Assembly: GCA_963726265.1 (NCBI GenBank)
Contig: CAVSBQ010000002.1
Span: forward strand, 480,001-544,000
Source of the DNA: Candidatus Aenigmatarchaeota archaeon
GTDB taxonomy: Archaea; Aenigmatarchaeota; Aenigmatarchaeia; QMZP01; QMZT01
Length of the DNA: 64,000 nt
Direction of reading: 5' to 3'
In this document: positions 1-64,000 of the stretch, piece after piece
How positions within the stretch are numbered: the first letter of the stretch is position 1
Layout of the letters: each line of letters begins with the position of its first letter
Notes under the pieces: model-generated
Told to the model about the DNA's origin: nothing
Databases searched by the model: none
Seen by the model: the letters and a program-made list of their open reading frames with translations, nothing else
Translations under genes and position numbers: made by a program

Positions 1-3000
1 CCGTTTCCATCAACCTCGTCGTATACGAGACCTTCCAAGGCGCGCCGATACTCGCGTATCAGTTTGCCCAACGGTTACCTATTTTCAGGAGAGGCTTCAG
101 GCTTAGATGCTTTCAGCCCTTATCCTCAGTGACGTAGCTACCCGGCAGTGCAGGCACAACCGGTACACCAGAGGTCACAACGCACTGTTCCTTTCGTACT
201 ATGTGCATTCTCCCCTCAGGTAACCAACACCTTCAGCAGATATAGACCATACTGGCTCGCACCGTATTTAACCCAGCTAGCGTGGCTCTTTAATGAGTGA
301 ACACCTCCACCCTTGGACGCTGCTGCACGTCCAGGAAGAGCCGAGCCGACGGCGGAGAAGCAACGAGCGCGGTCGATTTGACCTCTCACTTCCCGATATT
401 TTCATCACCGCGGCTTTCGAAAAAGCCGCGGCTCAATAGCCAACAGGTTATAACCTGCTGCTGTCCTGACAAAAAATTTGATACGCACTAAGGCGTACCA
501 TCTTCTTGTCCTGACTTCGAGAACGAGAAATGAGTTATGGACTCTCACGCGCCACGACTCCATTACCCCCAAGGTAACTTTTCTGACAGAGCTGGCTCCC
601 AGCTAATGGAGACACAGCGGATCGCTAGGCCACGCTTTCGCGTTAGGATTCCTCGCCTTGCGGAATCCTATCAGGCCGGCTTTTGCCCTTGCACTCTAAA
701 TTCCGATTTCTGACCGGAATGAGCCGACCTTAGGGCGCCTCTGATCCTTTATCAGAGGCGTACCGCCCCAGCCAAACTGCCCATCAATTGCTGTCCCCCT
801 AAAGGTAAGCAATATGTTAACGGTGGGTTGGTGTTACATTGACGCCTTCCCCAAACCCGAAGACTTGGGTGCGATGCTCCCAACTACACTATGCGACCAT
901 CAACATACCGCAACAACAGACTGCAGTAAAGTTCTATGGGGTCTTCTCGTCCCGCTGAAGGACTCCGGGTTATTCGCCGGACAACTAAGTTCGCTAGGTG
1001 TCAGGTCAAGACAGTGGGGATGTCGTTAAGCCATTCATGCAGGTCGACAATTAATCGACAAGGGATTACGCTACCTTAAGACGGTCAGAGTTACCGCCGC
1101 CGTTTACCGGGGCTTGGCTGGTTTTGGCCAGTTTAACACACCGGCACTGGGCAGGCATCAGGAGCTATACAAAGCGTTTCCACCTAGCAGCCCCCTACGT
1201 TTTTGTTAAACAGTCGCAACCCCCTTGTTACTGAGACCTACTCGTTCTGTCTGAGACAGAGGAGTAGGCACCCCTTATACCGAAGGTACAGGGCCAATTT
1301 GCCGAATTCCTTGACCTGACTTCTCCTAATACACCTTCGCCTTTTCAGCGAGGGGCACCAGTGACGGTTCTCGGTACGGTCATGAAAGATCCATTCAGAT
1401 TCCCTTTTCACCGATTCCAGGAGTCAACCGAACGGACATACGCCCGCTATTTCTGGTTTCGCCTGCTTCTCACCATTACGGTACTCCACAGGTTTCGCCA
1501 GTTAATCACCGAAGTGATCGGCATATCCCAAAATGTCAGGAATCAGACTTGTGTCGCCACACGTACTTCCATGGTGCAGGAATATTAACCTGCTTCCCTT
1601 TCGATAAGTTCCAGTTGGGGCTTGTCTTAGGACCGACTAACCCTCAGATGACGACCATTGCTGAGGAACCCTTGCCCTTTAGGTGGTGGAGTGTCTCACT
1701 CCACTATTGTTGCTACTATCAGCAAGATCCTTGTTCCTGTAAGGTCCATTCCCTCTTACGAAGAAACTTCTGCCCTACCAGGACACCTCTCTACCATAAT
1801 CCTTTCGGAATCTAAGATATCGGTACCAAACTTAGTCCCGTCCATTTTCAAGGCCCTCAACCTAGATAGGTGAGCTATTACGCTTTCTTTGAAGGGTGGC
1901 TGCTTCTAAGCCGACCTCCCTATTGTCTATGGGTGAAGACGCTTTTCATCACTTAGCTTGGATTTAGGGACCTTAATCTTAGGCTGGGTTCTTGCCCTTT
2001 CGGATACTGAGCTTACCCCAGTACCCCCACTCCGGCCTTCTACGGAGGATGGTAGATTCCGAGTTTGACAGTGCAACTGAACCTTTCGGTTCTTGGTTGC
2101 CCAATCAGTATCTATACCCTGCCATCTTCCTCCGGCCAGGCTATGCTGAGGCATATTTCGAGAGGAACCAGCTATTGCTGAACGCGATTAGCATTTCACT
2201 CCTAGCCCCAGGTCACGTGAGCGATTTGAATCTCAGCATCTCTATCGGGCCTCCATCTAGCTTTCGCCAGACTTCACCCTGCCAAGGGCTAGATCGTCCA
2301 GCTTCAGGTCTTACCCCTGTGACTTTAGGCTCTTTCAAACCTGACCGCCTGACGGCACAAAGCCGATGCGCGGTTCTTGCTTTCGCTGCGGGTACTTGAA
2401 TTACCCTCGCCACAGAAATAAACTCCTTGCCGCGTGTTTCCGCACGGGCGACAAAACTCCTGCAAGCAGGAGCCTTGCCTACCTATAATTACATGGTTTC
2501 AGGCTCTTTTCATCTCCGGTTAGAGATACTTTTCATTTTTCCGTCACCGTACTAGTGCGCTATCGGACTCGGGGTGTATTTAGGATTGGGAGTTACTGGC
2601 TCCCGTATTCCCAATGGATTTTCAACCAATGGTACTCTGGATACCCGCTATCAACCTTCTTCCTTGCTCATACGGGGCTATCACCCTCTACGGCAGATCT
2701 TTCCAGATCACTTTTGATTGAGAAGTTAGGCTGAGCACGGGTCCGAACCCCACATCTCTCCTGGCTTTCACCAAGAGATTCGGTTTGTCCTTTTCCCTTT
2801 TCAATCGCCTCTACTAGGGGAATCACGATTGTTTTCTTTTCCGGCCCTTACTAAGATGTTTCAATTTAGGGCGTCACCGATGACCCGAAGGTCAACGACA
2901 TATGTCAGGAAGTCCCATTAGGAGATCCCGGGTTCAAAGGCTGCTTGCGCCTACCCCGGGCATATCGCAGCTTGCCACGTCCTTCTTCGGCCCCCGAACC

Positions 3001-3025
3001 AAACCATCCACCACGTAACGTAGCA
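1..3025 (-). rRNA. rrl: 23S rRNA (3' end cut by window edge), contains a 159-nt intron
   Basis: Reverse complements of conserved LSU motifs: gcttagatgctttcagc (~101), cccagccaaactgccc (~766), ctaccttaagacggtc (~1071), gggcatatcgcagcttgccacgtccttc (~2958). 5' end approximate. Confidence 0.97.
378..536 (-). other. 23S rRNA intron in the helix 89 loop (E. coli ~2477/2478), relaxed BHB, no ORF
   Basis: Removing it restores GAGAGUCCAU-AUCGAC. 11-bp closing stem CUCAUUUCUCG/CGGGAAGUGAG, central helix GUCC/GGUC with one U-U, bulges AUA and AAA. Confidence 0.85.
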
Positions 3026-3433
3026 GATCCTTTTTGTCAGGACAACTCGCCTATGTTTCATCATCAAGGAACTCAAATGGTGTTCACTTTTTCATAGAAA
3101 GCGAAAGACGCAAGCTCGCGCATGCGTCTGTCTGCCTCCTCAAGTGACTGTCTGAAGAGTCATCATTCCTCTCCAATCCACCCGCCAAAATTTATTGGCG
3201 AGCTTCATATACCGACATGCAGAATTGCATCGCCGCATACCGGTTTCTTTGTAATTTGGTTAACATGAACTAGCTACCAATAGCTTGTTCAGAATAAGAC
3301 AGACATACTCGCGTACGCCACCCTCTGACTGCATGACCTCTTTCCCTGTCACGGATCAAAGGCCAAGTCTCTGAACAGCTTTGGATAGCCATTGTTAGGA
3401 AACGTATTGCATCACTGCAAGTTTCCGTAAGCG

Positions 3434-3478
3434 TGAGCAACTATTATATTGTCCCGGGACATTTAAATACATTTCTGG
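3434..3478 (-). promoter_or_regulatory. Putative internal promoter for 23S rRNA
   Basis: Minus strand cagaaatgtaTTTAAATg, with TGCTCA 28 nt from the TATA start; the 16S promoter has the same layout (29 nt). Confidence 0.6.
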
Positions 3479-3564
3479 GCCAGTTTTCAGTTGCCGTTTC
3501 TTGCTTTCGTTTTCCGCTAATTCCGCTTCAGCGGAATCTTAAGCCTTTTTTTAAAAGGCTTTTA

Positions 3565-3724
3565 TGGACCGAGTGGGAATTCCACGCCCGCCCAAGCCGA
3601 CCGTTGCGGGTTCGTGTTGGGCGAGGTTTTGAACCCACGGCCTCTCGCTTGCAAAGCGAGCGATCTGTGGCGATTGAAGCAGACCTCGTCTGCTTCACCT
3701 TAATTACCGCTGATCTATCGGCCC
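3565..3724 (-). tRNA. tRNA-Ala(UGC) with two non-canonical introns: D-loop (~3667-3705) and T-loop 59/60 (3579-3627)
   Basis: Acceptor GGGCCGA/UCGGUCC-A with G3:U70, anticodon arm CUCGC-UU-UGC-AA-GCGAG, T arm GUGGG-UUCAAAU-CCCAC after splicing. T-loop BHB: UUCA/UGGA with bulges AAA and AUU. Confidence 0.93.
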
Positions 3725-3815
3725 ATGCGTTTCGAAGGATGCAGAATCTCATTCTGCATCGGTTTGTTAGATGTGATTTCGCAGGAGATTGTATTGAGAA
3801 AGCGAGATATATATA

Positions 3816-5373
<1,558 letters not shown>

Positions 5374-5501
5374 TAGAAATTGGCAGGTTGTAGCTCCTTT
5401 ATAAATCTCGCTAATTTCTCACAATCTCCTACTTCAAACTTAATTGTTTTCTTGAAATTAAGCTCACATCTTCGCCATAGCTGCCGAGTCTGCGGCATCT
5501 A

Positions 5502-5545
5502 TGAGCATATATAATATAGAGCGAGGTCTTTTTAAACGTTATTGC
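5502..5545 (-). promoter_or_regulatory. rRNA operon promoter
   Basis: Minus strand TTTAAAAA box with a TGCTCA initiator-like element 29 nt from the TATA start. Confidence 0.65.
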
Positions 5546-5634
5546 CTTCCTTTCGGTCAAAAGCTTTTTCTTAAAAATCGCCAGAACTATTATTTATTAT
5601 AACCAACCAACAATTTAACTAATCACGTGGCTGC

Positions 5635-7092
5635 ATGGAAAAAAAAGACGCCAAAAGGCCGGGGAAGGAGGAGCTGGAGCAGCTGAAAGTCTCGAAGGCC
5701 GGCGATTTTTCCGAGTGGTATAACCAGGTCGTCCAGAAAGCGGGCCTGGCTGACTACGCCCCGATAAGCGGCTGCATGATTATCAGGCCATACGGCTTCG
5801 CCATATGGGAGAAAATACAAAGCTGGTTCGACGAAAGGATAAAGGCAACCGGCGTAGTGAATGCGTATTTCCCGATTTTCATCCCCGAACGCTTCCTGAA
5901 GAAGGAGAGCGAGCACTTCGAGGGCTTCATGCCCGAGGTCGCGTGGGTGGAGAAGAAAGACGCAGGCGAAGAACGCTACGCCCTCCGCCCGACCTCCGAG
6001 ACCATCATGTATGATTCTTACGCGAAGTGGATACGCTCGTGGCGTGACCTTCCCCTTCGCATAAACCAGTGGTGCAACATAATCCGCTGGGAAGTCAAGG
6101 CCACGAGGCTTTTCCTGAGGACCAGGGAATTCCTGTGGCAGGAAGGCCACACCGCGCACGCGACGGAAGAGGAATGCGAAAAAGAAGTCGCGTTGCGAGC
6201 GGAACAGTATAAGGAGCTCATAGAAACGCAGCTGGCCATCCCGGTCGTCATGGGCAAGAAGTCACGAAGCGAAACGTTCGCCGGCGCGGACTACACCATC
6301 GCCCTCGAAGCGCTGATGCCTGACGGACGAGGGCTGCAGATGGCGACGTCGCACAAGCTCGGCCAGCATTTCGCCAAGGTCTTCGGCATAAAGTTCATGG
6401 ACAAGGAAGGCAAGGAGAAGCTTGTGTGGCAGACGTCCTGGGGTCTCACGACGAGAACGATAGGCGCAATAACCATGATGCACGGCGACGACAAAGGTCT
6501 CGTGCTTCCGCCGAAAATCGCGCCCACACAAATCGTCATAGTCCCGATTTACGACAACGAGACGAAAGCGACAGTCATCAGGGAAAGCGAAAAAATCAGG
6601 AAAAAACTGGAAACGCAATTCAGAGTGCACCTCGACGACAGGGATTCCTATTCGCCGGGGTGGAAGTTCAACGAATGGGAGCTCAAGGGCGTGCCGCTGC
6701 GCATAGAGATCGGCCCGCGCGACATAAAGAGCAGGCAGGCCGTCCTCGTGAGACGCGACACTCGGGAGAAGAAGCCGGTCAAGGAAAGCGAGCTCGAAGA
6801 TGCGGCCGGAAAGACGCTCGACCTCATGCAGGAGCACCTTTACAGGAAAGCGAAGGAATTCCTGGCGGACAACATAAAGGACGCGAGGAGCTTCGACGAG
6901 CTGGAAAAGCTGATAGCGAACAAAAAGATGGTCCGCGCCCACTGGTGCGGCTATGCCGAATGCGAAGAGAAGGCGAAGGAAAAAACCACCGCCACAATAA
7001 GATGCATAGAGAACGAGCATGCGAAAGAGGGAAAATGCGCCGTCTGCGGCAAGCCGGCGAAAGCGACCGTCTATTTCGCGAAGGCGTACTGA
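5635..7092 (+). CDS. proS: Proline--tRNA ligase, archaeal/eukaryotic type
   Basis: RPTSET, NQWCN, FLRTREFLWQEGHT, SWGLTTR motifs and C-terminal ...FAKAY. Confidence 0.97.
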   Translation: MEKKDAKRPGKEELEQLKVSKAGDFSEWYNQVVQKAGLADYAPISGCMIIRPYGFAIWEKIQSWFDERIKATGVVNAYFPIFIPERFLKKESEHFEGFMPEVAWVEKKDAGEERYALRPTSETIMYDSYAKWIRSWRDLPLRINQWCNIIRWEVKATRLFLRTREFLWQEGHTAHATEEECEKEVALRAEQYKELIETQLAIPVVMGKKSRSETFAGADYTIALEALMPDGRGLQMATSHKLGQHFAKVFGIKFMDKEGKEKLVWQTSWGLTTRTIGAITMMHGDDKGLVLPPKIAPTQIVIVPIYDNETKATVIRESEKIRKKLETQFRVHLDDRDSYSPGWKFNEWELKGVPLRIEIGPRDIKSRQAVLVRRDTREKKPVKESELEDAAGKTLDLMQEHLYRKAKEFLADNIKDARSFDELEKLIANKKMVRAHWCGYAECEEKAKEKTTATIRCIENEHAKEGKCAVCGKPAKATVYFAKAY

Positions 7093-7114
7093 ATGGCTTC
7101 AGAACGAGGTTTCG

Positions 7115-7140
7115 TTTTAGGATAAAGCTTTATCCTAAAA
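7115..7140. terminator. Perfect 26-bp palindrome between convergent genes
   Basis: ttttaggataaag/ctttatcctaaaa between the proS and antiporter stop codons. Confidence 0.5.
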
Positions 7141-7143
7141 ACT

Positions 7144-8323
7144 TTAGCTCCAGCCTCTTCTGTTGGCGCTTGCCTTTCGGCCGAATGCGAATTTTATAAG
7201 AAGCGGCGAGACCGCGTTTATGAGGACGAAAGATGCGATGAGGCCAAGGTAGAAGACGGGACTGAGCTTCGTCACTGCAATCGCCACTATGACAGCCGTC
7301 ATCTCGGAAAGCGTCACGAAGCCTGACGTGAGCTTGAGCGCATCGGCCATGCTGTAGCGGAAAACCTTGAACGCCGCCAGCGCAGTGACGACTTTTATGC
7401 CGACTATTATGCCCATTATCATCAGTATCGGTATTATCTGGTCGGCGGCGGCAAGGAGGTTTATCGAAAGCCCGACCGAGGCGAAGAATATGGGTATGAA
7501 GAAGTTCTCCCCTATCTCCTTGACCTTCCTCTTTATTACAGGATACTGGGCGCTCCTGCACAAGCAGCATCCCGGCGATGAATACCCCCAGAACCGAAGC
7601 GAGGTTAAGGCCCTGAGTTATGCTGCCCAGAGCAAACGCCAGCAGCATAGTGAAGGCGAATAAAGCGTCTTCGATTCCGTACTTCTGTATTGAGCCGGTA
7701 AGCCTCGTGACTGTCTTGAAGCCCACGCGGCTCATGAGTACGAAAAGCCCGATGACGAGAAGGATGGTCGTGAATACCGGCCACAGCGTTATTTCCGAGC
7801 CCGTCATGATGTTGGCTATGATGGCAACGCTGACTATCGCGACGACTTCGTCGACGACCTCCAGCCCTATGAGCGTCTGGCCCTCATGCGTGCTCAGCTG
7901 CTTGGTGTCGGAAAGCGTGCGCGCGACTATCGCGGTGCTGGCTATCGCTATGACCGTCCCCATCACGACCGTAGTGTATATGTCCCAGCCGAAAACCAGG
8001 CTCGCGCCGTAGACGGCCACTATGACAAAGATGACCCTGGTAAGCTCTATCCAGCTGAAGCGCTCTGCGCGTCCTTCGAGGATTTTCCAGTCTATGCTCA
8101 GGCTCACGAGAAGTATCATGAACAGGAGGCCGAGCTCAGAAATGGTCGTTATGAGGCTCGTGGGAGCCACCAGCGCCAGCAGCGAAGGTCCTAGTATGAT
8201 GCCCGCCACCAGCTCGCCTATCACGCTGGGCTGCTTGAGCTTGCTGAATAAAATGCCGCATACCTTTGCCCCGAAAAGCAGCAGCGCCAAACCAAGCAGA
8301 GGGTCAAGTATCATATTTTCCAT
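7144..8323 (-). CDS. CPA2 cation:proton antiporter, frameshifted near 7560
   Basis: GELVAGIILGPS and LEVVDEV motifs; the C-terminal FFIPIFFASVG part continues in another frame (7144-7563). Confidence 0.85.
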
Positions 8324-8513
8324 TCACCGGGCAATTTGCCGATTATTATATTACAACCCAGGCAGCCAAACAAGAACTGTTCTGGATATTTTAAGTTAAC
8401 CCCGCGCCCTCTTAAATAGCTTTAAGCTTTTTTGAAAATCAGCGGAAAAACGTAAAATGTAATTTTTAATAATCTATATACTATCTAATTATTACATCCG
8501 GGAATCAAAACAT

Positions 8514-8647
8514 GCGGAGGTAACAAATCGGCTATGTGGCCGGCTGCAGCGGCGAAGCCAGTGGCTTAAAGCACGATGGGCGCAGATGAAATCTGCGTCA
8601 TTCGCAGCAGATACCGGCATAGGGGGGTTCGACTCCCTCCCTCCGCT
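8514..8647 (+). tRNA. tRNA-Cys(GCA) with a 63-nt canonical intron (8550-8612)
   Basis: Acceptor GCGGAGG/CCUCCGC-U73, anticodon arm GCCGG-CU-GCA-G|A-CCGGC, BHB CUGC/GCAG, T-loop UUCGACU. Confidence 0.9.
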
Positions 8648-8685
8648 TTTAATCTTTTAAACGTTTGATAAATTTGTGATAAGCT

Positions 8686-9558
8686 GTGGAAGTTGAAATA
8701 TTATACGCAATCGTGGCTTCTGTGATATGGGGCGGCATGTTCGCCGTTTCAAAGAACGTCAAGACAAACCAGATATTCCAGAACGTTTACATAACAGCAG
8801 GCGGCTTCGCGACGGCTCTGATAGTTTCTGTAATGATGCGACCCATATTAACAACCGAAACTTTATTGGCCGGCCTGGCTTCCGGCGTGCTTTGGGCATG
8901 CGCCAGTTTGTCATTCCTTTATGCGATGAAATACATCGGGATAGGAAGAGCCCTTCCTATGTCGGTTTCAGGTCAGATACTGGTATCATTCTTATGGGGC
9001 GCGCTGCTTTTTGGTGAAATAATTTACTCGGGCATGCTGAACATACTGATGGCTTTGGCTGCGATATTTTTGATATGCGCCAGCGCTTTTATCGTCAGCA
9101 GAACCAAAGAAAATGTAAATGCGAAAAATTTCAAGACGGGCATTTTAGCTGCCTTTTTATCTTCTTTGTTCTGGGGAACACAGTTCGTGCCTGTCAAGCT
9201 TGTTGCAGCTGACGCAGTTGCCGTCATGGCACCCCTTGCGGCAGGCATGCTGCTGACGGCCTCAATCACCGCTTTCGTGAAATTCGGCAAACGTATCAAC
9301 CTTTCATACAGCGGCAAAGAGAGAAATGTTCTAAACGGCTTACTTTGGGCGGTTGGTAATTATCTGGCCCTTTTTGCAATAGCCGCAATAGGCATGGCCA
9401 GGGGTTACGTGCTGACGCAGATAGGCGCCATAATCATACCTCCCCTGCTCGGCGTGTTCTATTTCAGGGAAATCAGGGAAAGAAGAAATTATCTGCTGCT
9501 TTTCCTGGCAACGATAATAATAATGGCAGGCACAGTGCTGATGACTTTTGCAAAATAA
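8686..9558 (+). CDS. GRP/GlcU-family sugar transporter (DMT superfamily)
   Basis: About 10 TM segments, IGIGRALPMS, FWGTQFVP, LGVFYFRE. Confidence 0.75.
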   Translation: MEVEILYAIVASVIWGGMFAVSKNVKTNQIFQNVYITAGGFATALIVSVMMRPILTTETLLAGLASGVLWACASLSFLYAMKYIGIGRALPMSVSGQILVSFLWGALLFGEIIYSGMLNILMALAAIFLICASAFIVSRTKENVNAKNFKTGILAAFLSSLFWGTQFVPVKLVAADAVAVMAPLAAGMLLTASITAFVKFGKRINLSYSGKERNVLNGLLWAVGNYLALFAIAAIGMARGYVLTQIGAIIIPPLLGVFYFREIRERRNYLLLFLATIIIMAGTVLMTFAK

Positions 9559-9562
9559 GCGG

Positions 9563-10885
9563 CTACTCGTATTTTGCCTTTATGCCTTTTCTCTCGAGGA
9601 CCTCGGCTATCGCGAAGCCGACGATGATTGTGAGCGCGGAATACGCCATTACCTCGAAATTAACGTAGGCCATCAGCATCAGGCAGGATACAATCCCGAA
9701 CACGGGGATCAGCGGGAAGCGTCCGAGATTCAGCGGCATCCTGAAATGGTGCTCCTCTTTCGTCACGGAAAAGCGCAGCTTTATCGCCGCGGCGTTTATG
9801 ACTATGAACACGAAGAATATCAGGAAGTCTGTCATGTTCGCTACAGTCTCGATTTTGCCGAAGCCCAGCGCCATGACCGAGAAGACCATGGTTATTATGG
9901 TCGCGACCCATGGCGTGCGCGTCTTCGAATGCACGCGCGCAAATACGCTGGTGTGCGAGAACGATTTGCCAATGCCGTAAATCATGCGCGCGGTCGCCAC
10001 CATCATGAAAAGGACCGTGTTCGCGGTCGCGAACAGCGCTATTATCGACAGGATTACGAAGCCGTTCGGCCCCAGGAGCGTCGAGGCGATTTCCGCCAGC
10101 GGCGCGTTCGACGCGCCGAGAATTCTCCAGTCGACGATCGATACCGCTGACAGCGCGACCAGAATGTAAAGAACAGTCGTAATCGCGATGGACAGCAGCG
10201 TCGCCCTGTGGATGTTGACTTTGGGGTTCTTCGTCTCCTCGGAAAGCCTGGATATCTGCTCGAACCCCACGTACGCGAAGAACACCAGGGCGGCCGCGGT
10301 GAAGACGCCGGCAAGGCTGGGAAATTCGAAATAATCCACCCTGCCGAGGTAAGGGACTCCGAGTATGATTACTACGATGAGGCCCGCCGTCTCGATGAGC
10401 GTCGCCACAACGCCGAACCAGACCGACTCCTTTATGCCGTAGAAGACCAGGAAGGAAAGCAGCACGATGAGTACCGCAGCCGTCAATAGGTAAGGCGCTC
10501 CAAACAGCTTTTCGAAATAGCCGGCGAAGCCGAACGCAACGGTCGCGGAGAAGACGAATCCCGAGATTATTATCAGCCAGCCGATTATGAAGGCGAACTT
10601 CCTGCCGAACGCGTGCTTGGTATAAACATACTCGGCCCCGGCCTTCGGAAATACGGAACTCAGTTCGGCGTAGCTCAGCCCCGTAAAGATCGCCACCAGC
10701 GCGGACAACGCAAAGGAAAGCCATACGCCGTTGCCAGCGATTGCCGATGCCTTTCCGATGAGCGCGTATATGCCCGCTCCGAGTATGAGGCCTATGCCAG
10801 TGAGAGTCGCCTGCCAAAGGCTTATCTCGCGCCTGAGTTTCGGCTCAGGCGCATGCGTATGCGCATGTTCGGATGGATTGGCCAT
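9563..10885 (-). CDS. APC-family amino acid permease
   Basis: GLILGAGIY, SYAELSS, FFAYVGFE motifs, about 12 TM segments. Confidence 0.92.
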   Translation of the reverse strand: MANPSEHAHTHAPEPKLRREISLWQATLTGIGLILGAGIYALIGKASAIAGNGVWLSFALSALVAIFTGLSYAELSSVFPKAGAEYVYTKHAFGRKFAFIIGWLIIISGFVFSATVAFGFAGYFEKLFGAPYLLTAAVLIVLLSFLVFYGIKESVWFGVVATLIETAGLIVVIILGVPYLGRVDYFEFPSLAGVFTAAALVFFAYVGFEQISRLSEETKNPKVNIHRATLLSIAITTVLYILVALSAVSIVDWRILGASNAPLAEIASTLLGPNGFVILSIIALFATANTVLFMMVATARMIYGIGKSFSHTSVFARVHSKTRTPWVATIITMVFSVMALGFGKIETVANMTDFLIFFVFIVINAAAIKLRFSVTKEEHHFRMPLNLGRFPLIPVFGIVSCLMLMAYVNFEVMAYSALTIIVGFAIAEVLERKGIKAKYE

Positions 10886-10944
10886 TATAATATTTTGTCA
10901 AGCCTGCTAAAATATTTTTATTGTTCTGGCGCGAAATAAGTCGT

Positions 10945-11706
10945 ATGAGCCTGGAAATATGGTTATACGCACTTGCGAGCGTTCTGGTCGTGAGCGCGAT
11001 TTCGCTTATAGGCATAGTTACGATATCGGTCAAGGAAGAAAGGCTCGCGAAAATCCTGCTCTATTTGGTCGGCTTCTCTGCAGGCGGCCTGCTCGGCGGA
11101 GCTTTCATACACCTGCTGCCGGAAGCGGTCGCAGAATCCGGCTTTGGCCTGACGGTTTCCGTTTCCGTTTTGTCAGGCATGATAGTGTTTTTCATCATGG
11201 AGAAGGCCGTCCACTGGCGCCACTGCCACGTGCCGACCAGCGAAAAGCATCCGCACCCGTTCGCCTACATGAACCTTGTCGGCGACAGCGTGCACAACTT
11301 CATAGACGGCCTGATAATAGGCGCGGGCTACATGGCATCCCTGCCGATCGGGATAGTGACGACCTTCGCCGTCATACTCCACGAAATACCGCAGGAAATC
11401 GGCGACTTCGGCGTACTGCTCCATGGCGGCTTCACGCGAAGGAAAGCTCTTTATTTGAATTTCATGACTGCCCTGACCGCCGTCGCGGGAACGATAGTCG
11501 CCATAGCCGCAAGCTATTTCGTGGGGAACCTGACTGCCTTCCTGGTGCCTTTCGCGGCGGGCGGTTTCATATACATCGCCTCGTCCGACCTCATACCCGA
11601 GCTGCACAAAGATGCATACGAAACTAAGAAGTCGTTTGTCCAGCTTCTGACTATCATTCTTGGCATAGCGGTTATATTCGCGCTCAAGTTTCTTGTCGCC
11701 GAATAA
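10945..11706 (+). CDS. ZIP-family divalent metal (zinc) transporter
   Basis: HWRHCH, DSVHNFIDG, LHEIPQEIGDF motifs. Confidence 0.95.
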   Translation: MSLEIWLYALASVLVVSAISLIGIVTISVKEERLAKILLYLVGFSAGGLLGGAFIHLLPEAVAESGFGLTVSVSVLSGMIVFFIMEKAVHWRHCHVPTSEKHPHPFAYMNLVGDSVHNFIDGLIIGAGYMASLPIGIVTTFAVILHEIPQEIGDFGVLLHGGFTRRKALYLNFMTALTAVAGTIVAIAASYFVGNLTAFLVPFAAGGFIYIASSDLIPELHKDAYETKKSFVQLLTIILGIAVIFALKFLVAE

Positions 11707-11715
11707 ACCTAAAAA

Positions 11716-12822
11716 TTACTCGTACCTCAGCGCCTCTATCGGGTCGAGCCTCGCGGCCTGCCTCGCAGGCAGGACGCCTGAAACTATGCCTATGGAAGTA
11801 GCGAAAAGCAGGGCTTCGGCAATAAGATTCGGCGTTATCAGGGCAATTGGGGTGAACAGCACGCTGTTTATGAAAGCCACGCCTCCGTAACTGAGAATGA
11901 TGCCGATGACCGCGCCCGTGACGCTTATCAGTATGGATTCCAACATGACGGAAACGAGGACCTGCCTGTTCGTCGCGCCAATCGCCTTCATCGTGCCTAT
12001 GTCCCTCCTTCTTTCGCGGACGGAGATTATCATCACGTTCATTATGACTATGCCTGAAATCAGGGCGGCTATGCTGCCGAGCGCGAAGGTCATGGCATTC
12101 AGCTGGCCCAGCATTTCGTTGGCGGAATTCATCATGCTCTTGTCCGTGGAAGCGGTTATCTCGTCGAAGTTGTCGTTGACCGCCTGTTCTATGTAATCGG
12201 CGTCTTCGGGCGTGGAAGGCTGCACCATCATCAGCGTTATAATGTCCTTTTTGCCGGCCAGGTCCTGGAGATCCGGGAGGGCCATCATGACGGCATTGTC
12301 TATCTGGTCCCTACCCGTTTCCTCGAGGATGCCGACTATTTCGTAGTTCTTTTCGTCCATCGTTATGTAGTCGCCAAGAGTGTAGTCATAGCTGTCGGCA
12401 GTTTTGCTTCCGATGACGACTTCCTTCTGTCCCTCCTCGTAGTCCCTGCCGTCCTTTATCTCTATGTTGACTCCCCTGATGATGCTCTCCCCGTCGCTTG
12501 TAATGCCCATCACGCTTCCGACATTGTCAATGCTGGCGTAAAGTATGGGCGCGACCCTTTCTACGCCGGACAGGCTCTCCACCTCGGCGACCAGCGCCTG
12601 GTCTATCTCGCTCGTTTGTATGCTGAAACCGGGAATGTCGCTTTGGTGCACGGTAACCAGGCCGGACGTGATTTTTATCTGGTCGTTGACGTAGTAGATT
12701 ATTCCCTCGGAGAACGACGACACGCTGACCACCAGGAATATGCCAATCGTCACGCCGAGGACTGTAAGGACTGTCCTGAGCCTGTGCCTGTTGAATTCCC
12801 TTATGATGTTTTCCCAGAGCAT
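11716..12822 (-). CDS. ABC transporter permease, MacB/FtsX type
   Basis: RTVLTVLGVTIG, SVRERRRDIGTMKAIGA, LDPIEALRYE. Confidence 0.93.
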   Translation of the reverse strand: MLWENIIREFNRHRLRTVLTVLGVTIGIFLVVSVSSFSEGIIYYVNDQIKITSGLVTVHQSDIPGFSIQTSEIDQALVAEVESLSGVERVAPILYASIDNVGSVMGITSDGESIIRGVNIEIKDGRDYEEGQKEVVIGSKTADSYDYTLGDYITMDEKNYEIVGILEETGRDQIDNAVMMALPDLQDLAGKKDIITLMMVQPSTPEDADYIEQAVNDNFDEITASTDKSMMNSANEMLGQLNAMTFALGSIAALISGIVIMNVMIISVRERRRDIGTMKAIGATNRQVLVSVMLESILISVTGAVIGIILSYGGVAFINSVLFTPIALITPNLIAEALLFATSIGIVSGVLPARQAARLDPIEALRYE

Positions 12823-12874
12823 ATTTTCACATCCGACCAGTACGCTTCGTCGCGGTATGGCCGTCATTCGCTGG

Positions 12875-14002
12875 CTACCCTTTTCTTATCGCCTCTATCG
12901 GGTCTATCTTGACTGCGACCCATGCCGGGTAAAGGCTTGATATTATCGTAAGCATGATGCCGTATGAAACCGCTCCCGCTGCAAGGACCGGCGTTATCAC
13001 GGCGATTTTTGTGCCACCAAGTAGCACGTTGTTTATCAGGTCGACGAAAATGAACGAAATGCCGAGCGCCAGCAGGCTGCTGATCACGGATACTATGAGG
13101 GCCTCCTCGAGGATCTGCTTCATTATCGTTCTCTTCAGGGCGCCGACCGCCTTCATTATGCCGAGCTGCTTCTTGCGCTCGAGCACGGAGGTGTACATGG
13201 TTATTATTATGCCTATGGCCGCGACGAGCGAGGCGACGAAGCCTATGCCGAGCGTTATTATGTCGAGCGTCTGGGTCATCTGCTTCATCATGGAAAGGGC
13301 GTCTTCCATCGTCATGGCGCTGAGGTCGTCGAATTCGTCGCTGACGGCGTTCTTTATCTCCTCGACATACGAAACGTCCTGCGGCTCTATCATCACCTGC
13401 GTCGCCCTTCCAGAAGCATCGTAAACGTCCTCGCCGTATTTGTAGGGCATGATGACGACGAGATCGTATGACCCATAGCCTTCTTCCACGATGCCGAGAA
13501 CTTCGACTTCCTTTTTGTTGAGCGTTATGTAGTCGCCGACGCCTGCGCCGAGCATGCCGGCGGCCGCGTAGCCCAGGGCGACGCCCTGGTCGTCGTTGCC
13601 CGGCATCGAGCCTTCCTTGAACGCAAGGTCATCCGCCCCGAAAAGGTCAAGGTCATCCATGTCGATGGCGTCTACTTCCATAAAGCCCCCGAAAGTCCTG
13701 GATATTACCGGAACCACCCGCTTGGCGCCGGACAAGGAACGGAGCGCATCGACATCATCTTCGGTCAGGTCCTGAATCTGCCACGCTGTCGGAGGGCCGG
13801 ACATCTGCGAGAAGTCCATATTCTTCATCACGAAGATGGTGTCGGAACCTATGCTGCTGGTGCTGGATGTTACCATCTCGCCTATGCCGGCCGATATCGA
13901 GCCGAGAGAAACAATCGCCGTTATGGCTATGACTATTCCGAGTCCGGTGAGAATTGTTCTAACCCTGTGTCCCTTCAGGTCCTTTAACGCGAAGTCGAGC
14001 AT
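12875..14002 (-). CDS. ABC transporter permease, MacB/FtsX type
   Basis: RTILTGLGIVIA, SVLERKKQLGIMKAVGA, IDPIEAIR. Confidence 0.93.
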   Translation of the reverse strand: MLDFALKDLKGHRVRTILTGLGIVIAITAIVSLGSISAGIGEMVTSSTSSIGSDTIFVMKNMDFSQMSGPPTAWQIQDLTEDDVDALRSLSGAKRVVPVISRTFGGFMEVDAIDMDDLDLFGADDLAFKEGSMPGNDDQGVALGYAAAGMLGAGVGDYITLNKKEVEVLGIVEEGYGSYDLVVIMPYKYGEDVYDASGRATQVMIEPQDVSYVEEIKNAVSDEFDDLSAMTMEDALSMMKQMTQTLDIITLGIGFVASLVAAIGIIITMYTSVLERKKQLGIMKAVGALKRTIMKQILEEALIVSVISSLLALGISFIFVDLINNVLLGGTKIAVITPVLAAGAVSYGIMLTIISSLYPAWVAVKIDPIEAIRKG

Positions 14003-14004
14003 AA

Positions 14005-14685
14005 TTATTCATTCAGAATCTGTCCGTCCTTTAATCTTATCTGCCTCTTGGCGCGCTTTGCAAGGCTGGCGTCGTGCGTGACGACGATGATGGTCTTGCC
14101 CATCTTGCCGTGAAGCTCTTCAAGCAAGGCTATTATTTCGCTGCCTGACCTGGAGTCGAGGTTTCCTGTCGGCTCGTCCGCAAGGATGACCTCGGGATCA
14201 TTCGCCAGCGCGCGGCAGATGGCGACCCTCTGCTGCTCACCGCCTGAAAGCTCGTTGGGCTTGTGGTCGGTCCTTTTCTCGAGCCCGACCCTTTTCAGCA
14301 GTTCTTTTGCCTTTTTTATGGATTCCGCCTTGCCGTAGCCCTTGAACCTCATGGGCATGGCGACGTTTTCAGCGGCTGTCAGGCTGCCTATGAGGTTGAA
14401 CGCCTGGAAAACGAAGCCGATTTTTTCCCTTCTTATTTTCGCAAGCTCGTCGTCGTTGAGCTCGGAAATCTCCTTACCATCGACGATCACGCTGCCTTTC
14501 GTCGGCGTGTCGAGGCAGCCTATAACGTGCATGAGCGTCGACTTGCCGCAACCAGAAGGGCCGAGAATCGCCACGTATTCGCCATTCTCTATCTTGAGGC
14601 TCACGCCTCTCAGGGCGTGGGTCTCAACCTCCTTCAGGCAGTATGTTTTCCAAACGTCCTTGATTTCAAACAATACCCTTTTCAT
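14005..14685 (-). CDS. ABC transporter ATP-binding protein, LolD/MacB type
   Basis: [33 protein letters not shown]. Confidence 0.96.
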
Positions 14686-14717
14686 GCCAGTCGCCCAAAA
14701 TCAGACTGCGCTCCCGC

Positions 14718-15908
14718 TTATTTCTTGGCCTTTTTGCGCAGTCTCCACACGTAGTAACTCTCCAGCACCACCACGACTATCAGAACCGGGACAAGCGGCG
14801 AGAGGCCGTTGTCCTTGTTCTCCTGCGCAGCAGAAGACTGCGTTATTGAAACAGGGATTTCCTCGCTGAAAAACATGTTGCTCTCGTCCAGGTATGAGAT
14901 GTTTATCACGGCCTGGCCGTATTCGAAGCCCTTGAAGCGCAGGGTCTTGTATTTGGATGGCCTCAATTCATTCGCGATTGCCGAATCCTTTGTCTTGCCT
15001 CCCTGGACAAGCGATATCTGGAGCGCCTTGGCATTCGCCGTCCCTATGTTCTCGATGTCGACCTTGAAGTCCGAGTTCTCGACCTTGGCGCTGAGAATCT
15101 CTATCACCGGCTTGCCTCTCACGGGCATGCCGACGTAAAAGGATGCGGTCTGTGCTGTGCCGCTCTCATCCTTGTATGACAGAATCATGACGTTGGGATA
15201 GGTCTTGTATTCGGCCGAATTGTCTATGCTCATGGTGAATGTCGCCTCGCCGGTCTGGCCCGGCTTTATCTCGCCTGCATAATAAAGGCCGCCTGAAAGG
15301 ACCGGCAGTATATATGTGGTGTTCGAGGCGAAATTTGCCTCCATTGATGAAGCCGATCCGGTCCCGACGTTTTTTATGAACGCCTTTATGATGACCGCAT
15401 CGCCCGGCTCTATGTCGAGCGGGTCCGTCTCTATTTTCTCGAGCACCAGCTTCGGCTTGCCCTGCACCTGCACCGTAATCTTCCCCGTGCTCTGCACTTC
15501 CGAGCCGATCTGGTAATACTTGAACTCGAGCTCGTAGTCATCTGATATGGCATCCGTGTCGATGTAGAGCCTGAACGTCGCGGTTACGTGGTCGCGCGCA
15601 GGCACCCTGGCGAAATTCTTCGTCTTCTCCTGCCCCGGGACCAGCGTGAACGGGCTCTTGGGGTTTATTTCAAGCACGATGTTCTCCGCCGCGCCATAGC
15701 CCGTGTTCTGCAGCGAAACCTCTATGTCAACTACCTGCCCGGGCTCGACTGGATACGGCGTCTGCTGCGTAAGAACTATCTGCAGGTTCTCGGTTATCGC
15801 GCTCGCGGCGTAACCTGCCTGCGAAAACGTTAGCAACACAAATCCCATTACCAAAACTGCTACCATTGTTTTATGCATGCCATGCATGTGAAGCACCTCC
15901 ATAAACAT
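14718..15908 (-). CDS. COG1361-like S-layer/CARDB-domain membrane-anchored protein
   Basis: Signal peptide, repeated PxxxxPG...NxG modules, C-terminal TM helix plus basic tail; typical partner of archaeal MacB-type ABC operons. Start uncertain. Confidence 0.75.
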   Translation of the reverse strand: MFMEVLHMHGMHKTMVAVLVMGFVLLTFSQAGYAASAITENLQIVLTQQTPYPVEPGQVVDIEVSLQNTGYGAAENIVLEINPKSPFTLVPGQEKTKNFARVPARDHVTATFRLYIDTDAISDDYELEFKYYQIGSEVQSTGKITVQVQGKPKLVLEKIETDPLDIEPGDAVIIKAFIKNVGTGSASSMEANFASNTTYILPVLSGGLYYAGEIKPGQTGEATFTMSIDNSAEYKTYPNVMILSYKDESGTAQTASFYVGMPVRGKPVIEILSAKVENSDFKVDIENIGTANAKALQISLVQGGKTKDSAIANELRPSKYKTLRFKGFEYGQAVINISYLDESNMFFSEEIPVSITQSSAAQENKDNGLSPLVPVLIVVVVLESYYVWRLRKKAKK

Positions 15909-15988
15909 CAGCCAGCTTTGCAGAGCGAATTAACAGTAGAATAATACTACAAACATACTTAAAAGGTTTTAAATTGGCCACGTCTTGA

Positions 15989-17454
<1,466 letters not shown>

Positions 17455-17464
17455 GAAGAGAGGT

Positions 17465-18376
17465 ATGAACCTTGCAACAGACCTCTGCGGCATAAAGCTG
17501 AAAAACCCCACCGTTCTCGCTTCAGGCATCCTTGGCGTTTCGCGCCAGCTGCTTTCCGAAATCATAAAGAACGGCGCCGGCGCTGTCACGATAAAATCGG
17601 TTTCTTTCGAAGCGAGGGAAGGCCACAAGAACCCGACCGTCATCGCCTTCGAAGCGGGCATGATGAACGCGGTCGGCTATTCGAATCCCGGCGCCGGCGA
17701 AGCGAGAAAGGAATTCGCCGGCCTGAAGGCACTGGGCGCGCCCGTCTTCGCCAGCATAATCGGCCAGGAGCCGGAGGATTTCGCAAAGGTCGCTGATGAA
17801 CTAAAGGGCCTGGAATTCTCCGCGCTCGAAGTCCCGCTTTCCTGCCCGCATACGCCAGGCTTCGGCACGCTCGCCGGCCAGGACGCACCCGAGAAGACGT
17901 ACGAGATAACGAAGGCCGTCGTGAAGCATACCAGACTTCCGGTGTTCGTCAAGCTCTCGCCCATCACGAAGAACATAGGCGAGGTCGCGAAAGCCGCGGA
18001 GAAAGCGGGAGCCTCGGCCATAACCGCGGTGAACACCATGGGACCGGGCATGATAATAAACATCGATGCAAAGAAACCGGTGCTGGGCTTCAAAATAGGC
18101 GGGATTTCAGGGCCTGCGCTAAAACCCGTCGCGGTCCGCTGCGTCTATGACATTTACGAAAGCGTCAAAATCCCGATAATCGGGACGGGTGGCATCCTCA
18201 CCGGCCGCGACGCCCTTGAGATGATGATGGCGGGCGCGGGCGCGATCGGAGTCGGCTCCGCAATCCATTACAGGGGCATGGACGTCTTCAAAAAAATCTG
18301 TTCTGAAATGAGCGAGTGGATGGACAAAAATAATTATCGGAGTTTTGACAAGATAATAGGTGCTGCGCATGGGTGA
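17465..18376 (+). CDS. pyrD: Dihydroorotate dehydrogenase family 1B catalytic subunit
   Basis: KNPTVLASG, SCPH, VKLSP, GGISGPALKP. Confidence 0.96.
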   Translation: MNLATDLCGIKLKNPTVLASGILGVSRQLLSEIIKNGAGAVTIKSVSFEAREGHKNPTVIAFEAGMMNAVGYSNPGAGEARKEFAGLKALGAPVFASIIGQEPEDFAKVADELKGLEFSALEVPLSCPHTPGFGTLAGQDAPEKTYEITKAVVKHTRLPVFVKLSPITKNIGEVAKAAEKAGASAITAVNTMGPGMIINIDAKKPVLGFKIGGISGPALKPVAVRCVYDIYESVKIPIIGTGGILTGRDALEMMMAGAGAIGVGSAIHYRGMDVFKKICSEMSEWMDKNNYRSFDKIIGAAHG

Positions 18377-19160
18377 AAAGGCAGAGCTTCCGGAGATGGC
18401 AAAATTCACGAGGGTCGTGCATGAAAACCCTTATGTCAAAACTTTTTTCTTTGACAGGAAAATCGATGCCAAGCCCGGGCAGTTCGTGATGGTCTGGATA
18501 CCCGGCCTTGACGAAAAGCCGTTCTCCCTTTCCTACGCCGGAAAAGAAACCGCGATAACGGTCGAGGAGAAGGGCAGGTTTACGAAAGCGCTTTTCATGA
18601 TGAAGGCCGGCGACAGGATAGGCATCCGCGGCCCTTATGGGAACGGATTTTCGCTGCGTTCGAACGCGTGCGTAGTTGCCGGCGGCTGCGGGGTCGCTCC
18701 GCTTGCCATATTGATAGAGCGTCTGAAAAAGCCGTTCGTCATCCAGGGAGCACGCTCGAAGGACAGGCTGATTTTCAGCGGGCGCTTCAGAAAAGCGAGC
18801 ATTGCCACGGACGACGGCTCGGCCGGAGCGAAGGGCTTCGTCACCGACGTCCTGGAAAGCGAGCTGAAGAAAAGGAAATTCGCCGTAGTGCACACGTGCG
18901 GCCCTGAAATCATGATGAAGCGCGTCTTCGAGCTCTGCGAGCGTTACGGAATCGAGGTCGAAGCCAGCCTGGAACGCTACATGAAATGCGGCTTCGGGGT
19001 GTGCGGCCAGTGCGAAGCCGGTGGCCTGCGCGTATGCAAGGACGGGCCCGTTTTCTCATCGTCACAGCTCAGAAAGCTCAAGGACTTCGGCAATTTCGCG
19101 AGGCTGAAATCCGGCCAGAAAGTCGCCGTGAGCGAATACGCAAAATGGAGATGCGCATGA
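18369..19160 (+). CDS. pyrK: Dihydroorotate dehydrogenase electron transfer subunit
   Basis: KPGQFVMVW, RGPYGNGF, CGPEIMM, MKCGFGVCGQC [2Fe-2S] motif. Confidence 0.95.
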   Translation: MGEKAELPEMAKFTRVVHENPYVKTFFFDRKIDAKPGQFVMVWIPGLDEKPFSLSYAGKETAITVEEKGRFTKALFMMKAGDRIGIRGPYGNGFSLRSNACVVAGGCGVAPLAILIERLKKPFVIQGARSKDRLIFSGRFRKASIATDDGSAGAKGFVTDVLESELKKRKFAVVHTCGPEIMMKRVFELCERYGIEVEASLERYMKCGFGVCGQCEAGGLRVCKDGPVFSSSQLRKLKDFGNFARLKSGQKVAVSEYAKWRCA

Positions 19161-20374
19161 ACCCCAACGCCGTGAGCCTGCTCGTGAAAAACGGCATGGT
19201 TTACGTGAACGGCAGGCTGCTGAGGAAAAATATTCTTGTTGAAAACGGGAAAATAGCCAAGCTATTGCCCGCATCGAGGACGATCGCGGCTGACAAAACC
19301 ATAAACGCAAAAGGCATGGTGGTGATTCCGGGAGTCATAGACCCGCACGTCCACTTCAGGGAGCCGGGCATGACGCACAAGGAGGATTTTGAAACGGGCA
19401 GCTTCGCCGCCGCTGCCGGCGGAGTGACCAGCTTCCTGGACATGCCGAACACCAAACCGCCCACGCTGACGCAGCAGCTGCTCAGCGAAAAAATCGCGGC
19501 TGCCGCGAAAAAATCCGTCGTGAACTTCGGCTTCCATTTCGGCTCTTCGCTGGAGAATCTCGAGGACATACGGAAGGCGTCAGGCTTCGCGGCCGTGGCG
19601 TCGGTAAAGATTTTCATGAACGCCTCGACGGGCAACATGCTCATAGAGGACGAAAACGCCATAAAAAACATAATGGAGTCCGCCCGCATAACCGCCATAC
19701 ACGCCGAAGGCGAAAGCGCGAAGAAGGCGATAGACATCGCCCATTCGCTAGGCAGGAAATTCTATATGTGCCACGTGAGCCTGCAGAGCGAGCTGGAATA
19801 CATAAAGCGCAACCGCAAGGAAAACGTCTTCGCCGAGGTCACGCCGCACCATCTGTTCCTGACCGAAAATGATGAAAACAAGTTCGTGAAAATGAAGCCG
19901 TCGCTCAAAAGCGATAAGGACAGGGCATCGCTCTGGGCCGCGCTGGCTGACGGGACCATCGACGCCGTCGGCAGTGACCACGCGCCGCACACGCTCGATG
20001 AGAAAGCAGCAGGCGACGTTTACGGAGTGCCCGGAATCGAGACTCGGCTGCCGCTCATGCTGGACGCCTTCAACCGGCGGCGTATCGAATTCAGGAGGCT
20101 GGTCGAGCTCATGTGCGAAAACCCGGCAAGGATTTTCAGGCTGAAAGGGAAGGGTTTCATAAAGGAAGGCAGCGATGCCGACCTGACCATAATAGACACG
20201 AAGATGGTGAGGCGGGTGAGGAACGACGAACTGTTCACGAAATGCGGCTGGTCTCCGTTCGATGGTTACGAGCTGCGCGGATGGCCCGTCCAGACTGTTG
20301 TGAATGGAAACGTCGTGTTTGAAAATGGCGAGGTTTGCGCTTCGGTTAAGGGGAAGGTGGTGGAACATGACTGA
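19157..20374 (+). CDS. pyrC: Dihydroorotase
   Basis: PGVIDPHVHFREPG, DMPNT, EVTPHHL, SDHAPH. Confidence 0.96.
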   Translation: MNPNAVSLLVKNGMVYVNGRLLRKNILVENGKIAKLLPASRTIAADKTINAKGMVVIPGVIDPHVHFREPGMTHKEDFETGSFAAAAGGVTSFLDMPNTKPPTLTQQLLSEKIAAAAKKSVVNFGFHFGSSLENLEDIRKASGFAAVASVKIFMNASTGNMLIEDENAIKNIMESARITAIHAEGESAKKAIDIAHSLGRKFYMCHVSLQSELEYIKRNRKENVFAEVTPHHLFLTENDENKFVKMKPSLKSDKDRASLWAALADGTIDAVGSDHAPHTLDEKAAGDVYGVPGIETRLPLMLDAFNRRRIEFRRLVELMCENPARIFRLKGKGFIKEGSDADLTIIDTKMVRRVRNDELFTKCGWSPFDGYELRGWPVQTVVNGNVVFENGEVCASVKGKVVEHD

Positions 20375-21014
20375 AATTCCAAAGGATGTCGCAAAGATAT
20401 TGCTTGAGATAAAGGCGGTTACGCTGAGCCCGCAGAAGCCTTACAGATACGCATCAGGCATGCTGAGCCCGATATACTGCGACAACCGCCTGCTGATGTC
20501 ATATCCGGACAAGAGAGCGAAGATAACCGACTATTTCGTAAGAGTCGTGCAAGAGCGCAGGCTCGATTTCGACGTCGTGGCAGGCATCGCCTCTTCGGGC
20601 ATTCCCCATGCCGCATGGCTCGCCGAGAAGCTGGGCAAGCCGATGATATACATCCGCAAGGAAGCTAAGGAGCACGGCAAGGAAAACCTTATTGAAGGGA
20701 AGCTCGAGAAAGGCGCGAAGGTCGTCATAGTGGAGGACCTCGTATCAACGGGCGGCTCAAGCATCGCAGGAGTCGAAGCCGTCCGCAGGCAGGGCGGCGT
20801 GGTCGAACAGTGTCTTGCGATTTTCACATACGAGATGCAGAAGGCAAAAGACGCCTTCAACCAGGCGGACTGCGAGCTCATACCCCTGAGCGATTTCACC
20901 ACGCTGATAAAGCTCGCGGGCGCAATGGAATACATAGGCCAAGACGAAATTGAAAAGGCGCTTGAGTGGAACAAGGATCCCCCGAACTGGGGCAGGAAGA
21001 TGGGCTTCGAATGA
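20367..21014 (+). CDS. pyrE: Orotate phosphoribosyltransferase
   Basis: ASGMLSPIYCDNR, RKEAKEHG, VEDLVSTGGS. Confidence 0.96.
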   Translation: MTEIPKDVAKILLEIKAVTLSPQKPYRYASGMLSPIYCDNRLLMSYPDKRAKITDYFVRVVQERRLDFDVVAGIASSGIPHAAWLAEKLGKPMIYIRKEAKEHGKENLIEGKLEKGAKVVIVEDLVSTGGSSIAGVEAVRRQGGVVEQCLAIFTYEMQKAKDAFNQADCELIPLSDFTTLIKLAGAMEYIGQDEIEKALEWNKDPPNWGRKMGFE

Positions 21015-21730
21015 AAACGAGAGGCGATATGATGAAAATCATAAAAATGAGCAGGAGTATAATACCCGCATGCGACCTTCCCACGCTGGAAGCGCTCGAC
21101 AGGCTGGTGAAGGAGACGTGCGATGTGAAGGGGGTGGGCGGTTACAAGATCGGCTTCGAACTGGTCATACCCTTCGGCATGAAAAAGGTCATCGAAACTA
21201 TCAGAAAACACACCCGTCTTCCCATAATCTATGACCACCAGAAGGCCGGGACGGACATTCCCGACACCGGCGTGAAGTTCATGAAGGCTTGCGGCGGAGT
21301 CGACGCTGTCATACTGTTCCCCCAAGCCGGGCCTGAAACTGAAAGGAAATGGATAGAGGCGGCGCGCAACGAGGGCCTGGGAGTCATAATCGGCGGCGAG
21401 ATGACGCACCCGCAATACCTGGAAAAGGACGGCGGCTTCATCCTGAACAGCGCGCCGAAGGCGATTTATGAAATAGCCGCTTCGCTGGGCGTGAGCGATT
21501 TTGTCGTCCCGGGAAACAAGCCGGAGCGCATCGCCGAATACAAAAAGATGCTAGAAGCGAAAGGCATAAAACCGGTTTTCTATTCGCCCGGCATGATAAC
21601 CCAGGGCGGCGACCTCAGCGAGGCTGCGGCTGCGGCCGGAAGCGAATGGCACGCCATAATAGGCCGCGCGCTGTACCAGGCCGGGAACATGAGACAGAAG
21701 GCCGAAGAACTCGCGCTCAAAATCATATAA
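21011..21730 (+). CDS. pyrF: Orotidine 5'-phosphate decarboxylase
   Basis: IIPACD, YKIG, DHQKAGTDIPDT, PGMITQGG, IIGR; last gene of the pyr operon. Start may be 21029. Confidence 0.9.
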   Translation: MKTRGDMMKIIKMSRSIIPACDLPTLEALDRLVKETCDVKGVGGYKIGFELVIPFGMKKVIETIRKHTRLPIIYDHQKAGTDIPDTGVKFMKACGGVDAVILFPQAGPETERKWIEAARNEGLGVIIGGEMTHPQYLEKDGGFILNSAPKAIYEIAASLGVSDFVVPGNKPERIAEYKKMLEAKGIKPVFYSPGMITQGGDLSEAAAAAGSEWHAIIGRALYQAGNMRQKAEELALKII

Positions 21731-21838
21731 CTCCGCGGCCGCAAGCGTTCTTGGGAAAGCAGCGGCGTTCTTAATATTTAAATATTCATTTATATAATTG
21801 TCTTTACATATCATAGTGTTATTGTTGCACCGGTGTAA

Positions 21839-22414
21839 ATGATGGCAGCGGAAAAAGAGCAAAGGAAAGAGAAGACGGAGAAGAAGGGAGGGCACAGAGA
21901 GCAGAAGGAACAGACGGAAGCTGCCAGACCGCCTGAGAAGAGGTTGCTGAACGTCGTCAGGCTCGGCGAAACGAACCTCGACGGCAACAGAAAAGTGTCA
22001 TCCGCGCTGCTCGGCATAGACGGCATATCATTTTCCATGTCCAGGATCATAGCGGACATTTCAAAGCTCGGTGAAAAGAAGGTTTCCGAGCTTTCTGACG
22101 AGGAAATCCACAAGCTTGAAGACATCATAAACCACCCGGACAAACACCATATCCCTTCATGGATGTACAACAGGAGAAAGGGCCCGGAAAAGGGCGAAAC
22201 CGTGCATCTCACGACCTCGCAACTTGAATTCAGCCAGAAGATGGACATAGACAGGATGAAAAAAACGAGGACGTATAAGGGCGTAAGGCACATGCTGGGC
22301 CAGCCCGTCCGCGGCCAGAGGACAAGAAGCTCCTTCAGGACCGGCGGAACCGTGGGTGTGCAGAGGAAGGCCGCAAAAGCCGCGCGGGCTGCTACCAGCA
22401 AGGGCGAGAAGTGA
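21839..22414 (+). CDS. rps13: 30S ribosomal protein uS13
   Basis: IPSWMYNRR, YKGVRHMLGQPVRGQRTRS. Confidence 0.97.
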   Translation: MMAAEKEQRKEKTEKKGGHREQKEQTEAARPPEKRLLNVVRLGETNLDGNRKVSSALLGIDGISFSMSRIIADISKLGEKKVSELSDEEIHKLEDIINHPDKHHIPSWMYNRRKGPEKGETVHLTTSQLEFSQKMDIDRMKKTRTYKGVRHMLGQPVRGQRTRSSFRTGGTVGVQRKAAKAARAATSKGEK

Positions 22415-22419
22415 TTGCC

Positions 22420-22881
22420 ATGAGAAGAATCAGAAAAAAGATGAAGAGGCCGCGAGCGCCGTGGGATGCGGTGAGACTCGAGGAAGAAGGCAAGATGCTG
22501 AGGGAATTCGGCCTGAGAAGGAAGAGGGAGATATGGAGCGCCGAGGCAATCGTGCGCAGCTTCAGGCGAAGGGCAAGGAATCTCATCGCCATGAAGGACG
22601 AGAAAAAAATGAAAATCCTTCTCGACAAGCTGACTGAAATCGGCCTCATCCAGAAAGGCCAGGGCCTTGACCAGGTCCTCCAGCTCAAGACGAACAACAT
22701 CCTCGAGAGGAGGCTTCAGACCATTGTTTACAAAAAGGGACACGCTTCGTCCATAAAGGATGCGAGGCAGAAAATCGTCCACGGCCATGTTTATCTGGGC
22801 GGCAGGAGAACGACATTCCCGTCATTCATAGTTTCTGCGGCGCAGGAATCAGTGATAACGGTAAAGGGTGGAAATAAATGA
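22420..22881 (+). CDS. rps4: 30S ribosomal protein uS4
   Basis: [28 protein letters not shown]. Confidence 0.96.
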
Positions 22882-23267
22882 AAGACGAAAAATGGGGCAT
22901 CTGCCACATATATTCTTCGAGCAACAACACGATTATCCACATCACCGACCTTACCGGCTCGGAAACGATAGCCAGGTGTTCCGGCGGCATGATAACCAGC
23001 AGGGACAAGGACAAGGGCTCGCCGTTCCCCGCGATGAAGGCAGCGAAAAAAGTCGCGGAAGAGGCGATAAGCAAGGGTCTTGTCGGCGTCCATCTGAAGG
23101 TCCGCGCGCAGGGCGGCCACAAGAAGAAGATACCGGGCGCAGGCGCGCAGCCCGCGATTCGTGCGCTCGTAAGGGCCGGGCTCAGGATCGGAAGGATTGA
23201 AGACGCGACGCCAGTCCCGCATGACACGACGAGGAAACCCGGAGGCCGCGGAGGAAGGCGCGTCTAA
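22878..23267 (+). CDS. rps11: 30S ribosomal protein uS11
   Basis: [30 protein letters not shown]. Confidence 0.97.
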
Positions 23268-23284
23268 CGCGAATGTGATGTTCC

Positions 23285-24283
23285 ATGGCAAGAGGTCACA
23301 AACCACGAGCGGGTTCGAGAGCATTCTGGCCGAAGAAGCGGGCGAAAAGGATATACCCGAGATTAAAGCACTCGCCGCAGCTTGACATAGTTGCGAAAAA
23401 AGTAAGCGGCACCAGGCCGATCGAATTCGCGGGCTACAAGGCGGGCATGACCCACGTCATCTTCAACGACACGCGAAAGAAAAGCGTCAGCCATGGCATG
23501 GACGTTTCTAAAGCGGTCTCCGTTATCGAATGCCCGCCGCTTTTCGTTTTCGGCATAAAGCTTTACACGAGGGATTCGAATGGCTACGCAACCATGGGCA
23601 TGATATGGTCAAAGGACCTGAAAAGGGATATCGTGAGGAAGCTTGACGTGCCTAAAAAGACGAAGGCGTCGGTTCAGGATTTCGAAGGCAGGCTTGCGCA
23701 GGTCGCGGATGTCCGCGTTCTTGTCCAGACGCAACCGAGGGATACTGGCTTAGGAAAGAAAAAGCCCGAGGTCTTCGAGCTCGACCTTTCCGGTTCGACC
23801 GGGGAAAAATGGCAATACGCGAAGGAGAAGCTCGGCAAGGAAATCGACGTGCGCGACGTTTTCTCCGAAGGTGAGTATGTCGACGTCAAGGGAGTGACGA
23901 AAGGCAAAGGCTACCAGGGCCCTGTCAAGAGGTTCGGCATAAAAATCAGGTCGCGCAAAAACAAGCTCAAGATGCGCCACCTGGGAACCATGGGTCCTGT
24001 CACCCCGAGCAGGGTTCTGCCAGGCGCGGTCGCTCAGGCGGGCCAGATGGGCTTCCAGACCAGAACCGAGTTCAACAAGCGCCTGGTGAAGATAGGCAGC
24101 GACGGCGTAAAAATCGATGGTGGCTTCATCAATTACGGCGAGGTCAGGAAGAATTATGTTCTCATCGAGGGCTCTGTTCCCGGCGCAAGGAAGAGGCTGA
24201 TTTTCTTCAGGAAGTCGTTCAGAAGAATGGACGAGAGAGATCCGACGGAACTGAAATCAATACACACCGGCTCGCAGCAGTAA
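23285..24283 (+). CDS. rpl3: 50S ribosomal protein uL3
   Basis: AGYKAGMTH, TKGKGYQGPVKRFG, AGQMGFQTRTEFNK. Confidence 0.97.
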   Translation: MARGHKPRAGSRAFWPKKRAKRIYPRLKHSPQLDIVAKKVSGTRPIEFAGYKAGMTHVIFNDTRKKSVSHGMDVSKAVSVIECPPLFVFGIKLYTRDSNGYATMGMIWSKDLKRDIVRKLDVPKKTKASVQDFEGRLAQVADVRVLVQTQPRDTGLGKKKPEVFELDLSGSTGEKWQYAKEKLGKEIDVRDVFSEGEYVDVKGVTKGKGYQGPVKRFGIKIRSRKNKLKMRHLGTMGPVTPSRVLPGAVAQAGQMGFQTRTEFNKRLVKIGSDGVKIDGGFINYGEVRKNYVLIEGSVPGARKRLIFFRKSFRRMDERDPTELKSIHTGSQQ

Positions 24284-24331
24284 GGCACAGCAACTGCTAT
24301 TTATTTAATCAGGCTAGTTCAATTCATTCTT

Positions 24332-24844
24332 ATGGATTTGTGGTATTGCGTAACGCTGGCCGGGCAGCCGGAGGTGTGGATGGCATCGACCCTCGTGGCT
24401 GCCTTGATATACGCCTACCTTAGAAAAGGCCTTGGCACAGAAAGCAGGAAAAGGGCCAAGGCCGTTGTTCTGATTTACATAATAGGCATATGGTTGTCGC
24501 TTTCTCTGGTATTCATACTCAAAAACGCCGTGCAGACCGAAAGGCCATGCATACCCTGCAATTCGCTTGCGGAGAACTGCAATCCCTATTGCGGCACCGA
24601 CAATTCCTTCCCGTCAGGCCATGCAGCGGCGATATTCGCGGCCTTCACGGCGCTTTACGCCGGGACGCGCAAGAAATGGCTCATCCCGCTTTTCATACTG
24701 CCGGTCCTCGTTTCATATTCCAGATACGCTCTTGGCGTGCATTACGCAAGCGATATAATCGCCGGCGCATTCATAGGCATCGCCGGCCCGTGCGTGGCAT
24801 TCCTGTTAGTCAGGCAATACAATCTGGACAAAAAGCCGAAATAA
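24332..24844 (+). CDS. PAP2-family membrane phosphatase
   Basis: K-x6-RP, SFPSGH, SRYALGVHYASD. Confidence 0.92.
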   Translation: MDLWYCVTLAGQPEVWMASTLVAALIYAYLRKGLGTESRKRAKAVVLIYIIGIWLSLSLVFILKNAVQTERPCIPCNSLAENCNPYCGTDNSFPSGHAAAIFAAFTALYAGTRKKWLIPLFILPVLVSYSRYALGVHYASDIIAGAFIGIAGPCVAFLLVRQYNLDKKPK

Positions 24845-24853
24845 TCAAAGAGC

Positions 24854-26080
24854 CTAAACCTTGTATCTCAGAATCCCGCCTATGCCGCCCATTTCTTTGA
24901 GCTGGCTGCCTTCTTTCGTGTCGGACGATATCATCTCGACGTTGGTGCTCATTTCTTCAGCCATCTTCACTATCTCGTCCGTCAGGTCTTTCTCGGCCAG
25001 GATTTCGTAAAGCTCGCTGCACTTCGGGCATTTCAGGCTCTCGAGCTTGTCCCTCGCCATCACGGCGTCGCTCTCCTCTCCGCATTTGGGGCACTTGACC
25101 CTCGCCTTCACCCAGTCGAGCTTGTCGGAAACCAGCAGGATTTCCATGGTGCCTGCCTTTAGCGCGTCGATAATCTCCTTGAGCCCGTATACCGCGAGGC
25201 CGGAATCCTTGCCGAGCTCGTTGAAAAAGCGCATGAGCAGCTTCTTCTCCTTCATCACGCTCGCTTCCTTGAGCGCTTCCTCGGACCTGTTGACCGCTTC
25301 CTCGAGGCCGTATTCCCCCATGTATGATATGTCGACGACGCCGATGACCTTTTTCTGGAAGTCGTATCTCAGAAACCCGCCTGAAGCGAATGTATCTTTC
25401 ACCGGGCCCGGCCCTCCCACTATGATGCCTATCAGGTCTTTCTGCTCATCGAACTGTTTGGAAGCGATGTCGCCGACCTTCTTCATGAAGTCGTTGAGCA
25501 GGCCCTCGCGCACGCGCGCATATCTGGCTTGGGACCACCCACCTGCCTCTGTTTTTCCTGGCACAAGAGAGTCCATATGCTTCAGCGGCCTGACCTTCTT
25601 GCCGTGCAATATCCCTACGTCCGCCTCGGACTTGTCGATTATCACGATGCCGAATATCTCGCGCTCGCGTATCATCTCCTTCAGCGGGTCGAGCACGAAT
25701 TTCTGGTCGCACCAGTAAAGCCGCTGTTTCATTGGTTCCGGCGGCTCAAGGGCGAATATCTCGACATCCGAAACTCCTTCGCGCTCAGAGATGTTTCCGG
25801 AAAAAACGACCAGGCCGTTCGGAGGCGTTTGCTTATACAGTTTCAGGTGCTGGGTTATGCGCTCGAGCGCGGACATGACGTTCTTGCGCACGGACTTCGA
25901 CTTGATGTTTTGGGCGGTCGACTTCTCGTTGCTTATCTGCTCGACCACTTTAAAGAGGTTGAAGCCCGCAGGAATGTAAACGGAAACGAGCTCCGTATGG
26001 CGACCCTTGAACTTGTCCAGTTCTTCGACTAAGTCTTTCAATCTTCTCTTCCGTATGTCCTCATGCGTCATATTTATCAC
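24854..26080 (-). CDS. prf1: Peptide chain release factor aRF1 with an atypical GGWSQ catalytic loop
   Basis: TELVSVYIP, TAQNIKS, YWCDQKF, C-terminal CPKC..CPKC minidomain, GGIGGILRY. Start may be 26071. Confidence 0.95.
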   Translation of the reverse strand: MINMTHEDIRKRRLKDLVEELDKFKGRHTELVSVYIPAGFNLFKVVEQISNEKSTAQNIKSKSVRKNVMSALERITQHLKLYKQTPPNGLVVFSGNISEREGVSDVEIFALEPPEPMKQRLYWCDQKFVLDPLKEMIREREIFGIVIIDKSEADVGILHGKKVRPLKHMDSLVPGKTEAGGWSQARYARVREGLLNDFMKKVGDIASKQFDEQKDLIGIIVGGPGPVKDTFASGGFLRYDFQKKVIGVVDISYMGEYGLEEAVNRSEEALKEASVMKEKKLLMRFFNELGKDSGLAVYGLKEIIDALKAGTMEILLVSDKLDWVKARVKCPKCGEESDAVMARDKLESLKCPKCSELYEILAEKDLTDEIVKMAEEMSTNVEMISSDTKEGSQLKEMGGIGGILRYKV

Positions 26081-26143
26081 TTGTCTCGACGGGTTAAATA
26101 AAAGCTAAAATAAATTTAACGGGCCTCTGCTTAAAAAGCATTG

Positions 26144-27496
26144 TCAGGCCTTTCTGGCAAATGTCAAGAGCTTGTCATTAACCATATCTGGCTCGGGTAT
26201 GCAGATATCTTCAAAAATAATCCATTCGGCATCATAATCTGATTTTTGTTTATACTCCGATTCCGTGTGATATTCGCTTTCAATCTGATAGTCAGAAAGC
26301 GAAAATGTTTTTTCCTTCTTTGATTTGTATTTTTCCTCGCTTATAGCATCTTTTATGTGTGTCTCTTTTTTCAGTTCAATGGAAAATTCTTCGTGTGGCG
26401 GCGGCGAATAGGATTGCTGCTGCACGGATGTTGTGAATCTCCATTTTTCTTTCCCATTTAAGGCGTTCAAACAGTAGAGATGACAGTCCCAACTACCGAA
26501 ATAAATATTATCATTAAAGAAACATGGAAAATCATAAACAGATCCGCCTGCCCTGAATCTCCAGAGCTCTTTTCCGTCTAAATTTAGTGCGTAAACATTA
26601 CTGTCCTCGGATGGCAGATAGATTATGCCATCTTTTATTCCTACACCGATTACGATGCCACCGGTTCTGAACCTCCACAGTTCCTTGCCGTTCAGATCCA
26701 GAGCGAACAGTATCCCGTCTCTGGAGCCTATGTAAAGAACTCCTTGGTAAACTAAAGGTGAGCTCGAAAGTCCGAGTTTGCCAAGCTTGCTTCGCCACAA
26801 TTCCTTTCCCGTATCTGCCCTTAAGGCGTACAGGTAATTGTCCCAAGAAGGAATGTATACCACATCTTCATGAACGAGCAGTGTGTTATCACTTTGTACT
26901 TCCCCGCCCGTCCTGAACCTCCATATTTCCTTTCCTGTTTCTTCCTCCAGACAATAAAGATTTCCGTCGAAGCTGCCCACGTAAACTCTTCCTTTGTAAG
27001 CCACAGGAGAGAATGCCGATTCATCACCCATTCTGAATCTCCATATCTCCCTTCCATCTTTGGTATTCAAACAATACAGATTGCTGTCCCTTGAAGTGAA
27101 ATATAATTTTTCACTATTAACAAATGGGAGGCAGAATATTTCTTTTGAGGCCTGGAAAGACCATATTTCTTTGCCTGTCTCGAAATCTATTGCATACATC
27201 TTTCCACCATAACCACCAACATAGATAACATCCTCGTAAACTTCAGAGACTGGTGAAAGTACCATTCCGTTGGTTTTGAACTTCCATATTTCCTCACCAT
27301 TTTCTGCGTTTATGCAATAAATATAGTGATCCATGCAACCAAAATATGCTTTGTTACCATGTGCTCTGGAATAGCATATGCTACCTCCAAAACCGTGCCT
27401 CCATATCCTGTCGAATTTCTTTATCTTCTTAATTTCAAAATCCTCTAATTCCGTTTCAAAATCGGCGGATTCGAAACCTTCAAAGCCGAAATCCAT
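26144..27496 (-). CDS. PQQ-like (BamB-type) beta-propeller repeat protein, no signal peptide
   Basis: Many GSxDxxLYxL...GKExWRF repeats. Confidence 0.9.
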   Translation of the reverse strand: MDFGFEGFESADFETELEDFEIKKIKKFDRIWRHGFGGSICYSRAHGNKAYFGCMDHYIYCINAENGEEIWKFKTNGMVLSPVSEVYEDVIYVGGYGGKMYAIDFETGKEIWSFQASKEIFCLPFVNSEKLYFTSRDSNLYCLNTKDGREIWRFRMGDESAFSPVAYKGRVYVGSFDGNLYCLEEETGKEIWRFRTGGEVQSDNTLLVHEDVVYIPSWDNYLYALRADTGKELWRSKLGKLGLSSSPLVYQGVLYIGSRDGILFALDLNGKELWRFRTGGIVIGVGIKDGIIYLPSEDSNVYALNLDGKELWRFRAGGSVYDFPCFFNDNIYFGSWDCHLYCLNALNGKEKWRFTTSVQQQSYSPPPHEEFSIELKKETHIKDAISEEKYKSKKEKTFSLSDYQIESEYHTESEYKQKSDYDAEWIIFEDICIPEPDMVNDKLLTFARKA

Positions 27497-28825
27497 AATT
27501 CTTCCTCCACTATGTTTTCAAAAGTCACTAAATTGACATCATAATCCGACTTCTGTTTGTATTCGGATGTCGTTGAGTATTCGCTTGTGACATGATAATC
27601 GGAAAGCGAAACTGTCTCGTCCTTCTTTTTCGCTTTATACCTGTCATCGGATACCGCGTCTTCGACGTGCGTTTCCTTCTTTATCTCGGCGCTGAACGAG
27701 GCGTGCGCCGGCGCTATGTATGCCTGCACCATTGTCGAGGTCGGGCATCTCCACACTTCCTTTCTTTTGTCTATGTCTATGGCGTAAAAATAACAGTCCC
27801 AGCTGCCGATGTAAACCTTGCCTTCGTGCAGGAGGAACTTGCCATACGTCCTCCCGCCGGTCCTGAACCTCCAGAGCTCTTTGCCTGCCATGTCCAGAAA
27901 ATAAACATTCTCGTCCTCGCAGCCGAAAATTATCATGCCGTTGTAAAGCCTCGGCTGCTGCCCGATTATCGGCCCTCCCGCGCGGAAGCGCCAGAGCTCC
28001 CTGCCCCTGAGAGTGAGGGCGAAAAAGTCCCCGTCCCTTGTGCCGAAGTAAAGCACGTTATTATGGACGATTGGCATGCTGCCTCCGATGCCGTATTTGC
28101 CCGATTTGAATCTCCACAACTCCTTGCCGGTATTGCAGTCAACGGCGTAAAGATAATTGTCGAGGCTGCCGAAATAGAGAACTCCCCTGTGGATTATGAA
28201 GGGTATGTTGTTTATCATCTCGTCGCCCGTCCTGAACCTCCACAGCTCCTTTCCGGTTTTGGCGTCAAGGCAATACATGTTGTGGTCGTAAGACGTGATG
28301 TAAACCTTTCCGTTTTCAACCAGTGGTGATGACGCTATCTCCCCGCCCGTCCTGAACCGCCAGTTCTTCCTTGCCGGTCTCGCAGCTGACCGCATAAACG
28401 TTACCGTCCATCGAACCGAAATAGGCATTTTTACCGTAAACGAACGGCGAGCTGAATATCTTGCCCGAGGTCTTGAAAACCCAGACTGCGTCCCTTTTTT
28501 CCAAATCTATCCTGTAGAGGTTCCCGTCGTATGAACCTATGATTATCGAGTTATCGAAAAGCGCAGGCGAGGAGCCGACAATGCTGTCGTTGGTCCTGAA
28601 CGTCCAGATGACTTTGCCACTTCCGGCATCAACCGCATAGACTTGGCCGTCGCATGCGCCAAAGTATATGACCCCTTCGTGCATCAGCGGGTTGTTGTCT
28701 ATGCTGCCGCCAGGGCTCGTCTTCCATACCCTGTCGTACGTCTTCGTCTTCTTCACCACGATTTCCTCGACGTCTACGTCGAAAGCGGAGAAGCCGGAGT
28801 CAAGGTCCTCGAATCCGAAGTCCAT
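27445..28825 (-). CDS. PQQ-like beta-propeller repeat protein (paralogue), frameshifted near 28362
   Basis: ORFs 28316-28825 and 27445-28428 join at GKE..WRFRTGG; same MDFGFE start and C-terminal tail as the neighbouring copy. Confidence 0.85.
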
Positions 28826-28969
28826 CCAAGACCACCTATATTAATTAATTTATTAAAATTTAGTTGGTTTCAGGGCTTATAAACTGTTTAATCACTTAAA
28901 AGTCGTTATATACGTCTATTTTTCCATAAATATATAAAGACAGGATAAAATAAGTATTACCGAAACTCC

Positions 28970-29042
28970 AGCCCCGTAGTCTAGTGGCCAAGGATAACAG
29001 GCTCTGGACCTGTGGACGGCGGTTCGAATCCGCCCGGGGCTA
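28970..29042 (+). tRNA. tRNA-Gln(CUG)
   Basis: Acceptor AGCCCCG/CGGGGCU-A, anticodon arm ACAGG-CU-CUG-GA-CCUGU, T arm GGCGG-UUCGAAU-CCGCC. Confidence 0.97.
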
Positions 29043-29088
29043 TGCTATTTTTAATTAATTTTTATGCTGCCGGAAACCATTATAGAAT

Positions 29089-29430
29089 ATGGTAAAGATA
29101 ACAAACGTCAAGTTCGGCGAGGTCGAGATAGACGGGAAAACGTACTTCTCCGACATGATAGTCTGGTGGGACGGCAGGAGGGAGCTCGTGATGAAGTCCC
29201 ATGAATTCGGCATGAGCGACTTCCTCATGCTGGCCGAGAAAAAGCCCGAAATAATCGTGATAGGCACGGGCATCGACGGCATATGCAGGATTTACGAAGA
29301 GGTCCTGCAGGCCGCGGATGACAAAAAAATCGAGATATACCACGAGATCTCGCCAAAAGCGGCGAAGATGTTCAACGGCTTCCTGGCGGACAAAAAGCGA
29401 GTGGTTGCAGTCATACATTCCACCTCATGA
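29089..29430 (+). CDS. Mth938-like (DUF498) domain protein
   Basis: FGEVEIDGKTY, PEIIVIGTG, AAKMFN, VIHST. Confidence 0.85.
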   Translation: MVKITNVKFGEVEIDGKTYFSDMIVWWDGRRELVMKSHEFGMSDFLMLAEKKPEIIVIGTGIDGICRIYEEVLQAADDKKIEIYHEISPKAAKMFNGFLADKKRVVAVIHSTS

Positions 29431-29539
29431 GGCGCTGGTCTTATGATAACTGGTTTTCTGATTGCCGTGTTTACAGTGGGTCTGACGGAACTGGGTGGCA
29501 GAGGCAAGCGTATTTTAAACACGGATATAATTTTTTAAT

Positions 29540-30563
29540 ATGGGCGTGAATCTTTCCGAGCTGGTTTCAGGCAGGCAGATCGAGCTCTCCGATCTGAAAG
29601 GGCGGATGATAGCGATAGATGCCTACAACACGCTATACCAGTTTCTTTCGATCATACGCGACCGCTTCACCGGCGAGCCGCTGAAGGACTCGAAGGGCCG
29701 CATAACGTCGCATCTTTCCGGGCTGTTTTATCGAACGACCAACCTCCTCGAGAACGGGATAGACCCCGTTTTCGTGTTCGACGGCAAGCCGCCCGCGTTC
29801 AAGCATAAGACCGCCGAGAAGAGGAGCGCAATAAAAAAAGAAGCGGAGGCGAAGCTCGAGAAGGCCAGGGAAGAAGGCGACGCGGAAGCGATAAGGAGAT
29901 ATGCGCAGGCGACGTCGAAGCTGACCGGCGAAATGATAGAGTCCTCGAAAAGGCTGCTGGAGCTCATGGGCGTCGCGGTTCTCCAGGCACCGAGCGAAGG
30001 GGAAGCGCAGGCCGCGTACATGGCGAATGCCGGCGTCGTCTGGGCGAGCGGCTCGCAGGACTGGGATTCGCTGCTTTTCGGGGCGAACAGGATGATCAAG
30101 AACCTGACCGTGAGCGGGCGAAGAAAAATCCCCAGAAAAGAAGACTATGTGGAAATAAGGCCTGAAATAATCGAGCTCGAAACGCGCGCTCGCACGGCTC
30201 GGCATAAGCAGGGAGCAGCTGGTAATGATAGGGATTCTCATAGGCACGGACTACAACCCCGGCGGGATCAAGGGAATAGGCCCGAAGACCGCGCTGAAGC
30301 TGGTCAGGGAAAAGAAGGGTTTCGATGTTTTCTCGGGAATGAAATGGGATTTCGAGCCGAGCGCAGAAGAGATATTCGAATTCTTCATGCATCCCCCCGC
30401 GGCCGACCTGGAAATAAAAAGGCCGAAACCGGACATGGAAAGGCTGAAAGCCTTCATGCTGGATTTTGATTTTTCAGAGGAGCGCATCGGCAAGACCATC
30501 GAGCGGCTTGGCGACCTCAAAGGCAGGGGCTGCAGCGGCCTGGGCAAATGGCTCGTGAAATAG
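29540..30563 (+). CDS. fen: Flap endonuclease 1, apparent frameshift near 30185
   Basis: [56 protein letters not shown] continues in the other frame. Confidence 0.95.
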
Positions 30564-30669
30564 CGCAAAGACGAAAGAACCCGTTTTCAGGTATTTAGTT
30601 TTTTAAAAACAAGCGGACACAATATCAATATATAGGGCTGGAAGCATATCTTTTGTATAAATCCCGGAC

Positions 30670-31377
30670 ATGGTTGGTTTGATGTTGGAAAGGGTTAAGA
30701 CTGGCATAGAAGGCCTGGACGAGATAATGAACGGCGGCATTCCCAAGGGGCAACTCGTGCTCATTTCAGGCACGTGCGGCACCGGCAAAACGACCATGTG
30801 CTCCCAATACGTCTACAACGGCCTGACCAAGTTCAAGGAAAACGCCATTTATCTTTCCTTCGAGGAGATGCCCCAGAACATAAAGAACAACGTCAAACAG
30901 TTCGGCATAGACTTTGAGCCCTTCGAGAAGGCCGGCAGGTTCGCCTTCCTCAAATACGACCCATACCACGTCGAAGAGGTGTTCGACATCCTGGAAAACT
31001 CCATAAGGGACATGGGGGCGCATAGGGTCGTTATCGACTCCGTTTCCGCGCTCGGCATCCACGTCAGGGACAAGGCCGAGCTGAGGCGCATGATATTCAA
31101 CCTTTCGGTCGTGCTCAGGAAACTGGGCTGCACCGCGTTCCTGGTCTCGGAAATCGTCCCCGGAAGCGAGGGCATTTCCAGATACGGCGTTGAGGAATTC
31201 GTGACGGACAGCGTGATTGTCCTTTACTACGAAAGGAGCGATTTCACGTTCAACCGCGCCATCCAGGTGTGGAAAATGAGCGGCTCCGACCACTCGAAAA
31301 AGCTGCATCCCTACAAGATAACGGAAAAAGGCGTGAGCGTGCAGCACAGGGACGAGGCCTTCTTCAGGAAAACCTGA
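30670..31377 (+). CDS. KaiC-like RecA-superfamily ATPase, single domain
   Basis: TGIEGLDEIMNGG, GTCGTGKT, SFEE, VVIDS, EEFVTDSVI. Confidence 0.9.
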   Translation: MVGLMLERVKTGIEGLDEIMNGGIPKGQLVLISGTCGTGKTTMCSQYVYNGLTKFKENAIYLSFEEMPQNIKNNVKQFGIDFEPFEKAGRFAFLKYDPYHVEEVFDILENSIRDMGAHRVVIDSVSALGIHVRDKAELRRMIFNLSVVLRKLGCTAFLVSEIVPGSEGISRYGVEEFVTDSVIVLYYERSDFTFNRAIQVWKMSGSDHSKKLHPYKITEKGVSVQHRDEAFFRKT

Positions 31378-32176
31378 GCGCCTTCCTGAGCTTTTCGAAA
31401 TCATCCGCTTTCAGGTCCCCGGCTTTCTTCCCGAGCATCTTTTCGTGCAGCCCCATTTTTTTGCTGCGTTCCCTCGCCATGTTCTTGGTGAAACGGCCAC
31501 CGAGGATTTTCGTGTTCAGGCTTATGAGAGCCTCAACGAGCGAGTTCCTGAGCTTCTTGTCCTTTTGCAGGAATATCTCCCGGAAAACGAATTTTTCAGG
31601 ACTCTTTCTGTAGGCGTCCATCGAGAGCGGTTTCAGGACAACGGCGACCGATTCCGTCCTCGGCGGGGGGTCGAAATCATCCTTCTTTATTCTGAACGCG
31701 AAATCGGTTCTGAAGAAACACTGGGCCCTGAGCGAGAGCGTTGAATAATTTTTTTCGCCCGGTCCTGATGAGATTATCTTGTAAAAGCCTTCTGGCACGC
31801 TGAGAACGGCGAGATCGAAGCTTCTGCCGGAAAGTTTTCCCAGGAGCGGCTCGCAGATGGCATAAGGTATGTTTGAAACTATCTTGTTGAATCCGGTTTT
31901 GTCGATGATGTCCAGCGCGTTGGCATAAATTATCTCGACGTTCCCTGCGCCAAGCCTGCCCAGCTTTCCGGCGAACCTCCTGTCCATCTCGACGGCGATG
32001 ACCCTGCCCGCCTTCCTTGCCAGTGCCTTCGTGAGTATGCCGAAACCGGCGCCTATTTCCAGCACCGTGTCCCTGCGGCCTACGCCGGCACACGAGACTA
32101 GTCTTTCGACGGTTTCCCGGCTCGTCATCATGTGCTGGTCTTTCGCCGGCTCCGTCTGGAAGGCTTCTTTCCTCAT
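31364..32176 (-). CDS. rsmA: 16S rRNA adenine dimethyltransferase, KsgA/Dim1 family
   Basis: DQHMM, VLEIGAGFG, VSNIPY, FDPPPRTES. Confidence 0.9.
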   Translation of the reverse strand: MRKEAFQTEPAKDQHMMTSRETVERLVSCAGVGRRDTVLEIGAGFGILTKALARKAGRVIAVEMDRRFAGKLGRLGAGNVEIIYANALDIIDKTGFNKIVSNIPYAICEPLLGKLSGRSFDLAVLSVPEGFYKIISSGPGEKNYSTLSLRAQCFFRTDFAFRIKKDDFDPPPRTESVAVVLKPLSMDAYRKSPEKFVFREIFLQKDKKLRNSLVEALISLNTKILGGRFTKNMARERSKKMGLHEKMLGKKAGDLKADDFEKLRKALRFS

Positions 32177-33819
32177 ATTTTTTTCTCTCTGAAGAAATGG
32201 TCTATTTTCTGGACGAACCTGTCCCCTGAGACGTATTCGGGTATGATGACGACATCGGCGCCGGCCTTGTATATCCTCTCCGCCTCAACCCTGTCCGGTG
32301 CCCTTGCGAAAATCCTTATCTTCGGGTTCGCGCGCCTGGCCTTCTTGACCACGAACGACGTTACGTCGGGGTAGGGTATGGTCAGAATGAGCAGCTTGGC
32401 CTTGTCGAGGAAAATCTTGCCCATCATTTCCTCGTTCTCCGCGTCCCCGTACAAAACATACATGCCCCTGCCCTTCAGGTTTTTCACTATCGCCGGGTCC
32501 CTTTCCACGACGACGAATTTCTCCCTCCTGCCCTTGAGGTAGTATATTATTTTCTCGCCCATGGTGTGCGCCCCGAAAAGGACCGTGTGGTTTTTGATGG
32601 CTTCGGGCGGATTTTCCATGTCACGGATGTTTTTGGGATGGATGAGATGCGACATCGGGATTTTGAAGCGCGAAAAGAAATTATAGAATATGTTTTTCGC
32701 CGCAATCATGTAGGGCGTGGTGACGATGGAGATGACGACCAGGCTCACCAGAAGCGAGTAGAACTCCCGCGTTATGCTGCCGACTCTAATCAGTTCTGCC
32801 GCTATTATGAACACGAATTCGCTGGTCTGGCCGAGGCCGAGGCCTATGTATGCGGCCGTTCTTCCTCCGTAGCCGAGCAGGAGATACGTCGCCGCAAGTA
32901 TCGCCGGCTTGAGGAACATCAGCATGAGCAGAATGGTTATGAAAAACGGGAGCGAATTGCCTATGGCAATGAAGCTGAATTGCATGCCCATGCTCGAGAA
33001 AAACAATATGGAAAAGAAGTCTCGAAGGGAATGGACTTCGCCCTCTATCTCGAGGTTATAGGGGAAATTCGCCATCGAAATGCCGGCTATGAAGCCGCCT
33101 ATGGCAATCGAGAAGCCAAGCACGTAGGAAACGCCGATGAAAAAGAAGCAGTTGGCCACGGCAGTCAGGAAAAGTATCTCATGCCCCCGTGCGGCGTAGT
33201 CCATGAGCCTGGGGAACAGGAATTTGTTCACGAGTATTGCGACCGCGAAAAGACCCAGGCCCTTGAGCGCGAAGAAGGCGAACATCTCTAAGGATATCAC
33301 GGGCAGGGAAAGGTAAAGGCTCAGCATGGGCAGCACGATAACGGCCACGATGTCCTGCAGGATGAGCACGCCGACCATTATCCTGCCGTGGAGCGTGCCG
33401 AGCTCGTCCTTGTCCGCGAGGACCTTGGCCACTATCATGGTGCTCGATATGGCCATCATGAGGCCGACGTAAACCCCCATCATGCCTGGCATGCCGAATG
33501 CGGTCGCGGCAAGAAAGCCTGCGGCGAATGTCAGCACCATCTGGACGGTCCCGCCGACAAGCGTAGCGAAGCCCACATCCTCGATGCGCCTGAAATCGAG
33601 CTCGAGACCGACGGAGAAAAGCAGGAATATTATGCCGAGTTCGGACAGGATGCTTATTTCCTCCGTGTTGGTTATCAAGCCCAGGCCGGCAGGGCCGACT
33701 ATAAGGCCGGCGACGACATATGCAAGTATCACCGGCTGCCTGAGGAAACGAGCGGCGTATGCCAGCACGGCCGAAACGAGGATTATCACGCCGACGTCGA
33801 ACAGGAGGGGCAGTGCCAT
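32173..33819 (-). CDS. Kef-type K+/H+ antiporter (CPA2 plus TrkA-N domain)
   Basis: SELGIIFLLFSVGLE, LILQD, RDFF, C-terminal YGDA RCK domain. Confidence 0.92.
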   Translation of the reverse strand: MALPLLFDVGVIILVSAVLAYAARFLRQPVILAYVVAGLIVGPAGLGLITNTEEISILSELGIIFLLFSVGLELDFRRIEDVGFATLVGGTVQMVLTFAAGFLAATAFGMPGMMGVYVGLMMAISSTMIVAKVLADKDELGTLHGRIMVGVLILQDIVAVIVLPMLSLYLSLPVISLEMFAFFALKGLGLFAVAILVNKFLFPRLMDYAARGHEILFLTAVANCFFFIGVSYVLGFSIAIGGFIAGISMANFPYNLEIEGEVHSLRDFFSILFFSSMGMQFSFIAIGNSLPFFITILLMLMFLKPAILAATYLLLGYGGRTAAYIGLGLGQTSEFVFIIAAELIRVGSITREFYSLLVSLVVISIVTTPYMIAAKNIFYNFFSRFKIPMSHLIHPKNIRDMENPPEAIKNHTVLFGAHTMGEKIIYYLKGRREKFVVVERDPAIVKNLKGRGMYVLYGDAENEEMMGKIFLDKAKLLILTIPYPDVTSFVVKKARRANPKIRIFARAPDRVEAERIYKAGADVVIIPEYVSGDRFVQKIDHFFREKKI

Positions 33820-33860
33820 ATTATAATCTTAAACTGCAACATAATAAAAAACGGTATCTT

Positions 33861-34934
33861 ATGGGAAGGGAAGAAGATATAAAGAAAATCGAAGAGGAGA
33901 TACACAAGACCAAATACAACAAGGCGACGCAATACCATTTCGGCCAGCTCAAGGCGAAGCTCGCGCGGCTCAACGAGGAAGCGGAGTCCGGCGGCAAAGC
34001 CGGGGCAGGCGGCAAGGTTTTCTCGGTCAAAAAATCAGGCGACGCGACCGTTTTACTGGTCGGCTTCCCTTCCGTGGGAAAATCGACGCTTCTCAACAGG
34101 ATAACTTCCGCCGAATCCAAGGTGGGCGATTACGACTTCACGACGCTCGACGTCATCCCGGGCATGATGGAATACAACTCCGCCCACATACAAGTGCTCG
34201 ACATCCCGGGAATAGTCTCTGGCGCTTCCGCCGGCCGAGGCCGCGGAAAGAAGATCTTATCCGTGATCAGGAATGCGGACCTCATTGTCATCATGATAGA
34301 CAAGCCGGAGCAGCTTCCGGTGATCCAGAGCGAGATGCACGACGCCGGCTTCAGACTGAACAGCAGGAAACCCGAAGTCGTGATAAGGAAGACGGAGAGG
34401 GGCGGCATAAAGGTCGCCGGCGTGAGGCTGAGGCACGTGGACGAGAAAATGGTCAAGGTGGTCATGAACGAGCGCGGCATCCACAACGCCGACGTAATCA
34501 TCCGGGAAGACGTAACCCTCGACAGGCTCATAGACGCGACTTCCGGCAACCGCTCGTATGTCAAGGCGCTCGTGATTTACTCCAAGTCCGACCTGCTGAA
34601 CGAAGAAAGAAGGAAGTCGCTTCCGAAAGACTTCATGAAGGTGTCCGCGCTCAGGGGCGAGGGCATAGAGGAACTGAAGAAGGCGATATGGAGCAGGCTC
34701 GACCTCATGCGCGTTTACATGAAGAGGCTCGGCAAGCCGCCTGACATGGAGAAGCCGCTGATAGTCAGGAAGCCTTCGAGCGTCTACGACGTCGCCGAAA
34801 GGATACACAAGGAATTCGCAAGGAACCTTGACCATGCCAGGATATGGGGGCCTTCGGCGAAATTCGAGGGCCAGAAGGTCGGGATAAAGCACATTCTCAA
34901 GGACTGCGACGTCGTCGAGCTGCATATGACATAA
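33861..34934 (+). CDS. DRG-family OBG GTPase with TGS domain
   Basis: GFPSVGKSTLL, YDFTTL, DIPG, ARIWGPSAKF. Confidence 0.95.
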   Translation: MGREEDIKKIEEEIHKTKYNKATQYHFGQLKAKLARLNEEAESGGKAGAGGKVFSVKKSGDATVLLVGFPSVGKSTLLNRITSAESKVGDYDFTTLDVIPGMMEYNSAHIQVLDIPGIVSGASAGRGRGKKILSVIRNADLIVIMIDKPEQLPVIQSEMHDAGFRLNSRKPEVVIRKTERGGIKVAGVRLRHVDEKMVKVVMNERGIHNADVIIREDVTLDRLIDATSGNRSYVKALVIYSKSDLLNEERRKSLPKDFMKVSALRGEGIEELKKAIWSRLDLMRVYMKRLGKPPDMEKPLIVRKPSSVYDVAERIHKEFARNLDHARIWGPSAKFEGQKVGIKHILKDCDVVELHMT

Positions 34935-34986
34935 AACACGAAGCGTGAAGCCAAATTAATTTAAGTTCCAAGGTGGAATAAGAAGC

Positions 34987-35106
34987 ATGGCCAAATTCCG
35001 CTGTCTTCAGTGCAGGTGGGAAGGCAAGCCCATCATAATGGAGCCTGTCACAAAAGTTTGTCCGAAGTGCGGTTCTGTAAGGCTGGAAAAGCTGAAAAAG
35101 GAATAA
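34987..35106 (+). CDS. 39-aa zinc-ribbon microprotein
   Basis: MAKFRCLQCRWEGKPIIMEPVTKVCPKCGSVRLEKLKKE (CxxC...CPxCG); below the ORF-track cutoff. Confidence 0.75.
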   Translation: MAKFRCLQCRWEGKPIIMEPVTKVCPKCGSVRLEKLKKE

Positions 35107-35174
35107 TTTCTGGAAAACCGTTAACTATTTTAGTCATTAATCCAACTACATGACTAAAAACTTCCGGTCAGTTC

Positions 35175-35342
35175 ATGGAAAGTAAAAACTGCATGGAGTG
35201 CGACAGGAGCCACAACTCTGCCGCGCTTGTTGTCTGCAAAAAAACGAAAAAGCCTGTTTGCAGGGACTGCTGCACGAGGGCGAACGGCGGCTTCAGAAAC
35301 TGCGTTGACTGGAACTTCTGCTGGACCAGCTTTTACATCTGA
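35175..35342 (+). CDS. 55-aa Cys-rich microprotein
   Basis: MESKNCMECDRSHNSAALVVCKKTKKPVCRDCCTRANGGFRNCVDWNFCWTSFYI, 8 Cys. Confidence 0.6.
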   Translation: MESKNCMECDRSHNSAALVVCKKTKKPVCRDCCTRANGGFRNCVDWNFCWTSFYI

Positions 35343-36646
35343 GGGCGACGCTTTCTTTTGCCCGGCTTGTGAGTTTTATCGTGCCTTTCCTTCTCTGCCT
35401 TCTCCATGCCCCTGAGCGCGTAATTGAGCGGATTTTTCAGGCCCTTGCATTTCTCGTCCGGCTTGCATGCGCCGAAGGCCTTATACCATCCCTCGCCGCT
35501 GCAGTTCGGCGGCAGGACCTCCTTGTTTCTCGTCCTGTGCCACCTGACATGCGAACGGATGTAGCTTTCCGGCAGCGGCGGCTTGTTCTTGGCGTTCCAC
35601 TCGATGATGAACTTCTCGATGTCGTCCCAGCTCCATTTGGAGGAGCGCAGGAAGTTTAGCAGGATGAAAAGCGAGCGCTTCCTGCCGTCCGAAAGGCCAC
35701 CCAAGATGTTTTTCACGCACGGTGGGAAGCGTTCCAGAGGGACGGGCCTCGTTATCTGCAATCCTCTTCCGACGCGCTTCTCTTCCTTCTTCTTCATCCT
35801 CGCATGCCAGTCCAGCGCCTCGGCTATCAGCAGTTCGGCCTCGTTTTTCTCACCGTTGCCGAGGAAATGCGCATCGACCTTGACGTTTTCCGCCTTGGCC
35901 TGCATCCTTTCGAAGGCGTCGAGCCTTTCCGGCTTGAGCGGCAGGGAAACCAGAAACGTTTTTCCGTTCAGCGAGTAAGGCATGCGGAAAAGGTGCCTGG
36001 GCGATATGAGCACCGGGTCGACGTCCAGAATCTCGTATACGTTAAGCCCGTCGTCGGTGAGGATTTTGCCGAGCGGCTTGTTGACCTGGTGCGAAAGCTC
36101 CTCGGCCGAATATTTTTTGAACAGGTTTTTTTCCAGGCGCTCGAAGACGAAGTCCTTGAGATACATGACTATTTTCCTGGCGAGCTCGGGATAGAGGGAA
36201 ACGGACGGCTTGTAGTCTATGGTCTTGGGTATCGCTTCCCACGGGACGCCTAGATGGAAGCCGGTCCCGCCCGTGAATTTTATGGACACCCCGCGTATGT
36301 CGTGCTTTTTCAGGCCCCAGATGAACGCTTCGCTAGCGATTTTGCCGTGCTCGAAGAGCTTGCAGTCTATGTCCATTATAATATCCCAGCCCGTCCGCAG
36401 TTGCTCGTAGTTGTCCTGGCGCAGGCTCATGGGCTGCGACCAGCGCTCCAGCGACGAATGGAACTCGACTACGCCCGTCTTGACCATCGCGCTTATGTCG
36501 TTAGGATACAGCACGATGTTCGGCCGCTGCGAGAAACTTCCGCTGCGAAAGACGCCGACTACTTCCCTGTCCTTGCCGAAGTTGAGCAGGAAGTTCTGCA
36601 CGTCCTCGCGCGAGTAGTATTCGTATACTCTCCTCAGGTCCATCAT
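35333..36646 (-). CDS. priSL: DNA primase, fused PriS-PriL (DPANN type)
   Basis: AEP motifs WDIIMDID and KFTGGTGFHL; C-terminal FPPC...PPNC..C..C..KNPL Fe-S domain. Confidence 0.9.
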   Translation of the reverse strand: MMDLRRVYEYYSREDVQNFLLNFGKDREVVGVFRSGSFSQRPNIVLYPNDISAMVKTGVVEFHSSLERWSQPMSLRQDNYEQLRTGWDIIMDIDCKLFEHGKIASEAFIWGLKKHDIRGVSIKFTGGTGFHLGVPWEAIPKTIDYKPSVSLYPELARKIVMYLKDFVFERLEKNLFKKYSAEELSHQVNKPLGKILTDDGLNVYEILDVDPVLISPRHLFRMPYSLNGKTFLVSLPLKPERLDAFERMQAKAENVKVDAHFLGNGEKNEAELLIAEALDWHARMKKKEEKRVGRGLQITRPVPLERFPPCVKNILGGLSDGRKRSLFILLNFLRSSKWSWDDIEKFIIEWNAKNKPPLPESYIRSHVRWHRTRNKEVLPPNCSGEGWYKAFGACKPDEKCKGLKNPLNYALRGMEKAEKERHDKTHKPGKRKRRPQM

Positions 36647-36682
36647 AGGTATAGATTAATGGCAGGGATTAAATTATTTAAC

Positions 36683-37537
36683 ATGAAAGTCGTCTTTTCG
36701 CCCGAGTGCCTCGGCTACGACGCGCCAGGCCACCCGGAATCGAGCGAGCGCGTGCGCAGGACGCATTCGCTTCTCGCCAACTTCAGGGAGTTCGAGTTCG
36801 TCAAACCGGAGCCGTGCACGAGGCAGGACCTGCTTCTCATCCACTCTGCCAAAATGATAGACGAGATAAAGCACGACAGGTTTTTCAATCCGGAAACCCC
36901 GGCTCTCCCGGACATTTACGACTACGCGAAGCTCTCCGTTGGCGGCGCGCTGCTCGCCATAGACTTCGCGTTAAAAGGGGAGAAAGCATTCTCGTTGCTT
37001 CGGCCGCCCGGCCATCATGCAGGCAAGGCGAATTTCGAGGGCTTCTGCTACTTCAACAACGTCGCCATCGCCGTCGCGAAGGCGCTGAAAACGAAAAAAG
37101 TTAAGAGGGTCGCGATAATCGACGTCGACGTCCACCACTGCAACGGCACGCAGGCCATATTCCTCGGTAGGAAAGACGTGCTCGTCGCCTCGCTCCACCA
37201 GTTCGGGCCGTTTTTTTATCCGGGCACGGGCAAGCATTCTGAAAAGAACTGCCTGAACTTCCCGCTCGACAGCGGCACAGAGGAACCGTTATATCTCCAG
37301 AAACTCGAGGTCGCGCTCGAAGCAGTCGAGGCTTTCAAACCCGACCTCGTCGCTGTTTCAGCGGGCTTCGATACGCTCGACGGCGATCCGATAGCGAGCC
37401 TCAAGCTACAGGTCAGCACGTATTCCAAAATCTCGAAGCTGATCGTCGAACTGAAGAGACCTAGCTTCGCCGTCCTCGAGGGCGGCTACAGCCAGAAGCT
37501 GCCGGAATGCGTTTACGCCTTCCTGAAAAACTTTTAA
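36683..37537 (+). CDS. Histone deacetylase-family amidohydrolase
   Basis: HPES, RPPGHHA, GFCYFNN, DVDVHHCNGT, SAGFD, LEGGY. Confidence 0.95.
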   Translation: MKVVFSPECLGYDAPGHPESSERVRRTHSLLANFREFEFVKPEPCTRQDLLLIHSAKMIDEIKHDRFFNPETPALPDIYDYAKLSVGGALLAIDFALKGEKAFSLLRPPGHHAGKANFEGFCYFNNVAIAVAKALKTKKVKRVAIIDVDVHHCNGTQAIFLGRKDVLVASLHQFGPFFYPGTGKHSEKNCLNFPLDSGTEEPLYLQKLEVALEAVEAFKPDLVAVSAGFDTLDGDPIASLKLQVSTYSKISKLIVELKRPSFAVLEGGYSQKLPECVYAFLKNF

Positions 37538-37540
37538 ACT
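37524..37540 (+). promoter_or_regulatory. Putative BRE/TATA for the thr leader-thrS transcript (leaderless start)
   Basis: gaaaaacTTTTAAAC, with the TATA starting about 28 nt before the ATG at 37561. Confidence 0.55.
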
Positions 37541-37560
37541 TTCCGGCACAATTAACTTTC

Positions 37561-37626
37561 ATGAACTCCGGCAAGACCAAGAACGCTGACACAACAACCA
37601 CAACGACGACCACTACGACGTGTTAG
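37561..37626 (+). CDS. Threonine-rich leader peptide MNSGKTKNADTTTTTTTTTTC
   Basis: Ten consecutive Thr codons using all four synonyms, 117 nt upstream of thrS. Confidence 0.85.
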   Translation: MNSGKTKNADTTTTTTTTTTC

Positions 37627-37674
37627 TCCATGGTCCCGGCCGGACTGCTTCTTTCGGTTCTCGGCCAGCCTGGA
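37608..37674 (+). promoter_or_regulatory. Attenuator-like alternative hairpins
   Basis: 1 GACCACUA, 2 UAGUCCAUGGUC, 3 GGCCGGACUG, 4 CGGUUCUCGGCC; 2:3 pairing excludes 1:2 and 3:4. Confidence 0.65.
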
Positions 37675-37743
37675 GTTTAGGGCTTAGTTTGGATTGAAGT
37701 TAATTAATAACGGCGACAAAAAATAAAGGTAGGGTGATGGCGG

Positions 37744-39639
37744 ATGAAGATACTGTTGCTGCACTCGGATTTCATAGAATGGGAGCCGAAGGAGAAAGCG
37801 CTTTGAAAAGCGCTGCTGACATTGAGAAAAAAGTCAGCAACGTGAAAGAGGTTCTGGTCGTGTTCTCGGCGGTCGAAAAGACGGACGAAGGCAAGGAGAA
37901 GGTGATAATCGAGAAAACGACGGACGAAATACTCAAGGTCATGAAGGACGTGAAGGCGGAGAACGTCGTGATTTATCCCTACGTCCACCTCACAAGGAAC
38001 CCGTCATCGCCTTCTACTGCGATTGCAATCCTCGAAGGCGTCGAGAAGCATCTCAAAGGCAGCGGCGTGAATGTCTACCGCGCGCCTTTCGGCTATTACA
38101 AGAGGTTCACGATATCCGTGAAAGGCCATCCGCTTTCCGAGCTTTCCAGGGAAATCGTTGCGGAAGGCGAGGCGAAAACCGAAATTTCCAAGGCCGTGGA
38201 AAAGGAGAAGACGCTCGTATCCGAATGGTTCGTGATGGATCTCGAAGGGAAGCTGCACAAGCTGCATATCGAGGATGGCAATGTCCACGGCTTTGATTTT
38301 TCGAAACACAAAAACCTGGAGAAATTCGCCCATTACGAGATGGCGAAGTCGAGAATCGCTGACAAAGAGCCGCCGCATGTGAGGCTTATGCGAAAACTGG
38401 AACTGGTCGATTACGAGAGCGGCAGCGACCCGGGCAACCTGCGCTTCCTTCCCAAGGGAAGGCTGATCAAAGGCCTGCTCGAGGATTACGTGACGAGGAA
38501 AACGGTCGAATACGGTGCCATGGAAGTCGAGACTCCGATAATGTATGACTACGAGCATCCTGTGCTTAAGGACTATCTGAACCGCTTCCCGGCGAGGCAG
38601 TACACCATCGAGACGCCGAACAAACGCGTGTTCCTGCGCTTCGCCGCATGCTTCGGCCAGTTCCTCATGGCGAAGGACGCGAACATTTCCTACCGCAACC
38701 TGCCTCTGCGCATGTATGAACTCACGCGCTATTCGTTCCGCGTGGAGCAGCGGGGCGAGCTCGCAGGGCTTCGCAGGCTTCGCGCGTTCACCATGCCCGA
38801 TTGCCACGCCATGTGCAAAGACATCGAACAGGCGAAGGAAGAGATGCTGACGCGCCTGGACCTGGCGAAGGACGTGTTAACCGGCGTAGGAGTGCCGCTG
38901 GACGAGAACCTGGAAGGCGCGCTCAGGGTCGTGAAGGACTTCTATGACGACAACAAGGATTTCCTGCACAGGCTCGTGAAGAAAATCGGCAAACCCGTCC
39001 TTCTCGAAATGTGGAGCAAGCAGTTCTTCTATTTCGTGCTGAAATACGACCTGAACTTCGTGGACGCGCTGGACAAGGCCGCTGCCCTTACGACTGACCA
39101 GATAGACGTTGAGAACGCGAAGCGCTATGGCATAACTTACATGGACAGCGACAACAAGAAGAAGAACCCGATCATCCTGCATCTTTCGCCTTCGGGCGCG
39201 ATAGAACGCGTCATGTATGCGCTGCTCGAGAAGGCGGACATGGAGGCGAAGGCGGGCAGGAATCCCATGCTCCCGTTATGGCTCTGCCCCACGCAGGCGA
39301 GATTCATCCCGGTCTCGGACAAGTTCCTGAAGCAGACCGAGAAGCTCGCCGATGAAGTCGCCAGCGAAGGCATACGCGCCGACGTAGACGATCGCAGCGA
39401 GAGCGTGCAGAAAAAGGTCCGCGACGCAGAGGTCGAATGGGTTCCTTACTCAGTCGTTATCGGCGAAAGGGAGCTTGAGCGAAGGGAAGCTCGCGGTCAG
39501 GTCAAGGGAAACAGGCAAGGTCGAGACGATGTCTCATGAGGCGTTCGTCAAGATGCTGAAGAAGCAAACCAGCGGAATGCCCTTCAAGCAGCTGCCGCTT
39601 CCGAAACTCCTGACCAAGAGGCCGATATTCATAGGTTAG
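37744..39639 (+). CDS. thrS: Threonine--tRNA ligase, archaeal type; apparent frameshifts near 37802 and 39478
   Basis: True start [13 protein letters not shown], editing domain YPYVHL and [34 protein letters not shown]-terminus [18 protein letters not shown] in another frame. Confidence 0.95.
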
Positions 39640-39709
39640 CCGCCTTCGGCTTTCGCAAAGTTTTAATAGCGAGCTGCGAACAATTATAATCCAAGCCAGA
39701 TGTGATTTC

Positions 39710-40375
39710 ATGAACATAATACTGCTCGGCCCTCCGGGCATCGGAAAAGGAACGCAGGCGGACGTGCTGGCAGCGAGGCTGCATCTCACGAAGATATGCA
39801 CGGGCGACATGATGCGCGCGGAAGCGGCGAAAGGCACGCCGCTGGGCAGGAAGGTGAAGGGGTACATGGACCGCGGCGAGCTCGTGCCTGACATCATCAC
39901 AATAGAAATCGTCAGGAAAAGGCTGGCCAGGCCCGACTGCAGAAAAGGCTTCATTTTCGACGGCTTCCCGAGGACGCTTGCGCAGGCAAAAGGCCTGGAA
40001 AAGGCGGCCAGGATCGACATGGTCCTGAATTTCAAGGCCCCGCGCAGGGAAATCATGGAGCGCATAACAGGACGCCTCACGTGCAGATTCTGCGGCGAGA
40101 TATACCATAAAAAATTCGCCAGGCCGAAGAAGAACGGCGCCTGCGACAAATGCAGCGGCAAGCTTTACCAGCGCGAGGACCAGAAGGAAGAGGTCGTCAG
40201 GACAAGGCTTCTGGTCTACGAGAAGCAGACCAGGCCGCTCATCGCCTATTACAGAAAGAAGCGCCTTCTGTTCGACATCGACGCGAAAGGCAGGAAGGAA
40301 GATGTCGCGAAAAGGACGTGGAAGGTAATTGATGCTTTCATCAAAACCCCTGGCAGACAGGGAAAGAGGAAGTGA
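39710..40375 (+). CDS. adk: Adenylate kinase, bacterial-type with Zn lid
   Basis: GPPGIGKGTQA, DGFPRT, CRFC..CDKC, YQRED. Confidence 0.95.
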   Translation: MNIILLGPPGIGKGTQADVLAARLHLTKICTGDMMRAEAAKGTPLGRKVKGYMDRGELVPDIITIEIVRKRLARPDCRKGFIFDGFPRTLAQAKGLEKAARIDMVLNFKAPRREIMERITGRLTCRFCGEIYHKKFARPKKNGACDKCSGKLYQREDQKEEVVRTRLLVYEKQTRPLIAYYRKKRLLFDIDAKGRKEDVAKRTWKVIDAFIKTPGRQGKRK

Positions 40376-40379
40376 TGCT

Positions 40380-40814
40380 ATGGAGAGAACGCTGGTCCTG
40401 ATAAAGCCTGACGGAGTCGAGCGCAACCTCATAGGCGAGATAATAAAGAGGTTCGAGGAAGGCGGCCTCAATGTCAAAAATATCAGGATGGCCACGCCAA
40501 CGAAGGATTTCGTGAAAACCCATTACGCCATGCATAGGGACAAACCCTTCTTCAGCCTGCTCATAAAATACCTGGCCGGCAGACCAGTCGTCGCGATGGT
40601 TCTCGAAGGCAAGGACGCCGTTGTCAGAGTGAGGCAAATCACCGGCGCGACCGACCCCAGCAAGGCTGAGAAGGGCACGATACGCGGCGACCTGGGCAAC
40701 GACTCGCGCGAGAAGGCTGACAGGGAGCACCGCTCGATCTACAACCTCATCCATGCTTCAGGAACGAAAGACGAAGCAGACGTCGAACTTAAGCTCTGGT
40801 TCGGGATGGTTTGA
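40380..40814 (+). CDS. ndk: Nucleoside diphosphate kinase
   Basis: ERTLVLIKPDG, GATDP, GTIRGD, NLIHAS, LWF. Confidence 0.97.
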   Translation: MERTLVLIKPDGVERNLIGEIIKRFEEGGLNVKNIRMATPTKDFVKTHYAMHRDKPFFSLLIKYLAGRPVVAMVLEGKDAVVRVRQITGATDPSKAEKGTIRGDLGNDSREKADREHRSIYNLIHASGTKDEADVELKLWFGMV

Positions 40815-40822
40815 AGCTAATT

Positions 40823-40879
40823 TTTGTAAATATGTTTACAAATAAAGCTTATAAATAGACATTTGTAAATATATTTACA
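40823..40879 (+). promoter_or_regulatory. Promoter with two TGTAAA-N4-TTTACA palindromic operators
   Basis: tttgtaaatatgtttacaaa (40823-40842), TATA ttataaat, tgtaaatatatttaca (40864-40879). Confidence 0.7.
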
Positions 40880-41247
40880 TGAGACAGGACGAAATAATAA
40901 AGGAACTGATATCGCAGAATATAGCTTCTGGCATAGATAACGAAAAACTCAAAAGGTATAACGCAGCGGCATCTTCATTTTTCAAGGCGATAACCGGCAT
41001 ATGCGACATAATCATTTTCAAGAGAACTGGCCGCATTCCGGATAATCACACGGAAAGGTTTGACGCCCTCATGAAGGAATGGAAGGACATTTACGAAATC
41101 ATGAGGAACTTGTTTAGGACATACAGGGACTCGTACACAAGGTTCATTTCGGCCGAAGAGGTGAAGAGGATCAAAAATGGTATCAAAAGAATTGCCAAGC
41201 TTGGCGGAGTTGAGAAAGAGTTTGCTGAAAGTGTTCAGAAACTATGA
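40879..41247 (+). CDS. HEPN-like protein
   Basis: Helical 122 aa, FFKA..., GRIPDNHTERF, YRDSY; overlaps an MNT gene. Confidence 0.55.
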   Translation: MRQDEIIKELISQNIASGIDNEKLKRYNAAASSFFKAITGICDIIIFKRTGRIPDNHTERFDALMKEWKDIYEIMRNLFRTYRDSYTRFISAEEVKRIKNGIKRIAKLGGVEKEFAESVQKL

Positions 41248-41740
41248 GAAGTTTCTGTGGGACATAGTTATTTTTGGCTCTTACACCAAAGATAAGGACA
41301 AGCCAAATGACATAGATGTCGCAGCAGTTTTAAAGGATGGAAACCTGGAAATAGTGGAGAAAATATCCTCAGAAATTGATAAAATAACAGACAAAATCCA
41401 TTATAGCTGGATTTTTCTGAAGGAAATCGATAAAAACCCCTTATGGATGACCCTCATGGTCGAGGGCTTTTCTGTAAAAAGCGGTAAAAAAATCTCAGAC
41501 ATGTTCGGTTACAGGGCCGGCGTGATATTTTCATACAGCCTCGCCAAACTCGACAACAAATCCAAGTTTTCTCATGCGCTTTTCGGAAGGAACGGCAGCG
41601 AAGGCAAGATAAACGAAGTATCTGGAGAAGCGATTGCCAGAGGCGTTGTTTTTGTCCCGATTGAAAAATCGGACTCTTTCAGGGACTTCCTCAATTACTG
41701 GAAAGTGGATTACAGAATTCATAAAGTAATCGTGGTTTAG
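41177..41740 (+). CDS. Minimal nucleotidyltransferase (MNT) with C-terminal extension
   Basis: IVIFGSYTKDKDKPNDIDVAAV (GS..DxD). Confidence 0.85.
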   Translation: MVSKELPSLAELRKSLLKVFRNYEKFLWDIVIFGSYTKDKDKPNDIDVAAVLKDGNLEIVEKISSEIDKITDKIHYSWIFLKEIDKNPLWMTLMVEGFSVKSGKKISDMFGYRAGVIFSYSLAKLDNKSKFSHALFGRNGSEGKINEVSGEAIARGVVFVPIEKSDSFRDFLNYWKVDYRIHKVIVV

Positions 41741-41743
41741 GTC

Positions 41744-41797
41744 CCGGGCACGCAAGACGAGGCGAAGGTGGAGTTGAGGCTGTGGTTCGGAAATTAA
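41744..41797 (+). pseudogene. Displaced second copy of the ndk 3' end
   Basis: Encodes PGTQDEAKVELRLWFGN*, versus the ndk terminus SGTKDEADVELKLWFGMV*. Confidence 0.8.
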
Positions 41798-41866
41798 ATA
41801 TGCACTTCCCCGTTTTTTCTATGATTTTTTAACCTTCCGCCCCAATTAATTAACATAAATGAAAAG

Positions 41867-44815
41867 ATGGGGATAGAATTGCGGAGTCCATTAAGTATTT
41901 TTAGAAAGAAAAGTGGAGAAATACCAGATACATTGGATGCGTTGAACCTAAAAGCGACTGTAGAAAAATTCAAAAAAAAACATCCAAATTATTCAAGAGA
42001 TACAACAAAAAGATATCTTTTAAATTATGCTAATTCTTCGAAATTCCGTTCACGCGGTATTTTTATTCCAGACCAATATGTCGACGATGTTATAAATGCT
42101 GTTTATGAAAAAGAAATGTCAAGAGATGTAGCTCCAGGCGCAATTCCAATAAAAAAAGAGATGGGTGAAAAATTTAGACCCATTGGTTATCTCAGGCCAG
42201 AAAAGGGAAGGCAAAATTACGCTGTTGGTGGAGTAACAGGTATGGTTGTAGATCAAGAAGGAAAACCAGTACATGACGCGCATGTAATTGTCTATTCGTC
42301 TGTTGGACCGATAGGTTCAATGACAGGTGAAGATGGTGAATTTTTCATAGGCAACGTGCCTGCAAGCAAAATACCGTATCAACCTGGAACCCAGGCAGAA
42401 GCTTACAGGGTAGATGTTTACAAAGACTATAGTGATGAGCTGGGAGGAGCCCACAGGGCAGAAGCCCATGCAAAGGTTGTTGTTAGTGTCGGTGACGTAA
42501 ATCCAACCAGACCTGAAAGCATAAAGCTCGATATAAAAAGCGAGACAAAGGAGGAGCAGGTAACGGCTTATTTGCACGGAAAGGGCCCAAGACCAATAGG
42601 TTATAAAGGCCCGGGCGCCGGTGTCGGCAAGGCTGCCAAGCCCCTCACCCTGATATCGGAAAAAATGGGTTCGAGCGTCAAGACCGCCGTCTTCTCGCTG
42701 ATTTTGTTCGTGATAGGCATCGCCGTTTCCGCGGCGTTCGGCAGCATATGGTTCGTGCTGGGTTTCTCCTTCTGGGCGTTCCACGTCATAATACCTGACC
42801 CGGAAGCGATAAAGCTGGCGGAAAAAATCGTCAAATACAAGAAAAACCCGGAAACGGGCGAAATCGAAGAGGTGGAAAAGAAGCAGGTCATAGACAAGGA
42901 TACCGGCAAGATGGCGGGGTGGGGCAGCTATATGGCAAACCAGGAAAACAGGACCAACACCGGCCTCGCCTTCATGAAGGCCGTGAGCAAGGTCGGGATG
43001 GTCGTGTGCTTCATCGGCGGCCTTTACACGACGCAACTGCCCATGGCCAACCTCGTGCTGCTGTTCCTGGCATTCGGCTTCTATTTTTCCATGCCCGTCG
43101 AGTTCGAGCCGACCAAGCCCTATGAATTCATACTTTCCGCATGCAGGTTCCTGCTGGCGCTTTTCATAGCGTTCTTCATCTTCGGCGCGCTGGGCGGCGG
43201 CATATTCCAATCCGTCGAACTCGGCTGGCTCACGCTCGCGTTCTTTGCCGTCCTGCCGGTGGCGACTGAAAAGAAAAACCTCGCAAGAGCTATGGGCATA
43301 ATGGGAAGCGCCTCGGGCGCTAGCTATGATACGATAGACAAATTCGTATTCATGTTCATAATGATATTTTTCGGTGCTGCTGCCGGCTTCAACATGTTCG
43401 GTCTTTTCGGCGAAGGCGGCGCCTTTTTCACCGGAACGGCCGGCATAGTCTTCGGTGCGGTGTGGCTGCTGGGCGTGCTCACGGGCCTCACGACTCCCGC
43501 ATCGACAAGGCCGTGGATGGGCATCATAATACTGATGGTGGGTTTCATGGTCTTCGGCCTCGGCGTGGGCCAGCAGGCGATGGGAACCGCCCTGTTCGGC
43601 CAGTGGTGGCCTACCGTGCACAACACGGCAAACGATTTCCTTACGCCCCTGGGCGACATGTTCAGCCAGTTCCAGAACACGTTCGGCCAGAGCTTCATGC
43701 TGCTCACCAACCCCGTCGGCTACGCGCAGCAGATAACGCAGGGAAACTATGCGCAGAATGAGCTGGGTGTGACAGGCGCATACGGTCTCGAAATACGCAA
43801 GTTCGACGTCCAATCTATCTATATCGATGAACCCTTCATGATACAGATTGAGCTGGAGAACAAGGGGATATACAAGGCCAAAATCAAAAAGGTCGAGGTT
43901 CTCACCAACATAAAAGATTTCCGGATTTCCCAGGCCCCAGACGCCCTGAATAATACGGAGTCGGATGAAACCAAAATGAAAAAGGCATACGAAGACAAAT
44001 CCACTAAAAAGCAGTGGTATAGCTATACGATACCCGGCCTGGAAAATAAGAACATAGAAACTCAGGATGTCCTTCCTATTTTCATTTATGGCGAAATGAC
44101 CTGCAAAGATTTCAATAATTCTGCGTGGAAGGACTTCGGCGTTCTGGGCGGCAAGACTCATACCGTAAGGGAATACTTCATACCCTTCGTTTTAAACGTG
44201 ACTTATGATTACGAGGCGACTTCGAGCCTGCAGATAGATTTCATCTCGAACGACGAATGGAAGAGACTTTCTGCGGAAGACAACCTGAACAGGGGACCGA
44301 AAGCCTCCATAATATCGACGTCGCCGGCGAGCCTGAACCTCGGTGCCATGGACCAGCCGATAAAGGACAATTCGCCGTTCTACGTCGGCTTCAACCTGAC
44401 GACGACGTGGCCGAAGAGCACACAGGTAACAGGAGGCATCGTATACTTCTCCCTGCCCACCGATTTCACCCCCTATCCAGGCATCGTCTGCAGCGATGCG
44501 TACAAAACAACTGAAACTGACAAACAAAGGGATTCTTACAATGTCTACAAATTCAACCTCAGCAAAGGGGAATCGAATTCGAGGATTTGCAGCTATTCAA
44601 GTTTGTCAACCACGCTAACAGCTCCTAAAAAGACCTACACTGTCTTTGCGGATGCTGCTTACACGTTCTCAAGATGGGAGAGCAAGGACACGCAGTTCAA
44701 CTTCAAGGACACGTGCTGGCCCAGAGAAGATGCTGCTTCTGAATCTGGAAGCGCAGGAAGCACAGATGGGAATGAGAGCGGTAGCGGCGGGGCTGGCGCT
44801 TCAGTCCATTTTTAA
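41867..44815 (+). CDS. Large multi-pass membrane protein with carboxypeptidase-regulatory-like domain and large C-terminal beta-rich domain
   Basis: 982 aa; GMVVDQEGKPV...TGEDGEFFI; about 10 hydrophobic segments; C-terminal region with NxS/T sequons. Confidence 0.7.
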   Translation: MGIELRSPLSIFRKKSGEIPDTLDALNLKATVEKFKKKHPNYSRDTTKRYLLNYANSSKFRSRGIFIPDQYVDDVINAVYEKEMSRDVAPGAIPIKKEMGEKFRPIGYLRPEKGRQNYAVGGVTGMVVDQEGKPVHDAHVIVYSSVGPIGSMTGEDGEFFIGNVPASKIPYQPGTQAEAYRVDVYKDYSDELGGAHRAEAHAKVVVSVGDVNPTRPESIKLDIKSETKEEQVTAYLHGKGPRPIGYKGPGAGVGKAAKPLTLISEKMGSSVKTAVFSLILFVIGIAVSAAFGSIWFVLGFSFWAFHVIIPDPEAIKLAEKIVKYKKNPETGEIEEVEKKQVIDKDTGKMAGWGSYMANQENRTNTGLAFMKAVSKVGMVVCFIGGLYTTQLPMANLVLLFLAFGFYFSMPVEFEPTKPYEFILSACRFLLALFIAFFIFGALGGGIFQSVELGWLTLAFFAVLPVATEKKNLARAMGIMGSASGASYDTIDKFVFMFIMIFFGAAAGFNMFGLFGEGGAFFTGTAGIVFGAVWLLGVLTGLTTPASTRPWMGIIILMVGFMVFGLGVGQQAMGTALFGQWWPTVHNTANDFLTPLGDMFSQFQNTFGQSFMLLTNPVGYAQQITQGNYAQNELGVTGAYGLEIRKFDVQSIYIDEPFMIQIELENKGIYKAKIKKVEVLTNIKDFRISQAPDALNNTESDETKMKKAYEDKSTKKQWYSYTIPGLENKNIETQDVLPIFIYGEMTCKDFNNSAWKDFGVLGGKTHTVREYFIPFVLNVTYDYEATSSLQIDFISNDEWKRLSAEDNLNRGPKASIISTSPASLNLGAMDQPIKDNSPFYVGFNLTTTWPKSTQVTGGIVYFSLPTDFTPYPGIVCSDAYKTTETDKQRDSYNVYKFNLSKGESNSRICSYSSLSTTLTAPKKTYTVFADAAYTFSRWESKDTQFNFKDTCWPREDAASESGSAGSTDGNESGSGGAGASVHF

Positions 44816-44826
44816 TAAAATTATTT

Positions 44827-45693
44827 CTAGACCCCAACCATCAGCCGTATCGCGTCTCTCAGGCCGGGTGCAAGGCCGAGGATGAGGATCACGATTTTCA
44901 GGAAGTTCCTGAACTCGCCTTTCTCCGAATAATGGTCGATGATGTAAAGAACTGGTATCAGAACGACGAGCTTGAGGACGAACATCGCGGCCGGGTTCGA
45001 GAGCGCGATGAGCGTGCGCGGCAGCGGGTGCTGCTCGGCGTAGCCGAAGAATGCGAGCGCAACGAATGTCGCGCTCGCGTCCAGCATGTGCGCAGAAAGT
45101 ATGCAGGAATTGTCGAGCGTGAAAATCTGCTTTATGTGTTTTAGGATTTTGAGCTGCCCGAATTTTTTGAAATCCGCTTTTTCAGAGAATTTGTATAGCA
45201 GGAGAAAAAGCGCTGTCCATAGGCCCGTTATGCCCAGTATCATGAGCATGGGTATCGGATAAAACCGGGGCAGCAGTATGAAGTTGATTATATCGAGAGC
45301 TATTCCGGCTGCGAGCATGCATTTCCAGTAAGGCAGTTTTGCGAATTTCTGGATCAGGAGCGAGCCTACGAGAACGACGAGCGCGAGCGTAAACGTTATG
45401 AAATACGAGCCCGGCGTCGGGAATACGGGCAGCGAGTAGAAGGCGCCGAGCGCGCCTGTCAGGACGCCTGCGTATGCGGCGTCATGCAGAACCCGCGTGC
45501 TAGCGCCCCATAAAACGAAGGGCAGGATGGCATAAAGGAAATGGCGGTCGATGCGGATGCTCATGCGCTTGAGAAGCCTGAAGACGAGATAAACCGCCGC
45601 GGCAAGGATGATGCCGTAGACAATCGAATTGATCGGATTGAACCAGCCATTCGAAAGTATCGGGTTCAGAAAATAGTCGTTGAGGAAGTCCAT
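44827..45693 (-). CDS. DUF63-family membrane protein
   Basis: FNPINSIVY, HMLDASAT, YAEQHPL, LGLAPGLRD. Confidence 0.85.
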   Translation of the reverse strand: MDFLNDYFLNPILSNGWFNPINSIVYGIILAAAVYLVFRLLKRMSIRIDRHFLYAILPFVLWGASTRVLHDAAYAGVLTGALGAFYSLPVFPTPGSYFITFTLALVVLVGSLLIQKFAKLPYWKCMLAAGIALDIINFILLPRFYPIPMLMILGITGLWTALFLLLYKFSEKADFKKFGQLKILKHIKQIFTLDNSCILSAHMLDASATFVALAFFGYAEQHPLPRTLIALSNPAAMFVLKLVVLIPVLYIIDHYSEKGEFRNFLKIVILILGLAPGLRDAIRLMVGV

Positions 45694-45765
45694 ATTTTTT
45701 ATTGGTTTGCCCTTTTATAACTTTTCGGAATTTATCAGCAAAGCCGCCTGAGCCATGCGCCTTGC

Positions 45766-46695
45766 CTAAACCGGCAGAAGGCCGCTCCTTATCAGGAACA
45801 TGAAGATTATGAATATCGCGGCCAGCATGATGAGCGAGTGCTTAGTGCCAGCGACGATCGAATTCTCGCCGAGCTGGCCAGCTATAAGGCCCATGAATAT
45901 CGCCTGTATCAGCAGGATGGTGAAGAAGAGCGAGAAGTAATAACATCCTATGCCCGACGGGACGGAGAAGGCAGAGCACATCACGTCGAAATACGCGCAT
46001 GGCAGGGGCATGTATACCTGCTCGCAGGGATTGTTGAAGGTGAATGAAAGCGGCGAAGAGATGCCGCCTGTCGCGCCCTGGCTCTGGCTCATCATTGGTA
46101 TGAGGACCATTATTATGCCTATCGAAATCGCGACGAACATGAAGAATATGCCATACATTATCATGACGTGCTGGCGGACTATCGATTTCCTCTCTTCCTC
46201 TATTTCCTTCAGCGTGATCATGTCCCTTGAAAGCGATTCCAGCGTGGCGGCGATGTTGGCGCCGGAGACGTAGGACTCCTTGAGTATGGACAGGACCTCT
46301 GTTATGAGCTTCGAGGCGCGGAAGCGCTTGCCGAATATCTCCATGGCGCGCAGGAAATGCACGCCCCAGGACAGGCGGTTGGACAGCTTCTGGACCTCGG
46401 GCGTGAGCTTGCCGTAGTTGTTCTTCGTCGTCATCTTTATGGCTTCGGAAAGCGTTATGCCCGACCTCTTGAGGCCGGCGACGTCGCGTATGAAGGCCGG
46501 GAACTCCTTCTCGACCGACTTTATCCACAGGAATTCGGTGTATTTTATCAGGAAGAGCGGGGTTATGACTATGAACAGCGCTATGACTCCGACATTCACT
46601 ATTATGCCGACATCCTGCGTGAGGAAGGCGAAAACGCTTATGAGCATGGCTGCCACGAGCAGCGAAATCCCGACAACTTTTCTTTCCTTTTCCAT
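45766..46695 (-). CDS. Type IV pilus/T2SS-F platform protein (TadC/ArlJ-like)
   Basis: EKEFPAFIRD, YGKL, SGANI, FMGLIAGQLGE. Confidence 0.9.
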   Translation of the reverse strand: MEKERKVVGISLLVAAMLISVFAFLTQDVGIIVNVGVIALFIVITPLFLIKYTEFLWIKSVEKEFPAFIRDVAGLKRSGITLSEAIKMTTKNNYGKLTPEVQKLSNRLSWGVHFLRAMEIFGKRFRASKLITEVLSILKESYVSGANIAATLESLSRDMITLKEIEEERKSIVRQHVMIMYGIFFMFVAISIGIIMVLIPMMSQSQGATGGISSPLSFTFNNPCEQVYMPLPCAYFDVMCSAFSVPSGIGCYYFSLFFTILLIQAIFMGLIAGQLGENSIVAGTKHSLIMLAAIFIIFMFLIRSGLLPV

Positions 46696-46716
46696 AGCAT
46701 CACTTTTATCTCTTCT

Positions 46717-47565
46717 TCAGTCCGTCGGCGAAAGGCTCTTGAGCAGCACGAGGAATCCGGCCGATATCAGGGGTATGAAGAAGAACACCAGGAACGTCTG
46801 CACCATGAGCACGTCGCCTCCCACGAGCGGCGACATTATCGAAGACAGGACGATGAAGAACAGCGTCCCCACGATTATCAGCGTTATGTAAATCTCGGTG
46901 TAGAAGCTTATCTGCTTCGAATAGTCCTCCAGCGAGCGCCTGTAATCCGCCATGAACTCCTTTGACTTGTCCGTCATGTATTCGCCTAAATTGCCGCCTC
47001 TCCTTATTATCGAGAGCATGCCCCAGAGCAGTTCTGAGAATTTCGCGGAAGGCGTCCTGTTCGCGGCTTTCGTCAGCGCGGTCGTGGCGTCCATGCCGAG
47101 CATGTGCATGTCCCTGTATATCCTTTCGCATTCCTTTCCCACTTCTCCTCCTCTCAGCGAAACGACCTTGAACACGTCGGCAGGGTTCATCTCCGACGAG
47201 GCGACTGTCGCCATGTATATGACCGTGAACGGAAGGCTCTTGTTTATCCTGCCCTGTATGCCCTTCGCCCTCATGTTGGGATAATAATAGCCCGCGGCGA
47301 AAACCCCGGCTGCCGAAACGGATGACAAAATTATCGAAAGCGTATACGAATAGAAGGCATACGTGGTCGTGATGGTTATGTAGAACGAGCCCGCCATTAT
47401 GACCGCGGCGAAGGTTATGACTGCATACAGCATTAACGTGGAGACGTATTCCGAGACCGAGCATTTCATCCCGGCCTGCTTCAGCTGCGTGCCGAGCGTG
47501 TCGAAATAATCGGCGTAGGAATCCACTACCCTGCCGAAAAGCCTGTAGGATATCCTTTCAATCAT
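46717..47565 (-). CDS. Type IV pilus/T2SS-F platform protein
   Basis: INKSLPF, AANRTPS, GGNL, TM segments. Confidence 0.9.
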   Translation of the reverse strand: MIERISYRLFGRVVDSYADYFDTLGTQLKQAGMKCSVSEYVSTLMLYAVITFAAVIMAGSFYITITTTYAFYSYTLSIILSSVSAAGVFAAGYYYPNMRAKGIQGRINKSLPFTVIYMATVASSEMNPADVFKVVSLRGGEVGKECERIYRDMHMLGMDATTALTKAANRTPSAKFSELLWGMLSIIRRGGNLGEYMTDKSKEFMADYRRSLEDYSKQISFYTEIYITLIIVGTLFFIVLSSIMSPLVGGDVLMVQTFLVFFFIPLISAGFLVLLKSLSPTD

Positions 47566-47611
47566 ACAATTCCTTTGTTTTTTCGAAACGTAACATCCAG
47601 AACCAGCGCGT

Positions 47612-49414
47612 TCAGGTGCCTTCGACGAGGGCTATTATCCTCTCGGGGTTCGAGTAATAGCCGTTTATGATGCCCGCTACCTGCCTGTAGTCGAACATCC
47701 GCCTCTCGCGCATCCACTCCAGCACGTCTCTCCTGGTTCTCAGCTCCTCCCTGAGGCTCGCCTCGGTCAGGCCGAGCGATCTCGCGATGTGCTCGAGCAT
47801 CTGGCTCTTTTCAGACGTTTCGAATCTGTCTTCAGATGGCTTCCACCTGAATATCTCAGACGTCACCGGCTTGTCGCCTTTCACGCCCGTGACCTCAAGA
47901 ATCTGGTTAACGCGCCTCACGTAGCGGTCCCTGGATTTGACCTGCATCAGGAAGACTATGACGTCCAGGTTCTGTATCAGGCTTGCAGGAAGGCTTATGG
48001 GCGGCGTGGTAAGGCGGTCAACGAGCTGCTGCAGGTTGGCCGCATGTATGGTCGACAGGCCTGCGTGACCTGTTGCAATCTGCTGGAAGAGCACGTAGGC
48101 TTCCATGCCCCTGACCTCTCCGACTATTATGTAATCCGGTCGCTGGCGAAGCGAGGATTTCAGCAGGTCGAAAAGGCTGACTTCGCCTGCTTTCGTGCCC
48201 TCGGATATCGGGGTTCTTGCGACTTCAGGGACCCAGTGGGGATGGGGAAGGCTCAGCTCGGGCGTGTCCTCTATGGAAACGATCTTCATGCTGGGCCTTA
48301 TGAAAAGCGAGAGCGCGTTGAGGAGCGACGTCTTGCCCGACGCCGTCCCTCCGGATATCAGGAGCGACTTGCGGTTCTCAATCGCCAGCCAGAGGTATGC
48401 AAGCTGGATGGCATCCATCGTCCCGTATTCCAGCATATGCACCGGCGTGAGCGGCGCCTTGGTGAACTTGCGTATGGTGAAATTCGATCCCCGCCTCGCG
48501 ATATCCGTCCCCAGCGTTGCGTGGACTCTCGAACCGTCGGGCAGCGAGCCCTCTGCCATGGGCTCCGCGACAGAAATCGACTTGCCGCATTTCTGAGACA
48601 GCTTCATCACGAACGTGTCCAGGTCGTCAGTGTCCGAGAAAACGACGTTCGTCATCAGCGAGCCGAGCAGCTGGTGCCTGTGGTATATGTAAAGCGGTAT
48701 CCCGTCGCCATCGCAGGATACGTCTTCTATGTCCTTGTCGTGCATGAGCGGCTCTATCTTGCCCAAGCCTATTATGTCCCTCTCTATGTAGTATTTTATG
48801 ACGTCGGCCTTGGCCAGATCCATGCGCTTTATTTTTGTGATTATGTTCTTTATCTCGGCCACTAGCATTTCCTTCGCGCGGATTTCGCCGAGCCTCATGA
48901 AGTCTATGTCCAGGCGCTCCTCAAGTTCCTTTTTGACGAACTCTATGATTTCCCTGTCCTTGTCATCGATGTAGGGCTCGACGACGGAGTAAACGACCTC
49001 GTTTATGCGCGGGTCCCACTTTATCTTGGCGTAGGCATAGACTTTCTCCGCCCTGCCTGGCCTTTCCGGGATGAGCGGGTAGGTTATGTCCAGGTTCCTC
49101 AGCATGTCCTTCTCATCGCTGGATAGCGGCGTCGTGAGAGGAGTCGGTTCCTTGGAAATTTCCATCTGTATGCCCGGAGTCTCCTGGATTATTATCTTCT
49201 CGGCAATCACCGACGGGGGAATTTTCGCTTTTTCGCGGTCGGAAAAAAACCTGTCCTTCGGCGGGATGAACTGTCCATACTGACCTCTTTGCATAAGCTG
49301 TTTATGGAGCAGGTAGCCTGTCTTGAGCTTTCTTATTATTTTTTTCGCTTGCCCGCTGGGCTTCGTTTCCCTGGCTTCTGCCGCTTTTATGATTTTAAGC
49401 TTCCTGACCTTCAT
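47612..49414 (-). CDS. Type IV pilus assembly ATPase (VirB11/ArlI/CpaF family)
   Basis: FTIRKF, GGTASGKTS, SIEDTPEL, LRQRPDYIIVGEVRG, TGHAGLSTIHA. Confidence 0.95.
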   Translation of the reverse strand: MKVRKLKIIKAAEARETKPSGQAKKIIRKLKTGYLLHKQLMQRGQYGQFIPPKDRFFSDREKAKIPPSVIAEKIIIQETPGIQMEISKEPTPLTTPLSSDEKDMLRNLDITYPLIPERPGRAEKVYAYAKIKWDPRINEVVYSVVEPYIDDKDREIIEFVKKELEERLDIDFMRLGEIRAKEMLVAEIKNIITKIKRMDLAKADVIKYYIERDIIGLGKIEPLMHDKDIEDVSCDGDGIPLYIYHRHQLLGSLMTNVVFSDTDDLDTFVMKLSQKCGKSISVAEPMAEGSLPDGSRVHATLGTDIARRGSNFTIRKFTKAPLTPVHMLEYGTMDAIQLAYLWLAIENRKSLLISGGTASGKTSLLNALSLFIRPSMKIVSIEDTPELSLPHPHWVPEVARTPISEGTKAGEVSLFDLLKSSLRQRPDYIIVGEVRGMEAYVLFQQIATGHAGLSTIHAANLQQLVDRLTTPPISLPASLIQNLDVIVFLMQVKSRDRYVRRVNQILEVTGVKGDKPVTSEIFRWKPSEDRFETSEKSQMLEHIARSLGLTEASLREELRTRRDVLEWMRERRMFDYRQVAGIINGYYSNPERIIALVEGT

Positions 49415-49537
49415 GAAAATCCGCCCCCAGCAGGCTTGCACCGTATAATATTTGATTCCGTTCTATTAAATAAGTTTACAAAAAGCTCTTTAGAAAAGAG
49501 CTTTAGCAGAAAACGGGAGGCTTTTTAGGAAGTGGCT

Positions 49538-49969
49538 TTAGCGGCGGTCGAGGGTTACGGCGTTGCCACTCTTGTAAATAACCACCTTGCCCGTGTCGCT
49601 TATCACCATGCCGCTGAAAACGAAGCTCTGGTTGAGGCCGTAAAGCGGCGAGAAATCGCTTATGCTGCCGTCGGGTTCCGAGGTTACGTTGACACCGGTG
49701 CCGGAAAGGCTTATCTTGTAGAAATGGCCGCCTATTGTCTTGGGTATGGAAAGGATGTCCGTGGCATTCGCGTCCTCCCTGCCGCACATCTCTATGACGT
49801 TGGAAAGCATGTATTCCTTTATTTCGGTTATCTGGTTCTGCGACGTGGACGCAACGTAGTAATTCTGGTACATGGTGAAGAGCGAGAGCGAGGACATGAG
49901 TATGACGATGCCTATCGCGAAAATGAGGACCTGCTCGAAAACAATCACCTGACCCTTCCGCTTCATCAT
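49538..49969 (-). CDS. Putative pilin (class III signal peptide)
   Basis: MMKRKG|QVIVFEQVLIFAIGIVIL. Confidence 0.75.
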   Translation of the reverse strand: MMKRKGQVIVFEQVLIFAIGIVILMSSLSLFTMYQNYYVASTSQNQITEIKEYMLSNVIEMCGREDANATDILSIPKTIGGHFYKISLSGTGVNVTSEPDGSISDFSPLYGLNQSFVFSGMVISDTGKVVIYKSGNAVTLDRR

Positions 49970-50613
49970 AGCGCCTGCACTTCTATTTTAGAAAGGACGA
50001 GGTCGCCGTTGTTGCGCGCGGCCTCCTGCATGGTCTCGGAGCCGCCGTATGAGAATGATATCCTGCTGTTGCCGCTCGCCTTGCCCGACTTCACCAGCTG
50101 TATTTTGTAGCCCTTCCACGGTTCGTCGCTGTCCAGCTCGCGGTAGCGCAGCGTGAATATCAGTTCGTAAAGGCCGCCCTGCGTGCTGTTGCCCGTCAGG
50201 GAAAGAACGCCCGGCGTCTCTCCGTAGCGCGCGACCGTGCTATTGTCTATCGTGTTGAACAGCACTTCGCCTTTCGTGATAAGCGGCTGGTTTACCTGAA
50301 AATGATAAGTTATGGTATTGGCGGCCTCGTCGACCGTTATCAAGCCCGGGACGGGCAGGACCAGCGAATCCTCGCATGCGCCCTCGAAAGAACAGGAACC
50401 CGCCATGCCGACTATCTTCGAATCCAGGTCTTCCATGAATTTCACGGCAGAAGTGAACTGCGTCACGACAGAGCGCTTCTCTATCATGGGCCTGCCCCAC
50501 ATGTAGGCCACGCCGACCAGCGCTATTATGATGCCCGATATCAGAACAAGGGTGATAGCCTCCGTCTGCGCCTTTCTTGCGCTTTTTGCGGCATTCCTTC
50601 GCATGTGGCCCAT
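49966..50613 (-). CDS. Putative pilin (class III signal peptide)
   Basis: ARKA|QTEAITLVLISGIIIALVGVAY. Confidence 0.75.
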   Translation of the reverse strand: MGHMRRNAAKSARKAQTEAITLVLISGIIIALVGVAYMWGRPMIEKRSVVTQFTSAVKFMEDLDSKIVGMAGSCSFEGACEDSLVLPVPGLITVDEAANTITYHFQVNQPLITKGEVLFNTIDNSTVARYGETPGVLSLTGNSTQGGLYELIFTLRYRELDSDEPWKGYKIQLVKSGKASGNSRISFSYGGSETMQEAARNNGDLVLSKIEVQAL

Positions 50614-50652
50614 GATATTATATTCTGCTCCGCATTATAAAAATTAGAAAAA

Positions 50653-51381
50653 TCAGCCCTTCTTGACAATAATCCCCTTGTCCGTAATGTCTATCGGAAG
50701 GATATCGGTCACGTGCCTCGTCCTTCTCATCTTCCTTATGGAGATCGACCTTGATATGCCCTCGCCTATGCCGAAAAGACTGAGCACTATCACGCCGTCA
50801 GAAACGAATTCGCTTACCCCGTCGCGTGAAAGGCTGCCGCCTCCGCGCTCGCTTATCTCGTTGTCCAGGACTTCCGAGCTTATCAGCGTGGTGGCGCCGG
50901 TTTTCCTGAGCATCCTTATGATCTCGAAAAGCCGCTTCCTGAGCACGGCAGGGTCCTTCATGTACATGCCCATCAGCGAAACCGGGTCCAGCACGACCCT
51001 CTTCGCGTTCAGCGCGTTGATGGCGTTGACTATCGTCGAGGAGATGTCGGAAGCCTCGAAGGGGTTCTGGTAAAGGAATTTGAATAACCCGTCCTTTTCG
51101 AACCTGCCGAAATCAAAGCCGTAGCGGCGCACGTCTTCTTTTATGTCTTCAGGGTCTTCTTCCATGGTTATGTAAAGCCCCGCCTCACCTTTTTTCAGGC
51201 CGTCATAAATGAACTGGGCGCAGAACGTCGTTTTGCCCGTGCCCGTCCCGCCCGTCACAAGGACTGTGGCGCCTTTGACGAAGCCGCCCTCGATAAGCTC
51301 GTCGAGGCCGTGGATGCCTGTGGAAACCCTCACGGCAGAATCCGCGTATTCACCCTGTCCGAACTCGGCTTTTCTGGGCAT
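50653..51381 (-). CDS. KaiC-like RecA-superfamily ATPase
   Basis: TGIHGLDELIEGG, GGTGTGKTT, TMEE, SEFVSDGVI, KMRRTRH. Confidence 0.9.
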   Translation of the reverse strand: MPRKAEFGQGEYADSAVRVSTGIHGLDELIEGGFVKGATVLVTGGTGTGKTTFCAQFIYDGLKKGEAGLYITMEEDPEDIKEDVRRYGFDFGRFEKDGLFKFLYQNPFEASDISSTIVNAINALNAKRVVLDPVSLMGMYMKDPAVLRKRLFEIIRMLRKTGATTLISSEVLDNEISERGGGSLSRDGVSEFVSDGVIVLSLFGIGEGISRSISIRKMRRTRHVTDILPIDITDKGIIVKKG

Positions 51382-51474
51382 ATGATAATATTTATCGGGA
51401 CTGCTTATATTTTTAAAATTTTTTCATCAGGCAGTTTTTACATGAATTGGCAAGAACCGTGCAAAAAACATGCG

Positions 51475-52458
51475 CTATTTTTTCCTTTCGATGAGGTATT
51501 CCGCAAAGCCGTCGAGCATGCGCCTTAGCCCTTCAGGCAGCGAAGACGTCACGTCCCTGCTTTCGGCAGCGAGTGCCTTCGCCTTCGCTTTTGCATATTC
51601 CAGCGAGCCATATCTTTCGAAAAGCCGCTTTACGTATTCGATGTCTTCCGTGCGCGTCTCGTCTCTCGGCCTGTCGAGGCTTTCGAACATGCGTTTGCGT
51701 TCGCTATCGCTGCATCTGGAAGCGCAATGAACGACCATGATGCTGCGCTTCCCCTCCTTTATGTCCGAGCCTATCTCGCCGCGACCCTTGCCTTCGGTCA
51801 GGTCGAGCATGTCGTCCGCTATCTGGAATGCCGGCCCGATTTTCATGCCGAAATCGCGGATTTTCCCGACCAAATCGCTCCTGCCGGCGACTATCGCTCC
51901 GCCGACCATCGGAAGCGTCAGATACCACGCGGTCTTCAGCTCTATCATCTTCATGTAGTCTTTCTCTTTAGGCGTCCTCTGGCCGCGCAGATTCATGTCC
52001 ATGGTCTGGCCTTCCGCCGTCTTCACGCTCGTCTCGGCTATTTCGCTGACCAGCGAAAGCTTCGTCTTCTCGTCGAGATGCGAGCCGAGAACGAGCTCGT
52101 AGACCTTTTCCGACATGAAGTCGCCCACGTTTATGCCGTGGGGCATGCCGTATTTGACCCACAGCGCGGGCTTGTCCCTGCGCACGCGGTCGCCGTCCTC
52201 TATGTCGTCGTGGACGAGAAGCCAGTTGTGCAGGAGCTCGCACGCGGCTGCGAAGGGAATGACCTTGTCCGCATCGCCGCCCAGCGCCTCGCACGTAAGG
52301 ATTGCCAGCACGGGTCGTATGCGCTTGCCTCCAGAGTCAAGGTGATACCAGACGGCGTCGTGGAGGTTGGGTATGCCCTTCCTGGATATCGCCTTCTCGA
52401 GCGCTTTCTCTATCACTTTCCCTTTCTTGTCCAGGGCGCGCTCGACCTCTTTCATCAT
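51475..52458 (-). CDS. Short-chain polyprenyl (GGPP-type) diphosphate synthase
   Basis: GGKRIRP, HDDIED..RR, GQTMDM, KTA, FQIADDMLD. Confidence 0.93.
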   Translation of the reverse strand: MMKEVERALDKKGKVIEKALEKAISRKGIPNLHDAVWYHLDSGGKRIRPVLAILTCEALGGDADKVIPFAAACELLHNWLLVHDDIEDGDRVRRDKPALWVKYGMPHGINVGDFMSEKVYELVLGSHLDEKTKLSLVSEIAETSVKTAEGQTMDMNLRGQRTPKEKDYMKMIELKTAWYLTLPMVGGAIVAGRSDLVGKIRDFGMKIGPAFQIADDMLDLTEGKGRGEIGSDIKEGKRSIMVVHCASRCSDSERKRMFESLDRPRDETRTEDIEYVKRLFERYGSLEYAKAKAKALAAESRDVTSSLPEGLRRMLDGFAEYLIERKK

Positions 52459-52513
52459 GTTTTTATAATTGCCTCCGTGTATTAAAAACAAGCTGCTGCT
52501 CGTTAATTGTAGC

Positions 52514-52882
52514 TTATTCACTCGGTTTTGGCGCGGGAGCCGGCTTCGCTTCTTTCGCCTTTCCGCCTTTGCGCCTGAGCAGCTTGAGCGGCGAGAATAT
52601 GAGTCTCACGAACTTCCAGCCCATGCGAACCGCCGAGTAGGCGATGAACAGACCTATGCCTGTCGCCGCAAACCATATCATGTTGTAAAGCGAAATCTCG
52701 ATGTTCATGCCGAATACCATGCTGCCCACGACCGGGAATAACGCCGCAACAAGACCTATCATGAACGCCTTGAACAGGAACTTGACCAGCTTGTAGGCGA
52801 CTATGGTGAAGATTATGAATACGACGAAGAAAATGAGCACGCTCTGGTCGCCCAGCCCCCCAAGCCCGAGGAATTCGAACAT
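52514..52882 (-). CDS. Small membrane protein (3 TM)
   Basis: MFEFLGL... hydrophobic helices, basic C-terminal tail. Confidence 0.7.
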   Translation of the reverse strand: MFEFLGLGGLGDQSVLIFFVVFIIFTIVAYKLVKFLFKAFMIGLVAALFPVVGSMVFGMNIEISLYNMIWFAATGIGLFIAYSAVRMGWKFVRLIFSPLKLLRRKGGKAKEAKPAPAPKPSE

Positions 52883-52914
52883 GTTTATAAATTGCTTTTC
52901 TTTCTTTAATTTGT

Positions 52915-53172
52915 ATGGGTCTTGAAAGCGAGCTGGAAAGGGAGACGAACAAGTGGACCATAAAAATAGAGAAGGCAATGAAAAGCGTCAAGCTCAGAAA
53001 TAAATACCAGAAAGACCCGTCAAAACAGCGCCTCCTTGAAAACATCCATGCCTACATAAAAGACTCGAAACACTTCGCAGAAAAAGGCGACCCAATTCGC
53101 GCGTTCGAAGCCATCATATGGGCCTGGGCGTGGCTCGAAATCCTCAAAGACCTGGGGATTCTGGAAAACTAG
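52915..53172 (+). CDS. DUF357-family protein
   Basis: AYIKDSKHF...RAFEAIIWAWAWLE. Confidence 0.8.
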   Translation: MGLESELERETNKWTIKIEKAMKSVKLRNKYQKDPSKQRLLENIHAYIKDSKHFAEKGDPIRAFEAIIWAWAWLEILKDLGILEN

Positions 53173-56100
53173 ATTGTGAAACTGAAATCCTTTGTAGCAG
53201 TTGAAGTGCCCGCAGTGCATGTCATTTTGCATTCATATGTCCCAGCAGGCAAATCCAGAGGGGGACCTTTTGTAAGCTCTTGCGTGAAACTGGAAGCGGT
53301 GCCAGAGCTGACATCGAGGGTTTCTTGACTTTGGGGATATTTGCAGGAAAATGAACAAGTCGATTTTACGCTCGTTGTCCACGTAAACGTCAAAATGTCT
53401 CCGCTTTTCGCTGTTGTTACATCGGATATCGTCAGTTGTGTGGTCGTTGAACTTTGCGATTGCTGCGAGGTCGTGCTCCCCTTCGTATAATGCAGGACTA
53501 TGCTCTTCGTCTTGGTTGCTGTCGCCGTGATGGTTATATCGCCGTCCTTGCATTTGCTGGTGGAAAATTTGAGCGTCATAAAGTTGCTTGATTGCTGGCC
53601 AAAGTTCCACGTGACCGGTGTTCCGCTGGTCGTGGTGGCTGGTGATGTGTAACTGCAGTCATCGGTATGCGTATCGCCGCCGCCATTGCACACAATGTTG
53701 ATCGTCTGTTCCTTCGAGAAACCGTCGCACATGCGCGATTGGATGTCAAGTTCACCATCGCCTTCAATATTATCTCCGTTGGCCCTTTCCCTTCCGCCGT
53801 AGCTTACTCTGAAGCTTGTCTGGTAATTGCCCATGGTGCCTACATAAGTGGCTGTTGTCAGCACCTTGTTGAAGAACGTGTCGAAGGCTCCTGTGAACGT
53901 GCTGAAACACTGCATCATGCTACTCATGACGTTCTTGGAGGCTGTCAGCTCTGCCTGGGTCGCGTATGCCTCGCTGCTTGCGCTGGAAGCCATCCTGGAG
54001 CCTGCTTCAACCTCTGACTGAACCATGTCCATGCACATATCGAACTGCAGGTAGGCTATCCAGAACTGTATAAAGCTCATTATGAGGGGCATGACATTCA
54101 TGACCACGTTGCAGACATGGCGCATGCCGCTTCCGATAGCCGACACCGTGTTGAAGCCCTTCTCCCATGACGAGTTCTCCTCGGCTATCCATCCGCCTAT
54201 TTCGCCAACGAGCCTCGGAAGGACGCAGGTTATGAAACCCCATTTCAGGCCGCCTTCCATGGCCGTTGTAAGATCATTTTTCTCGCCTTCCACGCTGCCG
54301 CTGAAGAGCTTCATCTTGTCCAGAAGCAATACGAATGTCAGGATGCCTATGACAGCGCTCACGGCAACCGCCATCCATTCTCCTCCGCTACCGGAACTGC
54401 TACTTCCCTGCGGAAGCGAAGAACATGCATCTGAAAAAGCTGTGCAACTTATTCCTACAGGTCTATCATCAGTGACGCGGCATTTTGCATCATCGCACCA
54501 AATTTTTCCGCTTCTAATACATTTTTCACATTCGGTGAGTGTGGTGATGCATTTTCCCGTTGTCTTGTCGCAGGTCTGGTCTGCGTTGCAGATTTCTTTG
54601 CAGCTGCTGTCACCACCCACGCCTTTTATCGCTCCTTTTATGTTGTCTATCATGGCGTTACCTGCGCTGCAGACTGCACAGAATGAAAGGACTTTGATGG
54701 CGGTCTTGAATATGCCGTTGACGCTGTCAAACATGTCCTGCATCTTCTTCTTCATCTTTTCAGCGTTGACCATGGCATCGGATTTCATGGGTTTGACTGC
54801 TATCGAACCGTCGAGCTTCGATATCGTCTCCTTGGCCAGATCGCCCGCGTATTTGACATAGACGCTGATGTTCGCGCTGCCCATGGAGATGGGCTCGAAC
54901 GTCTGGTCAGGGTCGTCGGTGACGTTGTATCCCGGCTCGTCCGGAAGGTTTATCAAAGGCCCTATCTGGAACGGGCACACGTATTTGTCCGAATCCGCCT
55001 CCTTCCTGCAGCCGCCGAGCGCGCGCTCGTTAGCAGCGACAGTGTCGCCTGTCATCTTGACGTCAAAGCCGTATACGCTGAGGTCTGTGAGCTCGACTTC
55101 TTCATTCGCGTTATATACCCTGAGCGTCACGTTCTGGTTCGAGCCTGAAGCAATCGAGCATGAAACGCCCTTGCCATACCGCCCCTGTATCTGGCAATCT
55201 AGTTCCTTGACGGGCGTCGTGATGATGTCCATCTCTATCTGGTAAAGCCTGTCGTCCCTTACTATCTGTGCGTCGAGCGTCGCCTCAGCCTTCTTTCCCG
55301 TGGCGGAGAGCGCGGTGAGCATGAGCTGACCTTCGCCGTCCTCGCACCTCTGGAACATCCTGTAATCAAGATAAAGTGAGCATTCGTAATCCTCTATGCG
55401 GTGGGCTCCCATCTTCTGCTGGCTCTTCAGCTTGCATATGGTCGAGTTCGCCTCGGGCGAGACTCCCATGCCCTTGGTTAGCTTGCCCTTGTCGTCCTGC
55501 GCGTCGAGCCTGAAGGACCATGTCAGGTCGTCCTTCGCTTCGGCATGGAGCAAATCCGCATACATTATTCTGACGTAACCTGAATCGCCCAGTTTCAGGG
55601 ATTTCGAGCCCAGGCAGTTGATCGGGCTTTGTATGGCGCCAGCCGCGACGTCGTTGTCAACAACCTCGACGTAAGGTTCGAGCGGCCTCGCCACGACGGC
55701 TATGTCCTTCGTGCCGCCGATCGACATCTGCTGGCTGCCGGACTTTACAAGGAACGCCAGCCTGAGCGGGTAATAATGCGAGCCGCCGCCAGGCACGAGC
55801 TCACCTGAGCCGCACTTGACTTTTTCAAGGAGCTTGTCCGAGGGGATGGTGCAGGTTATGCTCTGCCCCTGCTGCGTGCAGTATTTGGCGTTCTGCGAAA
55901 CAGACGCGCCGTTGAAGGTTATGGTCTCCTCGCTGAGCGTGAAGCTCTGGATGTTCTTGGCGGTCGCGGAAATCTTTACCGTGTCCTGGTTCTGCTGGGT
56001 CTGGCCTTCGCAGTAAAGCGTGTCCGGACTCGCGCTCTGGATGTCCACGCCCGCCTGCTCAGCGAGGACATAGACGTCGAGCGTCTTCGAAACATCGTAA

Positions 56101-58831
56101 GCTTTTTTACCGCTGATCTTGAGCGTGACACTGACGTGGTTGACACCTATCGCCGCGGCCGAAGCCGCTGTTATGGTGACGTTGCAATTGAAATAATATT
56201 CTATGTTGCTTTCAGCACACGTCCCGCTTATCCATGAATTCGACACCAGCGTCGCCTCGTGCTTGAGCTGGTTCTCGGCGGCATTGTGGACGGTCACGTA
56301 AAGCGAAGCAGATGTGTGGTTGCCCTGATATGCTTCGAGTTTGGCTGGCGTCGTGGAAACTATTTCAAGCCACGGCGCTGCCTGGCTGGAAAACGACGAC
56401 ACTAGAATGTTCATGGGGAATGAAAGCGTCGTTCCCTGAACGGAGAAAAGCACGGGCAGGCTGCTTTGCGCGTAACTTTCAGGAATGTCAAACTGCGTGC
56501 CTGCGCAGGTATAGAAATCGCGGTTGCTCGTAGACGACTCCTTGCTGCACGTCATCGTCTGGCCGCTCTTGCCAAGATACGTGTAAGCGAACGCGGGGTT
56601 GTCGCCGACCATCTTAGGATACTGGATGAAAAGGTTTACGGTGAGCGTGTTTTCACCGCCTGCCGTCAGCGTGTCCGGCGCAATGGAATATACCTGCATG
56701 TGCGGCTCGGGCAGCGTCACGTAAACGTTCTGCGGATTGCTTGTAATCTCCTTTGACGAATATGTGAATTTCAGCAGGAGCGTGAGCGAGCTGCTCATGA
56801 GGTCGCACAGGTCGTCTTTCGGTATCGTGCACGTGTAGGTTACGCCGGATGCGGAGCAGGCCAGCGTATTGTAGCTCTTGCCCCCGTCGACGGAGTATGT
56901 GGTGTTAGGCGTTCCCTGGATGTTGTCGGTCCTTGCGGTCACCGTGAGCGACGGACTCTGGACGCAGTCCAGCGGCGACGATGTCGAGATTATCCTGAGC
57001 GATGGCTCTGCGGCTGGCTGCAATATCTGGAAGAAGGCGTTCGCATTCAGTTGTTTCGTCGCGCCGTTCATGAAGCCGTCCAGGCGGAACGACAGCGTCT
57101 CGACGCCCTGCCTTGCCTGCGGTATTTCAAGGCTTGCCGAGCATTTGTAATATTTTATGTTGGAATACGATGTCTCCAGCGAGCAGTTCATCGTAGCGAA
57201 ATCCTTGGACAGGTATTTGTAGCTGAAGCTGCTGATCGTGTAGGTGATGAAGTCGGGATAGTTTACATGTAGCAGGACATTCACGGCCGTGGTTTTGCCC
57301 GCCTCGACGGACTGCGGAGTCAGCGTGTCTATGCCCAGGCTCGGTGGCGGGAAGGTTACCAGTACGTCCGAAGGCAGCGAAAGCACCTCGGTCTCGCCGT
57401 AGACGAACTTGAAGGTTAGCTGCAGGCTCTCCTGGACGAGCTGGCATAATGCATTCTCGGAAATGGTGCAGGTGTAGCTGCTGCCGGAGCCAGTGCAGTT
57501 GAGCGCGTTGAAATTCTTGCTATCGAACGAATAGTATGTTTTAGGCGTAACGCCTGCAGGATTGGAAACCTGGAGCTTCGCCGTCAGGCCGCTGTCGATG
57601 CCGCAGTCGAATGGCGCGGGCAACAGCGAACTGAGCGTGAGCTTTGCGGCAGCCTGGCTTAGCGTGACTGGGAAGCTGCCTGATATCTGCACGCCGCCCG
57701 CGTAATTGAAAACCACCCTGATGGTCGACGTGCCGGGCGCCGTGCATGCCGGGAACTTTGAAACAGGGATGGTGCAGTGGTAGGAATATATGCTCGCGTT
57801 CGGGTTTATCACCGAGCACGCGATCGCTCCGTCGGCTGAGTGCGCGCCGTCGATGGTGTAATAATAAGACTGGAAGTAGCCAGCGCTGGTGTTGTCCGCG
57901 TGCATGTCAGCGCTTATGACGTCGCTGCTCCAGCATGGCGTTATCTGGGGCGACCAGGTGTCGATGACGAGCTTCGCGCCGCCAGCGGCTGGCGGGCCTG
58001 ATGCCGTGGAGTAGAAAATCACCGGGCTGGCTATCCTGCTGTTGCCGGCCAGGACGAAGTCCCAGGCCGAGGCGCTCCTGTTGAAAATATTGCCGCCTGT
58101 CTTTGACGAATAGAAGGACGGAATGTCCGTCCCTGACGGGTCGATATTGGCGTTGCTGCCGTAAAGGTCGTAAACATTCGCTACCGCCGATCCGCCAACG
58201 GGCTGGAATACCGAGCGGTTCATGTCGTCGGAAGGGACCGCATAGTAACTCTCGATGTAGCTCTTGACGCTCTCGCCCGTTACGCCCTGCTTGAGGTAAA
58301 CGTCCAGCCTCTCGGCTTCGTAGGCATCGGAGGAGTGAACGTCCTTATGCCGGTTTTCGTGACCTTGTCCCAGCTGGCGCTCCACACCTCCTTGCCCGAG
58401 ATGTCGAGCTTGACCAGCATCAGGAAATTGCCGACGCTGCCGGAGCTGACCTCGTCCCACTTATATTTGTTGTTGAAAACGAGGGTGGAGCTTCCCGTAT
58501 TGGCCGCTATGTCCGGCACTATGCCGTTAGTGATGCACTGGCCTGGATCGAAGCCTTTGCATCTGAAAAGGTATACTTTCTTGATGATATTGGAAGGGAG
58601 CTTGCTCGAAAGGCGGACCTGGAGGTATTGGTAGTTCTGCTCGTAAGGGTATGTAATCTCCTTCTGTATCAGGTCCGAAAACTTCGGCATGCTCGCCGAA
58701 ACTTCCTGGCCGCCTGAGGTGAATATCTTCACCTCAAGCGCGGAAGTGATCACAACGCTGAGCATCAGGTAAGAGCAGAAAACTGCGACTGCCTGAACTA
58801 CCAGCAACTGCCATCCTTTGAGTTTCAACAT
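53169..58831 (-). CDS. Giant (~1,890 aa) Cys-rich surface protein with repeated beta-sandwich modules, frameshift near 58335
   Basis: ORF 58280-58831 supplies the N-terminal hydrophobic segment and joins ORF 53169-58460; repeated P..DC...YTCTI modules, internal hydrophobic helices. Confidence 0.8.
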
Positions 58832-58833
58832 AT

Positions 58834-60714
58834 TCAACACGAAAGCTCTGAATCGCTCACGGCCTGGCCGCCGCATTTCGCTTTCACAAGGCTCGTGAGC
58901 TTAGCTGCTTCTGCCGGGTCTATGCCCGGCGCGGGAAGATCTGAACCGTCCGCCTTAAGCACCGCCGGAAGATAGACGTAGATGTCTTTCTTGCCTTCCT
59001 TTATCTCGAATTGCGTGTCTATGTAGCCGACCGGCATGCTGTTTTCCTCGTCCGTCGTATCGGACAGGCTTGCGGTAATCCTGTATTCCACCGGCTGTAT
59101 GCCTGGCGTCTGGGTCGCGGTGAGCAGCCCGCCGCTTTCATCGTAGTTGGTCAGAACTATAGCAGAATCCTCCCCGGTGAAGTAGTTCGGGTCCTCGGGA
59201 GAGAACGTAAGGAAAAGCGTCAGCTTCCTGTCGCCGAAAGCCGTCAGATCCTTTGAGGCGCTCTTTATGCTGTAGGAGCCGTATACGCCGTTGCTGCCTG
59301 TGCCGCTTGCCTCGGCCTCAAGGGCCTTGAAATGGATGGTTATCGTGTCCTCTATTTTTTCCATGGTAACCGTTTTATCCGCGACCTCGTCCGATCTGAA
59401 CAGGTCGCCGAACGTCCTGTAGCCGGTGCTGTAAACGTGCAGCTCGCTTACGATGCACGGTATCTTGGCCTCGACCACACCGTTCTTGTCAGTCTTGCCC
59501 ACATCGCATATGTAGAACGATACATCAGCGCCCTCTATCGGCTTTCCGGCAGTGTCCTTGACCGTGACTTTGGCGCTGCACTTCGCGTCCGTAACGCACG
59601 TCTTGGTGTATTCTGACTCCTGGCCGAATTCGGCCGTGCAGTTGCCGGGCTGCGTGTTCTGGACGTCGACCATGACTGCGAACTTGAACCACTGGCCGAG
59701 GGTCGTGTCCTCGACCATCACGACCACCGGATAGCGGAAGGAATAGGCTACTGAATACGGGCCCATGCATATCGGTATCAGCGGCATTATGGGCTTGGGT
59801 ATGACCCTGAGCGGGTCAGGCGAAAACATGAAATATTTGTCGATTTCCGAGTCCCACGAATCGGGATAGGCGAAGGCGACCTGCATGTCCGGGTAGAACT
59901 TGCCTCCCACGCTGCTTATGGGGTAGAACGGGTTTTCCGCGAGCTTGAGCGGCTGCGTGTTCCATACGACGTGCGAGACCGTGTATCTTATGATGCCCTT
60001 TATGCCCGGGAGCAGCTGGCTCCTGGTCTTGGACAGTATGTTGCCGCAGCCCGCCTGCACGCCGGCGACGGGAACCCATGCCTCGCTGTCCGGGTTGGAA
60101 TGGACCATCGAAGTTACGGTGACCATCTCGAAGAACCTGTTCTTGGCATTGTCGCTGACGAAGTTATTGGAGAAGTCAAGGACGTCGTAGAGCTTCGAGT
60201 TCAGGGAAATTTCGTAGGGCTGGGCGATGTCGAGATCTTCGACTTTCGTGGGCAGGTAGATGCGCACGTTGAGCCTGTCCTTAAAAATATCAACCTCGTA
60301 TTTCGGCTTGCTGAAATCGAACGTGACTTTCTTGCCGTAGAACTCCATCTCATCCTCCAGGTTCTCGCGCAGGTAGGCCCATACGCCGGCGCCTATCTCC
60401 TTCGATACATCAGGCACGTTGCTCTCGCCGCAGGCCGACCAGACCTGAGTGTCGAACATGCCAAACGTCACCGTAGGCGAGCCTGGCTTCAGCACGCCTC
60501 CCTGGTTGTATATGAGAAGCAGCTTGTCCTTCGCCCCTGCCCTGATGAGGTTGACGACGGAGTCTTTTATCGTCTTCGCCTCTTCGGTAAGGCCTGGGGT
60601 TATGGAAGGCTGTATGGCCGCCTGCCTTGAGGCCAGGACAACCGCGACGATGGCAACGACAACAAGCGCGATTATGACGATGAATTCGACCTGCCCTTTC
60701 TTGCGGGAATTCAT
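58834..60714 (-). CDS. Large pilin-like/adhesin protein with class III signal peptide
   Basis: MNSRKKG|QVEFIVIIALVVVAIV; later VKDTAGKPIEGADV...GKTDKNG (carboxypeptidase-regulatory-like). Confidence 0.75.
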   Translation of the reverse strand: MNSRKKGQVEFIVIIALVVVAIVAVVLASRQAAIQPSITPGLTEEAKTIKDSVVNLIRAGAKDKLLLIYNQGGVLKPGSPTVTFGMFDTQVWSACGESNVPDVSKEIGAGVWAYLRENLEDEMEFYGKKVTFDFSKPKYEVDIFKDRLNVRIYLPTKVEDLDIAQPYEISLNSKLYDVLDFSNNFVSDNAKNRFFEMVTVTSMVHSNPDSEAWVPVAGVQAGCGNILSKTRSQLLPGIKGIIRYTVSHVVWNTQPLKLAENPFYPISSVGGKFYPDMQVAFAYPDSWDSEIDKYFMFSPDPLRVIPKPIMPLIPICMGPYSVAYSFRYPVVVMVEDTTLGQWFKFAVMVDVQNTQPGNCTAEFGQESEYTKTCVTDAKCSAKVTVKDTAGKPIEGADVSFYICDVGKTDKNGVVEAKIPCIVSELHVYSTGYRTFGDLFRSDEVADKTVTMEKIEDTITIHFKALEAEASGTGSNGVYGSYSIKSASKDLTAFGDRKLTLFLTFSPEDPNYFTGEDSAIVLTNYDESGGLLTATQTPGIQPVEYRITASLSDTTDEENSMPVGYIDTQFEIKEGKKDIYVYLPAVLKADGSDLPAPGIDPAEAAKLTSLVKAKCGGQAVSDSELSC

Positions 60715-60820
60715 ATAATAATATTTCACACTATCACTTATAACCTTTAATAGCAAACCTTTTTAACGCCATTTCTCCGGCCTAAACGTGCCAGCGCGTA
60801 TCGTCTTTGCATGCTTGATG

Positions 60821-63193
60821 TTAGGCGCACGGATGGTTCACGTAGTTAAGCGTATAATCAATTTTTTTATCCGCATAGCGCAGGGTGAACGTGTAGGGTT
60901 CTGGCGGGTCCCTGGCCGGGTCAGTTCCCAGCAGCATGTCTGCAGCATAAGGGCCATACGTCCCCTTGAGGCCTTCGAAATGCAGGAGCTTTGCATGCGT
61001 GGCCGACTGTATGGAAAGCTCTGACTTGAAGCCTTCTATCTGGCTCAGTTTCTCGAAATTGTAGTCTATGCCAATCATGTCTCCCGAACATATGCTGTCT
61101 CCTGTCCCCAGTACACCAGTCCTGTCGGATGAAAACACGATGCTAACGGTTTCGTAGGAAGGGTATGTGATGTTCTGCAGGGCGGCGCTTGACGCCATCT
61201 CGGTTGCCAGCGTGCTCATCGTGCCCTGCAGCGCCTCCGCGTAACCTGCCAGTATGTTCGATGCCTCCAACTGGACATTAATTTTCTCCCTTGCAATGGC
61301 TATGGATTTCATCGACGTGTTGAACGTTTCCAGCATCAGGTAATATGTTATTGCCATCAGAAGCAGGTTCAGCGAGAGCTTGATGAGATTTGCTGCAGGG
61401 CTTTCCATGGCCTCGCATATGGGGCCGATCACGCCTGCAGCGGCGCCCTGAGTTACTACCAGAGCGAGGAACGACATCACGGCGCACAGCCATTTGCTCC
61501 ACGAGGGCTTCACCGCGTCCCAGAAGCTCTGACCTACGCACTGCAGGGCATAATCATCTATGAGCGAGTTGATGGTGGGGACTTGGAGCTTGCTGGTTAT
61601 CTCCCCCTTTTCGAACTTGTCCAAGTTCTGGGTTTCCTTCTCTATCGCCTTTATGCCCTTGTCCGCCAGGCAGTTGATGACGGACGGGCCGTATTTGGTG
61701 ATGACCGCTATTATCCTGTTCCTGGTCCCCTCCGCCGGACCCCAGCCATACGTCTTCAGCAGCTGGTTGAGCGCCTCTTTCAGGTTGCCCGTGGTTAACT
61801 GGAGTAGCAGCTCTGTCAGTAAGCAGCAGCTGCTTATGAAATCGGCCAGCCACAGCGCCTTGCCTATCCATCCCTGCACGTCGTTGTCCTGTATCCACTT
61901 CAAAAGGCCCTTGTTTTTTTCAAGGACGTTCGTGGTGTTGAGGACGTCGCTAAGCAGCGTCCCTTCGAGCGTGACATCGGTCTTCGCCGACACGTTCCTG
62001 TAATAGTTCAGATACTTGACGTCGAGGAAGACCGCCAGCTCTATCGTCCTGCTGCTCTTGTCCGTCTTCTTGGCAGGCAGCGGCAGCTTCTCGAGCGGCA
62101 TGAAGATGGGGCACTGGTACCTGACGCCCGTGATTTTCCTGCACGAAGTCAGGGTTATGTCGCCGGCGCCGATCCTGTATCTCGCCTCGAAAACGCTGAG
62201 CTTTTCGGGGACGTTTCCGGTAATGGTCGCTGTAACGTTCTGCTGCGGTTTGCCGGGAACGCATGTGCCGTCCTCGTCTATTATCTGGCATTCGAGCTTG
62301 CTGATTTTGGACAGCTGGAGCGAAAGGTCAAGTTCCTGCGAGACGAGCGTGGTCGCGAAGCTGTCAGAAATGTTGTAGGCCTGCGTCCTGGCCTGGACGG
62401 CGACCGTTACCTCTGTACCGTCTTCGCATGTCCCGAAAAGCGTGTTGGGCACGACAAGCGTGCACAGGTAGATATCCTCCGTCCCTTCGCCTTCCCGGCT
62501 CAGCATCTTCTCGCATTCTATGCCGCCGGTTTGTATGCCGCTCACGGAAAACGACCACAGCAGGCTGCCGAAGAGCGTTTCCGCGTGGCTTATCACGACC
62601 GGGACGTCTATCTGGCTGCCGGTCCTGCAGTTTATCTCGGGGACGCCGTAGGCGGGCTGGGAGACTGCGAAATCGACTGCCAGCGAAGGCTGCGTTCCTG
62701 ACTCCGAGATGGTGAGCGTTTTTTCGTCCGCTGCCTCCGCCTTCTTGTCCAGGTAGGAAAGCTCGAGCGTCAGGTAGAACTTGTTCTGCGCGTTTTCGAG
62801 CGGGCATGACGGGAGTTTGGAAAGCAGCTCCTTGACGCTGAGCCTGCAGGTTATTTCCTGGTTGCTGATGAGGCCGGCCTTCGGATTGCACGAAATAGAA
62901 GAGGACACGTTGTAGTAAACGTCGTTAATGATGTCGTGGACCGAGGCCTCTGCGCCTGAGACGTCGAATTCCGCCACGTTCTCGACATAGGCCCTGAAGG
63001 TTATGTAGCCTGAAGACTCGCAGTTCACCGGCTCGAGCTCATCGAGTATCTTGAGCACGGGCTCGAAGGCGAGGCTCGCCTTCCTCTCTTTGAACACGCC
63101 GCCGGCCTGGTATGCCGAAACGAGCGTCAGGGAGAATATCAGATAGCAGGAAAAGACGGCGATGAAAACAATCAGCGGGCGTTTTGCTTCCAT
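60821..63193 (-). CDS. Secreted Cys-rich protein, paralogue of the C-terminal half of the giant protein
   Basis: Signal peptide; shared PxINC, CEDG, LxCQI, YxCP and VKY motifs. Confidence 0.8.
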   Translation of the reverse strand: MEAKRPLIVFIAVFSCYLIFSLTLVSAYQAGGVFKERKASLAFEPVLKILDELEPVNCESSGYITFRAYVENVAEFDVSGAEASVHDIINDVYYNVSSSISCNPKAGLISNQEITCRLSVKELLSKLPSCPLENAQNKFYLTLELSYLDKKAEAADEKTLTISESGTQPSLAVDFAVSQPAYGVPEINCRTGSQIDVPVVISHAETLFGSLLWSFSVSGIQTGGIECEKMLSREGEGTEDIYLCTLVVPNTLFGTCEDGTEVTVAVQARTQAYNISDSFATTLVSQELDLSLQLSKISKLECQIIDEDGTCVPGKPQQNVTATITGNVPEKLSVFEARYRIGAGDITLTSCRKITGVRYQCPIFMPLEKLPLPAKKTDKSSRTIELAVFLDVKYLNYYRNVSAKTDVTLEGTLLSDVLNTTNVLEKNKGLLKWIQDNDVQGWIGKALWLADFISSCCLLTELLLQLTTGNLKEALNQLLKTYGWGPAEGTRNRIIAVITKYGPSVINCLADKGIKAIEKETQNLDKFEKGEITSKLQVPTINSLIDDYALQCVGQSFWDAVKPSWSKWLCAVMSFLALVVTQGAAAGVIGPICEAMESPAANLIKLSLNLLLMAITYYLMLETFNTSMKSIAIAREKINVQLEASNILAGYAEALQGTMSTLATEMASSAALQNITYPSYETVSIVFSSDRTGVLGTGDSICSGDMIGIDYNFEKLSQIEGFKSELSIQSATHAKLLHFEGLKGTYGPYAADMLLGTDPARDPPEPYTFTLRYADKKIDYTLNYVNHPCA

Positions 63194-63259
63194 GATTAAT
63201 TATTTGGCTGCGTACAATTTTAAACCAAACTTATAAATTTCCCTCGTTCAATTATAAAC

Positions 63260-64000
63260 ATGGCAAAGATAGCCAGGGAAAAGACGGAGGCGCTCGAAAA
63301 CGACTCCGATGAAGGGGCGTTCGAAGAAGCCCCGAAAATCACCGAGAACGATAACGATGCTCCCGTAAAAAAGGCGGCGAAGGGCAAGAAAGGCGAGAAG
63401 GAAAAACCCTACAACAAGACGGAGGACGAGAAGAAAAGGGTACTGATCATAAAGAATTTCACCAAGGAGGTCCTCAAGAAATACGGCTCCATGGTGCGCT
63501 CTGTCGTGCTCTTCGGCTCGAGCGCGCGCGGCTCATGGCACAAGGAAAGCGACATCGACGTTTTCATAATCATAGACGACACCAAGCACAAGATTTCCCC
63601 CGCTTTTAAAGAACAGATGGAGGAGGAGCTTGACGTCATCGCGAAAAGGCTTTCGGACAAGCTCTCGGTCCAGCAGCCCTATATGCTCACGGAATTCTGG
63701 AACATGGTGAGGATAGGCCATCCCATCGTGTTCAATTTCATCCGCGAAGGCGTCCCTGTTTTCGACAAGGACATCTTCCTGCCGATAAAACGGCTTCTCC
63801 AGATGGGCGAGATAAAGCCGTCTAAAGAAGCGGTGGAAAAATACATAGACCGCGCACCCAAAAGGATAAAGAGGGTTGAGAGCGCCAAGATGTATATGGT
63901 GGCGGAGGACTGCTATTACGCCATGCTGGAGAGCCTGCAGGCGGTCCTCATGTTCCTAGGGAAGAATCCTCCCAGGCCCAGCGACGCACCCGACGCCATG
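63260..64000 (+). CDS. Nucleotidyltransferase (MNT) with probable HEPN C-terminus, truncated by the window edge
   Basis: Hand translation: VVLFGSSARGSWHKESDIDVFIIIDD ... EDCYYAMLESLQAVLMFLG; absent from the ORF track because it has no stop in the window. Confidence 0.85.
   Translation, partial: MAKIAREKTEALENDSDEGAFEEAPKITENDNDAPVKKAAKGKKGEKEKPYNKTEDEKKRVLIIKNFTKEVLKKYGSMVRSVVLFGSSARGSWHKESDIDVFIIIDDTKHKISPAFKEQMEEELDVIAKRLSDKLSVQQPYMLTEFWNMVRIGHPIVFNFIREGVPVFDKDIFLPIKRLLQMGEIKPSKEAVEKYIDRAPKRIKRVESAKMYMVAEDCYYAMLESLQAVLMFLGKNPPRPSDAPDAM

Follow-up and report, generated by a model that had tools for sequence, protein, structure and literature searches.

The aRF1 gene and its catalytic loop

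The window, by which we mean the whole stretch of 64,000 nucleotides analysed here, carries on its minus strand a gene for the archaeal class-I release factor aRF1, whose domains and motifs are listed in Table 1 together with the other genes named in the text. The translation of the ORF includes VPGKTEAGGWSQARYARVRE. In the protein database the same product is found as a form of 405 aa (P0002), starting from an ATG at 26071 and 100% identical to the window ORF. The domains eRF1_1, eRF1_2 and eRF1_3 and the stop-recognition motifs TAQNIKS and YWCDQKF are all present, so that the first-pass annotation was right in describing this part of the protein as intact. The zinc ribbon inserted in the C domain is well conserved among relatives, C351 being invariant and C330, C333 and C354 being retained in at least 90% of them. 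The aRF1_eRF1 equivalog model TIGR03676 matched residues 11–408 with 474 bits (cut-off 234.7). An AF2 model, obtained from a 96-sequence alignment with a mean pLDDT of 87.5, had the archaeal aRF1 4af1 as its top Foldseek match (E 3.7e-43) and a TM of 0.81 with eRF1 in the eRF1-eRF3 state (5lzt/3j5y).

Table 1. Coordinates of the aRF1 gene, of its domains and motifs, and of other genes mentioned in the text (window positions, unless otherwise given)
Feature	Position	Strand	Details
aRF1 gene	24854..26080	-	408 codons; GTG start at 26080; stop codon 24854-24856
N domain, eRF1_1	25670..26032	-	residues 17-137; PF03463, 64.6 bits
TAQNIKS motif	25898-25909 (NIKS codons)	-	residues 55-61; N domain, read from translation
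YWCDQKF motif	25697-25717	-	residues 122-128; N domain, read from translation
M domain, eRF1_2	25265..25654	-	residues 143-272; PF03464, 118.3 bits; bears the catalytic loop
Catalytic loop G180-G181-W182-S183-Q184	25529..25543	-	codons GGT GGG TGG TCC CAA
W182 codon	25535-25537	-	TGG; position of the canonical Gln
Q184 codon	25529-25531	-	CAA; two residues downstream of W182
C domain, eRF1_3	24857..25258	-	residues 275-408; PF03465, 91.8 bits
Zinc ribbon CxxC...CxxC	25019-25093	-	C330, C333, C351, C354; inserted in the C domain
23S rRNA	1-3035	-	
tRNA-Gln(CUG)	28970..29042	+	
KsgA rRNA dimethylase	31364-32176		best TIGR00537 match of the own genome
Pelota gene	contig G000:C2, ~895 kb		separate from aRF1

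The GGWSQ loop claimed for this gene was confirmed codon by codon (Table 1), and the GGQ motif, invariant in aRF1/eRF1, is replaced by GGW. The phmmer alignment with 4af1_A runs through the loop without gaps ('pgkteaggwsqaryarvre' vs 'pgkqrkggqsaqrfarlrl'), the change being a double substitution (Q to W182 and A to Q184) with no insertion. Like the classical aRF1/eRF1 (TIGR03676; 4af1, 3agk, 1dt9), the window protein has three domains, the NIKS and YxCxxxF decoding motifs, a loop of the same length followed by an Arg-rich helix, and a single gene copy beside pelota. Unlike them, it has a Trp in place of the GGQ Gln and a Gln two residues later, and its genome is without the partner methyltransferase Mtq2 (see below). 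Since the equivalog score and the motifs are those of the family and the GGQ is missing, the gene is classed as an aRF1 orthologue whose catalytic motif is a variant, and not as a textbook member.

A TGG codon was found at this position in 29 of 30 genes of relatives, in which the adjoining GGN and Ser codons vary synonymously, including switches between TCN and AGY. In the same way, Logan contigs of public runs covering the site (X2, X3 and X5, no contig of run X1 reaching the loop) had no variant at the W182 codon; synonymous variants were present around it (25529 T>C; 25541 A>T; 25533/25534 GA>CT, the last turning the TCC of Ser183 into AGC). No CAG or CAA was found at this codon of the window gene, in agreement with the earlier opinion that a miscall was improbable. 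A sequencing or assembly artefact, or a gene in decay, can be rejected as the origin of the GGW loop and is practically negligible as an explanation, given the intact frame, the confident AF2 model and the recurrence of the same TGG in more than 80 independent assemblies besides the other-run contigs. W182, fixed amid synonymous change, is under purifying selection, and so are the decoding motifs, NIKS and YxCxxxF being retained in the lineages lacking the Gln.

Distribution of non-Q loops

Of the 371 genomes of Aenigmatarchaeota scanned (phylum name as given by the sources), 340 gave an aRF1 match. Among the 120 nearest protein clusters, several of them source-named Aenigmatarchaeota or Aenigmarchaeota, GGW was found in 119 (one intein-interrupted) and GGQ in one. 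Loops were then extracted from 155 genomes, corresponding to the top-scoring and mostly intein-free matches, a sample leaning to the relatives of the query: 121 had a non-Q loop (W 86, M 31, Y 2, F 1, A 1) and 34 had Q. A further 14 genomes, chosen for the Mtq2 test described below, comprised 4 non-Q and 10 Q, which brings the genomes whose canonical Gln is replaced by W, M, F, Y or A to 125 of 169. All the common replacements are large hydrophobic or aromatic residues. The decoding motifs are largely maintained in the non-Q sequences, with NIKS/NVKS in 108 and YxCxxxF in 116 of 117.

The phenomenon is far broader than one gene, and this aRF1 departs from the best-known feature of its family with no matching modification enzyme. 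Class-I release factors are cited as having GGQ without exception, and the sole release factors with W, M, F or Y at the Gln position represent a phylum-scale counter-example. No published report of a GGW-type aRF1 in archaea was found in the literature searched, leaving aside the figures and supplements of PMC6514570 (Figure 2G and alignments), which may show variants; in the available part of its text, PMC6514570 makes no mention of a classical aRF1 with GGxSQ.

Outside the phylum, the pattern K-x3-GGWSQxR[YF]xR, scanned in one genome per prokaryote species, retrieved at least 120 stretches, 80 of which were examined as DNA. Among the matches listed, those bearing both NIKS and YxCxxxF upstream of the motif are classical aRF1s titled Aenigmatarchaeota, 'uncultured archaeon' or Candidatus Iainarchaeum. 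The MAG with the last title (L236) encodes a GGWSQ aRF1 scoring 372.7 bits with TIGR03676 on a 313-aa piece, and this MAG, whose completeness is not given, has one eRF1_2 match, while no Mtq2 scored above the cut-off in it. Among the cluster representatives of a wider protein library, GGF, GGE, GGA and GGS were also seen next to sisters having GGQ.

Absence of Mtq2 in non-Q genomes

Mtq2 is the enzyme that methylates the GGQ glutamine of aRF1 in archaea; in the available text of PMC6144793 it is described as present in all archaea, and the methylation itself as conserved in all three domains. In the 371 genomes of the phylum, the HemK2/MTQ2 model TIGR00537 scored above its cut-off in 127. Of the 34 GGQ genomes in the 155-genome sample, 28 were positive, two had full-length matches with NPPY just below the cut-off, near 80 bits (79.7 in G029 and 80.2 in G328), and four had nothing. 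Among the 121 non-Q genomes, 110 had nothing, ten had weak matches, for the most part partial alignments or long frames, and one (G034) was nominally positive. The G034 protein and its counterpart in G087, however, are ≈380 aa long, align with model positions 7–148 only, and have NGPT where Mtq2 has NPPY.

A prospective test gave the same picture. Mtq2-positive genomes taken from genera or families not sampled before had GGQ in eight cases out of eight, and five genomes without Mtq2 had GGM (three) or GGQ (two). Altogether, Mtq2 is present in 36 of 44 GGQ genomes and a canonical copy in none of the 125 non-Q genomes. The rule holds in one direction, from a non-Gln residue at the canonical position to no Mtq2; the absence of Mtq2 alone does not predict the loss of the Gln, since two of the five Mtq2-less genomes of the prospective set and four of the 34 GGQ genomes of the sample, all incomplete assemblies, combine GGQ with no detectable Mtq2. 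Related genomes being non-independent, the Fisher p-value overstates this association, and what carries the co-loss of Gln and Mtq2 is not that value but the prospective test and the recurrence of the pattern in different families.

In the genome hosting the window (88% complete), no Mtq2 orthologue with NPPY was found, the best TIGR00537 match, of 23.6 bits, being KsgA (Table 1), and no other genome of the family, out of 22, exceeded the cut-off. Of the PrmC/Trm112 methylase evoked by the first-pass annotation, this genome has Trm112 (35 bits) and no Mtq2; the retention of Trm112 is expected, as it has other partners. HEMK2, the human orthologue of Mtq2, prefers G-Q-X3-R, according to the available text of PMC10804810, and the S-Q-A-R-Y-A context of the relocated Gln does not fit this preference. 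A probable course of events is that the relocated Gln, lying outside the Mtq2/HEMK2 target, led N5-methylation to be abandoned and Mtq2 to be lost. Annotation pipelines and completeness markers which assume GGQ or Mtq2 in archaea should allow for these lineages.

A neighbor-joining tree (NJ; 100 bootstraps) was built on 178 sequences, after dropping five intein-bearing or truncated rows. The non-Q aRF1s group with the GGQ aRF1s of the same phylum, and the order to which the window belongs forms a clade (76% bootstrap) with GGQ genera nested inside, deep nodes being unsupported. Mtq2 is kept in these nested GGQ genera, which argues for several losses of the Gln and not for reversals.

A single aRF1 and an ordinary genetic code

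The host genome consists of 1.13 Mb in four contigs. A search with eRF1_2 retrieved two matches, the window aRF1 and a pelota of 334 aa, and no bacterial RF-1/ArfB domain was found in this 88%-complete assembly. The second, GGQ-bearing aRF1 considered in the first-pass annotation was thus not found, and the same pattern of a sole aRF1 and no Mtq2 recurs in all 22 other genomes of the family. A second release factor encoded on the missing DNA is formally possible.

All three stop codons terminate long ORFs (TGA 396, TAA 300 and TAG 178 out of 874), and termination is therefore needed at each of them. The genome encodes a tRNA-Gln(UUG) and a tRNA-Trp(CCA) besides the tRNA-Gln(CUG) of the window (Table 1), indicating that CAR and TGG are read in the ordinary way. 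Two tRNA calls were discarded: a suppressor 'tRNA-Stop' predicted by aragorn -i (C2:959878-960001), which is actually the tRNA-Gln(UUG) with a 51-nt intron, mis-spliced by the program, and a 'tRNA-Pyl' with no Rfam support. With the normal tRNA-Trp/tRNA-Gln set and the tRNA-Stop call explained, codon reassignment was rejected.

The sole copy and the conservation of the gene suggest that the protein is active, and we consider it probable that the window aRF1 is the sole, working class-I release factor of this archaeon, with a remodelled and unmethylated catalytic loop.

Relationship with VLRF1, Rv2629-type factors and pelota

In the available text of Burroughs and Aravind 2019 (PMC6514570), GGQ is the motif of the classical aeRF-1 and GGxSQ that of aVLRF-1 and acVLRF-1, and for these two groups the earlier attribution of GGxSQ to the VLRF1 clade is borne out. 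The extended GGWSQ motif indeed occurs in an acVLRF1 peptidyl-tRNA hydrolase of Nocardioides (L219; NF041024, 244 bits), in an actinomycete hibernation factor of the Rv2629 family (L220; partial sequence, 181.8 bits) and in NIKS-less paralogues of the aeRF1 superfamily from Methanosarcinales, Methanothrix and Methanoperedens.

With aVLRF-1/acVLRF-1 (NF041024, PF18859) the window protein shares the GGxSQ loop, also in its extended form K-x3-GGWSQxR[YF]xR. Those factors, however, lack the stop-codon or the C-terminal pelota-like domain and act in rescue, whereas the window aRF1 has both domains and appears as the sole terminator; neither the architecture of the clade, marked by the loss of the decoding or of the C-terminal domain, nor its HMM score was found (46.7 bits with NF041024, cut-off 125). 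The Rv2629/MSMEG_1130 (Balon-type) hibernation factors are alike in the aeRF1-superfamily fold, in A-site binding and, for L220, in the GGWSQ motif, but are devoid of the NIKS and YxCxxxF decoding motifs, and the window protein scored 43.4 and 30.6 bits with models of this type having cut-offs of 320 and 480, respectively. Pelota/Dom34 is a paralogue which shares the M and C domains and is itself without the catalytic Gln; it differs by its Sm-like N domain and the lack of NIKS, and its model TIGR00111 gave 91 bits on the window protein against a cut-off of 177.65.

Kinship was evaluated by searching profiles of four GGWSQ groups other than aRF1, with the five motif residues masked, against equally masked aRF1s. 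The median of the non-Q aRF1s of the phylum was 4–7 bits above that of the GGQ aRF1s, with overlapping ranges, and a special kinship with VLRF1 was consequently rejected. Because the masked comparison gives no such kinship and the non-Q aRF1s group with the GGQ aRF1s of their own phylum, we favour the view that the GGWSQ loop of aRF1 is convergent on the VLRF1 design and is neither a relic nor an intermediate. The evolutionary intermediate suggested by the first-pass annotation finds no support in the masked gain of 4–7 bits, nor in the occurrence of GGW forms within a phylum in which the other families have retained GGQ and Mtq2. Through the GGW aRF1s, the GGxSQ loop known from the VLRF1 rescue factors is connected with ordinary termination.

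Eukaryotic ANKZF1 cleaves tRNA. A chemistry of this VLRF1/Vms1 type, in which the stop codons would be decoded and the peptide freed not through ester hydrolysis but through cleavage at the 3' end of the tRNA, could be supposed for the window protein from a loop identical in form to that of the acVLRF1/aVLRF-type proteins. It appears very improbable, as cutting the CCA at each termination would oblige an organism with a 1.1-Mb genome to repair its tRNAs constantly, and the protein, far below the NF041024 cut-off, is no closer to VLRF profiles when the motif is masked. Moreover, Burroughs and Aravind argue, in the available text of PMC6514570, that GGxSQ and GxuQ loops are hydrolase loops and predict the factors bearing them to be active hydrolases.

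The presence of GGWSQ in Rv2629-type hibernation factors means that the motif alone is no proof of catalysis. Together with the incompleteness of the genome, the GGWSQ of L220 would leave room for a protein which merely decodes stop codons or parks on the ribosome in an Rv2629-like manner, hydrolysis being due to an unrecognised protein. This appears extremely improbable in view of the full-length equivalog score, the intact NIKS and YxCxxxF motifs, the lack of any other eRF1_2 or RF-1 domain in the genome and the single-copy pattern across the family. A working aRF1 with a remodelled loop is the reading that we retain as probable.

The downstream Gln and a proposed model of catalysis

In intein-free non-Q loops, the residue at position +2 from the canonical Gln is itself a Gln in 107 of 118 cases. 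Of the 33 GGQ loops of the phylum, 15 have Ala there, 17 have Ser and a single one has Gln. Covariation extends to position 187, where 105 of 117 non-Q sequences have Tyr and 29 of 33 GGQ sequences have Phe. Ala stands at +2 in the remaining 11 non-Q loops (GGWSAN in nine genomes, GGWSAS in one and GGMSAR in one); these nest among GGWSQ relatives in the NJ tree, implying that Q184 is not strictly required; the downstream Gln thus appears to be favoured but dispensable. The register-shifted Gln put forward in the first-pass annotation is supported as far as the covariation at +2 goes (107/118 vs 1/33), but an obligatory role is contradicted by the very existence of the GGWSAN, GGWSAS and GGMSAR forms. 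In addition, the loop has the canonical length, so that a shift of the register by two residues would set W and S at the usual glycine positions.

For the window aRF1 we propose the following mechanism. The ordinary N domain would decode all three stop codons, and the GG-W-S-Q loop, in place of GG-Q-S-A, would enter the peptidyl-transferase centre (PTC) and hydrolyse the peptidyl-tRNA. The PTC has a hydrophobic A-site pocket, which normally takes aminoacyl side chains; in this pocket the hydrophobic residue 182 (W here; M, F or Y in sister lineages) would anchor the tip of the loop. The main-chain amide at 182 would position the water, helped in most lineages by Gln184, in a GGxSQ layout like that used by VLRF1-type factors.

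A different division of labour can be envisaged, in which the main-chain amide of W182 and the PTC would do the chemistry by themselves and Q184 would be a helix-capping or otherwise structural residue that simply covaries. The GGWSAS and GGMSAR proteins, which have no amide side chain nearby and are still sole aRF1s nested among GGWSQ relatives, speak for it, as does the AF2 model, where the helix is predicted to begin at residue 182 and its first turn to include Q184. Shaw and Green reportedly found in 2007 that hydrolysis by RF1 is slowed to a modest extent by most replacements of its Gln, which would also favour a catalysis independent of the Gln. In the available text of PMC6742477, hydrolysis is held to be catalysed by the backbone amide of the Gln. 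Against this stand the retention of Gln at +2 in nearly all non-Q loops and its rarity in GGQ loops, along with the fact that the loss of Q184 is usually accompanied by an Asn at +3 (GGWSAN, nine of the ten W-S-A genomes), which together suggest that an amide near the loop tip is favoured. We regard the Gln-independent alternative as unlikely, and the assistance of Gln184 in most lineages as part of the probable mechanism. These natural sequences make it possible to test the contribution of the Gln side chain and of its methyl group, as well as the sufficiency of the backbone.

An adaptation of the PTC to the GGW loop was also considered. The 23S rRNA of the window keeps GGGUU, A2451, U2506 and A2602, at positions that we take to be 2581–2585 and those indicated in the E. 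coli numbering, and its C2452U/U2504C swap is common to a GGQ relative. In a comparison of four non-Q genomes with four that are GGQ or Mtq2-positive, a small sample in which G141 is poorly aligned, no 23S change specific to the non-Q genomes was found, and a PTC adaptation has no support from these eight genomes.

On a wider scale, it is possible, although we hold it as doubtful, that a DPANN radiation ends every protein with neither the catalytic Gln nor its methylation. In such a scenario an aromatic residue or Met would mimic an aminoacyl side chain in the A site and anchor the loop, the downstream Gln would be optional, GGWSQ would be convergent with the VLRF1 and Rv2629 factors, and inteins may have spread the allele. 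The radiation so defined takes in most of the Aenigmatarchaeota that were sampled, along with at least one MAG bearing the title Iainarchaeum.

Inteins at the catalytic loop

The aRF1 match was split in many of the phylum's genomes. In the cases examined (four genomes and ten representative clusters), the interruptions are canonical inteins of 134–563 residues, starting with Cys1, ending with His-Asn and followed by Ser at +1. No relevant literature on inteins in archaeal release factors was found. It might be speculated that intein homing, with co-conversion of the flanking codons, helped the W allele to spread. In all the cases examined, the insertion lies exactly between the Q, W, M, F or S residue and the next Ser. 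The inteins hosted by W-type exteins mostly start with CVHE(D/N), those hosted by Q-type exteins mostly with CL(A/S)PDT.

Loop variants and inteins in aRF1 and its relatives

The GGWSQ loop was also found in NIKS-less paralogues of the aeRF1 superfamily, falling into two sequence types, from Methanosarcinales, Methanothrix, Methanoperedens and one Thermoplasmatales MAG (see table). One of them, L229, reached 99 bits with the aRF1 model; its score with the MSMEG_1130 hibernation-factor model was 86 bits. In other aRF1-like proteins, including the cluster representatives P0158, P0204, P0225, P0263 and P0267, the GGQ position reads GGF, GGS, GGE or GGA. The GGE forms, placed as sister to GGQ sequences in the NJ tree (bootstrap 100% and 56%), may be second paralogues. 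The aRF1 match of the relative G021 (L010, G021:C150:14718-15935) holds one in-frame TGA.

Split aRF1 matches were seen in many genomes of the phylum Aenigmatarchaeota. Canonical inteins, 134-563 aa in length and laid out as Cys1 ... His-Asn | Ser+1, interrupt the aRF1 of L167-L170 (genomes G009, G008, G033 and G029, respectively) and of P0109, P0122, P0124, P0125, P0128, P0130, P0135, P0137, P0164 and P0204; the insertion point is precisely the junction of the GGX residue with the Ser that comes next. The intein N-termini differ by extein, being mostly CVHED-like in W-type and mostly CLAPDT-like in Q-type aRF1.

Features located in the window and in the genomes compared
Feature	Location	Strand	Remark
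23S rRNA	window 1-3035	(-)	L172; compared with L173-L179
Ribosomal protein L3	window 23285-24283	(+)	
Two adjoining paralogous genes, beta-propeller repeat proteins	window 26144-28428	(-)	
NIKS-less GGWSQ paralogues	L214-L216, L229, L230, L234, L238-L240, L246, L254, L256, L259, L261, L262, L264, L265, L277, L278, L286		
HemK-like methyltransferase protein, ~380 aa	L203:413-1552 (G034); L204 (G087)		
tRNA-Gln(UUG)	G000:C2:959878-960001 (L327:279-402)		51-nt intron after position 37

Genomic context, methyltransferases and tRNAs

The beta-propeller gene pair adjoins aRF1, directly downstream in window coordinates; both products carry WRF/YxxS-type repeats and similar Ser/Tyr/Lys-rich C-terminal tails.

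Some GGW genomes encode the ~380-aa protein, whose central HemK-like methyltransferase domain has NGPT in place of NPPY; match geometry suggests its presence in G014, G332 and G333 as well, and the window's own genome lacks it. Mtq2 was not detected in two genomes with a GGQ aRF1, G068 (L195; 87% complete) and G204 (L196; 79% complete), which are possibly intermediates that lost methylation before the Gln, or possibly just reflect assembly gaps.

In the window's own genome, a UAA suppressor tRNA called by aragorn -i proved to be the tRNA-Gln(UUG) with its intron mis-spliced, and an aragorn 'tRNA-Pyl' (G000:C2:1081281-1081869) received no support from Rfam.

23S rRNA

In the window's lineage, the C2452U and U2504C changes of the 23S rRNA (E. 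coli numbering) form a paired swap, and position 2503 holds a residue other than A; the GGQ relative G038 has both features. G292 has U at 2062. Directly past the 2452 region, some compared genomes bear an insertion of 70-100 nt, and G231 a long ORF-bearing intron.

Follow-up and report, generated by a model that had tools for sequence, protein, structure and literature searches.

A threonine-codon leader ORF that accompanies thrS in an Aenigmatarchaeota order, a candidate ribosome-read sensor of threonyl-tRNA supply

The leader ORF and its promoter

Within the window, by which we mean the whole 64-kb stretch of DNA that was analysed, a short leader ORF rich in threonine codons lies between a deacetylase-family gene and thrS. 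An earlier note on this DNA had placed the host among the DPANN archaea, in agreement with the relatives used here, which are Candidatus Aenigmatarchaeota; the organism is uncultured. The genes and signals at the locus are as follows.

37525 to 37538, plus strand: putative leader promoter, a BRE-like purine-rich GAAAAAC followed by the TATA-like TTTTAAA at 37532-37538 (from the sequence)
37550 to 37555, plus strand: A/T-rich promoter-proximal element AATTAA, at -11 to -6 (alignment A1, genome profile)
37561 to 37626, plus strand: leader ORF, leaderless, 21 codons plus TAG, encoding MNSGKTKNADTTTTTTTTTTC (sequence, homologous ORFs)
37576 to 37578, plus strand: first Thr codon, which is codon 6 and lies outside the ten-codon run (from the sequence)
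37591 to 37620, plus strand: run of ten Thr codons (ACA ACA ACC ACA ACG ACG ACC ACT ACG ACG)
37733 to 37738, plus strand: Shine-Dalgarno-like GGTGAT of thrS (sequence, alignment A1)
37744 to 39639, plus strand: thrS, archaeal type with an N-terminal editing domain (Pfam)

The identification of the next gene as thrS was borne out by the Pfam domains tRNA-Thr_ED, tRNA-synt_2b and HGTP_anticodon, but the reading frame of the assembled gene is broken near 37803 and again near 39474, giving three segments. Because the extra bases at these breaks are missing from contigs of public runs, the breaks are probably assembly indels. Programmed frameshifting in thrS was ruled out by an otherwise identical contig (95 bases covered), together with related contigs, all of which lack the extra bases. 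Both breaks display a CUU codon beside U/G.

The promoter of the leader overlaps the stop codon (37535-37537) of the upstream deacetylase-family gene. Its TATA-like box, TTTTAAA, is centred about 26 nt before the ATG at 37561, in line with the leaderless start that had been proposed, and matches the genome-wide profile before ATGs, which is T-rich at -30 to -26 and A-rich at -25 to -23. Such a box, with at least 8 of 10 A/T at -31 to -22, precedes the ORF in 18 of the 19 leaders compared (the window leader and 18 further ones). The promoter-proximal element is kept as CAATTAA or CAAATAA in alignment A1, the genome profile is enriched in A at -11/-10, and every one of the 19 leaders has 5-7 A/T among the 7 positions from -12 to -6. 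Comparison thus shows a predicted promoter that would put the transcript start at or beside the AUG of the leader ORF.

The reading frame proposed earlier, from ATG at 37561-37563 to TAG at 37624-37626, is present with its ten consecutive threonine codons, in which all four synonyms (ACA, ACC, ACG, ACT) are used. In a six-frame translation of the whole 1.13-Mb genome, this was the sole run of at least six threonines, and the remaining long homo-residue runs outside R and S were just Gly linkers within long ORFs. Threonine makes up 4.5% of residues genome-wide and 127 of 287 codons, or about 45%, in the 19 leaders (summed from peptide lengths). A search of the short frames outside long ORFs in this genome for at least 6 of 8 identical residues returned no convincing case of another cognate-codon leader.

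Comparison of the 19 leaders revealed features of a translated frame. The ATG and an in-frame TAG, which is the stop in every one, occur in all 19, although the ORFs span 13-21 codons in six different lengths and hold 4-11 threonines (2 in one decayed copy). The first threonine is codon 6 in 11 leaders and falls at codon 3-9 in the others. Among the 127 threonine codons, the third base, the informative one as the first two are fixed by definition, is used as ACG 42, ACA 37, ACC 27 and ACT 21. In one contig (L059), a 6-nt insertion behind the ATG leaves the frame intact. The fixed ATG and TAG, the frame kept across lengths and the free third bases bear the signature of translation and suggest that the leader ORF is translated.

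Genes for aminoacyl-tRNA synthetases (aaRS) are often autoregulated via leader RNA, and ACN repeats are complementary to threonine anticodons. Both points would suit a reading in which the run works as untranslated RNA, for example as a site for tRNA-Thr anticodons or for ThrRS, that is, an autoregulatory operator. An operator of E. coli thrS is mentioned in PMC2965389. Such a role is highly improbable for the run described here, as, in 18 of 19 leaders, the ATG occupies precisely the place of a leaderless start from a conserved promoter, the in-frame TAG is universal, third positions vary freely while the frame survives indels, and the decayed copy, which reads MIKTTM, has changed codon-wise from C to T. 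Moreover, an Rfam cmscan of 36500-39000 (2.5 kb), with matches accepted up to E 10, returned just two, both to unrelated families and at chance level, and neither a T-box nor Thr_leader (RF00506). ARAGORN, run to look for tRNA mimicry, detected nothing tRNA-like there. The same program finds only 14 tRNAs in the genome.

Association of the leader with thrS

The covariance model R1, which was built without the window leader, matched the 64-kb window once, at the window leader itself (E 3e-11). Across the 91 genomes of the order, it gave 17 matches in 16 genomes, all 17 upstream of thrS. A pattern scan of metagenomes linked 9 of 40 loci to thrS, the remainder being attributable to chance. By contrast, a Thr-rich frame (at least 5 Thr per 7-residue window) was found in 0 of 80 other thrS upstream regions of the class.

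These counts bear on the alternative that the run has no function, having arisen by chance as a low-complexity repeat or as an artefact of assembly. The assembly does have indel errors nearby, but the leader is conserved, its codons varying, in 16 species-level genomes and other contigs from metagenomes, and a contig of run X2 spans it. Conservation, codon variety and the empty set of 80 controls refute this reading.

The leader also stayed in place where its surroundings changed. In three genomes (G003, G004 and G011) it precedes another type of thrS, 27-29% identical in the catalytic part; in G054 leader and thrS are separated by a LAGLIDADG ORF; and in G023 the intervening genes are asd, encoding aspartate-semialdehyde dehydrogenase, and a 77-codon ORF. 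A 68-codon ORF, which likewise separates leader and thrS in G035, is not like this 77-codon ORF (E 0.35). The gene upstream of the leader varies among genomes, which indicates that the leader goes with thrS. Comparison thereby shows the predicted leader ORF and the RNA behind it travelling with thrS across one Aenigmatarchaeota order. The leader is missing from about half of the family and has decayed in G017, from which we conclude that it is dispensable.

RNA helices and the AU-rich tract

Behind and within the leader ORF, the following RNA elements were delineated.

37562 to 37572, plus strand: segment A, the 5' arm UGAACUCCGGC of the closing helix, comprising the start codon and codons 2-4 (RNAalifold consensus)
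37624 to 37635, plus strand: segment 2, conserved UAGUCCAUGGUC, the stop codon and 9 nt (alignments A1 and A4)
37638 to 37666, plus strand: hairpin B:C, GGCCGG at 37638-37643 with UCGGCC at 37661-37666 (consensus fold)
37668 to 37679, plus strand: segment D, the 3' arm GCCUGGAGUUUA of the closing helix (consensus fold, R1, duplex)
37680 to 37699, plus strand: some 20 nt inserted after segment D and before the AU-rich tract (alignment A1)
37700 to 37710, plus strand: AU-rich tract TTAATTAATAA, at -44 to -34 from the thrS ATG (alignment A1)

The most conserved helix, A:D, joins the mRNA's 5' end to the segment just before the AU-rich tract, with a predicted duplex energy of -16.2 kcal/mol (37562-37572 with 37668-37679) and 92% of cells paired in the alignment. 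Synonymous sites in segment A are nearly invariant, in contrast to those of the threonine run. In G009, double changes preserve the helix (GUC:GAC), and G035 (AUGUACCCC:GGGGUAUAU) and G054 (GCAUCCC:GGGAUGC) build the same architecture from other sequences. One A:D pair is broken in contig L063, and the bulge of segment D in the window leader is shifted in position relative to the relatives. This helix had been overlooked in the earlier pairing scheme, the sequence statements of which hold. The GC-rich hairpin at 37638-37666, numbered 3:4 there, is present and conserved (88.5% of cells paired); at the same place, the leaders of G009 and G035 have hairpins that differ in sequence. For the 2:3 pairing, the paired fraction in 13 relatives is 83%, versus at most 55% in slid controls, and its helix AGUC:GRCU shows double changes at 3 pairs.

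Segment 2, whose length approximates the footprint of a terminating ribosome, can pair with strings of threonine codons or with 37642-37646. The helices A:D, B:C and 2:3 share bases, and relatives show A:B, B:C and C:D alternatives. For 7 of 10 leaders, pairing by the 5' arm ranked in the top 5% against shuffles. Covariation statistics were weak, with 31 to 64 of 500 shuffles matching the observed values in the MAFFT alignment, and the window leader has no advantage in free energy over its shuffles (z +0.83). Swapping 5' arms between leaders was non-discriminating, with C/G runs common to all arms and only G054 and G023 preferring their own partner. A pairing of segment 2 with segment D was also considered and set aside; it appeared in the stalled-state fold of one relative only and depends on that relative's own sequence (by eye), so it is not general.

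The leader lacks a canonical archaeal terminator. No U-tract follows the hairpin, as had been stated; the longest T run between the ORF stop and thrS is 3, and the tract behind the helix is AU-alternating. What had gone unremarked is the likeness of this tract to a second TATA box. Behind 22% of the long ORFs in this genome there is a run of at least 5 T, compared with 10% of random 60-mers. The AU-rich tract is kept in all leaders of the family and also in relatives that lost the leader ORF. The leader transcript may pause or terminate there, the tract may be the TATA box of a promoter proximal to thrS, or it may have both roles.

The second of these roles underlies an explanation that makes the leader a short transcription unit of its own, with thrS expressed mainly from a proximal promoter with its TATA box at TTAATTAATAA (37700-37710), the leader only modulating that promoter by read-through or interference, or adding a starvation-induced transcript to a basal one. 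The tract is TATA-like rather than U-rich, and members of the family have it 35-46 nt upstream of the thrS start codon. It is kept in four loci without the leader ORF (L009, L010, L011 and L052), relatives having lost the ORF and the hairpin through two different deletions with the tract retained, so a promoter of its own may serve thrS. The roughly 20 nt inserted in the window leader, and in no other of the 13 aligned, leave segment D and the tract both intact; a near relative in run X2 is missing 5 bases at 37681. In addition, when the 9-mer richest in A/T is located for 40 Shine-Dalgarno-type starts in this genome, its commonest position is -45 to -41, although the signal is weak. As the main explanation, a proximal promoter is nevertheless quite unlikely, as it leaves unexplained why the threonine ORF and the helices stayed with thrS through a swap of gene type and through insertions; furthermore, the tract of G035 lies only about 12 nt from the first ATG of the next ORF. 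Such a promoter is compatible with a sensor of threonyl-tRNA at this locus and not exclusive of it.

A candidate sensor of threonyl-tRNA supply and its output

We interpret the leader as a ribosome-read leader-peptide sensor of threonyl-tRNA supply that would control thrS, and give this reading, drawn from comparative sequence analysis, a probability of roughly 0.6. Its sensing step is well-supported, while its output step is a guess. According to the proposed mechanism, the first 12 nt of the mRNA (segment A) would pair with segment D, the helix ending at the AU-rich tract about 40 nt before thrS, and the B:C hairpin (GGCCGG) would stack beside it; in some relatives, the same logic could be built from A:B and a small C:D hairpin. 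With plentiful threonyl-tRNA, the ribosome would complete the ORF and depart at the UAG, freeing segment A and allowing the closed fold to form, the presumed low-expression state, in which transcription would most likely stop or pause on reaching the AU-rich tract. With scarce threonyl-tRNA, a ribosome would stall at the first threonine codons, from codon 6 onward, or a follower would queue behind it; the stalled or queued ribosome would cover segment A and leave D unpaired, and transcription would read into thrS.

Folds of the window leader with and without a ribosome followed this pattern. The probability of the A:D helix was 0.83 in the free RNA, 0 with a ribosome at the codon-6 threonine and 0.95 with a ribosome at the stop, and the unpaired probability of segment D rose from 0.18 to 0.61 in the constrained folds. 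A modelled ribosome with codon 6 in its A site covers nt 1-27, segment A included, and one stalled late in the ten-codon run would not itself cover segment A.

The same sensor could instead act on the translation of thrS or on the stability of its mRNA rather than on transcription. A leaderless ORF with a run of consecutive cognate codons, resembling that described in bioRxiv 10.1101/834739, the lack of a U-tract terminator and the strong Shine-Dalgarno-like GGTGAT of thrS are all consistent with such an output. Constrained partition-function folds of the 19 leaders nonetheless count against it, since the Shine-Dalgarno window was unchanged or less open in most of them when a ribosome was placed on the threonine codons, leaving the model of Shine-Dalgarno masking unsupported in silico. 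The consensus fold likewise has no conserved pairing to the Shine-Dalgarno region, and about 90-120 nt separate the ORF stop from the start of thrS, a distance that we judged too great for reinitiation. An output at this level is unlikely.

Leader-peptide transcription attenuators include thrL, trpL, hisL, leuL and the E. coli pheM-pheST system. The window leader resembles E. coli pheM-pheST and the classical attenuators in having a short ORF enriched in codons cognate to the controlled gene and alternative RNA pairings that overlap this ORF, the position of the ribosome being the presumed signal; as in pheST, the controlled gene is an aaRS gene. It differs from the classical attenuators in its archaeal host, with a TATA/BRE promoter and archaeal RNA polymerase, in its leaderless ORF, in a main helix that takes the mRNA's 5' terminus, start codon included, as one arm, and in the absence of a hairpin-plus-U-tract terminator. 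There is no sequence similarity either, Rfam having given no Thr_leader match. We know of no work establishing hairpin-dependent termination for archaeal RNA polymerase. Comparison strongly supports the core of the earlier note's attenuator idea, a threonine-codon leader ORF with a leaderless start that is tied to thrS and accompanied by alternative pairings. Ribosome stalling, switching of the fold and up-regulation of thrS, or control of adk-ndk, are predictions of that note.

Parallels are also found among leaderless bacterial leaders. For mycobacteria, Canestrari et al. (bioRxiv 10.1101/834739) proposed that ribosomes stalled on poly-Cys leaderless short ORFs block an RNA structure, the stalled ribosome opening a duplex that conceals the next gene's ribosome-binding site. 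These ORFs share with the window leader a leaderless start, consecutive cognate codons and the first place in an operon, but the system is bacterial and controls cysteine metabolism genes rather than an aaRS, and its output, the opening of a ribosome-binding site, is unsupported by the in silico folds of the window-leader family. In Deinococcus deserti, leaderless leader peptides precede tRNA synthetase and amino-acid genes, and attenuation of aaRS genes was predicted (PMC4007540, which also summarises the trp attenuation case). There, too, the transcript starts at the start codon of the leader peptide, and the peptide holds cognate residues, for example 2 Cys before cysS; the host, however, is bacterial, the cognate residues are few compared with the run of 6-10 found here, and those cases are likewise predictions.

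Our full-text literature search found no report of an archaeal leader-peptide attenuator. A conserved, thrS-linked leader of threonine codons would show that archaea control genes through coupled transcription and translation, and the leader, at about 180 nt, would offer a compact and mutable object for testing what the structure of nascent RNA and the position of the ribosome do to an archaeal polymerase or its termination factors. Such a leader would likewise reveal how DPANN cells, with their reduced genomes and dependence on hosts, monitor threonine, which they probably import. Whether the locus exemplifies a leaderless form of archaeal leader-peptide control, with the initial 12 nt of the mRNA serving as an arm of the regulatory helix, occupancy of the 5' end, set by threonyl-tRNA supply, gating the polymerase and the sensor being modular, is in our estimation an even bet. 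Such a sensor would be modular given that the leader stayed through the swap of thrS type and carries both Thr and Lys codons where asd joined the locus, as in the G023 leader MMSQGMTTKKTKTFY, behind which asd is the first gene.

The threonine-codon leader ORF and its promoter

Ahead of thrS lies a real, conserved and thrS-linked leaderless leader ORF of threonine codons, placed within conserved RNA helices. This leader, comprising the short ORF (uORF) and the foldable RNA after it, is most likely read by ribosomes to sense the supply of Thr-tRNA. Re-reading of the window returned the TATA-like box, the uORF, its ten-threonine run and thrS as the next gene, all as the earlier note had described them, along with AATTAA and a Shine-Dalgarno-like motif:

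37532-37538, TATA-like TTTTAAA
37550-37555, AATTAA
ATG 37561 to TAG 37624-37626, uORF encoding MNSGKTKNADTTTTTTTTTTC
37591-37620, ten consecutive Thr codons of the uORF
37744, ATG start of thrS, preceded by Shine-Dalgarno-like GGTGAT

A further threonine occupies codon 6 of the uORF. Pfam recognized an editing domain, a class II core and an anticodon-binding domain in thrS, and identified the neighbouring genes as a deacetylase-family member on the upstream side and adk and ndk on the downstream side; the leader itself gave no Rfam match and no ARAGORN tRNA. Averaged over 812 candidate starts of the window's genome, the gene-start profile was T-rich at -30 to -26 and A-rich at -25 to -23, with A prominent at -11/-10 and a pyrimidine at -1. 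This corresponds to a TATA box whose centre lies about 26 nt before the ATG, as in leaderless mRNAs. Of the 812 starts, 223 had A/T at 8 or more of the 9 positions from -30 to -22. The leaderless-type arrangement is also found ahead of the uORF, and among 19 leaders at least 8 of 10 positions from -31 to -22 were A/T in 18, while -12 to -6 was A/T-rich in all. In the six-frame translation of the whole genome (1.13 Mb, 4 contigs), the uORF contained the only run of at least six threonines. Coordinate arithmetic identified a valine run on the opposite strand as its mirror image, and the two long Gly/Pro runs of the genome are glycine linkers within long ORFs. A looser genome scan for single-residue-enriched short frames outside long ORFs did not yield a second convincing case.

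The indirect evidence that the leader ORF is translated, as predicted, is good. All 19 leaders have an ATG start and an in-frame TAG stop despite six ORF lengths (13 to 21 codons), and one contig carries an in-frame 6-nt insertion directly after the ATG. Their 127 Thr codons use all four third bases (ACG 42, ACA 37, ACC 27, ACT 21); the first four codons are near-invariant, synonymous sites included, and the third bases of the Thr codons vary. The TAG of every leader (37624-37626 in the window) sits in a conserved GUUAGUC motif; either the RNA pairing GACUA:UAGUC or something particular to UAG as a stop may explain its invariance.

Linkage to thrS and changes of gene context

The Thr-rich uORF that the earlier note expected upstream of thrS in relatives was indeed present in part of them. 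When the regions upstream of thrS were read in 40 relatives, nine family loci, counting that of the window, proved to have a homologous ORF in the corresponding position; it encodes MNSG, one residue and 6-11 Thr, and one copy is decayed (MNSGFMIKTTMSR). A metagenome scan with the downstream conserved motif recovered 40 loci, nine of them thrS-linked, and three new leader variants (MNSGKTITTTTTTTSR, MSLNSGLTTTTTTFR and MNPGLITTTTTTFC). The leaders of 13 relatives, with the window left out, served to build a covariance model, whose only match in the 64-kb window was the leader (57 bits, E 3e-11). Against 91 genomes of the order, it gave 17 matches in 16 genomes, with positives in 11 of 22 genomes of one family, to which the window's own genome adds one more, in the single genome of a second (1 of 1) and in 3 of 47 of a third, and none in three further families of the order (0/5, 0/1 and 0/14). 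All 17 matches lie ahead of thrS and share its strand; the gene on the far side of the leader varies between genomes, which ties the leader to thrS. For comparison, the 450 nt preceding thrS were examined as a control in 80 genomes without a model match (60 outside the order, 20 inside), drawn from the 150 matches listed of 332 in all. Among these listed matches, none of the 80 regions had at least five Thr in any 7 consecutive residues, whichever of the three forward frames was read, and their orientation was checked by a start Met at the end in 76.

Two different deletion junctions, together with decay in one genome, indicate that the leader was lost repeatedly. The uORF and hairpin are deleted in L009 and L011 (one genus) and in L010 and L052 (another genus), all four loci retaining the sequence from CCAGCC onward, and the Thr codons of genome G017 (L006) have decayed to MIKTTM.

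Other relatives have retained the leader ahead of altered genes. Genomes G003, G004 and G011 encode a different thrS, only 27-29% identical in its catalytic part, yet the leader and first codons are nearly the same, which suggests that most of thrS was swapped in place behind an unchanged control region. These genomes belong to the same genus, and their thrS is shorter, at ~575 aa (G003:C8:22906-24661, L079; G004:C7:37077-38832, L078; G011, L085). In G054 (L084, C4, 1635-2795), a 386-codon LAGLIDADG-type ORF between leader and thrS, overlapping the thrS start, resembles a homing-endonuclease gene that entered the locus just after the leader. In G023 (L086, C300, 1160-2600), the order is leader, aspartate-semialdehyde dehydrogenase (NCBIfam 326 bits, cut-off 232), a 77-codon ORF and thrS. 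The leader peptide of G023 mixes Thr and Lys codons (MMSQGMTTKKTKTFY; TTKKTKT), a single example reminiscent of multivalent attenuation. A 68-codon Cys/His-containing ORF (3228-3431, - strand) lies between leader and thrS in L021 (G035:C8), overlapping the thrS start; it shows no similarity to the 77-codon ORF that occupies the corresponding position in G023.

RNA folds, proposed mechanism and precedents

The consensus fold comprises a closing helix A:D of 11 pairs, joining transcript nt 2-12 (A, 37562-37572) to D (37668-37679), a hairpin B:C (GGCCGG:CCGGCC, 37638-37666), and weak pairing of the Thr codons with the conserved UAGUC..UGGUC after the stop. In the 13-sequence alignment, 92% of A:D and 88.5% of B:C cells were paired, against at most 48% for slid partners; variation in the helices is scarce, and the observed values were reached by 31-64 of 500 shuffles, which makes for weak statistics. 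Divergent copies support the closing helix: G009 retains A:D via GUC:GAC and forms another hairpin where the others have B:C, the arms in G035, a member of a different family, are AUGUACCCC:GGGGUAUAU, and G054 has GCAUCCC:GGGAUGC immediately before its AU-rich tract. One pair is broken in the L063 contig. The 5'-arm duplex ranked among the best 5% of 500 arm shuffles in 7 of 10 leaders, and the overall fold of the window leader was no better than shuffles (z +0.83). The alternative helix proposed in the earlier note, between the stop region and the hairpin 5' arm (AGUC with GRCU), held up, with 83% paired, double changes at three pairs and slid controls at or below 55%; it overlaps the last G's of B. 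In G009, G035 and G023, the pairings A:B, B:C and C:D can be drawn as alternatives. The C:D hairpin of these leaders is small and precedes the AU-rich tract, and the arrangement resembles the classical four-segment layout.

Constrained folding of the window leader predicted that its pairing depends on ribosome position. The A:D probability was 0.83 in the free RNA, rose to 0.95 when a ribosome occupied the stop codon, and fell to 0 with the ribosomal A site on the codon-6 Thr, where the unpaired probability of D rose from 0.18 to 0.61. With a ribosome on the last Thr codon, A stays uncovered, and therefore a queued second ribosome would be needed. On the basis of these folds, we propose that scarce Thr-tRNA would prolong ribosome occupancy of the mRNA 5' end, which would block the closed A:D + B:C fold, the putative low-expression state.

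D is followed by UUUA, and directly by AUUAAU in relatives; the longest T run is 3, consistent with the absence of a U-tract recorded earlier. Runs of at least five T follow 22% of long ORFs in the genome versus 10% of random 60-mers. The AU-rich tract (37700-37710), ~40 nt before thrS, is TATA-box-like and is retained in the four loci that lost the uORF and hairpin; at 40 Shine-Dalgarno-type starts, the 9-mer richest in A/T was located at -45 to -41 more often than elsewhere, a weak signal. A proximal thrS promoter at this tract is therefore possible, and the leader may add to basal thrS expression. Translational output found no support, as modelled stalled-state folds of the 19 leaders predicted no rise in Shine-Dalgarno accessibility.

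The nearest precedents are bacterial: leaderless leader peptides ahead of aaRS genes in Deinococcus deserti (PMC4007540), and the leaderless poly-Cys short ORFs of mycobacteria (bioRxiv 10.1101/834739). Bacteria also have the leader-peptide attenuators pheM-pheST and thrL. The putative Thr leader would work like a bacterial attenuator, differing in that the terminator of that family was not found. No report of an archaeal leader-peptide attenuator was found in full-text searches of the literature outside subscription journals, and the passages covered of PMC2965389 and PMC13681488 contain nothing on archaeal attenuation.

Further features of the locus and genome

ARAGORN detected only 14 tRNA genes in the whole 1.13-Mb genome, one being tRNA-Thr(CGU); many tRNAs probably contain introns, are split or did not assemble. 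As assembled, thrS (37744-39639) falls into three frame segments, interrupted near 37803 and 39474: one frame holds residues 1-20 and the final 54, a different frame the central 560. A contig from the public DNA run X1, otherwise identical over the 95 bases that it spans here, has one base fewer at 39474, while relatives in runs X2 and X3 have two fewer at 37794-37799, and X2 one fewer at 39477. Since these contigs do not have the extra bases, the breaks are probably assembly indels rather than signs of a pseudogene or programmed frameshifts. A 437-codon ORF (35333-36646, - strand) has weak Pfam matches to both the small and the large DNA primase subunit and is possibly a fused primase. The deacetylase-family gene has a long open frame (36254-37537) whose 5' part overlaps this ORF; the true start of the gene is probably further downstream because its Pfam domain begins only at residue 160.
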